A model generated the notes under the pieces. It was not told where the DNA came from. It was given only the letters and a program-made list of their open reading frames with translations, and did not search any database. From NCBI GenBank assembly GCA_964016885.1, contig OZ024757.1, positions 40,672,001 to 40,736,000 of the forward strand: a stretch of DNA of 64,000 nt. Reading direction: 5' to 3'. Position numbers and translations under genes: made by a program. This document shows, one piece after another, positions 1-64,000 of this stretch. How positions within the stretch are numbered: position 1 is the first letter of the stretch; each line of letters opens with the position of its first letter. The DNA is from Eledone cirrhosa (lineage: Eukaryota).

Positions 1-58
1 AGTCCATTAAGTAGAGGTTGTAATTTGTTAATGAAGTACGTTTCCTTATTGGTACGAT

Positions 59-60
<2 letters not shown>

Positions 61-116
<56 letters not shown>

Positions 117-132
117 TTACATATAAATATAC

Positions 133-191
<59 letters not shown>

Positions 192-192
192 C

Positions 193-281
<89 letters not shown>
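61..281. repeat. (TA)n microsatellite, representative of dozens of (TA)n/(CA)n/(GA)n tracts in the window
   Basis: Direct reading; such tracts produce the YIYI-type ORFs in the ORF track. Confidence 0.98.
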
Positions 282-284
<3 letters not shown>

Positions 285-746
285 TAGCATTACAAGGGGT
301 TCTACGAGACGCAGTTAACAGAGTCGGGTATGATCGATACAGATCAAACCTTGAGTTGATTAAGTGGCGAAACGCGCGTCACCAACCAATATATGTAATA
401 TATATATATATATATATATTATATATGTGGGAGGGATGCTTGTTTGTGTGTGTTTATATATAGCTGCGTACAAATATACATTGAACAGCAATCATACACA
501 CGTACAAAAGAGGCATGTACAATCATTAGAGGACTGCAAGCATATTGACACACACTTACCATATTCAATACACATACTCATAGACAGAGTTTCACACATG
601 CATACACATACACACTGTACTACTCACATATCCACAAAAGACTGGAAATATTTTAGGACAAAGAAACCATGTCATCTTGTCATCGATGTGGATTCTACAA
701 ATGACCGTTTAATAACTCTCAAGAATACATACATACATATATATAT

Positions 747-876
<130 letters not shown>

Positions 877-1033
877 TTATATATATATATATTATATACA
901 TATATATGTATATATATATGTATATACAGTAACACATACATAAGCCAGAAATAGTTATGGGACAAACATTATAGCAAATATTTTGTGACAAATGTAGATG
1001 AAATTAGACCACAACTTCAGCAGCAACAGCAGA

Positions 1034-1130
1034 GAAGAAGAAGAAGAAGAAGAAGAAGAAGAAGAAGAAGAAGAAGAAGAAGAAGAAGAAGAAGAAGAAG
1101 AAGAAGAAGAAGAAGAAGAAGAAGAAGAAG

Positions 1131-1160
<30 letters not shown>
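1034..1160. repeat. (GAA)n microsatellite, about 42 units
   Basis: Perfect GAA run; a second run lies at about 27249-27324. Confidence 0.98.
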
Positions 1161-1161
<1 letters not shown>

Positions 1162-1396
1162 TATTTGGAGAAGTGATTGAATAATTAATTAAAAGACTTA
1201 ATTAAAGGCTTCTAGATAAACTTACATTTATCATATATCCATTCTGGTAGGTTTGAAAGTGGTACCTTATTAATAGAAGCAGTTTTAGCTTCTTTTTTTG
1301 TCTCATAAACTCCCTTAGTTTGATTGGAATATTTGGTTGAGATGGGTGAGAAATCATTCGTGTATTATCTTAAAGTTCTGAAATAAAGAAAAAAAG

Positions 1397-1547
1397 GTTA
1401 ACGCTTGATGTAGCAGGAAGAGGGTTTTAACGTTTCGGAAGCTAGTCATTCATCAGAAGAAAGAATGATAAATAAAATAGATTGCGGGGACGGTCGGGGT
1501 GGGATTGGAAAAAATGTCTTTAGATAAAAATAGCAGGTCCATTCATG
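1397..1547 (-). mobile_element. Dispersed repeat fragment with a minimal hammerhead-like core (Penelope-like terminal repeat family), copy 1
   Basis: Reverse complement reads tctt-CTGATGA-a-tgactagcttcc-GAAACGTT-aaaa. It aligns by eye with 36254-36403 (+) and 7641-7838 (-). Confidence 0.65.
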
Positions 1548-2750
1548 TTGTCATCTCTTGTAAAACTGTTGGTGCTAGCGTTTTGTGTATGATTTATTTT
1601 TTAGAAAAGTGGTACATGTATAAACTCCTCTAAGTATCTATAGACATTTAAAGAAAAAATACAAAGGCTCAAATAAAACTGAAGGATGATAATTGACAAT
1701 CTAATGTATAGTTCCGTAACCCCTGAGTGTATGGTAGATTCGCCATATTGGCATACGCCATTTCTAGGGCATTTCTTTAAAAAGGTGGTGGAACCAATCT
1801 CCTTCCTAGGTCTGAACACAGTAAATGTATTCCAGAGAAAGTTAGAGCGTGGGTAAAAAATGGAAGTAAAATAGGAATATAAAGCATAAGTTTGAACCTA
1901 TTCTGGAGATGAACCGAATTTTATGAACGCTAGGTTTCTACAAATAAATAACCCTATTCTTGGAAGACGCTAGCCCAGTAGTTCATTACAGGGCTAGCCT
2001 TTAGCTACCATTGGTACATATTTTTATATGAGTGCCATACTTAATGTTTCAAACCAATGGCGTCATGCGGGAGGCGAGTTCAGTGCATTAACAATTATTC
2101 TACTAGGCCAACATATGTTGTAAATATAGGGAACATTAGAATAAAACTATAAAGATATAAGATGTGTAGTGATAGAATTATGCTACATTTGAATGAAACT
2201 TAATTATGGCGCCCTTGTTATCAGAATATTTTCTATGTTTCTTATTCATGTTACTAGTACATGTCTGACTTAGATGTTTATATATTACTATTACGATAAC
2301 TTTATACAGAAAGTTTTTAAAAAAATACCCTCTTTTTTTCTTCACCCAAAACGTTACTTCTCTAACGAGCAAAGAGAAGAAAATATAGAAAAATACTAAA
2401 ATAAAAAAAATAAAAAATTCAACTCAGAACAGTAAAATAAAAATAAAAAATAAAAAGGCCCTGTTCAATATATTTCCTAAAAATTTAAACAGATTCTATA
2501 CTGTACGTCAGAATGCCCTCGAAACAACGCAACAATCATAATCGATCTTCAGACAAACGCTCTTAAGAACATTCTATCTAGAATTGTTAATGGAGGATAT
2601 GCTTGCAGAACAACAACGAACATTTAAACAAACAATGCAAACAATATTATGCAGAATAGAATATAATTTTCTCTTCCTTATCTTTTCTTAATGTTGTTTC
2701 CTAAGCATATTATTATCATTGTTATTGTTTATTATTATTATTATTATTAC

Positions 2751-2783
<33 letters not shown>

Positions 2784-3403
2784 CATTATTATTATTATTT
2801 ACTGCTGGGTTTGTTTATTTTTTTTTTTATGTTTGTTGTTTTTTTCTCCATGAAATCTTTCCTTTTTTCCAGGAAGCAAAAATCAATGACATTTAAATTG
2901 CCCATTGAATATTGAATAAATTTCTTTCTCTATAAACTCCTCTATGTATGTGAACGGGTATATGTATAGATAAGTGTGTTACTGTGTTTTAATGTACGTG
3001 TATATAAGTCTGTGGGTGTGTGTCTGTGTCTGTGTATATGTCTAAATAAGTGTGTGTGTGCGTGTGTGTGTATGTGTGCATGTGTCTATATATACGTTTA
3101 AATAAGTGTTTATGTTTGTATGTGTATGTCTGTGTATGTTAATATATAGGATTCACGTATCGAATAAGTATGCCTCAATGTCCATTTGTATATGCCTGTG
3201 CTTGTGTGCCAGTGTATACGTTTAACTATGTATATATATGTGTGTGTGTGTGTGTGTACATGGTGATATATAGGATTCACTGTATGTTTGTGTTGCAATA
3301 TATGTGTGTATATACGTTTAAATACGTGTCAGTATGAGTCTGCGTGAGCTTATATATAGGGCTTACTGTGTTTATATATATATATATTTATATATATATA
3401 GAA

Positions 3404-3450
<47 letters not shown>

Positions 3451-4062
3451 TAACAAATATATATATATACATATATATATATGTGTATACATATATATAT
3501 ATATGTGTGTGACTCTATCTGTAAATGTGTCGCTGAGTAAACACACATATATGTATATGCGTGTCCGTGTATGCTAATATATAGGAAACATTATATTATA
3601 TATATCTTTCAATCTGTATATATTTATTTGTGTATGTATGTATATGATTTTATGTGTGGCTCAGTATATGATTATATGTATATACCTGTAGATGGTTGTT
3701 TGCGTGTGTGTGCATGTCTAGATGTTGTTATATATGTGTGTATATATTGTAATATGTATATGTAAGAGAACATATTGTTATTTTACTCCTCGTCGGTAAC
3801 TTTTGACCCAATACACGCTTCTTTTGCAGCATCATCATGAAAAATTGAAGTAAAATACATTCTCTAGTACAGTAAATTGTTTGAATATATTTAAATGTAT
3901 GAATATATACATACATAGACCACTCACACACATTTATATACATACACACGCAAAAGTGAAGCTACAATACACACACACACACATGTCTCTAAACATTTTT
4001 AAGTATTTGGTATTATGCAGTTGTGATTTGAAAAACCATATATATCTGTGTATGTGTATGTA

Positions 4063-4194
<132 letters not shown>

Positions 4195-4543
4195 AGTATT
4201 TGTGTTTATTCTTTTGATGAATTCCACCAGTTTATACACAAGAGAATGTTGGAAGTAAAACAATGCCAAGATTGAATATAAAATTGTTTGCATAAAACAT
4301 TGAACAAAGAGCGAGGTGGAAGGAGTGAATTGCAACTCGTAATTATAGGCAAAAATCAATTGTGTACTCTTCTAGACTCCGTCTAATTTTATCTATGACT
4401 TTACGTATCGCTTCATAGGAGGAAAATTTATAATTGTATACATACACACAAAACTCCATTATAAATGCTGACTGATAAAAATCATGTATAGATACATGTA
4501 TAGATACACACACATATGTACATATATATGCGTAGATGTACAA

Positions 4544-4600
<57 letters not shown>

Positions 4601-4766
4601 TATACATATATAAATATATATATATATGTATATTTATACATATATATATTGTATTTCTCTTTCTGCCATTTTCTGACACACTACCTCTTTCTCTCTCTCC
4701 CTCTCTAACTTTCTTTAGATATCCCTCCTCTCTCTCTCTCTCTCTCTCTATAAATATATAAGTATA

Positions 4767-5197
<431 letters not shown>

Positions 5198-5204
5198 CAT
5201 TTTC

Positions 5205-5251
<47 letters not shown>

Positions 5252-5305
5252 GTGAGGTTTTTTTACAAAATGAAAAATAACCGAGGTGTCCTACACGAGT
5301 GAAAG

Positions 5306-5759
<454 letters not shown>

Positions 5760-6020
5760 TGTGTGAGAAAATGGCAGAAAGAGAAATACAAAAGAGAGAG
5801 CGAGAGATAGAAAGAGAACAGGAGTGATAGTTAGAGGAGGGGGAACCATTGTGAGAGAAGGGGAGGTAACTGGTTGTGTGCAATACGTCTGTTAGTTTTA
5901 TGAGGAAGAGAACAAGATGGCTGAATATCTAGATCTAATGAAGCGATAAAGTCCTACAGAATTAAGTATGTCACTAATGTGTATCTATATGTGTGCGTAA
6001 TGGAAGCTATATATGTATGT

Positions 6021-6060
<40 letters not shown>

Positions 6061-6139
6061 TTGCGACAGCGAATGTGGATGGACGCCAATTTAAATGAAT
6101 CGTTACGTGGAATATATATATATGTTCTATGTATATATA

Positions 6140-6193
6140 TGCTATATACATACACATCTCTCTCTCTCTCTATATATATATAACAGATGCCTT

Positions 6194-6233
<40 letters not shown>

Positions 6234-6252
6234 CATACATACACATCTGTCG

Positions 6253-6308
<56 letters not shown>

Positions 6309-6508
6309 CAGATGCCTCTTACACACACAGATATATATATATATATATATATTATATACATACATACACATGTGTCTCTCTCTCTCTCCCTATATATATA
6401 TATATATATTATATATTATATACATACACATCTCTCTCTCTCTCTCTCTCTCTCCCTCTCTCTCTCTCTCAATATATATATATATTATATAGATACACAT
6501 CTGTCTCC

Positions 6509-6549
<41 letters not shown>

Positions 6550-6572
6550 CTATATACATACACATCTCTCTA

Positions 6573-6619
<47 letters not shown>

Positions 6620-6680
6620 TATACATACATATCTGTCTCGCTCTCTCTCTCTCCCTCCATATATATATATATACACACAT
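6140..6680. repeat. Higher-order compound microsatellite [tatacatacacatct-(CT)n-(AT)n], about 8 units
   Basis: The same module recurs with variable CT and AT lengths. Confidence 0.8.
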
Positions 6681-6749
6681 ATGGAGGAGTCGTATGTGTG
6701 CCGTATTGTTATACAGCATTTCTTGGGTATTTTTGATACCTCGGGGAGC

Positions 6750-6990
6750 CATCCCTCTCCAGGCTTCAGTACAGCAGATTTCTTCCAGAGAAAGATAGAA
6801 AGTTGGAGAGAGGAATATTAGAAAGAGATATAGAAGAAGAATTGTCCCCAGTATTAGACTGGTACTTTTTTATCGACTTCCAAAGGATGAAAGGCAAAGT
6901 TGACCTCGGCAGGATTTGAACTCAGAAAGCAGAGAGCTGGAACGAATACTACAAAGCATTCTATCCGACGTTCTGACGTCTCTACCAATT
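6750..6990 (-). mobile_element. Meta-domain tRNA-derived SINE, degenerate
   Basis: ctggtactt...tatcgac...aaggatgaaaggcaaagttgacctcggcaggatttgaactc is the reverse complement of B box + GCCTTTCATCC...GTCGATAAA...GTACCAG. Confidence 0.8.
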
Positions 6991-7571
6991 CTCGGCCTCA
7001 TAAAACGTCATCTTAGAAATATATCTAAAAATAAAAAGACTGACATCGATCTAGTAAGTGATATATTTATACTGTGGAGACCCGTTTTGTTTCCTTTCAG
7101 AGAAAAAGGAATTTAGGTTCATACGTTTCAGGTTTCTCGAGAAAATTGATGTCAAATTAGCTTTAATATAGCTAGAAGTCTATAAAAATATATTTATATT
7201 TTGGAGACATAGAAAAAGAAATAGTGGCGGGGTCAATGGGATTCAATATATTTTACTTGTTTGCTTTGGAATCGGAATGGATGAATAAATAAACACTTTC
7301 AGAGGTATAGATTTTAAGAATATGGATTGAAAAAACAACAACACATAAAACAAAAACATACATATAAAATAATTGAAATAAAAATAAAACACACTAAAAG
7401 AAAATGGAAGGTGCTTATTGTCAGACTGGACCAAAAGAAAATATATTCCATTAGTGGTTCCATTCCTGATACCATCTACAGGCTGGAATATTCGGGAAGA
7501 TGGTAATGGTAGTTTCTTGACCTATATCTGACTAAAACCTTCTGCTGTAATTTCGAAAGATGTATGTATGC

Positions 7572-7609
<38 letters not shown>

Positions 7610-7640
7610 GGGGGGGGGGAGATGTTGTGTGTGTGTATAT

Positions 7641-7838
7641 AAAAAGTAAACAGAAGTAATAATAATAGCAAAAACAACGGCACAGTACATGGAAGGAATA
7701 TATTAGTTTAACGCATGAAATAGCACGAATATGACCTTAGTGTGTCGGACGGTAGTACAAGAAAAATAGAAAGTTTGAGGATACGGGCAGGCGGAATCGG
7801 AAAAACGATTTTAGGGAAAAATAACAGGTTCATTCATG
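7641..7838 (-). mobile_element. Third, more degenerate copy of the 1397/36254 family, lacking the CTGATGA part
   Basis: Reverse complement catgaatgaacctgttattttt...cgtccgacac...tgctatttcatgcgttaaactaatatattccttccatgtactgt matches 36254-36460. Confidence 0.65.
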
Positions 7839-7839
7839 T

Positions 7840-7870
<31 letters not shown>

Positions 7871-8146
7871 GACCATATATGTACTGGTGATCAGATTCAA
7901 TTGGTCTTATATTTCCTTGTATTTTCAATATGAACTAGAAGATGTATGTGTCTTTGGAAATATAGAATACCTCCCTAAATATAATGTCTTTGCTGTCATT
8001 TTCTAAAATAGACGTTTCTAAATAAGACATATCTACATCTTACATTAGCGAATGTCTAATAAATTCTTGGGATTGTCACTAACACTCTTCTCGCGAGAAT
8101 GTTCCCAAAGTCATTTGGATATTTTTCATCACATATATATATTTAC

Positions 8147-8230
<84 letters not shown>

Positions 8231-8262
8231 GTGAGGTTTTTTTTTTTTAAAATAAAAAGTAA

Positions 8263-8359
<97 letters not shown>

Positions 8360-8553
8360 TATGCATGTATGTATACATATATATATACAGGTAAACACAC
8401 ATATATGTGTGTACATATATATATATATGTGTATATATATATATGTAAGTATCCACACATATATTGTTATGTATATACATATATACATATATATATATAT
8501 ACATACATACATAGATATACAAATATATGTGTTTACCTGTAGATATATATGTA

Positions 8554-8633
<80 letters not shown>

Positions 8634-8659
8634 CGCTCACACACATATGAACGCATATA

Positions 8660-8698
<39 letters not shown>

Positions 8699-8762
8699 GT
8701 TTCGCTCAGCGAATATACATATATGTGTGTATAGCGAGGGAAAAGTGGTAAGCGAATATACA

Positions 8763-8851
<89 letters not shown>

Positions 8852-9399
8852 TTATGTCGATAACTCTTTTGCCATAACCCTAGTGGTATGTTGATTTATT
8901 TATGTCGTTCGAATTCTGCATTGGTTGGCGTTTGTTGAAGAGAAAAGGGGGAAGACTCTCTCTATCTCACAAGACATTAGAGAAAACTGTCATAACAAAC
9001 AACAAACAAGAAGACATCCACACCACAACTACTACCACAACCACAACCACTGACACCACAACAACCACCAGCACCGCCACAACCACCATAACCAACACCA
9101 CCACCATCAGTGCCACCACCACCGCTAACCACCAATAACACCCCCACCGCCACCACAATCACCACCACAGCCACCATCACTACAAACACGACCGAAACCA
9201 TCAACACCACCAACACCACAACAACAAAAACCACAACCACTGCCACCCCCACTACCACCTCCACCACCAACACCACCACCAACACCACCACCTTAACAAC
9301 AATCAACAGCATCACCAAAGTCACCAGCAGGAGGATGAGTGTTGCAGTTGATCAGATCAAAGGAACAGCCTGGTCATGATATTAACTTGCGACAGACGG

Positions 9400-10735
9400 A
9401 CAGAGAGAGGGAGGGAGACATGCAGAGAGAGGGAGACAGAGAGACAGAGAGACAGAGAGAGAGAGAGGGAGACATACAGAGAGAGGGAGACAGAGAGACA
9501 GAGAGACAGAGAGAGAGGGGGGAGACATACAGAGAGAGGGAGACAGAGAGACAGAGAGACAGAGAGAGAGAGAGGGAGACATACAGAGAGAGGGAGACAG
9601 AGAGACAGAGAGACACAGAGAGAGAGGGAGACATACAGAGAGAGGGAGACAGAGAGACAGAGAGACAGAGAGAGAGGGGGGAGACATACAGAGAGAGGGA
9701 GACAGAGAGACAGAGAGACAGAGAGAGAGAGAGGGAGACATACAGAGAGAGGGAGACAGAGAGACAGAGAGACAGAGAGAGAGAGGGAGACATACAGAGA
9801 GAGGGAGACAGAGAGACAGAGAGAGAGGGGGAGACATACAGAGAGAGGGAGACAGAGAGACAGAGAGACAGAGAGAGAGGGGGAGACATACAGAGAGAGG
9901 GAGACAGAGAGACAGAGAGACAGAGAGAGAGAGGGAGACATACAGAGAGAGGGAGACAGAGAGACAGAGAGACAGAGAGAGAGAGAGAGGGAGACATACA
10001 GAGAGAGGGAGACAGAGAGACAGAGAGACAGAGAGAGAGGGACACATACAGAGAGAGGGAGACAGAGAGACAGAGAGAGAGAGGGAGACATACAGAGAGA
10101 GGGTGACAGAGAGACAGAGAGACAGAGAGAGAGAGGGAGACATACAGAGAGAGGGAAACAGAGAGACAGAGAGACAGAGAGAGAGAGGGAGACAGAGAGA
10201 CAGAGAGACAGAGAGAGAGAGGGAGACATACATAGAGAGGGAGACAGAGAGACAGAGAGAGACATAGAGAGAGAGGGAGAGAGGGAGACATACAGAGAGA
10301 GGGAGACAGAGAGACAGAGAGACAGAGAGAGAGGGAGACATACAGAGAGAGGGAGACAGAGAGACAGAGAGACAGAGAGAGAGAGGGAGACATACAGAGA
10401 GAGGAAGACAGAGAGACAGAGAGACAGAGAGAGAGGGAGACATACAGAGAGAGGGAGACAGAGAGACAGAGAGACAGAGAGAGAGGGAGACATACAGAGA
10501 GAGGGAGACAGAGAGACAGAGAGACAGAGAGAGAGAGGGAGACATACAGAGAGAGGGAGACAGAGAGACAGAGAGACAGAGAGAGAGACAGACAGATAGA
10601 GACAGAGAGAGATAGAGAGACAGACATACAGAGAGACAGAGAGACAGGCAGAGAGACAGAGAGACAGACAGAGAGATGAACAGGCAGAGAGAGAGAGAGA
10701 GAGAGTCTGACTGACAGACAGACAGGGAAACAGAC

Positions 10736-10780
<45 letters not shown>

Positions 10781-11010
10781 CTAACTGACAGACAGACAGG
10801 GAAACAGACAGACAGAGAGAGAGAGAGACGAACAGACAGAGAGAGAGAGAGACGAACAGACAGAGAGAGAGAGAGAGAGAGAGACAGTCAGACTGACAGA
10901 GAGACAGAGAGACAGACAGAAAGATAGAGAGAGAGAGAGAGTGAGAGAGAGAGAGAGAGAGAAACAGACAAACAGACAGACAAAGAGAGAGAGAGAGAGA
11001 GAGAGAGAGG
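9400..11010. repeat. GA-rich minisatellite (unit about 50-56 bp, GGGAGACATACAGAGAGAGGGAGACAGAGAGACAGAGAGACAGAGAGA..., about 22 copies to about 10590) grading into (GACA)/(GA)n
   Basis: The gacatac anchor recurs at 9471, 9524, 9578 and onward. Confidence 0.95.
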
Positions 11011-11268
11011 GTGACCAAATAAATAGACAGCCAATTACTGGACCATATATCAGCCAAAGTGATCAGATCAAGAACATAAAAAAAAGAATCTTTGCTGACT
11101 TCAAAATATGAAAAATGTCATATTTGACACGTTTATAAATAAATATTATAAACAGTTCCTCCTGTTTCTACAGCACGTTTCATCAACCTCCACCCGTTCC
11201 ACCCCTCCCCACACACCTCATCCACATCTTCTCATCTTCCCCCTCATCCTCACCTCATCGTCACCTTC

Positions 11269-11315
<47 letters not shown>

Positions 11316-11415
11316 GCCTCCTCACATCTTTTCATTCACCCTCGCTTTCTCATCATCCACTTTCAATCTCCTTCCTCGCCTCTCTCTCTCCCTCTCACTC
11401 TCTCTCTACACGCAC

Positions 11416-11450
<35 letters not shown>

Positions 11451-11617
11451 CATTTGTATATATATATATGTATATATATATATGTGTGTGTGTGTGTATG
11501 TGTGTGTACATTCCTATACACAAACACAAGCGCCCAACTTGTTTCGACAAATTTCTTGCCCAGCCACATTGGCTTATATATAAATATACATATATACATA
11601 CATATATATATATAGAG

Positions 11618-12465
<848 letters not shown>

Positions 12466-12522
12466 CATACAGAAATATATATATATATACATGTGTATAT
12501 ATATACATGTATATATATATAT

Positions 12523-12620
<98 letters not shown>

Positions 12621-12999
12621 ATATATGTACGTATATGTATACATATTGTTTATATATATATATATATGACAGAGAAAGAGAAGGCGTAAAAGTAAAAGAA
12701 AAACGAGAGAGAGAGAGAAAGTGGGAGAGGAAGAATAAAGGCGGGGAGGGGGTAAGACAGGAGGGAGGGGGTGAGATTGTGCTACATGTATCGGTATGTC
12801 AATATTGAGCATAAATGAAAATATAAATAACCTACATTTCATTGTAGGCCCCAATTGACTGGAGATACATCATGCCAATCCAACAATGGGGTTATTTTGT
12901 ATTTACTTTATTTGATATTGGAGAAAAAACCATTATGGCAGCAGCAACATACCCGCCGCCTCTGTCATCACTACCGTAAGTAACACCACCACCAGGAAT

Positions 13000-13288
13000 C
13001 GGTCGCTTTCCGACAGGTTTGTCATCGAACCCCTAACAGTGGAGGTTTCTGGTGTCCTTGGACCTAGTGTACCTCCCTACTCACCACCATAGACACAGAA
13101 TTGGCTACCCGTAGCAGTAGAATCTTCTGGTGTCCTTGGGCCTAGGACTAAGTCCCTACTTACCAATATAGACACAGAATTGGCTACCCGTAGCAGTGGA
13201 ATCTTCTGGTGCCCTTGGGCCTAGGGCTACCTCCCTACTCACCACCATCGTCACAGAGTTGGCTACCCGTAGCAGTGGAGACTTCTGT
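13000..13288 (+). mobile_element. CRE-like (RLE endonuclease) non-LTR retrotransposon fragment, tandemly triplicated as a 79-bp unit
   Basis: Translation RSLSDRFVIEPLTVEVSGVLGP / VESSGALGPRATSLLTTIVTELATRSSGD resembles the F.P.A.E..G..GP motif of CRE-type C-termini. The gtagcag anchor recurs at 13111, 13190 and 13269. Confidence 0.6.
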
Positions 13289-13955
13289 CAATTACCAGCA
13301 AACTTTCCCCCTCCCTATATCTACTACGCTTTACTCTCTCCCCAAACCCCTCTCTATATCAAATGTGCATGTAAATATTAAGATATTTACAGACACAGAT
13401 ATGTGTGGATGTGTTTATAAAGAAATTCTAATTCCCTAAATGGAGATTATTGGTCGGGTTATAGAAATGTAATCCATATCGTTCCAGTCAAATATTGGAG
13501 GGATTAGAATTTGTAAGACTTCAACACAAATTAATTATGATATTGAAAGATATTATCTGTCATATATCGATATATATATATTATCTGTCATGTATCGATA
13601 TATATATTATCTGTTATGTATCGATATATATATATACACTACATAAACAGAGAAGGCCTTAAGCGATACTCCGACCAACTCCATCTCACTCAACAAACAT
13701 TAGGATATACTTAAGTATTTTCCCAATTTAGTGTTTTGGGTGCTAACTAATCAGTATTTCGTGGATAGCTGGTTGTATTATTTTATATGAGACATTATTA
13801 AATAAATATCTCTTATATATATATATATATACGCCTTTATATATATATACATACATGTTTGTGTGTGTGTATATATATATATGTGTGTGTGTGTGCGTCT
13901 GTGTGTGTGTAAATATATATATATATGTACGTATATACCGATGTTTATATATATG

Positions 13956-14026
<71 letters not shown>

Positions 14027-14319
14027 TACACACACACACACACATATATATACAGTATATATACATATATACATATGTACACACACGCACACACATACAT
14101 ATATATTGATATCTATATATATATATACACACGAGTGTCGAATGTAAAGCTCCTCGGATAACGATGAAGAATTAATGCTAGAGCTGTGAAATCTTGCATG
14201 CATTAAATTCAACTTTCGTTATTAAAAGCTACATTGTTTCTTTTTAGGGATTATATTTAGAAATAAAATGTCACACAGAGAATGACACACACATAGAAAC
14301 TAAAGACAAACACACATGA

Positions 14320-14700
14320 ACACACACACGCACAAACGTCTCACACACACACACGCACAAACGTCTCACACATACACAGAAGAAAGATAGACACACACAC
14401 GCACAAACGTCTCACACATACACAGAAGAAAGATAGACACACACACGCACAAACGTCTCACACACACACAGAAGAATGATAACACACACACGCACAAACG
14501 TCTCACACTTACACAGAAGAATGATAGACACACACACGCACAAACGTCTCACACACACACAGAAGAATGATAACACACACACGCACAAACGTCTCACACA
14601 TACATAGAAGAAAGATAGACACACACACGCACAAACGTCTCACACATACATAGAAGAAAGATAGACACACACACGCACAAACGTCTCACACACACACAGA
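14320..14700. repeat. CA-rich minisatellite, unit about 46-48 bp (cacacgcacaaacgtctcacacatacacagaagaaagataga)
   Basis: gcacaaacgtctcaca recurs about 9 times. Confidence 0.9.
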
Positions 14701-14999
14701 AATATATATACAAAAACAAACTGATCACAAATACACACACACACGTCACATAAAAACAGGCACATACTCACACATCACACACACATAGAAAGACTCACAC
14801 ACATAGAAAGACACATACACATACAAACTAACTACAAACACACACACGTCTCTCACACGCACACAGATAGACACATACACACTAGCCACAAACACACACA
14901 GGGCGACACATACACCACAAACACGCGCGTCTCTCTCACACATAGAAAAACACATGCACACACACACAAAATAACCACAAACACACATGCCTCACACAC

Positions 15000-15425
15000 A
15001 CAGAGACACACTGCTATAAACACACACACGACCCTCACACACACAGACACACTGCTATAAACACACACATGCCTCACACACACAGACACATACACACTGC
15101 TATAAACACACACAGACACACTGCTATAAACACACACACGACCCTCACACACACAGACACACTGTTATAAACACACACACGACCCCTACACACAGACACA
15201 CTGCTATAAACACACACACACGACCCTCACACACACAGACACACTTTTATAAATACACACACGACTCTCACACACAGACACACTGCTAAAAACACACACA
15301 CGACCCTCACACAAACAGACACACTACTACAAACACACACACCACCCACACAGACACACTGCTATAAACACACACACGACCCACACGCACACAGACACAC
15401 TGCTATAAACACACACACCACCCAC
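15000..15425. repeat. CA-rich minisatellite, unit about 40 bp (cagacacactgctataaacacacacacgaccctcaca)
   Basis: acactgctataaac recurs about 10 times. Confidence 0.9.
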
Positions 15426-15827
15426 ACACACAATAAGAGTGTGTAAACAGACATAAAAGTGAATACATTTGGAAAAAGGTCTTAATACGATATTTCCGTT
15501 TTGTAATCTTCCATACATATTTTGATCTAATATATGTACTACTTCAACTACTACTACCACAACTACTACTACTATTACAACTACTACTGCTGCTACTACT
15601 GCTGCTGCTACTGCTGCTCATATTGCTGCTGGTGTTGAAAGTATTTCGTTTTTATAGATATTATATAGTAACATCCATTGGCGATGTTTGAAGTGCGTGT
15701 TAATACCAGCCGCTAGGAACTGGCTCATGAATTATGGATGGACGTACGGATAATATTCTGCATGACAATTTTCATGTAACAACCGAAAAGCATAATTCAC
15801 ACATTTTATACTCACACGCATGTATGA

Positions 15828-15881
<54 letters not shown>

Positions 15882-15932
15882 TGACATGTCCTCCACCACA
15901 AACACAAACACACATACATATATCTATATGAA

Positions 15933-15987
<55 letters not shown>

Positions 15988-15988
15988 A

Positions 15989-16044
<56 letters not shown>

Positions 16045-16048
16045 TATA

Positions 16049-16103
<55 letters not shown>

Positions 16104-16118
16104 ATATATATATGTATA

Positions 16119-16156
<38 letters not shown>

Positions 16157-16162
16157 AGTATA

Positions 16163-16270
<108 letters not shown>

Positions 16271-16301
16271 TATATATATATATATATACACACATATATA
16301 C

Positions 16302-16730
16302 ATTGCTGTAGTGGAGTCTGTGCTGCTGTATGGGTCTGAGACTTGGACACTGACCAAGAGACTCACTCAGATGGTGGATGGGTGCTACACGAGAATGCTG
16401 AGGATGGCTCTGAACATTAATCAGTATACACTGAGGATGAAAAACTCAGAGCTGTACGGGAGCATCCCAAAAGTCAGCTCAAAAGTGACACAGAGAAGAC
16501 TGAGGTTGGCTGGACATGCTCACAGGCATCCAGAGTTGACATTGCACTCAGTGCTCCTTTGGGAGCCCCTACATGGACACACTAGAAGAGGAGGACCAAG
16601 GTTAACATATGTTGATGCCCTAAGGACAGACACTGGTCTGTTGGAGATGCAGGATATGGCAGCGATAATGAGGGACAGAGACCGCTGGAGAGAACTCGTC
16701 CATGGATCTCGGGAATTTTACTCGCCTTAG
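16302..16730 (+). mobile_element. 5'-truncated RTE-type LINE, ORF2 C-terminal fragment, inserted in (TA)n
   Basis: [16 protein letters not shown]...LRMALNI...[12 protein letters not shown]...[16 protein letters not shown]...M.DRDRWR is the typical post-RT RTE C-terminus. The frame is open to its stop. Confidence 0.9.
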
Positions 16731-16884
16731 ATAGATATATATATATACACATATATATATATATGCATATATATATACATATATATATATACATATATAT
16801 ATATGTATACATATATATACATATATATATATACATATATATATACATATATATATATATATACATACATATATATAAATATAA

Positions 16885-17347
16885 TATTAAAGATACTATT
16901 TATAGTTATGTATGTATATACTATACTATAAACAACTATAAACAGGGAAGGTCAGTAATGTATTACTACCTTATTACCAGTAAGAGAAATAGCTCAATGT
17001 AAGAACATCAGTTGTTTTACAGAGCAGTAACATAGAATACACAAGTATCAAATTTATGTTTAAAACATTTAATCGCTGACAATTGTTTCTTCCAAACTTA
17101 AGCTTGGGTTCCTCGGAGCATTATCAATGTTTGTACATAAAATTAACCTCAGCTGTTGTCCACAGTTTCATGTTTAAGTGAAACTGTTGTCCACAACATC
17201 AATATATATGTATCTGTATGATTCTTCAGATGAATAGGAGGTTAATTATATGTACAAGCATTGATAATGCTCCAAGACTAAGTTTGGAAGAAACAATTGT
17301 CAGCGATTAAATGTGTTAAACATAACTTTGCTACTTATGTATTCTAT
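16885..17347. mobile_element. Fold-back element (inverted arms about 17032-17150 and 17238-17347) flanked by (TA)n
   Basis: aatcgctgacaattgtttcttccaaactt and ggagcattatcaatg are mirrored by cattgataatgctcc and aagtttggaagaaacaattgtcagcgatt. Modules recur, rearranged, at 18695-18860. Confidence 0.8.
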
Positions 17348-17735
17348 ATATATGTATATATATTTATATATATTTATATATATATATATAAATATATGAG
17401 TTCATGATTTGGGAGGGATTTGGCTGCTATGACTACGAAGTCAATTATCGAAAGCAAGGTCATATGGTGAAATTCGGTGGTCACTAAATACATACATGCA
17501 TACGTATTCTTTTGAGATAAGACAGTCATTTGTGTGTGATTTGAGGGTGATGTCGTTACTATTACAACGAGAGGAACCTACTACACCGTGGCATAACTTC
17601 TGTTCAGAAATAAATAAATATATACATATATAAATATATAGTGATATTGTAGAGACAGGTGTGTGTCATTTGAGGCTGATCTAGTTGCTATTACTTTAAG
17701 AGCATGTACTACACCATGATCTCCATTTTCTTCTC

Positions 17736-17788
<53 letters not shown>

Positions 17789-17824
17789 TATATATGTATA
17801 TGTAAATATATATATATATATATA

Positions 17825-18027
17825 ACGAAGGAAATGTGGTAAGGAACCAGATGGACCATAACGCACCAGAGTACTCAATACTTAGGGTAGTAGAGTTGGT
17901 AATAGGAAAAAGTAAGACCCCGACGGCAGAGTTCAAGCCGTTTCGACGGCTATTTCTGGACTGAAATAGCCGACAGAAATAGCCGTCGAAACGGCTTAAG
18001 CTCTGCCGTCGGGTTCTTACTTTTTCC

Positions 18028-18030
<3 letters not shown>
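17825..18030 (+). mobile_element. (TA)n-embedded repeat family ending in a palindrome (17902-18030), copy 1
   Basis: ataggaaaaagtaagaccccgacggcagag...gccgtttcgacggctatttctg followed by its reverse complement. Relatives lie at 24400, 45471 and 51382. Confidence 0.85.
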
Positions 18031-18075
<45 letters not shown>

Positions 18076-18283
18076 GTGTGGTTACAATCTTTACAAATTA
18101 TCCCCTGTATCTGTTTGATATGTTTATTTTATATATATATGGCATTCGGTTTTTAATGTAATGTTAATAAATGCTCGGATCATTATTTGGAACCTTTGAG
18201 CTTATTCAACAGGTGATATGGCGTATGCTTCTGATATTGTCAGACATGGTATCATATATATATATAAATGAAAGGTATAGAAA

Positions 18284-18312
<29 letters not shown>

Positions 18313-18314
<2 letters not shown>

Positions 18315-18404
18315 AGAAAGACGAACACAGATATATACATATATGTTTTCAAATCGTAAGGGACCAGATTCGCTAAGGTGAAAAGTATACTAACTATAGA
18401 CAAT
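18313..18404 (+). repeat. Short dispersed repeat adjoining (TA)n; inverse copy at 37218-37308
   Basis: cgaacacagatatatacatatatg...caaatcg.aagggaccagattcgctaaggtgaaaag.atact..ctatagacaat is present at both loci. Confidence 0.8.
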
Positions 18405-18606
18405 GGGGTTTGCCTGACTCAATTTAAGAATAAATCAAGAAAATAAATAAAAATTGTGGTAACTATTTGAACACATATATGTATATATATGTGTTCCTCT
18501 TCTTTTATATTAAATTATAATATACGGCGCGGAAAAATCTCTTTCCTAATTCTATTTTATTGTAAGAGACTATTTTCAATTTCTAACTCAATATGCTGTA
18601 TACCTT

Positions 18607-18692
<86 letters not shown>

Positions 18693-18922
18693 GAATTATA
18701 CAATTATCAAAGTTGCGTTCAAATCAATTAATAGCTGACAATCGTTTCTTCCAAACTCTCGTTTGGTATCATCTCTTACTGGTAATAAGGTAATTAAGAA
18801 ATTACTGACCTTCCTGTTTATAGTTGTTTATACCATACACATAACTATAAATAGTATTAATATTATATATATATATTTATTTATTAAATTAAACAGATTT
18901 TAGTCTTCAAATTTATTATTAT

Positions 18923-19004
<82 letters not shown>

Positions 19005-19019
19005 TGAGAGAGATCTTTC

Positions 19020-19058
<39 letters not shown>

Positions 19059-19211
19059 TATAGATAGATAGACATATGCTGTTCATCTTTTATGTTTTGT
19101 CACGTGGGTTGAAGGGCAGGTTCTCTCAGGGATTGTCATTAAATCTACCGTTATAGTTGTGTGTACTACTATTATTGTCCTTATGGTTGTTGTTGTTGTT
19201 GCTATAGTAGG

Positions 19212-19297
<86 letters not shown>

Positions 19298-19807
19298 TTA
19301 AAAGAGACCGAAGCAATTTTTTAACAGAGATTTTGGTCTGGGATACGTAACAGGGATAACTTCCTCATTAAACCTCTTTCACTGAAATGACATCTATTGT
19401 GACGAATTATTTCTACTGGAAATATCGAACCTACAGAACAATTCACAACTGGATGACAAGGTTCAGCAAGTCACGTGAGGAATACGAGAGTAATATTAGG
19501 AATATATAAAAAAAAAACTAAAGTTACACTCGTGAAATTGAAGAGGCCGTTGTGTTTTATAACAATACAAATGTCATACATATCTTCTTTAAGATATGGT
19601 GGAAGGGAATATACTCGCATGTCGAGGTTAGTTTTGTAGCTGAGCAAAACAGAAAGAAACCACACACACAAACACATACACACACTAATGTTCATACACA
19701 CAAACTAACATACACTTTACATATACACACACACATATATATAGGTATGTATATGTTCATACGTGTGTGTATTTGAATATTTATACACGCAAACTAACAT
19801 ACACTAT

Positions 19808-19903
<96 letters not shown>

Positions 19904-19944
19904 TTCAGGTTATCAATAATGTAGTGATAATATATCGTTACGTT

Positions 19945-19996
<52 letters not shown>

Positions 19997-20291
19997 ATTT
20001 GAATATTTATACACGCCAACTAACATACACTATACACATACACACACACACATATATATATATGTTTCTGTATTTCAATATGTGTAAAGAAGTATATAAA
20101 TATATCTAAATATATGTATACAAATATATATTTAAATGCATGTGTATACATACATGTACATACACACACATCTATATATATATGAATATGTATCTATAAA
20201 TATATATATCTTATTACATACATATATTTATAAATATGTGTGTGGATGTATTTATACATACACAAAAACACACACATTTATATTTGAATAT

Positions 20292-20404
<113 letters not shown>

Positions 20405-20532
20405 TGTATATACAACTAATTATATGTGTACATACAAATACATACAGACCCATATATATATACATATATAATATATATATATATATGTACATACATATAC
20501 GTACACACACGCATACATATATATACACACAC

Positions 20533-20611
<79 letters not shown>

Positions 20612-21279
20612 TATATTATATACATATATATGTATATATATATATATGTGTGTATATATACACTCGTTCATATTAATGTGTATATTATCATGTTTCCAAT
20701 CAAATGTTTCCCAAGTGACAAATAAAACAAATAAAGAAAAAAACACCACCACAAACTTAACGAAAAAACACTCAAAAATGAAACTAAATTATAATACTCG
20801 ATGCTGTTATTCATTTAATTCAATTTTAATGTGCTATTTGTTCTTACTGCTGCTTCTATTTAAACCCACAAACCTTTCCCATCACCCATCCTCTTACTTC
20901 AATCCTTGAAAGTATTTCACAATTCAGTTTCAACTTTATATACAATGGCAGTAAATTGAATTGATTTGAAATATACTAAATTAATTTCATTCATTTATAA
21001 TTTACAATTATATGCAAGCATCGAATCAGTTAATATTTCGTTAGCTCTATCTAGGCTGACGAATATAGATTGAGATATCTTGAGGCCGTTATCAAAACTA
21101 ATTGCATCATTAATATATAGGAATATATTTATTGACAAGGTAAAAGGCTCATTCAGTAAATCGTATCTTGCAATAAAATGCTTGCTTGCCAAATAAATGT
21201 TGATTTTCGTCCTTGGTGTGAAACAGCAATCGTATTTTTAATGTCATATATATCTGTGATTTTGTGTCATATATATCTG

Positions 21280-21750
21280 TGGTTTAGTGGTTAAAGCGTT
21301 GACATGGGCGTATATTCATGGGATTGTGAGTTCGATTCAAGTCCCAGAAGATGCGTTGTGTCTGAGTAAAATATATACCTCTTCAGGTCTGAATACAACA
21401 GATTTCTTCCAGGTTCCAGAGGACAGAGAAACTGAGGACATGAAAGTAGAAAGAGATATAAATGAAGAATGGACTCCAGTACTATACTGGTACTTTTTTC
21501 ATCGACCTGAATGAAAGTAAAAGTTGACCTAGACAGGATTTGAACTCAGAGAGCAAGGAGTAGAAACGAATAAAACAAATCATTATAACCGATGTTCTAA
21601 TGACCTTATTAATTTACTTCCTTCCCTAGTATATCACTGGTACTTTATTTTATTGACCAATGGAAGACGAATTTGACTCGAAATATTAAGAGCCACAACA
21701 AATATCTCAATGGTGTGTTATACGAGACTCTACCAAGTCTACCAATCCAC
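21280..21750. mobile_element. Cluster of degenerate SINE pieces (tRNA head on +, Meta-SINE bodies on -)
   Basis: tggtttagtggttaaagcg...gagttcgattc at about 21280-21340; ctggtactt...atcgacc...aaagttgacc...ggatttgaactcaga at about 21487-21550. Confidence 0.65.
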
Positions 21751-22221
21751 GACACTTCTCACATAAATAATTATTTAGCAGACATATTATCTCAACTTAT
21801 ATCAACATATATCACATATATCATAATAAGTTACTTTGTATTAAACTAAGAAATATTATACAAAATCGTTGTCACGTACTACTCAAAATTTTTCTTTCAT
21901 AATATTTTTATTATTAATATTATTATTAAGATATATATTTTTTTTTTTACTGTAGATTTAATTCCATGTAATAAATCACACCAGCGTCTATTATTCCGAC
22001 AACAAAATTAATTATATGTAATAATAATAATATTATTAATAATAATAATAATGATAATAATATTAATAATAACAAAACTTATAATATATAATTGCACAAT
22101 GCATAAAAATTGTGTGTATCGTTTTTCATGTCATGTTGTAAATTGAATATCTTCCTATCTTCCTATCACATTTACTGTAAAATATCAACCAAAAAAACGG
22201 AAGAACAAAAGAATATGAAAA

Positions 22222-22286
<65 letters not shown>

Positions 22287-22367
22287 TAATAATAATAATA
22301 AATATTATCAGATGTTTATAAGTAATATCAGGTTTTAAATTTCATAGATTTTCATTATTATTATTAT

Positions 22368-22842
22368 CTGTCTGGTGGCCATGGCAAAAGAGATAGTATG
22401 GTGGACACGTTTGAAAGGGCTGAAGACGAGCACTTACCTCTTCGGTGATGCCCTGATTAACTTTTTGAAATTTCATTTGAAAAGGAAAATCAGGGTAGAG
22501 AGGGAAGTGCTCTCTTCCCAGCATTTTGTTGAAAGATGGGTGAGAGAAGCAAGTATGGCCCGAGGGAATGGGCCTACTCTGAGTATGTGTCTGTAAATTA
22601 AAGGTGGAAAACTGGGAGAGGGCACTTGCCCTGGTGGTCAGGGTCACTGTGGCCTTTTAATGGGCTTTCTCCACAAATGTCCCTCAGAAGTCTCCCCCCT
22701 ATTGGGGAATTTTTCATTGTTATTTTTTATTACATCCTCTGTTTTTTTTACACGCAGAAATGCCCATTTGTACCGTCCTGTATTGTCCTGTACTGTCCTT
22801 AATGTCTACTTTATGTAAACCCTTGCGGTTAATAAAGAAAGC
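22368..22842 (+). mobile_element. 5'-truncated Tx1/L1-type LINE: ORF2 C-terminus (stop at 22596) plus 3' UTR, inserted in (ATT)n
   Basis: AMAKEIVWWTRLKGL...IRVEREVL...ERWV...MARGNGPTL is homologous to the 52586 ORF end. It ends cccttgcggttaataaagaaagc and has ATTATTAT on both sides. Confidence 0.88.
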
Positions 22843-23047
22843 ATTATTATGTTTGTGTATAATGAAGTAAATTCAATATGAAAAAGATAAAAGAAACGAA
22901 AATAACATAATTATACATACATGTTTACATGCTATATACAAAAAAGTAAAATCTAATATATATATATATTTATTTATATATTAATATAAATATATATGTG
23001 TGTATATATACATATATACACACACACAACATATATATATATATATA

Positions 23048-23151
23048 CAGGGTGTCCCAAAATATGTATTCATACTTTGATTACCTACACAGGCAATATT
23101 TATATTCATTAGAATGAAGTTGAAGTGTATATACATTTTTGGGACACCCTG
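23048..23151. mobile_element. Tc1/mariner-type MITE
   Basis: TIRs CAGGGTGTCCCAAAA / TTTTGGGACACCCTG with a TA on the left. A degenerate relative lies at 42967-43043. Confidence 0.85.
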
Positions 23152-23220
23152 TGTATATATATATTGAATTATAGCGAAAGCTACATGTAGTTCTTCATAA
23201 ATATATATATATATGTATAC

Positions 23221-23265
<45 letters not shown>

Positions 23266-23266
23266 C

Positions 23267-23376
<110 letters not shown>

Positions 23377-24233
23377 CTATCAAATATTATTGTATTTCTA
23401 TCATATATTATATTTAAATGTCAACTTAAACTAGTTTTATAGAATGGAGAATGGAAACCTAATGATATTTCGTCTCTGTTAAGGTTTATGTTTTGTAGAT
23501 TACGTTGACAAAGCTTAAGTCACGCTCCAATGCCGCTGATACGTTAACCTATACATATCACCTCGAGATATAATTACTAACATGGGAAACTTTACTTCCG
23601 CAGGCGAATCTTAACTTAACTAACATTATAAACTAGCAGTGTGATACTTGTGTTATTTATTTAATGATCTCAGATTGGGGAACCATTTTGTTTTACAAAG
23701 TTGTTTATAGAAATATCAAAACACATTATTACAGGGAACGAGAAAAAAGAATTAAACAAAGAAATATAGGGAGAGATAGAAGGAGCGGCGGCAGACACTA
23801 CACCTGAGTCTCATAAGTTGCAACTGCACGCTGTGAACAAAATTGCACACGAATTACCACCGAAAATGGCCACATACACGCTGTAACAGTTATATCCCAC
23901 CTCGCAGGGCTCCTTTCTTAATTGAGCTGCTGTATTTCCGATTTTACGGCTGAAACGAGCAATGGAAAGAACGAGGACATGAGAGATCGTGATTGAAACT
24001 CGCACAAAGAGTAAGCCATTGATCACGCCCAGGTATTTGGCTATATTCCTCGATTCTGTGGTAATGTGGGGACCAAGGTGACCAGTGGTTTCGAAGGAAA
24101 CCAGTACAAAGAGGAAGCGGTCGGTCACGCCCAGGTATTTAATCATCTTCATCGCTTCTGTGGGAGAACCTTGAGCTGATTAATAGCGAAACACGCGTTC
24201 CTACTCAATAAACGTAATAGAAACATATATAAA

Positions 24234-24292
<59 letters not shown>

Positions 24293-24353
24293 TAAAATAA
24301 CAGATTAAAGTTTAAGCAAAGAATCGCTGCTTTCACCCTTAACGGGATCTTAT

Positions 24354-24391
<38 letters not shown>

Positions 24392-24399
24392 CAAAGGAG

Positions 24400-24529
24400 T
24401 TGTGACGCACCAGAGTACTCAATACTTAGGGTAGTAGAGTTGGAAATAGGAAAAAGTATGACCCCGACGGCAGAGCTCAAGCCGTTTTGACGGCTTGAGC
24501 TCTGCCGTCGGGGTCATACTTTTTCCTAT
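24400..24529 (+). mobile_element. Copy 2 of the 17825 family, ending in a perfect 40-bp-arm hairpin
   Basis: Arms 24446-24485 and 24490-24529 are exact reverse complements around a TTTG loop. Confidence 0.9.
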
Positions 24530-26443
24530 ATATATATATATATATATAGGGTGTCAAATGATTAAAATAAGGCCGTTACATTTTTCGTTACGCTTGACAA
24601 TTCGATTGCCATCAAAAGAAAAATATCCAGCTCCACTCCACCCAACCCCACCTCCAATGATGTTAATGTCACAGAGAAGAAGATGTACTTAGTTACATTA
24701 AAATGAATATATAAAAACAAAATAAGGATTTGTGGTGTTCGCGTCATAAGTACGTTTGACAGCACGTGATCAACCGTGGGTATTTCGCTGATTGATCTCG
24801 TTAGAGAAAAAATCAATAAAAAAAAATATGGGTTCTTTTTTTTTTTTATTAAAGTATCAATTGGCTTCAAATTTACCTTGTCATAATGCTTCAAATATTA
24901 CCTTTAAATTATTCAAAATGCCCTAGTAATATGCACCCTTCATGAATAAAAAAAATTATGAGGCATGCTGTTATTATTTTTTGATATGTGGATCGGTAAA
25001 TAGGCGGGGTTCTTAGATGGTGGGGTAGAAAGGTTTGTGGTATTCATATCGTCATTATTCGCTGCCTGAGTTCAAATCCTGCCACGGTCAACTTTGATTT
25101 TCATCCATTATCAAAGTAAGAACGTGTCTTGTTTGTCAGGGGAAGAGGGATAGGGACAGTATGCCTCTCTCCCTCCTTCTTTATCTCTCTCTATCTCTCG
25201 CCCTATTCTCTCCGTCTTTCTCACCACCCATCTCTCTCCCTTCTATCTATCTCTTTATCACTCTGTCTCTCTCTATTCTCTCTCTCTATCTATCTATCTA
25301 TCTAACTCTCCCTCTCTCTCTCTCTCCGTCTTTATCACCGCCCATCTCTCTCTATATATGTCTATCTATCTGTTTGTCTATCTATATCACTCTCTCTCCC
25401 TCTCTCTCTCTCTCTCTCACTCTGTCTTTCTCACCGCCCATCTCTCACCCTTCTATCTCGCTCTCTCCCTACTAATCAATCAAAACCTCCCTGGATAGGG
25501 GGAGCAGCTCCGCTCCTGTTCAAATACCCAGTGTATCGATGCCACAATAGCTAGGCACCGTCAACAAATCTAGGTCCATAACAGACAGACAGAAAAACAG
25601 ACAGGTAAAATGTGTTTGCCACTTAGGAGGCAGAACCTAGTTTTGCTGTAAGATGAAAGGGGGCTTAACTATTGAAGGTGTCGTAGGGGCACCATCATTA
25701 TACACACTGTGTCATAGACATTATAACTCTCTTAATTCACTGCCATTTTTTCTATCTCTCTATAACACACCACGCCCTCACACCAACATCTCCTTCACCA
25801 TATCTCCCTCACACCACCACCACTGCCACTTCCCCAAACCCCGCCTTTTCCCACACACACTACCACCTCTCACCTCCACACGACACCACCATGTCTCTCT
25901 CATACTACCACTCCCCGAACACACCATCATTTCCACTCACAACCAACCACCCCTCATCGCCACACACACCACCACCACTCCCTCACCCCACCATCTCCCT
26001 CTCCACCTGTCCCTCACACACCACCACGTCTCTCTGTCTCTCTCTCTCTATGCCCTCCCCTCTCTCTCTCTTTCTTCTCCGTTCTCAACTTGACATACAA
26101 TAGGAAATTAAATGGAAACAATTTTTAAAAGAACTGGACAGAAATAACAGCACAACTGGAATCATCCATGCTGCCAAAATGGTGGAATATGGTGAGAAAG
26201 GTCAACTTAGGTTCCACGTGCTAATACAAGTATTTCCCTCTTGCCTTTGTTCCAAGCTGGAAACTTCTATCATTTCAAGATATGGCCACTACCGAAGCAT
26301 GTGAGAAATGGAGTAAAAACTCGATATAAAACCAATGAAACTAACCAACAAATATTTAAGTATTGTTTCCCTTTGTGGAGTTCTTCCGGAATTAAAGACT
26401 ATGGCAAATATATGTATATATGTATATATATATACATACATAG

Positions 26444-26488
<45 letters not shown>

Positions 26489-26601
26489 CATGCATGTTAT
26501 AAATCATAAATATGTGTGTGTATAAATTATATATATATATATATATACATATATATGTATGTATATATATATATATATATTTACATAAATATATGTATGT
26601 A

Positions 26602-26707
<106 letters not shown>

Positions 26708-27597
26708 TGCGTACAACCGTATATACACACATGTACAAATAAATATGCAATCATACATATATGCAGACATATATCCCTCCCTTCATACATACATACGTAG
26801 CTTATTTAGGGGTAAACGTGTAAGTAGAATTTACGGAATACTCAGCCATATGCCCGTTACGAGAAGGCTATTGCGTTCTTGCAACATAAGGTGTATATCA
26901 CACACTTTCTCCGAGTGTGTGAGGGTGTGTGTGTGAATGTGTGTATGAATGTGTGTGCGCGTATGTGTGTGCGAGTGTGTGCGAGGCTGTGCGCGTGTTT
27001 ATTAATATATGTGTGAATGTGTGTATGAATGTGCGTGTGTGTGTTGTAGTAGTTGCCTTAATGACATAAATATGAGAAAAATGCATGAAGAAACAAACAA
27101 AGTGTAAAATATGTAGAGAAATAAAGATGGCTGATGGAAAATATAGCAGAGATGAGTAGGAGGAGCGGGGAAGGGGGGATATATGGCGAGGATGAGGGGT
27201 GGAGGAGGATGGGGAGGAGGAAGAAGGTGGTGGTGGTGGTGGTGGTGCTGAAGAAGAAGAAGAAGAAGAAGAAGAAGAAGAAGAAGAAGAAGAAGAAGAA
27301 GAAGAAGAAGAAGAAGAAGAAGAAGGCGACGACGTAGACGAAATAAGGAGGCGGAGGAAATTAGATTATCGGAGGAAAGAGATTGATGTAGAGATCAAGA
27401 GATTGAAACGGAATAAACGAATAAAGAAATAAGAGAATAAGAGAATAAGAGAATGGAGATTGGAGAATATGTGAGAATGTGGTAGAGAGATAATGGAGGG
27501 TAGATTGTTATATATGTCGAGGGTGGAGTTATAGGGCGGATTGTAAAGAAAAACAGACGTGGGAATATGTATATAAAGGCATATATACGTTTAGGTT

Positions 27598-27668
<71 letters not shown>

Positions 27669-27783
27669 AGTTGATAAATGAAACAAAACAAACACAGGTA
27701 GGCGAAAATACAAAGTCATATATATATTTATATATGTATATTCATATGTAATTATATATATATATATATATAATTATCTCCAA

Positions 27784-27960
<177 letters not shown>

Positions 27961-28324
27961 GTGAGGAAAGAAAAAGAGAGAAAGCGAGAAAGTGAGAGAA
28001 AGGGGGAGAGCGAAAGAATAAGAAGTGTTCAGTGAAGGAGAGCAGCGTGATACGACACGAAGCAAAGTGATAGAGGAAATGGCAGGACAAGTAGGAATGG
28101 AAAAATGGTAAATAAATTGAGTGAATCCTAACAAGATATGGAAGAAACGAAGCCAGCGAAATTGAAGCAATGAAAATATTCATGTCTAACGAAAACGACA
28201 ATCGAGAAGAGATTGATTGGTTTAGAAGACATTGTGGAAAGAGGCATAGAAGAATATGACGGAAACAGCAAATATAGACTTAAATCTGCTAGAGTGAGCA
28301 CAGTTAGAAATGTAATGACTATAT

Positions 28325-28680
28325 GATGTATATATTTATATGTATATATAGTTATATGTTTATATGCTTATATCTATATATGTTTATGTGTATATATGTT
28401 TATGTGTATATATGTTTATATGTCTATTCTATATGTATATATGTTTATCTGTATATATGTTTATATGTTTATATATTTATATGTTTATATGTTTATATGT
28501 TTATATGCTTATATGTATATATGTTTATCTGTATATATGTTTATGTGTATATATGTTTATATGTCTATATGTGTATATGTTTATCTGTATGTATGTTTAT
28601 ATGTTCATGTTTATATCTTTATATCTTTATATGTTTATATGCTTATGTGTTTAAATGTTTATGTGTTTATATGTTTATAT
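28325..28680. repeat. Degenerate (ATATGTTT)n-type repeat
   Basis: Direct reading. Confidence 0.85.
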
Positions 28681-29389
28681 ATTTCTGTGACTGTCTGCGT
28701 TTTTGATAGAAGAGGGGCAAGAATTATAATAAGAAAGTTTAAGCCATAAAATAGAGAATCTTTGTTTATTTATGGGGGGTGTTCCTAGATTTAATGTTGT
28801 TAGAAATAAGTAGCAAGTTATGGTTAAATTATTCTCATTGGTTATTGATGGTGGTGGTTGTGATTGTGGTTGTGGTTGTTGTTGGTGGTGGTGGCTGTGG
28901 TGATGGTGGTGGTTGTGATGGCGGTGGTTTGTGGTGTGGTTTGATTTATATGAGGGATGGTTTGTTATTGAACCTTTGCCAACAACAACAACATCATAAT
29001 AACCATCATCGTCATCATTATTATCATCGTCATTATTGTCGATAATAATAACATCAGCATCATCCTCAGCATAATTGTCGTCGTCATTGTCATCATCATC
29101 GTCATCATCATTATCCTCATTATCATCACCATTATCATCGTCATCATCATCATCGTCGTCGTCAGTGTCGTCGTCGTCAGTGTCGTCGTCATCAATATCA
29201 TTATCATAATCTCCATCATCATCATCACCATCATCATTATCATCATCATCATCATCATCATCAACATCACTGTCTCCATTCATATAAATATTGATGTCCG
29301 CAACGCCAACATCCACGCCAATACCGCCGCATCTCCAAAAGTATTTAGAGCAACACAAGTACATAGACAGAACCTGCAAACAAACATGC

Positions 29390-29537
29390 ACAAAAACATG
29401 GCTTAGTGGTTAGAGCATTGGGCTTGGAATCGGAAGGTTGTGAGTTCGATTCTCGGACAGGGTGTTGCATCGTGTCCTTGAGTAAGACACTTTGTTTCAC
29501 GTTGCTCCAGTTTGCTCAGCCTTAGAAATGAATTGCG
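29390..29537 (+). mobile_element. tRNA-derived SINE with CORE-like domain
   Basis: A box TGGCTTAGTGG (29399), B box GAGTTCGATTC (29442), then gtgtccttgagtaagacacttt, which resembles the CORE motif GTGNCCTTGGGCAAGTCACTT. Confidence 0.8.
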
Positions 29538-30814
29538 TGGTCACCACTAACACACACATTTAAACACACACACACACACACCAACACACACACGCACTCC
29601 CATACCAACACACTCTGAAAGTCACACACACACACCAACGCACACACTCCACCGCACTCACATACAAACACACACACCAACACACTTTCAAAGACACACA
29701 CACAAAAACACACACATACAAACACACACAGCCACACCAACACATTCAAAGACACACACACAGAAACATTCACAAACCTTCAAAGTCACACACACCTGAA
29801 CACACACTTAAACACACTTTCAAAGACACACACGCACATAAACACACACACACACCAACAAACACGCTTATACACTCACTCAGCAACATACACTCACTCA
29901 CCACATAACTGGCATTACGCAAGCACAATCCGAAGCACGAAAAATGATTCAATTTTTAATGTGATTTTTGCTCGCTTTTCACATTTTACATTGAAACATT
30001 ATAGGGAATGAAGCAGTAAAGTCAACTCTTTCAAATCCAAGATGACACAAGATAAGATATGTCAGGAACGACCCCTGGATCACCTCACATATCTTATATA
30101 ATAGATATATATGTGGTGCTATTAAGTTAGACACGGCCTGGGCGAATACTGGCCAAAAGCTATCAAAGTTATCAAAGTTATGGGTATACAGAAATAGCCG
30201 AAACTCCTCCATCTGAATATAAATAAAATAACAGTAATAACATAAATATTATTGAAATCAAACTATACTAGAGGTTTTCAAAATTGCCGCTACTGCCTCT
30301 CGTGGGCTTTGAGAAGGTCCAGGGGGCACTGAGGCCTTAGAAGGTGTTGGGTCCTTAGGGGCAGTAGAGCAATGAGACACATTGGATGGTACGGAGAGGT
30401 TATAAGTGTCACTCTATTCATGCAAGTGAACACGCCCGTAAGTGTGAAAACATGCCTTGCGATCTTTCTTCTACTTAACAATCTACCAAGGGCCAGATTC
30501 ATCAAATTTTCGCAACTTTAGAGACATCAGTTTGGTACCAGAACAATAAAAGTATTTAATATCGCTTATAAGGAGTCATAGTTACTTTGCTTTACAAGTA
30601 TTTCGGCCTTTGGTAGGTAAAGGCCGAAACCCTTCCATGAAGAGGTGTAGGCTTCTTCTCTGAAGATGTTCTACTGTCCGACTATACAGAGGGTTTCGTA
30701 TGTATGTAAGTATGTGTGTATGCATGTATATACTATTTATGTATTTATGAATGTATATACCTATTTATGTAAGTATGAATGTATGTATGAACGTATGTAT
30801 GAACATGTATCGAC

Positions 30815-31092
30815 CTGAAGGTCCACCGGGTTCGAAACATACTTTAAATAGGTGATGGACTGGTGTCCTTTCCAGAGGAGTGTCTTGTTCCCTCAGTCAT
30901 TTCATGTGAAGAAAACTGGGACAGGCACCATCCTAATGAACCCCAGGCTTAGAACAGACTTTAAACCTTTGATGGATTGGTGACTTGTCCAGGAGGTGAG
31001 AGTCTTGGTCTTGTATACTCATTCACTTAACAGCAACGAAGCCGAGATAAGCTTCGGCCTAATGACCCTCAGAACTTGAGACAGACTTTAGA
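30815..31092 (+). repeat. Diverged tandem units of about 115-125 bp resembling a SINE/LINE 3' tail; related tandem at about 56110-56378
   Basis: gatgga.tgg...tccag...gaaac.g.gataag...cctaatga...cagacttta is repeated. ccgggttcgaaac.tacttta is shared between the two loci. Confidence 0.55.
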
Positions 31093-31929
31093 CATTCTAG
31101 AAATGACCACCACAGAAGAAACACACATATGTCAGCTTTTCTTTTCTCTTCTTCCTTTTCTACTTCACTTTCGTTTTTGTGTTTCGTTTTATTTAAATAT
31201 TATTGTTTTATAATTGTAAATATTATTGTATGCAGCAAATATATAGAGAAAACCCCCTCCCCGCACACACACAAAATGTGAGAATGGTGAATATAAAAAA
31301 TATCAAATAAACACTAAGAAAATAGACGGATAGTGTGGATGGTGGGTTTTTTTTATTCTATAAATGAAGAACAATGGAAATATGAAAAGCGGAGCATTGT
31401 GACGTTTTGCTGAAGAGTAAAACTACATAAATAATAGAGGTGTACTTCAACAACAACAACAGAAACAACAGCAACAACAGCAACAGCAACAACAATAATG
31501 ATAATAACAATATAGTCATTATAGAAGACGAATGGGAAGAAGTATAGTGGAACATTAATAATAATAAAAAAACATCATCTATTTTAATGGTTTTAGGCAG
31601 AATTCTGTTTAAATCGATTCAAGAGCTAGGTAGATTAACGGATTTAAGTATTAATAATTTCACGTAAATAATGGAAAGTTTATCTACATTAATAAAACTG
31701 GTTGTTTTTCGTACGTGATGCTTCATTTTCCATTAAAGGAGAGAGAGAGAGGATGGCAGAAAGAGAGGAGGAGAGACTTAGAAAAACAGAGAAAGAGAGA
31801 GTGAGATGAAAAAGAGAGAGAGTGCGACAGCGACTGAAATTAAAAAGGGGGTGTGAGCGAGAGAGAGTGTGCGGGAGAGAGCGAGAGCGGGAAACGGAAG
31901 AGAGAAAGAGCAGCAGAGAGAGAGAGAGA

Positions 31930-31979
<50 letters not shown>

Positions 31980-32205
31980 GAGAGAGAGTGAGGTGGGAAA
32001 GATATATATATATATATTTATATATATAGAGAGAGACAGCCAGCCATATATACATTTTACACATCCATACATAAGTGTATATATATATACATGCTTATAT
32101 ATATGTACTATATATAAATATATATAGAGGGAGAGAGCGAGAGAGAGAGAGAGTGGAGAATAAGAGAAAGAGAGAGAGAGAGAGACAGAGTGGAGAATAA
32201 GAGAA

Positions 32206-32287
<82 letters not shown>

Positions 32288-33086
32288 AAGGGGATAAAGA
32301 AAGACAAATCTAAATAGTATTGTCTTAAGTACGTTTATCTCTCAAGTGAATTAAAAAACACAACAGCAACAACACAAAAAAACATCTACAACAAAACAGA
32401 TTTATCTTTCTTCGGGGCACTAATGAAGGAGGAGAAAAAAAATAAAAGGAATATTGGAAATTAAAATTTCAAGCAAAATAAATCTTTATCTAAGGTACAC
32501 AGAGTGAAAGAAAGGGATTTATTGGTATTGGTACTTCAGTTCAAATATCCAAAGGGATATATTTCATATATAGATACATATTTAATGTTGCTGTTTATTC
32601 ATTCCAAATAAAAGCATTTTGTGCTGAACAAAATTCCAGTAATGTAAACACACACACACACACACACACACACATGCACACGCACACACACACACACACA
32701 AATACACACACACAAACACACACAGTAGCACAAACTAAGACACGCACACGCACGAATATATATATATATATAGTGAAGAAAAGTGTGGAATTTACAAAAG
32801 CGTTCTATCCAAATCGTGTTATATAAGGAATATGAGAAAAAAAAGTGTTTGCAAAACACATACCGGGTATATATATATATATAAAAAACATGAGAAGAAA
32901 GAAGAATTCTGCGTGGTTGCACATGGGTTACATAGTATAAAATTAGTCCTTCGTCAGTGATTTGCCAACCATCATTGATATTTGATATTTCATCGCATTA
33001 AAAATCATATACCTCAGGTTGGTGCGAGCAATAACTAAAAAAAGGTATTGGGACAAGTAAATCGCGTAAAGCGAGTGAGACAAGTA

Positions 33087-33199
<113 letters not shown>

Positions 33200-33924
33200 T
33201 ATATATATATAACTAAAACGACAGTGAAATATTTGCCCAAATTCTATGTTACTAAGCCGAAATCGTTATCTTGATCAGGGTCATGAAAGCCATCAACAGC
33301 AAAAGGTAGATGTTTTTATTTGATTATTTTGTGTCATATTTCTGTTTGTTTTCATTAGTATTGCTATGGCACTGACGAATGAAAAACTGGAATAGTTACA
33401 AATAAATATGCCTCTAAACCGTTAATAGACTTGCCAAAACTAGCACCCAGTACTCCAGCAGGTGATCGCCTCCTCAGTAAGATATATATTGTATAAGATA
33501 GTCCTAAATGTATTTACTATATCTGAAGAAATATGAGATGGGTTTGTTATGATTTGAATGAAGAGATAACAAATGGAATGGTGATTACAATATATGGTAA
33601 TATTTATATTAGCTCAATCTGCTAGAAATAGCAATCACATCTCCCTCTAATATTTGCATACGTTGAGAAAAATATACCATTGATAAAACCGTCTTGGAAT
33701 GTCATTGAAGCATATACATGCTCCATTAAAATTCAGCGTTGAATTACAAAAAAATCTTTAGGCTACAACGAAACGAAACTAAGTGTACACATCAACATCA
33801 TTGTATTCGTTTCACTTGCTAGTTGTAGCAGTTAAATCATTCTCAGAATATACCTGCTATCTTGAAAAAGTAAGGATTCATTGCATAATTTGTGGGTTCA
33901 AGGTGCAAAATGTGAAAACACGAC

Positions 33925-34410
33925 ACGAGCTACATGTCTGTGATGAAATTTATCACACCTCTACTCATCTGGAACTAAACGGCTACATGTCCAAGGTCAA
34001 AAGTCTTCTTGGACTTAGGATCTGCAAGAAATAGAACCCAAATCTACCTCGACATACAGAACACTAAAATCTTTAAAACAATAATTAAAGAGCATACAAG
34101 GTAATATTTGACTCGGTGCATTAATGTTTGAGAATGGCTCTAAAAATGTCTTCGAAACAGAAGCTGACAAATAAAGAACTATACAGATCACTAGCACCAG
34201 TCTCAAAAAAAGTTGCCTGCAGACGAATGAAACCCAGAAAAGATAGCATCACAACTTGTGCTCTGGAAACCAGCGATCGGACGAAGGATCGTGGGAAGAC
34301 AGATCGTCTCATTCATTGATACCCTGCTGAGAGATGCCAACATTGAACTGAGAAATGTGATGCTCGACCGGGACGATTGGAGAAACCGTGCTGAATCTTT
34401 GCGAGTGTAA
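33925..34410 (+). mobile_element. Degenerate, frameshifted RTE-type LINE 3' fragment
   Basis: LRMALKMSSKQKLTNKELY...VSKKVA.RRMK, then in another frame PEKIASQLVLWKP.IGRR.VGRQ..SFIDTLLRD...MLDRDDWR; same family type as 16302. Confidence 0.8.
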
Positions 34411-34629
34411 ACTCAACAAAACGTAATGTAATGTACTGTTCGAAAGAATGTGACGAAATACTCACGATAGGAATAGTTTTGACTCCACTGCTCAGGGTGC
34501 AACTACAGTAGAGAGTCAGAGCTCGACGGCTGAGCACTTGCTGATTGGACAGCAAATTCCAAACCGTCTGGAATTTGCTACCATGACGGAAAGAAACCGG
34601 TCGTCGGGCCCAGAGACATCACTATATGC

Positions 34630-34703
<74 letters not shown>

Positions 34704-35030
34704 TACATATATACATATATATGCGTATTTATTCAAATAAATTGTATTTATTTATATGTGTCTTTGTGAGAATATAGTTGCAAGCACATTGTAGTTTGAT
34801 GTGAAGTTTTTTGGAGTAGACGTAAGTAAATTTTCTTTTTTTCTTTTCCTTTCCTGCCTAGATGTCTATGAGGTAGGTGCGAAAGCAGAAAAGCTTCGGC
34901 ATAAACAATGAACAAAGATAAATCTTCCATTATTCGCTAACAGCAAATTTCGATAGTAAAAGAAAGCAAATGGAAAGAAGAAAGCTGAATAAATAACTCA
35001 ATATACATTTACATATATACACACATTATA

Positions 35031-35081
<51 letters not shown>

Positions 35082-35139
35082 CTTCATTTATTTATTTGTA
35101 TATATATCTATATATAATATATTTACATGTATATGTATG

Positions 35140-35179
<40 letters not shown>

Positions 35180-35180
35180 A

Positions 35181-35239
<59 letters not shown>

Positions 35240-35363
35240 TTATATATATATATATACATTTATATATATATATTTATATATTTATATATATATATATTAA
35301 AGAATTTATATATATATATATATATATTTGCTTGTTGTATCCCAACAATTTAAATAGAACATC

Positions 35364-35448
<85 letters not shown>

Positions 35449-35556
35449 CTTTCATATATATCTTCCTTAAAGATCCATTGAGCGTGCATGTGATATAGTG
35501 TCAGTCAATGATGGAAATATATTTATATATACAATTGATTCTTATATATACATGAT

Positions 35557-35882
<326 letters not shown>

Positions 35883-36253
35883 ATGCATACATACATATAT
35901 AATGCTTATCTCATACGAACGAAGAATAAGTAGGCTTTAGGTTATTAGAATATTATATTGATTACTTCTCTATACACTTCGTCCTCAGATATACTCAAGA
36001 AGGGAAAAATGGATGAATTTCAATACTTGTGGAGCCTAATACATGCACGTGAGGGATGACATATAAGTAAAATAAATGGCATCGAAGCTCGTCTCAATTG
36101 GAAACCAATTGCAGTCTTACTTATTATACGTTGAACGTAACCTTTTATGCTTTTGCTCCTAAATATTAATTTCTAGCCTTGACAAAGCATCACCGCATTT
36201 TTATAGAGAGGAAATAACGGAGATGCGATCGAATCTCTCCAATTATATAGAAT

Positions 36254-36460
36254 CATGAATGCACCTGTTATTTTTATCTAAAGTCATTTTTTCCAATTCC
36301 ATCGTCCCGTCCCTTCAATCTATCTTATTTCTCATTCTTTCTTTTGATGAAGGACTGGCGTCCGAAACTTTAAGAGCCTCTTCCTGCTATATCATGCGTT
36401 AACTTAATATATCCCTTCCATATACTGTACCGATCGTGTTGTTATTTCTGTTTACGTTTT
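36254..36460 (+). mobile_element. Dispersed repeat with minimal hammerhead-like core, copy 2
   Basis: tctt-TTGATGA-a-GGAC-tggc-GTCC-GAAAC-ttt-aaga at 36340-36375. Confidence 0.7.
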
Positions 36461-36514
<54 letters not shown>

Positions 36515-36737
36515 TTGTGTATGGTGTATTCACATGTGTGAAGCAGATCTGAAACAGATCTAGTCCTGTAGATCTCACACTTATATGAAACAAAAGTTAT
36601 TATTTAATGAAAAAAATCAAAGCCAAATTCGACGATATTTGTACTCAGAACGTAAAGGACGGTAACTCTATGCCCCAAATCTTATTTTCCGACACTCTAC
36701 CAATTACTGACGATCTAACGTCCTCAATAATAATAAT

Positions 36738-36945
36738 TTCTACTATAGACACAAGACCAGTAATTTGGGGGGAGGGGAAAGTCGATTAAATCGACCTCAG
36801 TGCGTGACTGGTACTTTATTTTGTCGACTCAGTAAGGATGAAAGGCAAATTTAGCCTCAGCAAGATTTGAACTCAGATCGTAAAGAGCCATAACTTTATG
36901 CTACAAAGCATGGCGTCCGTCTCTCAACCAATACTACCAATCACT
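36738..36945 (-). mobile_element. Meta-domain SINE, near full length
   Basis: ttctactatagacacaagacc...gtcgattaaatcgacc...ctggtactttatttt...aaggatgaaaggcaaa...gatttgaactcag. Confidence 0.85.
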
Positions 36946-37317
36946 ATCACAATAATAACAATAACAACAATGACAGAGTTCCACAAAGAACTATTGACGG
37001 AGAGGATGGAAGAAAGAAGATGATTTAGTTTACGTAGAGATAGTTAAATGAAGAATATAGGATTTAGAGATTGGAAAAAAGGAATACAAACAGACATTCT
37101 CTTTCTTCAATACAATAATTGTCATTCGTTGGTGGTGCTGTTGTTTGTATATATTTATATATTTATATATTCATCGTTTTAATTTGTATTATTTGTTGGT
37201 GTGCGTATATATATACTATTGTCTATAGGTAGTATTCTTTTCACCTTAGCGAATCTGGTCCCTTGCGATTTGAACACATATATGTATATATCTGTGTTCG
37301 TTTTTCTTTTATATTCA

Positions 37318-37357
<40 letters not shown>

Positions 37358-37396
37358 TTTATCTCTCACTCTCTCCCTCTCTCTCTCTCCCCCTTC

Positions 37397-37437
<41 letters not shown>

Positions 37438-37464
37438 TTATATAACTATATATATATATAAATC

Positions 37465-37522
<58 letters not shown>

Positions 37523-37692
37523 GTGTGTGTGTGTGTGTATATACATATATCTATAAATTTACGTACATATTTACATACTTATATATTTGTATAATCATAT
37601 ATATAAATATATTTATATAATATTTGTACACATATATACATAAATATAATATTCTATACATATATGGACATATATATTCATTTGTATAAAAT

Positions 37693-37754
<62 letters not shown>

Positions 37755-38182
37755 TATATATATATATGTATAATATTATTTTTATGGAAGACACACCACT
37801 CCTCCCGATGACAGAAATGTGAATGTGCATAAAACTTCGACTTCAAAGAAGGTTCCGAAAATCCCGATCCATAACTCTATATGGCTTGTCTGCTTTGAAA
37901 GGAAATCGTTATTTTCCTTTCACCTTTGTAATCAATCTTAGGAGAGAAAAGAAAAGATTTAATAGAGAAGAAAGCCAATTATTGTGAACAACAAGCACAT
38001 ATCTCTCCTCCATCTCCTCCCCCAATACTACTACTGCTATTATGTATCCCCTCCTGTCGCTATTGTGGTAATTGTTGTTGTTATTGTTGTTGGTGGTGGT
38101 GTTCTTGTTAGTGGTGGTGGTGATGGTGATGGTGCTCCGAATTCTGTTCCCATAATAGCTTCGATAAGCAGCCCGCCATGAT

Positions 38183-38292
<110 letters not shown>

Positions 38293-38293
38293 C

Positions 38294-38369
<76 letters not shown>

Positions 38370-39169
38370 GCACACACACAGACATATATATATATATGTA
38401 TACACGGCGAGTGTGAAAGAGAGAGAAAGACAGAGAAAGAGGAAGGGAGAGAGATTGAGAGAAATTTGTGTCAGTCACAGCAGATTTATTAGGCGCGAGC
38501 TCCCGCATTTCAAACAGAAATATTTGTCAAATTTGTTATAATGAAACTTTCTCGTAGAATATCTACTTCTTCTGAGGTGAAATAAGAGCAACAAATATAA
38601 ACAAAACAGAGGTAGGGTTAATACAAAAATAATTAATTGATCTTCATGCTGATTCCGCATGCATTATTTCGCTCAGCGCGAGCAATAGGGTTTTTTCTCA
38701 AGAATATTTACAGCTTTAGAAAATAACATTAAAGCATTTGGCCGCGTTTTTATTATTTTGCTGAGCATGATATATTTGGTGGAATAAAAACAGACCCCTT
38801 AGTTCTGAATTGATTGGAAGGATAACTATAAACCATTAGACAGCGATGAGATGCTACAGAGGAGAGAGAGAAAGTGAGGAGAGAGAGAGAAAGAGAGAGA
38901 GAGAACAAAAGAGGGAGAAGAGATGAGAATAGAGAGAGTGAGGGCAGTAGAAAGGAACTAGAAAGAGATATAAATAAAACTCTACCTATTTATCAACTAC
39001 GAAGGGAAGAAATGCAAAACTACCAACAACGAGACTTCACCCCAAACGCTGAGAGCCAGAAGAAATAAGACAAAATATTCTCTTTGACATTCTAACCTCT
39101 CTATCGATCCGTAGCCAACTTCGAAACCACGATGCTCTATATTACTTGGCAGTTATTGAGTATCAGGTG

Positions 39170-39330
39170 GAGAATTTGGCAAAGTCGTTAAATGTTGAAT
39201 ACAATACTAGCGGTATTTGTTCCGACTCCCTCCTCTCTGAGTTGAGTTGAAATCTCACCGAGCTTAACTTTGCCTTTCGTCCATTCAAAGTCGATATATA
39301 AAAGTACCAACCAAATGACTGGGGTTCATT
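39170..39330 (+). mobile_element. Meta-domain SINE, degenerate
   Basis: ttaactttgcctttcgtccattcaaagtcgat...aaagtacca, preceded by a degenerate head. Confidence 0.65.
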
Positions 39331-40375
39331 CTTCCTCAATATCTCCTTCCCACTTCTTCTCTATCATGTATTCTTCCTGACGTATTAAAAAGAAATACTC
39401 ATTGATTCAATCACTTTAGGTCCACTCCACCCCTCACTACAATTTGCTGGCCTTGTGCCTCAATTGAGAGATGACAGGTCCGATACTATGGGCATGCGGT
39501 TAGAGTGTCTCTGTAAGAATCACTGGACAGATTTTACGGAGAAATTCTACCGAGAGAAGACCCAGAAGTAGACCACGATCAAGATGCTTGAACATAGCCC
39601 TCATTCTTGGGCATTTAAGGCCTGTCAAAGCCCTCTTTTTTTCCTGGTCTGAACACAGTAAAATTCTTCCAGAGACGAAAGAGTGTTAAGGTGAATATGA
39701 GTAAAAAGTTGAGAAGAAAAATGGACGCCAGTACTAAACTGGTACTTTTTACTTTACTGACTTGATAAAATGTGCTTTTTTATCAACAGAATAAAAGGCA
39801 GGGAAAGTTGAACGCAGAGAGTCGGTATGACGACCACAGAGTATTCTATCGGTAGTTTCTAATATCTATATATATGGATGTATGTATGTATGTATATATA
39901 AAACAGGGTTGCTACAAAAGTTAATGTAACAAAGCGTCTCTGCATTCATACTCAGAAAACAAGTTTAAGTGTCAAAGATCAAGTTTAGAGACTTGTAAAT
40001 ACCACAGGGTAGATAGATTTTAATGGCGTTAGCTACAGCTAAAATCATTTCTTTATTGTCGGAGTTGAATGATAGAAAAAGTTTGAATGAATTCAAGCTA
40101 GTCATGGCATTATAACCTCTTGCAAATCACAGTAGTTGATTTGATTTCATTGGACAAAATACTTCAGGGTAGAAGTTTATGACGTCATAATATTTAGCTG
40201 TATTTTTTTTTCTTATATTGAAAGACATTATTTGTATTTTGGGAAACAATACCATTTCGTTTCAATGGTGACAGGATAATGAAATAAATAATAAATATTT
40301 CTACTGGGACAAGTAAATCCGGTCCATGTATTCACCGATTTATCTATATCACTCACACACACATTCTCCCCCCCC

Positions 40376-40417
<42 letters not shown>

Positions 40418-40474
40418 GAATGTATGTATTAAGAAAGAAAGAACGAGTTTCAGTTGAACATTATCTGTTATTAA

Positions 40475-40582
40475 ATCCGGCCGAGGTTAACTTTGCCGTT
40501 CATCCTTACAGGGTCGATACAATAAAGTACCAGTAATACACTGGGGTAATAGCTGGCATTGTTCCAAAAGTAGAAACAATTA
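40475..40582 (+). mobile_element. Meta-domain SINE 3' part; near-identical fragment at 44328-44432
   Basis: gccgaggttaactttgcc.ttcat.ct...ggggtcgat..aataaagtaccagtaat.cactgg...aaagtagaaacaattat. Confidence 0.85.
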
Positions 40583-40758
40583 TTTGTTATTAAACGCAAA
40601 ACGTGTTTCGCAATTAACCTGCTCATACCTATAATTGTCAACAATGACCTGGAATAAAGAATCTATTTTCTCCTCAGACGCAATAGAGATTAGATTTGGG
40701 ATACGTGGAACTGTTTTGGCTAGCGTGGAAAATGGACGTTAAACGATGATGATGATGA

Positions 40759-40797
<39 letters not shown>

Positions 40798-40849
40798 AAA
40801 AAGAGAGAGAAAGAGATCGATATAAATAGACAGTTATATATATAGAAAG

Positions 40850-40908
<59 letters not shown>

Positions 40909-41317
40909 CTGACAGATTTACTGGTATTTAAAAGACGATGAACAGTTACTGAAGTGATAACTTCATGCTTGCTGTACAAATAGTATTCAACAATATATCA
41001 ATGGAGGGACTGAAGCCTACGGTTCACAAGTACAGTCTTAACGACCGTTCGCATGATTAACCAGCTTCGAGGAAACTATTGGGTTGTAACATACAGACCT
41101 GCCGTTGTTATCACACTTCTTAATGATTAAAACGGCGGGGATTTATGTTACAACCCAATATATTTCGTCTGAATTCTATATGTACTTTTGCAATGTGATA
41201 TTATAAAAAATGAATCGATATTATTTATTTCAACCTTCACAACCTCTTGAAAATCTGAAACGTAAATTTTGTATTCACAGTTACTGTAAATATTCAGCTT
41301 GGAATAAATACACCCAC

Positions 41318-41357
<40 letters not shown>

Positions 41358-41389
41358 AATAAAAATAGAGGAAAAAAAAATCTATATAA

Positions 41390-41459
<70 letters not shown>

Positions 41460-41740
41460 AATAGATATAGATAAAGATATAGTTATAGATGTATATGCCT
41501 ATATACAGTGAAGAAAAATACACTATATATGTTTTGAATAACATATTTTTTCTACATGTATTTCCATTCGGATCTAATTTCATTTAAAGTAAGTAATGTT
41601 AAAATAAATACATTTACAAATAGTTTTATATATATATATTTATATATATATATACTTTTATTTTTACCTCATTTCATTATATTTGGATGAGATAACGCAG
41701 TTTATATCTATTAACCTTGGCGTCTTCTATAGAATCTATA

Positions 41741-41803
<63 letters not shown>

Positions 41804-41930
41804 ATATATATAAATACATATATATATAAATACATATATTTATACATATTATTTATATAATATACATAAATAGATACAAATATAATATATATACATATAT
41901 TTATATATATTATTTATATTATATATATAT

Positions 41931-42004
<74 letters not shown>

Positions 42005-42732
42005 AATGTTTTGGTTGTATTCATAAAGTACATTCTACGTTTGATATAATTCATCCATAAATTTAGATTATAGTAAATAAAAATTAAATAATTGATGTTT
42101 TTTGTGTCTCTTTGTCAGCCTGGCTTTGTGTTCGAGATTTATTTTTTCACATGTGTTTATTTATCTATAATTATATCTATATAGATGTGTATATAAATGT
42201 GTATATAGATTTTATGCGTTCTTAAACAAGATTTTCATGACATCTACGTGTACCATGAAAAGAAATAAAGACAGGTAACAGGAAAGGAGGAAGGAGAGAA
42301 CAGAAGGAAGAAAGACGGAGAGAATATATGAAGAAAAGGAAAGAAAAATGGCAAGAAAAGAGACAAAGAAAGACAGATGAAGTTATAGAAAACAAGAGAA
42401 AGAAAGAAAGAAAGAAAGTTAAAGTGGTAGAGCAGGAATATTATCTGAATAAGATATTAAAATAATTGCAAATTGCATTTGAATATATTCTAAATATTTA
42501 CAAAATACTAGAATATATCAAATAAATATTTCTTGAATTATTACAGGAATAAGATGAGAATGGTGAAGGAAAAAAAGAAAGAATCGAGAAAACTAAAGCA
42601 AAATCAATGTCAGGCAAAACGAAAAATACGACAAAGGATAAGAAACAAAATATAAAAGATATAAAAATAAAATAAAATAAAAGCCACTGACTAATGTAAT
42701 ACAAGAGCCTACAGGAATGATATTTTCACTAG

Positions 42733-42822
<90 letters not shown>

Positions 42823-42853
42823 ATATATATATATGTATTTCACTAAATCACCT

Positions 42854-42917
<64 letters not shown>

Positions 42918-43162
42918 AGCATGTATGTAACTATGTATGTATGGATAGAAACAAAAACTATATATACAGTGTGTCGCAAAAAATGTATACACGTATTTAT
43001 TAGAATGGTGTTGAAGTGTGTATACATTTTGTTGAACAACTTGTATATATGATATCCCATTACACAAATAGATATCTATACACACACATATATATATATA
43101 TATGTATATTTGTGGATGTATATATATATATACATGTATATTTATATATATATATATAAATA

Positions 43163-43468
<306 letters not shown>

Positions 43469-43832
43469 ACGTTCCCACATTTAATTATGATTCTGTTACT
43501 ATCTCGCTGTGTTAGTTTCTTTGGAGAACTCCCGCAAGTATAGCATACAATAGTTATTTTCATTATCAAAGTTCCTCGCACATTCTTTCGACGTCTTTTC
43601 ATCTATCACCGCTTATGTCCTATAAAACTCCCAGGGTATCCGTTTTGCTTCTATTCAACTGTGACTTATTTAATACGATTTCGCAGACATCTCTTTATGT
43701 AGATAAACCTAAAGTAGTTCTACTTTCATCTACCTTGGCACATATTGGATATTTTCATAATAATTACCACTGTTATTAGTAATATTATAGATAGTATTGT
43801 TGTTGTTGTTGTAGTTGTTGTTGTTGTAGTTG

Positions 43833-44130
43833 TCACCATCATCATCACCATCACCATCACCATCACCATTACCATCATCACCATCACCATCACCATCACC
43901 ATCACCATCATCACCATCACCATCATCACTATCACCATCATCATCACCATCACCATCATCACCATCACCATCACCATCATCACCATCACCATCACCATCA
44001 TCACCATCATCACCATCACCATCACCATTACCATCATCATCACCATCATCACCATCACCATCATCATCACCATCATCATCGTCGTCGTCATCATCATCAT
44101 CATCACAATCAACATCATCATCATCATCAT
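43833..44130. repeat. (CATCAC)n/(CAT)n microsatellite
   Basis: Direct reading. Confidence 0.95.
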
Positions 44131-44898
44131 GTCATCTCTCATCCATCTCTCTCTCTCTATTCTCTTCTCTCACTTTATCTCTCACTCTCTCACTCTCATC
44201 TCTCCTCTGTCTCTCCTCTCTGTCCTCTCCCCGCCCTCCCTCCTCTTTCTCTAGCACCATCATCATCATCATCATCATCATCACCATTATCATCAGTAAC
44301 ATTATTAGTTTCTTATATTATTATTATCCCGCCGAGGTTAACTTTGCCTTTCATTCTCACGGGGTCGATAAAATAAAGTACCAGTAATGCACTGGTTTAT
44401 TGCTGGCCTTGTGCCTAAAGTAGAAACAATTATTATTACTATTACCATTACTATTATTACTATTACTACTACTATTATTGTTGTTGTTATTATTAACAGA
44501 TAAATATATCAATGGTCGCCATTGTATTACGTATCTTCACTACACAACACAGTACATCTCTCCGTGGATTACATAAGTGAATATATTCTTTACTCTTTTA
44601 TTTTTGCGGGTTTACGTTTTCTTATATTTCATATAAAGACTTCTACATCATATTTTTGGAGTATTAACGTAATATTTTATAGAATAAAGTAAAGAAACGA
44701 AAGTAAAACCAGCCTCAATTAGGCGATATACCCCCCCCCCCCACACACACACACCTACGTATGACGTTCGAAAACAAGTTTGTAATCCGCAATCCTGTAC
44801 GTAGACATATCTAGTCAACCAATCATTGTCTCTTTCTCTGTTGTCTGTCCCCCCATCTCTTTCTCCCATTTCACACACACACACACTCTCTCTCTCTT

Positions 44899-45033
<135 letters not shown>

Positions 45034-45370
45034 ATAATAAATGTGAAGACTAAAATCGGAAGAGGGCTCGATAAGGATAATATATATATAAAATATATAT
45101 GAACCTGTAGAACAAATATTGTATGAACAATTTAAAGTTTAAGCAAAGAATCGCTGATTTCACCCTTAACAGGATCTTCTGAAATATATATATATATAAG
45201 GAGGAAGTTGTAGTTCACTTGAAGCATTGTGTAATGAGGTATAAACGTTTGGAGTTGTAAATAAATTTAAATATATTTAAGGTAAAAGACTAATTGTCAA
45301 CCATATCTTTTGTATTTGCATTTATATTCTATATCCATACCTGCAATGTCTTGTCCTTACAACTCCAAAC

Positions 45371-45664
<294 letters not shown>

Positions 45665-46388
45665 TATATATATATATATATATGTATACCTCCCACTATA
45701 TATCTATCTCTTTCTCTCTCCCCATCTGTTGCGTTGCATCACAGCTCGAAACTCGCAAAGAGACACCGAGAAACAAAATAAATCTTCACACAGAAGTCTA
45801 TACTCTTTAGCGACATTCTCACATCTTCCTCGAACAGGCTTTTGGAACCTGTATGCCCAGAAAACTCAACCGATTCATTAGCCTGTCTCAACTCACTATA
45901 AAATGATATCATTGAATATTATATTTTATTTTGGTGAATCTGCAATCCTTTATTAAAACAAATCAATAGTCATTAAAACAACAGCGAAATAATAATACAA
46001 ACTAAAACATTGATGACACTAAAACAAATCCATTTGGAGGAAACAGAATAGGAAAGAGAATGTCAAGGAAAACTAAATACATTGTGGAAAATAAAGGAAA
46101 ACCTGCAACAGCATCTCCTAGCTAAAGTTATTAATGTAAACCGTCAAAGAGAACGATGTATAACAATGGCGACGATGTTGTAATTTCATTTCAGATGTAT
46201 TGTAGTAACGTCTATAAATAGAAAGGTGTGCAAAAAATATACATGCCTGCCATCACCTGCTTTGGTCTGAATATTCGTATATATATATATATCGTTTTTG
46301 AATTTGTTTAGCAAGATTCTTTATCTGAAATCGTGTGTTGAAACCGATATTGTTATACTTTATTGGCAACATGACCCTCCCAAAGTAT

Positions 46389-46432
<44 letters not shown>

Positions 46433-46449
46433 GTATATATATATATATT

Positions 46450-46511
<62 letters not shown>

Positions 46512-46676
46512 TATATTTATGTATGTATATATATATATATGTGTGTATATATATATATACACATATATATATATATATACACACATATATATGTGTATAT
46601 ATATACATACATATGTATATATATTTATATATATATATATATACATGCATATATAAATATATATGCATGTATATAT

Positions 46677-46709
<33 letters not shown>

Positions 46710-46715
46710 CATACA

Positions 46716-46793
<78 letters not shown>

Positions 46794-47457
46794 CATACAT
46801 ACATACATACATACATACATTAATTTGCAAAACATTCTTGCGATTCAAGGGATGACAATTTCTTTTCTTTTACAACCTTGCCACCAGGAAGGTGGCCGGT
46901 CAAAAAAAAATATACTCGAAATTAAGAGAAAGAGATAACATACATACATACATACATACATACATACATACATACCTCTACCTATACGTATACAAGTGCA
47001 CCGAAACCATTGTTGGAAAGAGTGGTAAAATACTGACTGAAACTGGGTAAACAAAAAAAATAAGAAGAAAAAAATTAAAAAGAAAAAAAATCCAAAAGAA
47101 TTCTCTAACGAAATTCAAATATATTATTGGAAAAGTAAAACGGTTGGAAGAGGTTTAGTCACGAGAGAATAGCAGACATTCTTTGAAAGGAATAGTGAAA
47201 ATAGTAAATAATGAGAAGTCGAGGAAAATGAAGAACTCCATTATTTTCCATGCCTAATTAATCATCGCTACTCGGAATGTATAAGAAAGTTTTGCTTTTC
47301 ATAAGAATACCTCCATAGAAAAATTAACTTTTCCCTCTGCGTTCATGAAGAAAAAAAAAACGGTTTAAATGATGTATTAATTGTCGGGAGAATGTTGGAG
47401 GAGAATGGAGAATAGAAAAGAATGGTGAGATATCGGTGCAGGAGTTGGATATGGTGG

Positions 47458-47499
<42 letters not shown>

Positions 47500-47643
47500 C
47501 GTGTGTGTGTGTGTGTTTGTGTATGTATGTGTGTATATATATGTGTGTGTATGTGTGTATATATATGTGTGTGTGAATTTCTTTATGTGTGAGTGTGAAT
47601 GTACTTTGTGTACTTTCATGTATATAGGTATGTGTATAGGTAT

Positions 47644-47696
<53 letters not shown>

Positions 47697-47750
47697 CGTA
47701 TGTATGTGTATATACATATTTATGTACCTCTACTTACACATATATATATA

Positions 47751-47835
<85 letters not shown>

Positions 47836-47900
47836 ATAGATAGATAGACAGATAAATAGTTAGATAGATATGTAGTATGTTTTATATATGTATCTCTCTC

Positions 47901-47978
<78 letters not shown>

Positions 47979-48295
47979 TGCCTGTGTATGTGTGCATGTA
48001 TGCAGTGTTATGTTTTCCCAAAATAGTTAGAGTATCAAGGGCATTTTCACAGTCAATGTTTCTCTCATTCTTTTAAATGGTAGCTGGACATTTCTATGGG
48101 ATTTAGACCCTACACCTCTCATATAAATACTTCTATAGATAGATATTCACTATCTAGCTCTGGAATGAAGAGTAACAACATAATAAGGGAGGAAAATATT
48201 TACTCTCAATTTCCCAATAAAATCTAACTTCCCTACGACGCACAGCTTCTACCGGTATACATGTACTTCTGAGTTTACTGTGCTGACCTGAAATA

Positions 48296-48690
48296 CTGTA
48301 TTTCCCTGAACCGAAGACGCTTCGTCCTCGAGGACGCACTCTAATTTTGATAACCAAAAATTTGAAAAAAATAAAATAAACAACCTTCGGCCTCCAGGAC
48401 GCATGGTAGGTTTTTGAGATTTATTTTAGGGAAAATGTAGCGTCTTCGATGCCGGGGAATACGGTATATTGTTTTGCTGAGGTGTACATCTAAGTCAGAG
48501 GTCCTCAAAATGGGCGCTATCACACCCTGGGTTGCGTTGAGTAGGTCCAAATGGGTGCCGGGACCTAAGATGCCGGGGTGGGCCGGTTAGATAATATAAC
48601 AGTATATTGATTACTTTTTTTAAAATTTTTGGTTGTCAAAATTAGGGTGCGTCCTCGCGGACGAAGCATGTTCGGCGCCGGGAAATACGG
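48296..48690. mobile_element. Tc2/pogo-type MITE (CCGTATTTCCCGG TIR, TA TSD) with two right ends and an internal unrelated fragment
   Basis: Left end ta-ctgtatttccctgaaccgaagacgc...ggacgcactctaattttgataaccaaaaa. Right ends gcgtcttcgatgccggggaatacgg-ta (48464) and ttttggttgtcaaaattagggtgcgtcc...ccgggaaatacgg-ta (48690). Confidence 0.78.
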
Positions 48691-49552
48691 TAAATACTAT
48701 TTACAATTTGCGTATAGGCAGGTCTCAGGGAATAGAGGTGCGGGGGTGGCGCTGAGTGCATTATGTGCCTGCGAGGGGGTGGGGTGGGGGGGGGGGGGGT
48801 TCTAACAGTACCTCTGATCTAAATTGAAATCATGACCTTACAATCGCGAACACAATAAACTAACCACTAAAACCTAGACCTTCGCAATGAATAAATAAAT
48901 AAATAAATAAATAAGTAGAGAAACTAAAGTAAAAAAGACTAAGATAGTAAAGAGAAAATTAAAAGAAAAGCAAAGGAAAGTAAATTTGTTTTCACAAATA
49001 ATTGTTAGAGACATTATGAAGAAGGTGATTAGGTGATCCTATCTTAACGAGGAAATAATGGACTGATTTTTATCACATTGTTTGACAAACATTTACATCG
49101 CAATAGAAAACTTACAAGTTTCTTGATTCAAAAGATTTCATATGTTTATCAGCTTAAAAGAAAAAGAAAACAAAACTAAAAAAAAAACTAGAAATTAGAA
49201 ACCAAAAACAAACGAAAAAAACTCACCATCATTAACAAGAAAATGTTTCTTTTTTTCCTTTTTGTATCTGTAATGGATGGAGAAGCATCAAGTGAAGGCA
49301 ATCTACTTATTCTAGGGACGTAAAGATTTTACAGCTGCTTTAATAATTGAAAGTTAATTATGAGGAGATCGTTTAACACTTAAAATGTCTATTGTTTTAA
49401 AATACCTATATCTACTAAATAAGTTAGAGAGATGGTAGAGTAGTAAGAACGTTCGATAGAAGGTATTGTCTTGGTCTTTCCTGCTCTCTGCCCTTTAACT
49501 TCAAATGTCAACGTCAACATTACCCTTCATCCTTCCATGGTATATAAAATAA

Positions 49553-50042
49553 TTGTTTCTACTTTAGGCACAAGGCCAGCAATTATCCCAGTGCATTACT
49601 GGTACTTTATTTTATCGACTCGATAAGGATGAAAGGCAAAGTTAACCTCGGCGGGATTTGAACTGAGACGGTAAAGGACCGCAACTCTATGTTAGAAAGC
49701 ATGGCGTCCGACCCTCCACCGATACTGCCAATCCACCGCCCTTCTTAATGTTCGTCTTAATAATAGCAAAAACATAGAACATATATAATTGTTTCTACTT
49801 TTGGCACAAGGCCAGCAAATACCCAGTACATTACTGGTACTTTATTTTATCGACTCCGTAAGGATGAAAGGCAAAGTTAACCTCGACTAGATGGAAAAGT
49901 TAACCTCGGCGGGATTTGAACTCAGATCGTAAAGGACCGTAACTCTATGCTGGAAATCATGGTGTCCGACCCTCTACCGATACTGCCAATTCACCGCCCT
50001 TAATGGTCTTCTTAATATTAACAAAAACAGAACATATATAAT
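49553..50042 (-). mobile_element. Tandem duplication of a Meta-domain SINE plus flank (about 240 bp x2)
   Basis: ttgtttctactt..ggcacaaggccagcaa begins at about 49553 and about 49789; both units end in agaacatatataat. Confidence 0.88.
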
Positions 50043-50748
50043 GTATTACTATCGTCAGTTTTATACTTTTGTTTCACTTTTATTACTGTCCAACTAGCAT
50101 CTAGCAGCTAGAGAGTGAGTGGTTGTTAAATAATGCTAAAATATTGTAAACTGTGCTGTCAGTAAGGTCTGGAGCAAGTACAGTTGTTAAAAGTAGAATT
50201 AAGCTATCTATTGAAATATTACTTTATTTTAGCAGCTGTAGTAGTAGCTATGAACAACTTATCAGTCCTGTTAGCTAATGTCAGCACGAAATGATTTATT
50301 CAGCTGAAGAAAAGTAAAATCAATGTCATCCACAACTCTTTATTTCTTCAATAACTATGAATTCTAATTATTTTAGTCTACCATTGGCATAAAAATTGAT
50401 GGTTACTTCCTTTAGGTTTCTTTCGCTTCAATTTCAATTTTACATTACTTAGATGAAGTTTACTTAGAGTTTATAAAAAGGAAAAGCAGCCGATTGTCAG
50501 ATCCGACCAAGGAAAACAGTGTTTCCATTTACCTTCCCATATGTCTTCCCATTTGTCTTTCAATTCATCTTTCGACTGGTATTTCCATTGCTGAGCATTA
50601 TTTGGTTACCTATTAAATACTTTAGTAGTGGTATTGTCATTAGTGGCTTCTTTCTTTATTTCTTTTATTTGTTTTGTTGGTTGAGGTGGGGGTAGGTTGG
50701 GGAATAAAAGTTGCGAGGAGAACTCAGAAATCTTAGAGTCTCGTAACG

Positions 50749-50805
<57 letters not shown>

Positions 50806-50856
50806 GAAGTGTATTTCTCGCCCTAGCACAGCTGATACATAAATGTGCGCATACCT

Positions 50857-50911
<55 letters not shown>

Positions 50912-50924
50912 AGGGTGGGGGTGG

Positions 50925-51043
50925 GGGTTCAATCGGGGGTAACCAAAGTAAGGTACTCAATACATAGCAGAGTATAAATATTTAATATAGAAATGGATTC
51001 TACAGGACTAGAACTGTTTCATTCAAAGGAAATCACCAGGAAA
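50925..51043 (-). mobile_element. Fragment of a second hammerhead-like, inverted-repeat family; partner fragment at 57576-57690
   Basis: Both share ttctac.ggactagaactgttt.attc.aaggaaatca.cagg. The gggttcaat.gggggtaacca...gtactcaatacata segment lies upstream here and inverted downstream in the partner. Confidence 0.6.
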
Positions 51044-51049
51044 GCTATT

Positions 51050-51112
<63 letters not shown>

Positions 51113-51340
51113 ACATACATATATATGGCAAGTTAGATTACCGATATAAAAGACACAGAAGCGAGAAGCGAAAACCAACCAAACAGTGAGTGTGTTCTGT
51201 TATTAATTCTGGCAATATTACACAAATATGACCCTCCCCAAGTATAACAATATGTATATATATATATATATATAATAAGGGTTGACGGACCCACCATATT
51301 TATCAATGCCAGTACCGGTTGTATCTCAGCGCACTCCATG

Positions 51341-51386
<46 letters not shown>

Positions 51387-51489
51387 AAAAGGTAAAACCC
51401 CGAAGACAGAGCTCAAGCCGTTTCGACGGCTATTTCTGGACTATTTCTGGGCTATTTCTGGGCTATTTCTGGTCCATCTGGTTCCTTTG

Positions 51490-51548
<59 letters not shown>

Positions 51549-52154
51549 ACTTACCATCAATAATTCGGGCTTGGATTATCGACATTTACGATGAATTATT
51601 AGATACATATTGAAGGAAGAGAGATAAGTAGAGATTCCTGAACACATTTTTATGAAACATTGAAAACTTATGAAATAACTGCACATTATTTCAGTGTTTA
51701 ACCAAGGTAGATTTGTGTGTTGGACAATGAGTGTCAAATTTTCGTGTTCAGTTTTGAAAGATGATTTCAACAAACATGTCAAAAGAGACAGGTACGTTCC
51801 GTCTACACTGCTTTTAAATCCAATAAACTTGGCCAAACTGCGCATTTTCAGGTGATATTCTGACAGGCTTGTTAAAATAATTTAGATTACTCTGTTACAT
51901 CAGACACCGTCTTCGTCGGTTTATATACAGAAATCATGGACTTCACTGACAAAACGAAAACGAGTAAAATGAAATATATTTTGTATATATAAAGTGTTGA
52001 GGGAGTAGGTAAAGATCTGGTTGGGAGAGAGCGAGAGAGATAGAGAGAGAAAGATGGGTTGAGGAGAGATAGATACATAGATAGTTGGATAGATAAATAG
52101 AAAAAGATATAAATATATATATATATATATATAGCTGAATAGATAGATATATGA

Positions 52155-52222
<68 letters not shown>

Positions 52223-52223
52223 T

Positions 52224-52286
<63 letters not shown>

Positions 52287-52321
52287 TTAGATAGATAGAT
52301 AGAATGATATATAAATAGATA

Positions 52322-54100
52322 AGTTTCTTTTATTTGCCACTAGGGCATCAAAAGTGGGACAAGTACAAAGGGGGGAGTTTACACAAAAAGGCGTCCTCAA
52401 TAAGGAGGAGGCAATAACAAAATATAAAAATAAAATAAGATATAACAAAAAATAAAATTTTTAACAAAATCCTCAATAGAGAGGAGGCGCCTTGGGGGGT
52501 CGCACACACCCCCGAAAAAAGTGTGCAACCCTTTTCCTCAGGAGCACAGAGAGGGGGTGCTCCCTCGTTCCTTCCTCTTTTCCACCTACAGGCTTATGTA
52601 AAGAGAAGGCCCATTCACACGGGCCATTCTCGCCACTTTCACCCACCTTTCATAAAAACGACTGGGGTGCAGCACCTCTCTCTCCATCCTGATCCTTCTT
52701 CCGAAATGATATCGGAAGAAACGGACCAGTTGTTGGCCAGAGAGAAAGGTGCCTGACCTCAGTCCTTTCAGACGCGTCCACCATACAACCTCTTTCGCCA
52801 TGGCTATTACGCACAGAAACACCGCCTCTGCTTCATCTTTGAAGGGGGGAGGCGGCTTGATCATTACAATAGACTCGGTGGTCAACCGGATCGGTCCCAC
52901 CCTTGACAGCAGTTGTTCGACATAGCCCCACAGATCGGCTACGCCCGAGCAGTGTACCAATGCGTGTGCAACGGTTTCCTCGTCGCACACGCATCTGGGA
53001 CAGATCTTTTTGGCGGGGTCCCTACCCGGGCGCCCGTGTCTGTAGAGCCTTTCTCGAACGGGTAAAGCCCCTCGGTAGCACTGCCAGGCCAGGGACTTCT
53101 GGAAGTTGTCCATAGGTCCCGGGCTGAATGTCCTACCGAACAGGCTGGCCAGTTCGTCCTCCTCCATGTCTAGGGCTTCTCCGAGGGCGTCGTCGCACCT
53201 GCTGCGTACCAGCCCTCTATAGAATGTTGCGGTGGAGTCTCCACTGATAACCGGATCCGCCTGCCAGAGGGCGGTGAGCGCCTGGGCACACTCAGTGTGC
53301 CAGGCGCCCAGTTTTCTCGGTCTTTGCTTGACCCAGGATTGCAGCTCGGTGAGTGAGACGAGTCTGGGAAAGGTTCGTCTCACAAACGAGGCCCACACCG
53401 GTTGTCCGGTGAGGAATACGTAGAGGTGCCGTAGCCTTAATGCGTGTTTACGCATCATTAGCCATGGCATCCCCAGCCCTCCCTTCGAAGGGTGTTGACA
53501 GCAGATGGATCTCCTCACCATAGGAGCCCGCCTCTTCCAAAGGAATTGGAAGAGCGCGCGCTCCATCTTGGTGAGAGTTTCCCTTGGGCAGGGCACTACG
53601 GTCAGGCGGTAGTAGATGACGGACGCTATATAAGTGTTCGCCACCTCCGCCCGACCTTTCAGGGATAGTTTGCAACTGGCCCACTTCTGGGTCAGTGCAA
53701 ACACCCTGTTCGTAACCTCCGCCCAGTTTTTCTCCACCTGGAGGTCCGGTCCGAACCAGACCCCGAGCAACTTCACCGGGCCCTCCGTCCAGCGTCCGAC
53801 GACGCCATCAGAGGGCATCGGTCTGCCCCTCCACGTGCCGAGTTGCAAACCGATCGACTTGTCCCGGTTCAGCTTAGCCCCTGTGAACTTTTCGTACTCC
53901 TCCAGTAAGGTGCCGACCGCCTCGATTTCGGAGGCCGTCGACACCATTACTGTCACATCATCGGCGTAGGCTGACACCGCTTTCCGCAATCCCGGTTCCA
54001 AAGGGATGCCCTGCAACAACTCCAACTTCCGCAGTAGTGGCTCGAGAGTCAACACATACAGAAGGGAGGAGAGAGGGCACCCTTGTCGGATGGACCGCGC
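52322..54100 (-). mobile_element. 5'-truncated L1/Tx1-type non-LTR retrotransposon inserted in (GATA)n
   Basis: A GC-rich island holds the RT ORF and a 3' UTR ending gccctagtggcaaataaaagaaactt. GATA repeats flank both ends. Confidence 0.93.
52586..54100 (-). CDS. Partial ORF2: RT domain C-terminal half, thumb and zf-RVT zinc knuckle (5'-truncated, about 500 aa open)
   Basis: SIRQGCPLS, AYADDV, GAKLNRDKS, KLLGVWF, LSLKGR, GGLG, CPRC...ETVAHALVHC; no internal stop. Confidence 0.92.
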   Translation of the reverse strand, partial: ARSIRQGCPLSSLLYVLTLEPLLRKLELLQGIPLEPGLRKAVSAYADDVTVMVSTASEIEAVGTLLEEYEKFTGAKLNRDKSIGLQLGTWRGRPMPSDGVVGRWTEGPVKLLGVWFGPDLQVEKNWAEVTNRVFALTQKWASCKLSLKGRAEVANTYIASVIYYRLTVVPCPRETLTKMERALFQFLWKRRAPMVRRSICCQHPSKGGLGMPWLMMRKHALRLRHLYVFLTGQPVWASFVRRTFPRLVSLTELQSWVKQRPRKLGAWHTECAQALTALWQADPVISGDSTATFYRGLVRSRCDDALGEALDMEEDELASLFGRTFSPGPMDNFQKSLAWQCYRGALPVRERLYRHGRPGRDPAKKICPRCVCDEETVAHALVHCSGVADLWGYVEQLLSRVGPIRLTTESIVMIKPPPPFKDEAEAVFLCVIAMAKEVVWWTRLKGLRSGTFLSGQQLVRFFRYHFGRRIRMEREVLHPSRFYERWVKVARMARVNGPSLYISL

Positions 54101-54146
54101 GATAGATAAATCGATAAATAGATAGGTTGATGGATAGATAGATAGA

Positions 54147-54407
54147 TTTCTATATTTGCCACAAGGGCGCACAAGGAAAGGGGACAATGCAAAGACATAT
54201 GCCGGGGACTTTACATATAAACGTGTACAAAAATGTTAACATACAAATTCAACAATCGACATCCCAATAGGGAGGAGGCGTTACCAATGGGTTGTTTTAT
54301 ACCCCGTAGATAGAACAACACTCAACTCCAAGAACATGTTGTACAAGTGCTCCTTTCTTCCTTTTGCTCTCTTCTTCAACACACAGTTTTAAATACAGAG
54401 AAGGCCC
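54147..54407 (-). mobile_element. Second Tx1-type 3' end (last ORF codons plus diverged 3' UTR) in the same (GATA)n tract
   Basis: Reverse complement starts gggccttctctgtat (GPSLY, as at the end of the 52586 ORF), shares cgcctcctc.ctatt and ends gcccttgtggcaaatatagaaa. Confidence 0.8.
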
Positions 54408-54452
54408 GATAGATAGATTGATATATGAGATAGATAAATAGATATATAGATG

Positions 54453-54537
<85 letters not shown>

Positions 54538-54822
54538 GTGCTCGAGAGTAAGAGCTATCTATTGATTCACTAGCTTCGTACGTCGTACTAAAATGTGTGA
54601 TTTTTTCTTCTTTATATATAACTTAGATAATATGTTCAATTTCATTGTTGAAGTTTACTTGAGGAAATAACGAAGGAAAAAATAGAGAAACGACATAAAA
54701 AGGTAGACGAGGAACAAACTTGAAATTAAATTTAATGAAAAAAATTAGAATCAAACTGATTAATTTATAGAACACATGTAAAAAAAGAAGCATGAACTCT
54801 TGAAATCTTTTAGAAAAATACT

Positions 54823-54899
<77 letters not shown>

Positions 54900-54932
54900 A
54901 AATATGTATATATAAAGTATGACTACATATTT

Positions 54933-54996
<64 letters not shown>

Positions 54997-55037
54997 CATA
55001 TGTATATATATATATATATACATATATATAGATATAT

Positions 55038-55093
<56 letters not shown>

Positions 55094-55451
55094 TTTATAT
55101 ATATATTGCATACTAAAGGAATCGGTTATTTCTTTGAGAGGAAATGAAGAAAAAATGAAAAGAAAAGGATGAAGGTAAGAAAGAAAGACAGAAAGAAAGA
55201 AAGGCCGTTTATATATATATATATAACTATCCTTGGCACCCCCCTACACACACGCATACAGACCATTTCAATTACAATCATCGATTCTGTTCGATACTAC
55301 ATCGAACACTTTTGTGTCCCTATCACAAGTGGCACCCCCCTCCCACACCCACACACACATACACACTACCATGAATACTACTCACACATATACACAGGCA
55401 CACAGGTTCATATACACTCACACATAAAAAATAATAATAATTACACTGAAA

Positions 55452-55501
<50 letters not shown>

Positions 55502-55809
55502 ACATACTATAGATAGATAGATAGATAGATAGATACATAGAGAGATATCTTTCTTTATACATATATACACCTCTATAATAACAATAGAACAACGATATCG
55601 ACACCGCCGCAACCATAGAAAGTCGTTTACGAAAGAAATAAAAAAAAATACAAAAAACAAAAATCAGAAAACGGAAAAGAGTTGAACAATATAACCATTA
55701 GCCCAAATCTAACATTGGTAACAACAATATCACAGTTACTATTACACAAACACCACCATAATGATTTTTGTTGTAGCCACAAGACCAACATATTTAGGAG
55801 AGAGGAAAT

Positions 55810-56101
55810 TTGATTCAATCGCCCCCTGTGAGTTACTGGTATAATATTTCGTAAGGATGATGAAAGGCAAATCCTACCTCGGTGAGATTTGGACAGAACA
55901 AAAAAGGTTTGTAACTGAATTACGCAAAGCATTTTTTTCACGCTCTGTCGATGCTGCCAATCAATAACCCTGAATGGATTCATATTTAAGTGCAAGGTCA
56001 ACGGTTTTAGTGAGGGTAAAGTCGATTAAATCAACCCCAAAGCATTACTGGTATTTTATTTTATCGATCCGTTAAGAATGAAAGGCAAAGCTAACCTCGG
56101 C
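55810..56101 (-). mobile_element. Two Meta-domain SINE fragments
   Basis: ttactggta...atgaaaggcaaa...cctcgg occurs twice. Confidence 0.75.
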
Positions 56102-56969
56102 ATGATAAGTCTCTGGTGGCTTGACACAGACTTTAAACCTGCGAGGGAATGGCGTCTTAACGAGGGGGGGGGGGGGGAGTTGCTTAGCACCTAGGAAACC
56201 TTGATAGACACCGGCCTGATGGACTCCTGGGGATTTGAGCTTGCGACAGCCTTTATTCCTGCAATGGAATGGCTTCCTGTGACAAGCGGGAGTCTTGTAC
56301 TCACACTCACTTCACGCCATGGAAACTGAGATAAGCACTGTATTAAAGAACGACCGGGTTCGAAACCTACTTTAGGTTCTAGATATTCTGCATAAGGTTC
56401 CGTCTTAATCAGACTTTCTACTTAACATATACCTAGTCGAATTGCTCTTATCAACAACACAACATACATGACCTCATATAGAGACGGCATTAAAGATATC
56501 ACATTCACACCATTTTCCCAAACGCACACACACAACTACAAAGAAAAAATAAAAGAATAGAAAGAACTCTATATATCAGTCACACAGAAAATTGGTTCTA
56601 AACCAAATCGATTAAAGGTAGTAGCTACCAAATTTCCATTTCCCGTCTTCGCAACAGTGCCAAAGAACACCAGATAAAAATCAACCAATATATTCGTCAT
56701 TACAAACAAACTACAGACTACATACCGCATACACGGAAAACGGAATGTCTAGAAGTTAAGTGAAACGTCAGTTCATTATTAATAGGACGAGGAGAAGACA
56801 TACATAAAAGCAAAATCCACATGCTCCACTTTACAAACACTTAGAGTAGCTATATTTTGTCAACAGAAAACAATCAAACATTTTGTTTTACAAAAACGTC
56901 CATTATATCTATCATCGAATTTGTAAGATTTACCTAGTTTTTGATATTTCCCCTACCTTACTCAATAAT

Positions 56970-57448
56970 GGTTTCTGATGAAAGCACAAGGCCAGCAATT
57001 TTTGAGGAAAAAGAAAGTCGATTAAATCAACCCCAGTGAATTTTATCAACCCCGTAACGTTGAAATCCAAACTAACCACGGCAGGATTTGAACTAAATAA
57101 TAATAATAATAATTGTTTCTACTTTTGGCACAAGGCCAACAAATACCCAGTGCATTACTGGTACTTTATTTTATTGACCCCTGTAAGGATGAAAGGCAAA
57201 GTTACCCTCGGCCGGATTTGAACTCAGTCTGTAAGAAGGACATAACTCTATGCTGCAAAACATGGCGTTCGACCCTCTACCGATACTGCCAATGCACCGC
57301 CTAATAATAGTTTCAGATTTACGCACAAGGCCAGCAATTTTATGTGAGGGGAAAGTCGATGAAATCCACACCACTGTGAGACTGGTACTATATTTTATTG
57401 ACCCGTAAGGATAAAAATGCAAAGCTAACCTCGGCAGTATTTGAACTT
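56970..57448 (-). mobile_element. Cluster of three Meta-domain SINE copies or fragments
   Basis: gcacaaggcca at about 56984, 57129 and 57323, each followed by Meta/B-box-complement sequence. Confidence 0.85.
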
Positions 57449-57463
57449 AATGTATAGATATAT

Positions 57464-57545
<82 letters not shown>

Positions 57546-58491
57546 TGAGTGTGAGTGTGAGAGAGAGAAAATAGCTTCTACCGGACTAGAACTGTTTAAT
57601 TCGAAGGAAATCATCAGGAAAACCGACTGTCAATGTGTTATGGTTATGTATTGAGTACTTTACTTACTGTGGTTACCCCCAATTGAACCCGGTATACACA
57701 TATACATATATATATACATATATATATGTATGTGTGTGTGCGTGTGTGTGTTTACATACATGCATATGTGCTCATATATACAAATTCACACATTCATACA
57801 TACCTACATCCACGTGTAATTAAATGCATATTCCTGCATACATACGTACATATATGCAAACACACACATACGTCCACACATACATACACAACAAGATCTT
57901 TATAATTAAGTACACACAACCCCCTCCCCCCTCCACACACACACGTGTACATACACGTACATACACACCAATATATGTATAATTAACCACAGATATACAC
58001 AATGGCTTTACCTTTAAACTAAATCAGTTTCTACTTTCCTAGCGTCTTAAATAGTACAGAATGTTATCTAAAAATTTATTATTCATTTAAATACCGTATT
58101 TTTATTGTATTTTATTTTAGTTTCTTTTTTCAGGTGTATCTGCACGTGTATATATGTGTGAGTTTGTGTGCAAGTGCGTATATGGCTATGTACGTGAGCT
58201 CACATGTGCGTATGTGTGTGTGTGTATGTGTGTCTGTGTGCTTTTGTGCTTGTATCTGTGTGTGTATGTGAATTCTTTCAATTTTCCTACTAAACCAATT
58301 GTCTTCAGTGCATAAAATACACCCCTTTCTCTCCCTCTCTTTCTCTCTCCCTCTCTTTCTCTCTCTCACTCTCTCTGCACAACTCTATAGAGAAAAATCG
58401 TTACTATACACCCCCAACACAAACATATATATATATGTATATATATATATATATGTATATATATACATATATATATGCGCATAAATATATA

Positions 58492-58589
<98 letters not shown>

Positions 58590-58908
58590 AACACACAGAC
58601 ACACATGTGAATATATACATTCAAGAGGATATGCATACATATACACAGACAACACAACAGGTTGAACAAAACCACATATTCTGACACCCTCCTTTCAACA
58701 GACAAACATTGCTATACACACACACACGCACACACACACACATACACTCACAAACACTCACATACCATCACACACACACTCACATGAACACGCATACACA
58801 CTCAAGCAGCACAAATACGCTATATGCGGTAACACACCATAACTTCAGACACGTTCCTTTCAACATACACATTACTACACACACAAATATATACACACAC
58901 ACACACAC

Positions 58909-58951
<43 letters not shown>

Positions 58952-59574
58952 ACGACCAGACACACAACACACACACACTATATGCTGCAAGACAACACAC
59001 CATATCTTCTGACACGCTCCTCTTTTCAACAGACACATTTGTATACAAATCTTCTCGCTGTTTGTTTGACATAAAAATAAATATTTTATTCCAAACAAAC
59101 AAGAGAAAAGGACCAACAACTAACAAATAAAAGAACTACAAAACACCCAAACATAAACAAACAAAAACGAGACGAAAACTCGTGAAAATAAAATAAAATT
59201 AACACAAAAATACAAAAAATCAATAATAAAACGAAAACTAAAATATTGTATTGATTAGACTTAAACTATAGCCATCACTCACAATTGAGAATGACTTGGT
59301 AGATATGAATCATACTTTAGATAAAGATTTGTAGGTCTCTGCGGAGTTCGTAGTCGCAGTTCATCGACCTGTTTTAATAGGTAAATACTATGACAGTTAT
59401 ACATTGTACTCTTTTAACAAATTAACCTTTTTGATGGTGCGTCCATAGCCAGATTTAATGGAGGGACACAGGGGCCAATTGTCATCTTCTTGAACTATAT
59501 ATAGTTACCAATATCAGGGGTCTGACGAGCCGCGGGTTACAGAGTCAGGCTGAAAGAGTTGGGGGAGTACCTCA

Positions 59575-62500
59575 ATGTGAATTTATTTAAATTTGATGTA
59601 ATTGAATTTAATTTCATTCAATTTAATTAATTTTTTTAAAAAGTAGGTTTATAAGTATTGATTTCAGTAAACCTTTGTAGCTGTCTCTGTGGTCTAGTGG
59701 GAAGTGGAGAGTCGGTAGAAATCCTAATCGAGGGTTTAGTCCTAATCTGGAGATACATCTAGACTGCTGTATTAATTTTTTTTCAATTTTCCTTTTTCAT
59801 CTCTTAGAAAAAAATTGAAAGTGTTGAGAGACAACCCAATGTAAAATTATCTCATTAAATTTTCATTGAATTTTATTTTAATTTAATATAATCTAATTAG
59901 TTTATTTAATTTTTTTTTGAAAGTAGGTTTATAAGTATCAATTTTCAATGGAGTTTTATAGGTCTCTCAGTGGCTTCGTGGGAGTCGGAGAGACGGCGTA
60001 ACTCTATCGCTGGGGTTCAATCCCAGTCGGGAGATGCATGTAGGGTGCTGTAGAAAGCTTTTTTTTCACTTTTGTCTTTACATCTCTTAGAAAAAAAATT
60101 GAAAAAGGTTAGTGTGAACCCCAATGAGTAATTATCACATTTTATTTTATTTTATTTTAATTATATATAATTTAATATAATTTAATTTGATTTAATTAAA
60201 CTTTTTTTTAAAGTAGGTTTATAAGTATTGATTTTCAGTCAATCTTCGTAGCTGTCTCTGTGGCTTAGTGGGAAGTAGAGAGACTTTGCTGATCCTTGCC
60301 GGCAGAGACATGTAGGGTGTCTTGTATTCACTTTTTTTCAGTTTTGATTTGACATCTCTTAGAAAAAAACTGAAAAAAGGTTAGTGTGAACCCCAATGAG
60401 TAATTATCATATTTTATTTTATTTTATTTTAATTTTATATAATTTAATCTAATTTAATTTGATTTAATTAAACTTTTTTTAAATGTAGGTTTATAAGTAT
60501 TGATTTTCAGTCAATCTTTGTAACTGTCTCTCTGGCTTAGTGGGAAGTAGAGAGACGTTGGTGATCCTGGTCTGGGGTTCAATCTTTCCGGGAGAGACAT
60601 GTAGTGTGTTGTATTCACTTTTTTTTCAGTTTTGTTTTGACATCTCTTAGAAAAAAACTGAAAAAGGTTAGTCAGAACCCCAATGAGTAATTATTACATT
60701 TTATTTTATTTTAATTATATATAATTATATATAATTTAATTTGATTTAATTAAACTTTTTTTTAAAGTAGGTTTATAAGTATTGATTTTCAGCCATTCTT
60801 TGTAGCTGTCTCTGTGGCTTAGTGGGAAGTGGCGAGACGTTGGTGATCCTGGTCTGGGGTTCAATCTTGCCGGGAGATGCATGTAGGGTGCTGTATTCAC
60901 TTTTTTTTCAGTTTTCTTTTGACATCTCTTAGAAAAAACTGTAAAAGGTTAGTGTGAACCCCAATGAGTAATTATCACATTTTTTTTTTTTATTTTAATT
61001 ATAAATAATTTAATCTAATTTAATTTGATTTAATTAACCTTTTTTTAAAAGTAGGTTTATAAGTATTGATTTTCAGTCAATCTTTGTAGCTGTCTCTGTG
61101 GCTTAGTGGGAAGTAGAGAGACGTTGTGGATCCTGGTCTGGGGTTCAGTCTTTCCGGGAGAGACATGTAGACCGTCATATTAATTTTTTTTCAATTTTCC
61201 ATTTGCATCTCTTAGAATAAAACTGAGAGTTGAAGGACAAGGCCAGTGTGTAATTATTTCATTATATTGTCTTTTAATATAATTTAATTTAATTTAACTT
61301 CAGATAATTAATTTAATCTAAATCTTCTTTGAAAGTAGATTTATAAGTATCAATTTTCAAGGTCTGGGGTTCAATCGTAGTCGAGAGATACAAGTAGGGT
61401 GTCGTATTCCCTTTTTTTTCAGTTTTCCTTTGACATCTCTTAGAAAAAACTGTAAAAGGTTAGTGTGAACCCCAATGAGTAATTATCACATTTTTTTTTT
61501 TTATTTTAATTATATATAATTTAATCTAATTTAATTTGATTTAATTAAACTTTTTTTAAAAGTAGGTTTATAAGTATTGATTTTCAGTCAATCTTCGTAG
61601 CTGTCTCTGTGGCCTAGTGGGAAGTGGAGAGACGTTGGTGATCCTGGTCTGGGGTTCAATCTTGACGGGACAGACATGTAGAGTGTTCCATTCACTTTTT
61701 TTTCAGTTTTCTTTTGACATCTCTTAGAAAAAAACTGAAAAAGTTTAGTGAGAGCCCCAATGAGTAATTATCACATTTTTTTTAATTTTAATTATATATA
61801 ATTATATATAATTTAATTTGATTTAATTAAACTTTTTTTAAAAGTAGGTTTATAAGTATTGATTTTCAGTCAATCTTTGTAGCTGTCTCTGTGGCTTAGT
61901 GGGAAGTGGAGAGACGTTGGCGATCCTGGTCTGGGGTTCAATCTTGACGGGACAGACATGTAGAGTGTTCCATTCACTTTTTTTTCAGTTTTCTTTTGAC
62001 ATCTCTTAGAAAAAAACTGAAAAAGTTTAGTGAGAGCCCCAATGAGTAATTATCACATTTTTTTTAATTTTAATTATATATAATTATATATAATTTAATT
62101 TGATTTAATTAAACTTTTTTTAAAAGTAGGTTTATAAGTATTGATTTTCAGTCAATCTTCGTAGCTGTCTCTGTGGCTTAGTGGGAAGTGGAGAGACGTT
62201 GGTGATCCTGGTCTGGGTTTCAATCTTGACGGGACAGACATGTAGAGTGTTCCATTCACTTTTTTTTCAGTTTTCTTTTGACATCTCTTAGAAAAAAACT
62301 GAAAAAGTTTAGTGAGAGCCCCAATGAGTAATTATCACATTTTTTTAAATTTTAATTATATATAATTATATATAATTTAATTTGATTTAATTAAACTTTT
62401 TTTAAAAGTAGGTTTATAAGTATTGATTTTCAGTCAATCTTTGTAGCTGTCTCTGTGGCTTAGTGGGAAGTGGAGAGACGTTGGTGATCCTGGTCTGGGG

Positions 62501-64000
62501 TTCAATCTTGACGGGACAGACATGTAGAGTGTTCCATTCACTTTTTTTTCAGTTTTCTTTTGACATCTCTTAGAAAAAAACTGAAAAAGTTTAGTGAGAG
62601 CCCCAATGAGTAATTATCACATTTTTTTTAATTTTAATTATATATAATTATATATAATTTAATTTGATTTAATTAAACTTTTTTTAAAAGTAGGTTTATA
62701 AGTATTGATTTTCAGTCAATCTTTGTAGCTGTCTCTGTGGCTTAGTGGGAAGTGGAGAGACGTTGGTGATCCTGGTCTGGGGTTCAATCTTGACGGGACA
62801 GACATGTAGAGTGTTCCATTCACTTTTTTTTCAGTTTTCTTTTGACATCTCTTAGAAAAAAACTGAAAAAGTTTAGTGAGAGCCCCAATGAGTAATTATC
62901 ACATTTTTTTTAATTTTAATTATATATAATTATATATAATTTAATTTGATTTAATTAAACTTTTTTTAAAAGTAGGTTTATAAGTATTGATTTTCAGTCA
63001 ATCTTCGTAGCTGTCTCTGTGGCTTAGTGGGAAGTGGAGAGACGTTGGTGATCCTGGTCTGGGGTTCAATCTTGACGGGACAGACATGTAGAGTGTTCCA
63101 TTCACTTTTTTTTCAGTTTTCTTTTGACATCTCTTAGAAAAAAACTGAAAAAGTTTAGTGAGAGCCCCAATGAGTAATTATCACATTTTTTTAAATTTTA
63201 ATTATATATAATTATATATAATTTAATTTGATTTAATTAAACTTTTTTTAAAAGTAGGTTTATAAGTATTGATTTTCAGTCAATCTTTGTAGCTGTCTCT
63301 GTGGCTTAGTGGGAAGTGGAGAGACGTTGGTGATCCTGGTCTGGGGTTCAATCTTGACGGGACAGACATGTAGAGTGTTCCATTCACTTTTTTTTCAGTT
63401 TTCTTTTGACATCTCTTAGAAAAAAACTGAAAAAGGTTAGTGAGAACCCCAATGAGTAATTATCACATTTTTTTTAATTTTAATTATATATAATTATATA
63501 TAATTTAATTTGATTTAATTAAACTTTTTTTAAAAGTAGGTTTATAAGTATTGATTTTCAGTCAATCTTCGTAGCTCTCTCTGTGGCTTAGTGGGAAGTA
63601 GAAAGAGAGACGTTGGTGATCCTAGTCTGGGGTTTAGTCCTGGTCGGGAGAGACATGTTGACCGTCATATTGTATTTTAATTTAATTTAATTTAATTTAA
63701 CTTCAGATAATTAATTTAATCTAATTCTTCTTTGAAAGTAGATTTACAAGTATCAACTTTCAAGGTCTGGGGTTCAATTATGGTCGAGAGATACAAGTAG
63801 GGTGTCGTATTCCCTTTTTTTTCAGTTTTCCTTTGACCTCTCTTAGAAAAAACTGTAAAAGGTTAGTGTGAACCCCAATGAGTAATTATCACATTTTTAT
63901 TTTATTTTATTTTAATTATATATAATTTAATATAATTTAATTTGATTTAATTAAACTTTTTTTTAAAGTAGGTTTATAAGTATTGATTTTCAGTCAATCT
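59575..64000 (+). repeat. 282-bp tandem satellite, about 16 units, running off the window; each full unit contains a tRNA-like Pol III cassette
   Basis: The AGTAGGTTTATAAG anchor occurs at 61561, 61843, 62125, 62407, 62689, 62971, 63253 and 63535 (exact 282 spacing). More diverged units start at about 59642, 59922, 60212, 60485, 60767 and 61050. Truncated units start at about 61334 and 63737. Confidence 0.97.
60526..60599 (+). ncRNA. Representative tRNA-like Pol III cassette of the satellite (best-pairing copy); not a canonical tRNA
   Basis: GTCTCTC/GAGAGAC form a 7-bp terminal stem. A box TGGCTTAGTGG is at position 8, followed by D-like stem GCTT/AAGT and B box GGTTCAATC, with T8 about 20 nt downstream. 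The anticodon arm pairs poorly. Confidence 0.5.

What the first reader, a model, noticed from the sequence alone, without database searches (positions are those of the whole stretch)
59575..64000. Tandem array of tRNA-shaped Pol III transcription cassettes (282-bp satellite): candidate multicopy small-RNA locus
Seen: each full unit has a GC-richer 73-nt core in very AT-rich spacer (e.g. 61603-61675). The A box TGGCYTAGTGG starts at nt 8 and the B box GGTTCAATC follows 43 nt later. TTTATAAG lies about 35 nt upstream and a T8 run about 20 nt downstream. Established: this is the layout of a type-2 Pol III gene with its terminator. Inference: the array may produce a tRNA-like non-coding RNA of about 95-100 nt, or act as a TFIIIC-bound boundary or heterochromatin element. 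The anticodon arm does not fold, so it is unlikely to decode. The 5' end GTCTCTGTGGC and a central GTT recall tRNA-Asn, but the A box also equals that of the SINE head at 29399, so the origin is unresolved. tRNA- and SINE-derived satellites exist in other taxa, so novelty is uncertain.
Basis: partly seen in the sequence, partly recalled or inferred. Interest (0 to 1): 0.8.

Follow-up and report, generated by a model that had tools for sequence, protein, structure and literature searches.

The report
Tandem tRNA-shaped Pol III gene cassettes
A likely octopus genome holds a head-to-tail array of 282-base units, most laid out like a transfer-RNA gene with promoter and stop signal; DNA reads show many diverged relatives that keep these signals, so the family likely makes a tRNA-shaped non-coding RNA, though no transcript has been seen and the copies here look weakened.

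Summary
The array is real: 17 units on one strand, 13 with both box-like motifs. The TATA–A–B–T-run layout arose in 0 of 20,000 shuffles. No unit is a tRNA by ARAGORN or Rfam, but unit 2 keeps 19 of 21 cloverleaf pairs (p=0.0002), so a tRNA origin is likely. The SINE at 29399 shares only the boxes. DNA runs of organism A hold a much larger, diverged family in which the TATA block and A/B boxes persist while linkers change. Three D-stem variants there stay fully paired (read by eye). The window's copies look decayed: 0 of 17 have both consensus boxes, and there is no covariation among them. Best reading: a locally amplified, weakened offshoot of a large family of Pol III cassettes that likely makes a ~100-nt tRNA-shaped, non-decoding RNA. 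Transcription is untested. Closest known: amphibian PolIII/TAN, OAX, Rana/polIII and rodent 4.5SH arrays; ten literature searches found no cephalopod case. New variant of a known kind; interest 0.55.

The parts
59575..64000 (+). Head-to-tail array of 17 units (202-290 bp, main period 282 bp); runs off the window end
61559..61577 (+). TATA-bearing upstream block of example unit u8 (TTTATAAG at 61567-61574); 14 of 17 copies identical over 19 nt; deepest block in run X1
61603..61675 (+). tRNA-shaped core of u8 (14 of 21 cloverleaf pairs, not above its null)
61610..61620 (+). A box of u8, matches consensus
61653..61663 (+). B box of u8; T instead of the conserved C at consensus position 10
61696..61703 (+). 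T8 run, predicted Pol III terminator (T7-T8 in 15 of 16 complete units)
61696..61742 (.). T-rich/A-rich inverted repeat that starts at the terminator; folds well in u8 (z -3.8) but not in u1, u2, u6
59964..60036 (+). Core of u2: near-complete cloverleaf (19 of 21 pairs) and the only strict B box; A box has C at the conserved A
59683..59755 (+). Core of u1, diverged edge copy (69-79% identical to the others), B box C-to-T
61562..63535 (+). Recently homogenised block u8-u14, 98-100% identical
60213..60484 (+). u3, B-box half deleted
61335..61561 (+). u7, A-box half deleted; duplicated as u16 (63738-63967) in a higher-order repeat
63536..63737 (+). u15, terminator and inverted repeat deleted

Best explanation
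This is a tandem array of tRNA-shaped cassettes with a Pol III-type promoter layout, a locally amplified and likely weakened offshoot of a much larger family in the same species whose intact members would be transcribed by Pol III into a ~100-nt, likely tRNA-derived RNA that is predicted not to decode. Shown: the array, the TATA block, A box, B box and T-run, the vestigial cloverleaf, and many diverged relatives in DNA runs that keep the same blocks. Inferred steps: TFIIIC binds the A and B boxes; TBP/TFIIIB sits on the TATA block, which places the start near 61597-61599 if the block is at -31/-24 as in rodent 4.5SH and 4.5SI genes; Pol III stops at the T8 run. Intact members fold acceptor, D and T arms and could be trimmed like a pre-tRNA to ~73 nt, but lack a canonical anticodon loop. 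Copies spread at the DNA level by unequal crossing-over and conversion, because the untranscribed upstream block travels with every unit and there is no LINE-like or A-rich tail. The amplified type in this window lost the conserved C of the B box and much pairing, so it is probably a weak or silent template.
For: Layout beyond chance: 0 of 20,000 shuffles. tRNA ancestry: u2 has 19 of 21 cloverleaf pairs against a null mean of 12.6 with the boxes held fixed, p=0.0002; u1 and u4 p=0.03. ARAGORN at 80% threshold places pseudogene calls on the cores of u1, u2, u4, u5, u6 and u15. Promoter blocks conserved in the window: boxes 15 of 20 invariant versus core 27 of 66, p=0.007; longest invariant run (19 nt) is the TATA block, p=0.002. 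Wider family: 258 contigs of X1 laid, 241 of them under 95% alike; found in all 4 runs laid (2 studies). X1 summed depth is about 41,000 on the TATA block, 5,700-6,700 around the A and B boxes and 48-93 on the trailer, against 37.8 for the contig nearly identical to the main type here. Of 40 variant rows shown, none falls in the TATA block or B box, and the two in the A box sit at degenerate consensus positions. Loose ends restore the consensus C of the B box in 11 contigs, 17 and 44 reads, against 5, 14 and 17 that keep T. By eye, D-stem states GCTT/AAGT (window), GCCT/AGGT and GTCT/AGAT (loose-end rows) are all fully paired, which is two compensatory changes. A weak internal promoter leaning on a TATA-like box at -31/-24 is established for 4.5SH genes (PMC7279448).
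Against: No transcript evidence at all. 0 of 17 units has both strict boxes. No covariation among 10 window cores: 237 of 500 shuffles reach the observed score, and RNAalifold's consensus is a different fold with 0 compensatory pairs. The main type folds no better than shuffles (z +0.9 and +1.7) and its cloverleaf score is at the null (p=0.42). No Rfam tRNA hit at E<=10 even for u2. ARAGORN at 80% also makes 29 calls in the rest of the window. Boxes versus outer spacer is borderline (p=0.05) and the units are mosaics, so the tests are not independent. In one search the depth is no copy number, laying at 80% favours conserved blocks, 45 of 85 variant rows and 69 loose-end rows were not shown, and the B box lies at the end of many laid pieces, where variants are under-called. 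One loose-end type has only 3 of 4 D pairs, and the type with GTCT/AGAT breaks the A-box consensus. 5' and 3' loose ends are separate rows and cannot be linked.
Confidence: 0.55

Rival explanations
1. Silent satellite grown from a dead tRNA pseudogene; no member is usefully transcribed, and the apparent conservation comes from conversion, base composition and mapping bias.
For: 0 of 17 units with both strict boxes; no covariation in the window; units lacking a box or the terminator were duplicated along with the rest; main type folds no better than shuffles.
Against: Different 5' stems and 3' ends sit around the same boxes in reads, and the TATA block is shared far more widely than any linker; three fully paired D-stem states (by eye); boxes more invariant than the neighbouring GC-rich core.
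Confidence: 0.2
2. The unit acts as DNA: arrays of TFIIIC/TBP sites that serve as boundary or chromatin-organising elements, with any RNA a by-product.
For: Protein-binding blocks are the best-conserved parts while the RNA body drifts. tDNA and TFIIIC boundary activity is known from yeasts and mammals (recalled, no call).
Against: The B box, the main TFIIIC contact, is the degraded element in the amplified copies; a terminator is kept in 15 of 16 complete units; stem compensation points to RNA structure (by eye).
Confidence: 0.12
3. Decayed copies of an ordinary decoding tRNA gene that is itself tandemly arrayed elsewhere with the same flanks.
For: Near-complete cloverleaf in u2; cephalopod genomes hold very many tRNA-derived loci, about 17,000 in giant squid (PMC6962438); the TATA block is about six times deeper than the cores in X1, so it may front other genes.
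Against: None of the 12 loose-end rows shown reads as a canonical 5-bp/7-nt anticodon arm (by eye; 69 rows not shown); no tRNA call at normal thresholds.
Confidence: 0.08
4. Satellite derived from a SINE head, like the SINE-derived satellites of reptiles.
For: A box identical to that of the SINE at 29399; tRNA-derived SINEs are known in octopus (cited in PMC4758252).
Against: No likeness to either in-window SINE head beyond the boxes (8 comparisons, p=0.07-0.92); no dispersed core in the other 59.5 kb; every unit keeps an upstream block that retroposition would not copy; no SINE body or tail after the core.
Confidence: 0.05

Closest known systems
Amphibian tRNA-related tandem repeats: PolIII/TAN (newt, ~360 nt), OAX/satellite I (Xenopus), Rana/polIII (~250 nt), Hy/polIII
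   Same: Tandem units of a few hundred bases with a tRNA-related segment and no known parent SINE (PMC10702118, passages; PMC12054243, passages).
   Different: Here the host is likely an octopod mollusc. Each unit keeps a conserved upstream TATA block and its own terminator, and a diverged family keeps the promoter blocks. PolIII/TAN is transcribed in vitro; that is untested here. No sequence comparison with these repeats was possible.
Rodent 4.5SH RNA genes (and 4.5SI)
   Same: Hundreds of tandem copies of a ~95-nt Pol III non-coding RNA gene with A/B boxes and a -31/-24 TATA-like box that props up a weak internal promoter (PMC7279448, abstract and passages).
   Different: 4.5SH comes from 7SL via a B1-type SINE and sits in 4-5-kb units; this unit is 282 bp, tRNA-shaped, and far more diverse between loci. 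Analogy only, no homology claimed.
tRNA genes and pseudogenes (Rfam RF00005)
   Same: A-to-B spacing, core length and, in u2, cloverleaf pairing.
   Different: Fails ARAGORN and Rfam; non-canonical T-loop register and anticodon loop.
tRNA-headed SINEs and SINE-derived satellites (octopus OK/OR1/OR2; reptile sSat)
   Same: A/B boxes, high copy number.
   Different: No body or tail, upstream flank retained, tandem not dispersed in this window, no likeness to the in-window SINE heads. The published octopus SINE sequences could not be compared; the names OK and OR1 are recalled, OR2 is.

Membership tests
tRNA-related Pol III tandem repeats (PolIII/TAN, OAX, Rana/polIII type) | Head-to-tail units of a few hundred bases | tested here: met
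   17 units, main period 282 bp
tRNA-related Pol III tandem repeats (PolIII/TAN, OAX, Rana/polIII type) | tRNA-related segment with A and B boxes | tested here: met
   Box-like motifs in 13 of 17 units; cloverleaf vestige in u2, p=0.0002. Identity to a named tRNA not measured.
tRNA-related Pol III tandem repeats (PolIII/TAN, OAX, Rana/polIII type) | Transcribed by Pol III in vitro or in vivo | not testable with these tools
tRNA-related Pol III tandem repeats (PolIII/TAN, OAX, Rana/polIII type) | High copy number | tested here: inconclusive
   TATA block about 1,100-fold and box regions about 150-180-fold deeper than the main-type contig in X1, but depth is no copy number
Functional tRNA gene | Passes tRNA covariance model or ARAGORN | tested here: not met
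Functional tRNA gene | 5-bp anticodon stem with 7-nt loop and U33 | tested here: not met
   Best 3 of 5 pairs in eight cores; 4 of 5 in u2, whose loop has G at 33
SINE (SINEBase definition, PMC3531059) | Interspersed copies | tested here: inconclusive
   None in the other 59.5 kb of the window; genome not held; reads show varied flanks
SINE (SINEBase definition, PMC3531059) | At least 60% identity to a tRNA over 60 nt | not testable with these tools
   No animal tRNA set was at hand; a phage search gave only three E=10 hits in protein genes
SINE (SINEBase definition, PMC3531059) | Body and LINE-related or simple-repeat tail, no fixed upstream flank | tested here: not met
   Core is followed by 20 nt and a T-run; upstream block in 17 of 17 units
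Vault, Y, tRNA-Sec and other Rfam RNA families | Match to the family model | tested here: not met
   0 at gathering score; at E<=10 only AT-rich hits such as mir-184 and RUF6-5, far below their cut-offs and mostly on the terminator hairpin
4.5SH-like multicopy Pol III ncRNA gene family (works like) | Conserved TATA-like box about 24-31 nt before the start plus internal A/B boxes and terminator | tested here: met
   Layout and conservation; the start site itself is inferred
4.5SH-like multicopy Pol III ncRNA gene family (works like) | Abundant discrete RNA in cells | not testable with these tools
   Needs small-RNA sequencing or a northern blot

The most novel reading that the evidence does not exclude
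Octopods carry an undescribed family of perhaps thousands of dedicated Pol III genes, all behind one ultraconserved TATA block. They make tRNA-shaped RNAs that keep acceptor, D and T arms under selection but have diversified, non-decoding anticodon regions: a large tRNA-mimic repertoire that past annotation filed as tRNA pseudogenes or SINEs.
Probability: 0.25. Interest if true: 0.8.

Novelty: new variant of a known kind. Interest (0 to 1): 0.55.

Why it matters
tRNA-related Pol III tandem repeats were found described only for amphibians in the papers read, and their function is open. A mollusc family with a conserved upstream block, terminator and signs of stem compensation would look like a real gene family rather than a fossil. 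It would give a defined, testable target (one probe for the TATA block, a ~100-nt RNA) for asking what the tens of thousands of tRNA-derived loci in cephalopod genomes do. If it proves silent, it is an ordinary tRNA-derived satellite.

Tried and rejected
No genome is held for this window, so no genome-wide scan. No RNA holder listed among 7 runs; this says nothing on expression. Pattern scans for the family found 0 matches in metagenome contigs, viral contigs and prokaryote genomes. Phage BLAST of u2 gave three E=10 chance hits. Earlier-findings look-ups by place, sequence and words returned nothing. Rfam weak hits (mir-184, RUF6-5 and others) rejected: far below gathering scores and driven by the AT-rich hairpin. 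ARAGORN's 'Val' calls at 90% threshold rejected: they start inside the core and do not use the A box. A pre-miRNA reading of the downstream hairpin rejected: it begins with the terminator and is not significant in u1, u2 or u6; its central pair is compensated in u1 but mismatched in u2 and u6. A two-hairpin fold (5' end paired with the purine run after the A box) is the commonest predicted fold but has 0 compensatory pairs. The first box scan used a too-narrow B pattern and was redone. Parent isotype not assigned: ARAGORN's labels differ from unit to unit (Tyr, Arg, Pro, Thr), and resemblances to several animal tRNAs are recalled only. The 2015 octopus genome paper is not held. No supplements were opened; repeat libraries in supplements or in Repbase/Dfam could already list this unit.
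Full report
Setting. The window is microsatellite-rich animal DNA without N. A LINE-type reverse transcriptase frame at 52586-54235 (-) (Pfam RVT_1) has as best named relatives proteins of Argonauta hians (60%) and Octopus sinensis (44%) among 69 hits, most unnamed. The host is therefore likely an octopod; this is an inference from a mobile element. No whole genome is held.

Observation. A 19-nt block containing TTTATAAG occurs 17 times from 59640 to 63983, all on +, against 0.21 expected. Units are 202-290 bp, and u8-u14 are 282 bp and 98-100% identical. A sequence profile of ten cores finds 13 full cores, one 5'-only (u3), two 3'-only (u7, u16) and nothing outside the array. In u8 the TATA motif is at 61567-61574, the A box at 61610, the B box at 61653 and T8 at 61696, with no earlier T4 in the predicted transcript. 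A relaxed pattern for the whole layout occurred in 0 of 20,000 shuffles of one unit; the B pattern was relaxed after seeing the unit. Edge copies u1, u2 and u6 are mostly only 70-84% identical to the other units, and 61040-61600 is repeated at 63520-64000 at 88-96%. This is the picture of an array shaped by unequal crossing-over, with old copies at the edge and a fresh sweep inside.

Is it a tRNA? Not by standard tests: ARAGORN 0, Rfam 0 at gathering score, no tRNA or vault hit at E<=10 on the array or on u2 alone. But with the boxes held fixed and the rest shuffled, u2 has 19 of 21 cloverleaf pairs (null 12.6, p=0.0002), u1 16 (p=0.03), u4 17 (p=0.03), u5 17 (p=0.05), u6 16 (p=0.11) and u8 14 (p=0.42); small register choices were allowed in both observed and null. 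The T arm pairs best one base off the canonical register, and u2's anticodon loop has G at position 33. A tRNA ancestor is likely and decoding is unlikely. The isotype is unresolved. The SINE heads at 29399 and 21280 share only the boxes (8 comparisons, p=0.07-0.92).

Selection inside the window. Among u1, u2, u6 and u8, 15 of 20 box columns are invariant against 27 of 66 in the rest of the core and trailer (p=0.007) and 52 of 99 in the outer spacer (p=0.05). The longest invariant run, 19 nt, is the TATA block (p=0.002). Units are mosaics, so these p values are optimistic. Against function of these copies: by the consensus TRGYNNARNNG and GGTTCRANYCY (PMC12498455, passages), 0 of 17 units has both boxes intact. 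The amplified type has T for the conserved C at B position 10, u1 and u15 have lost C5, and u2 has the only strict B box but a broken A box. Ten cores show no covariation on the cloverleaf (237 of 500 shuffles as high), RNAalifold prefers another fold with no compensatory pair, and u8 folds no better than shuffles.

The wider family. One unit (61500-61790) was laid at 80% likeness on 4 of the 7 listed runs of organism A. All four hold relatives: 258 contigs in X1 (6 at 99% or more, 11 at 95-99, 100 at 90-95, 141 below 90), 3 in X4, 109 and 153 reads in X5 and X6. X1 depth is modular: about 41,000 at 61560-61579, 5,700-6,000 at 61590-61619, 6,600-6,700 at 61630-61659, 48-93 at 61670-61699 and 900-1,400 at 61710-61749. 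The contig nearly identical to the window's main type has 37.8. Depth is no copy number, and branching of diverged contigs lowers it on variable stretches, but with seven main-type copies in the window the ratio suggests thousands of TATA blocks (rough inference). Of 40 variant rows shown (45 not shown), none lies in the TATA block or B box and two lie in the A box, both at degenerate positions; the B box is at the end of many laid pieces, so variants there are under-called. Loose ends (12 rows shown, 69 not) put different 5' stems before the A box and different 3' ends after the B box. They restore the consensus B-box C in 11 contigs, 17 and 44 reads, against 5, 14 and 17 with T. Read by eye, the D stem is fully paired in three states (GCTT/AAGT here; GCCT/AGGT; GTCT/AGAT), a fourth type has one mismatch, and the third type breaks the A box. 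The commonest variant at core position 6 (G, 78% of X1 depth) would pair with the C that is invariant on the 3' side in the window. The 5' and 3' rows cannot be linked, so acceptor-stem compensation is suggested, not shown.

Mechanism. Established for type-2 promoters: TFIIIC binds A and B and recruits TFIIIB (PMC12498455); a TATA-like box at -31/-24 matters most when the internal promoter is weak (PMC7279448, abstract and passages). Applied here, the start falls near 61597-61599 and the end in the T8 run, giving about 100-103 nt (inferred). Intact family members would fold acceptor, D and T arms and might be trimmed like pre-tRNA (inferred, untested). Spread is by DNA-level duplication, since the upstream block is kept. 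This array is most likely a weakened offshoot. I give this reading 0.55, a silent satellite 0.20, a DNA-level boundary element 0.12, decayed true tRNA genes 0.08 and a SINE-derived satellite 0.05.

Comparison with what is known. tRNA-related tandem repeats are described in amphibians: PolIII/TAN, OAX, Rana/polIII and Hy/polIII (PMC10702118, passages; PMC12054243, passages). Rodent 4.5SH genes are the closest working analogy. Giant squid has about 17,000 tRNA-derived loci, which its authors took largely as SINEs (PMC6962438, passages). A schistosome satellite with a Pol III promoter is mentioned in PMC2220036 (passages), so invertebrate precedent exists in a loose sense. SINEBase warns that A and B boxes alone are only an indication (PMC3531059, passages). 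PMC4758252 and PMC9223172 (passages) cite octopus SINEs but no tandem family in the passages seen. Ten full-text searches (listings and abstract starts only, apart from the papers named) showed no description of such an array in a cephalopod. The library lacks most subscription papers, including the 1994 octopus SINE paper (seen only as a citation) and the 2015 genome paper, and no supplements or repeat libraries were seen.

Verdict. It is a new variant of a known kind. The bold case, a large selected family of tRNA-mimic RNAs, has probability about 0.25 and would merit 0.8; overall interest 0.55.

Noticed in passing
window 52586-54235 (-): Long open frame with LINE-type reverse transcriptase and zf-RVT domains, GC-rich against its surroundings, so probably a young 5'-truncated insertion; best named relatives are from Argonauta and Octopus.
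   Followed up: partly
window 29399 and 21280 (+): Two tRNA-headed SINE-like copies with A and B boxes and similar downstream sequence; unrelated to the array core beyond the boxes.
   Followed up: partly
window 16158-16730 (+): Open frame whose later part looks by eye like the end of a LINE ORF2; no Pfam hit.
   Followed up: no
window 49560-50010, 55990-56110, 56990-57450: Several copies of one dispersed ~150-250-bp repeat, some in tandem pairs, seen by eye.
   Followed up: no
window 61696-61742 and equivalents: Inverted repeat starting at the terminator in 15 of 16 complete units; forms a second conserved depth block in reads although it would lie outside the transcript; unexplained.
   Followed up: partly
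window 61559-61589: The TATA block is about six times deeper than the cores in run X1, so it may also sit in front of other Pol III genes or more diverged family members.
   Followed up: no
protein P0004: A relative of the LINE protein at 62% identity is labelled as from a bacterial metagenome-assembled genome, probably host DNA contamination in that record.
   Followed up: no
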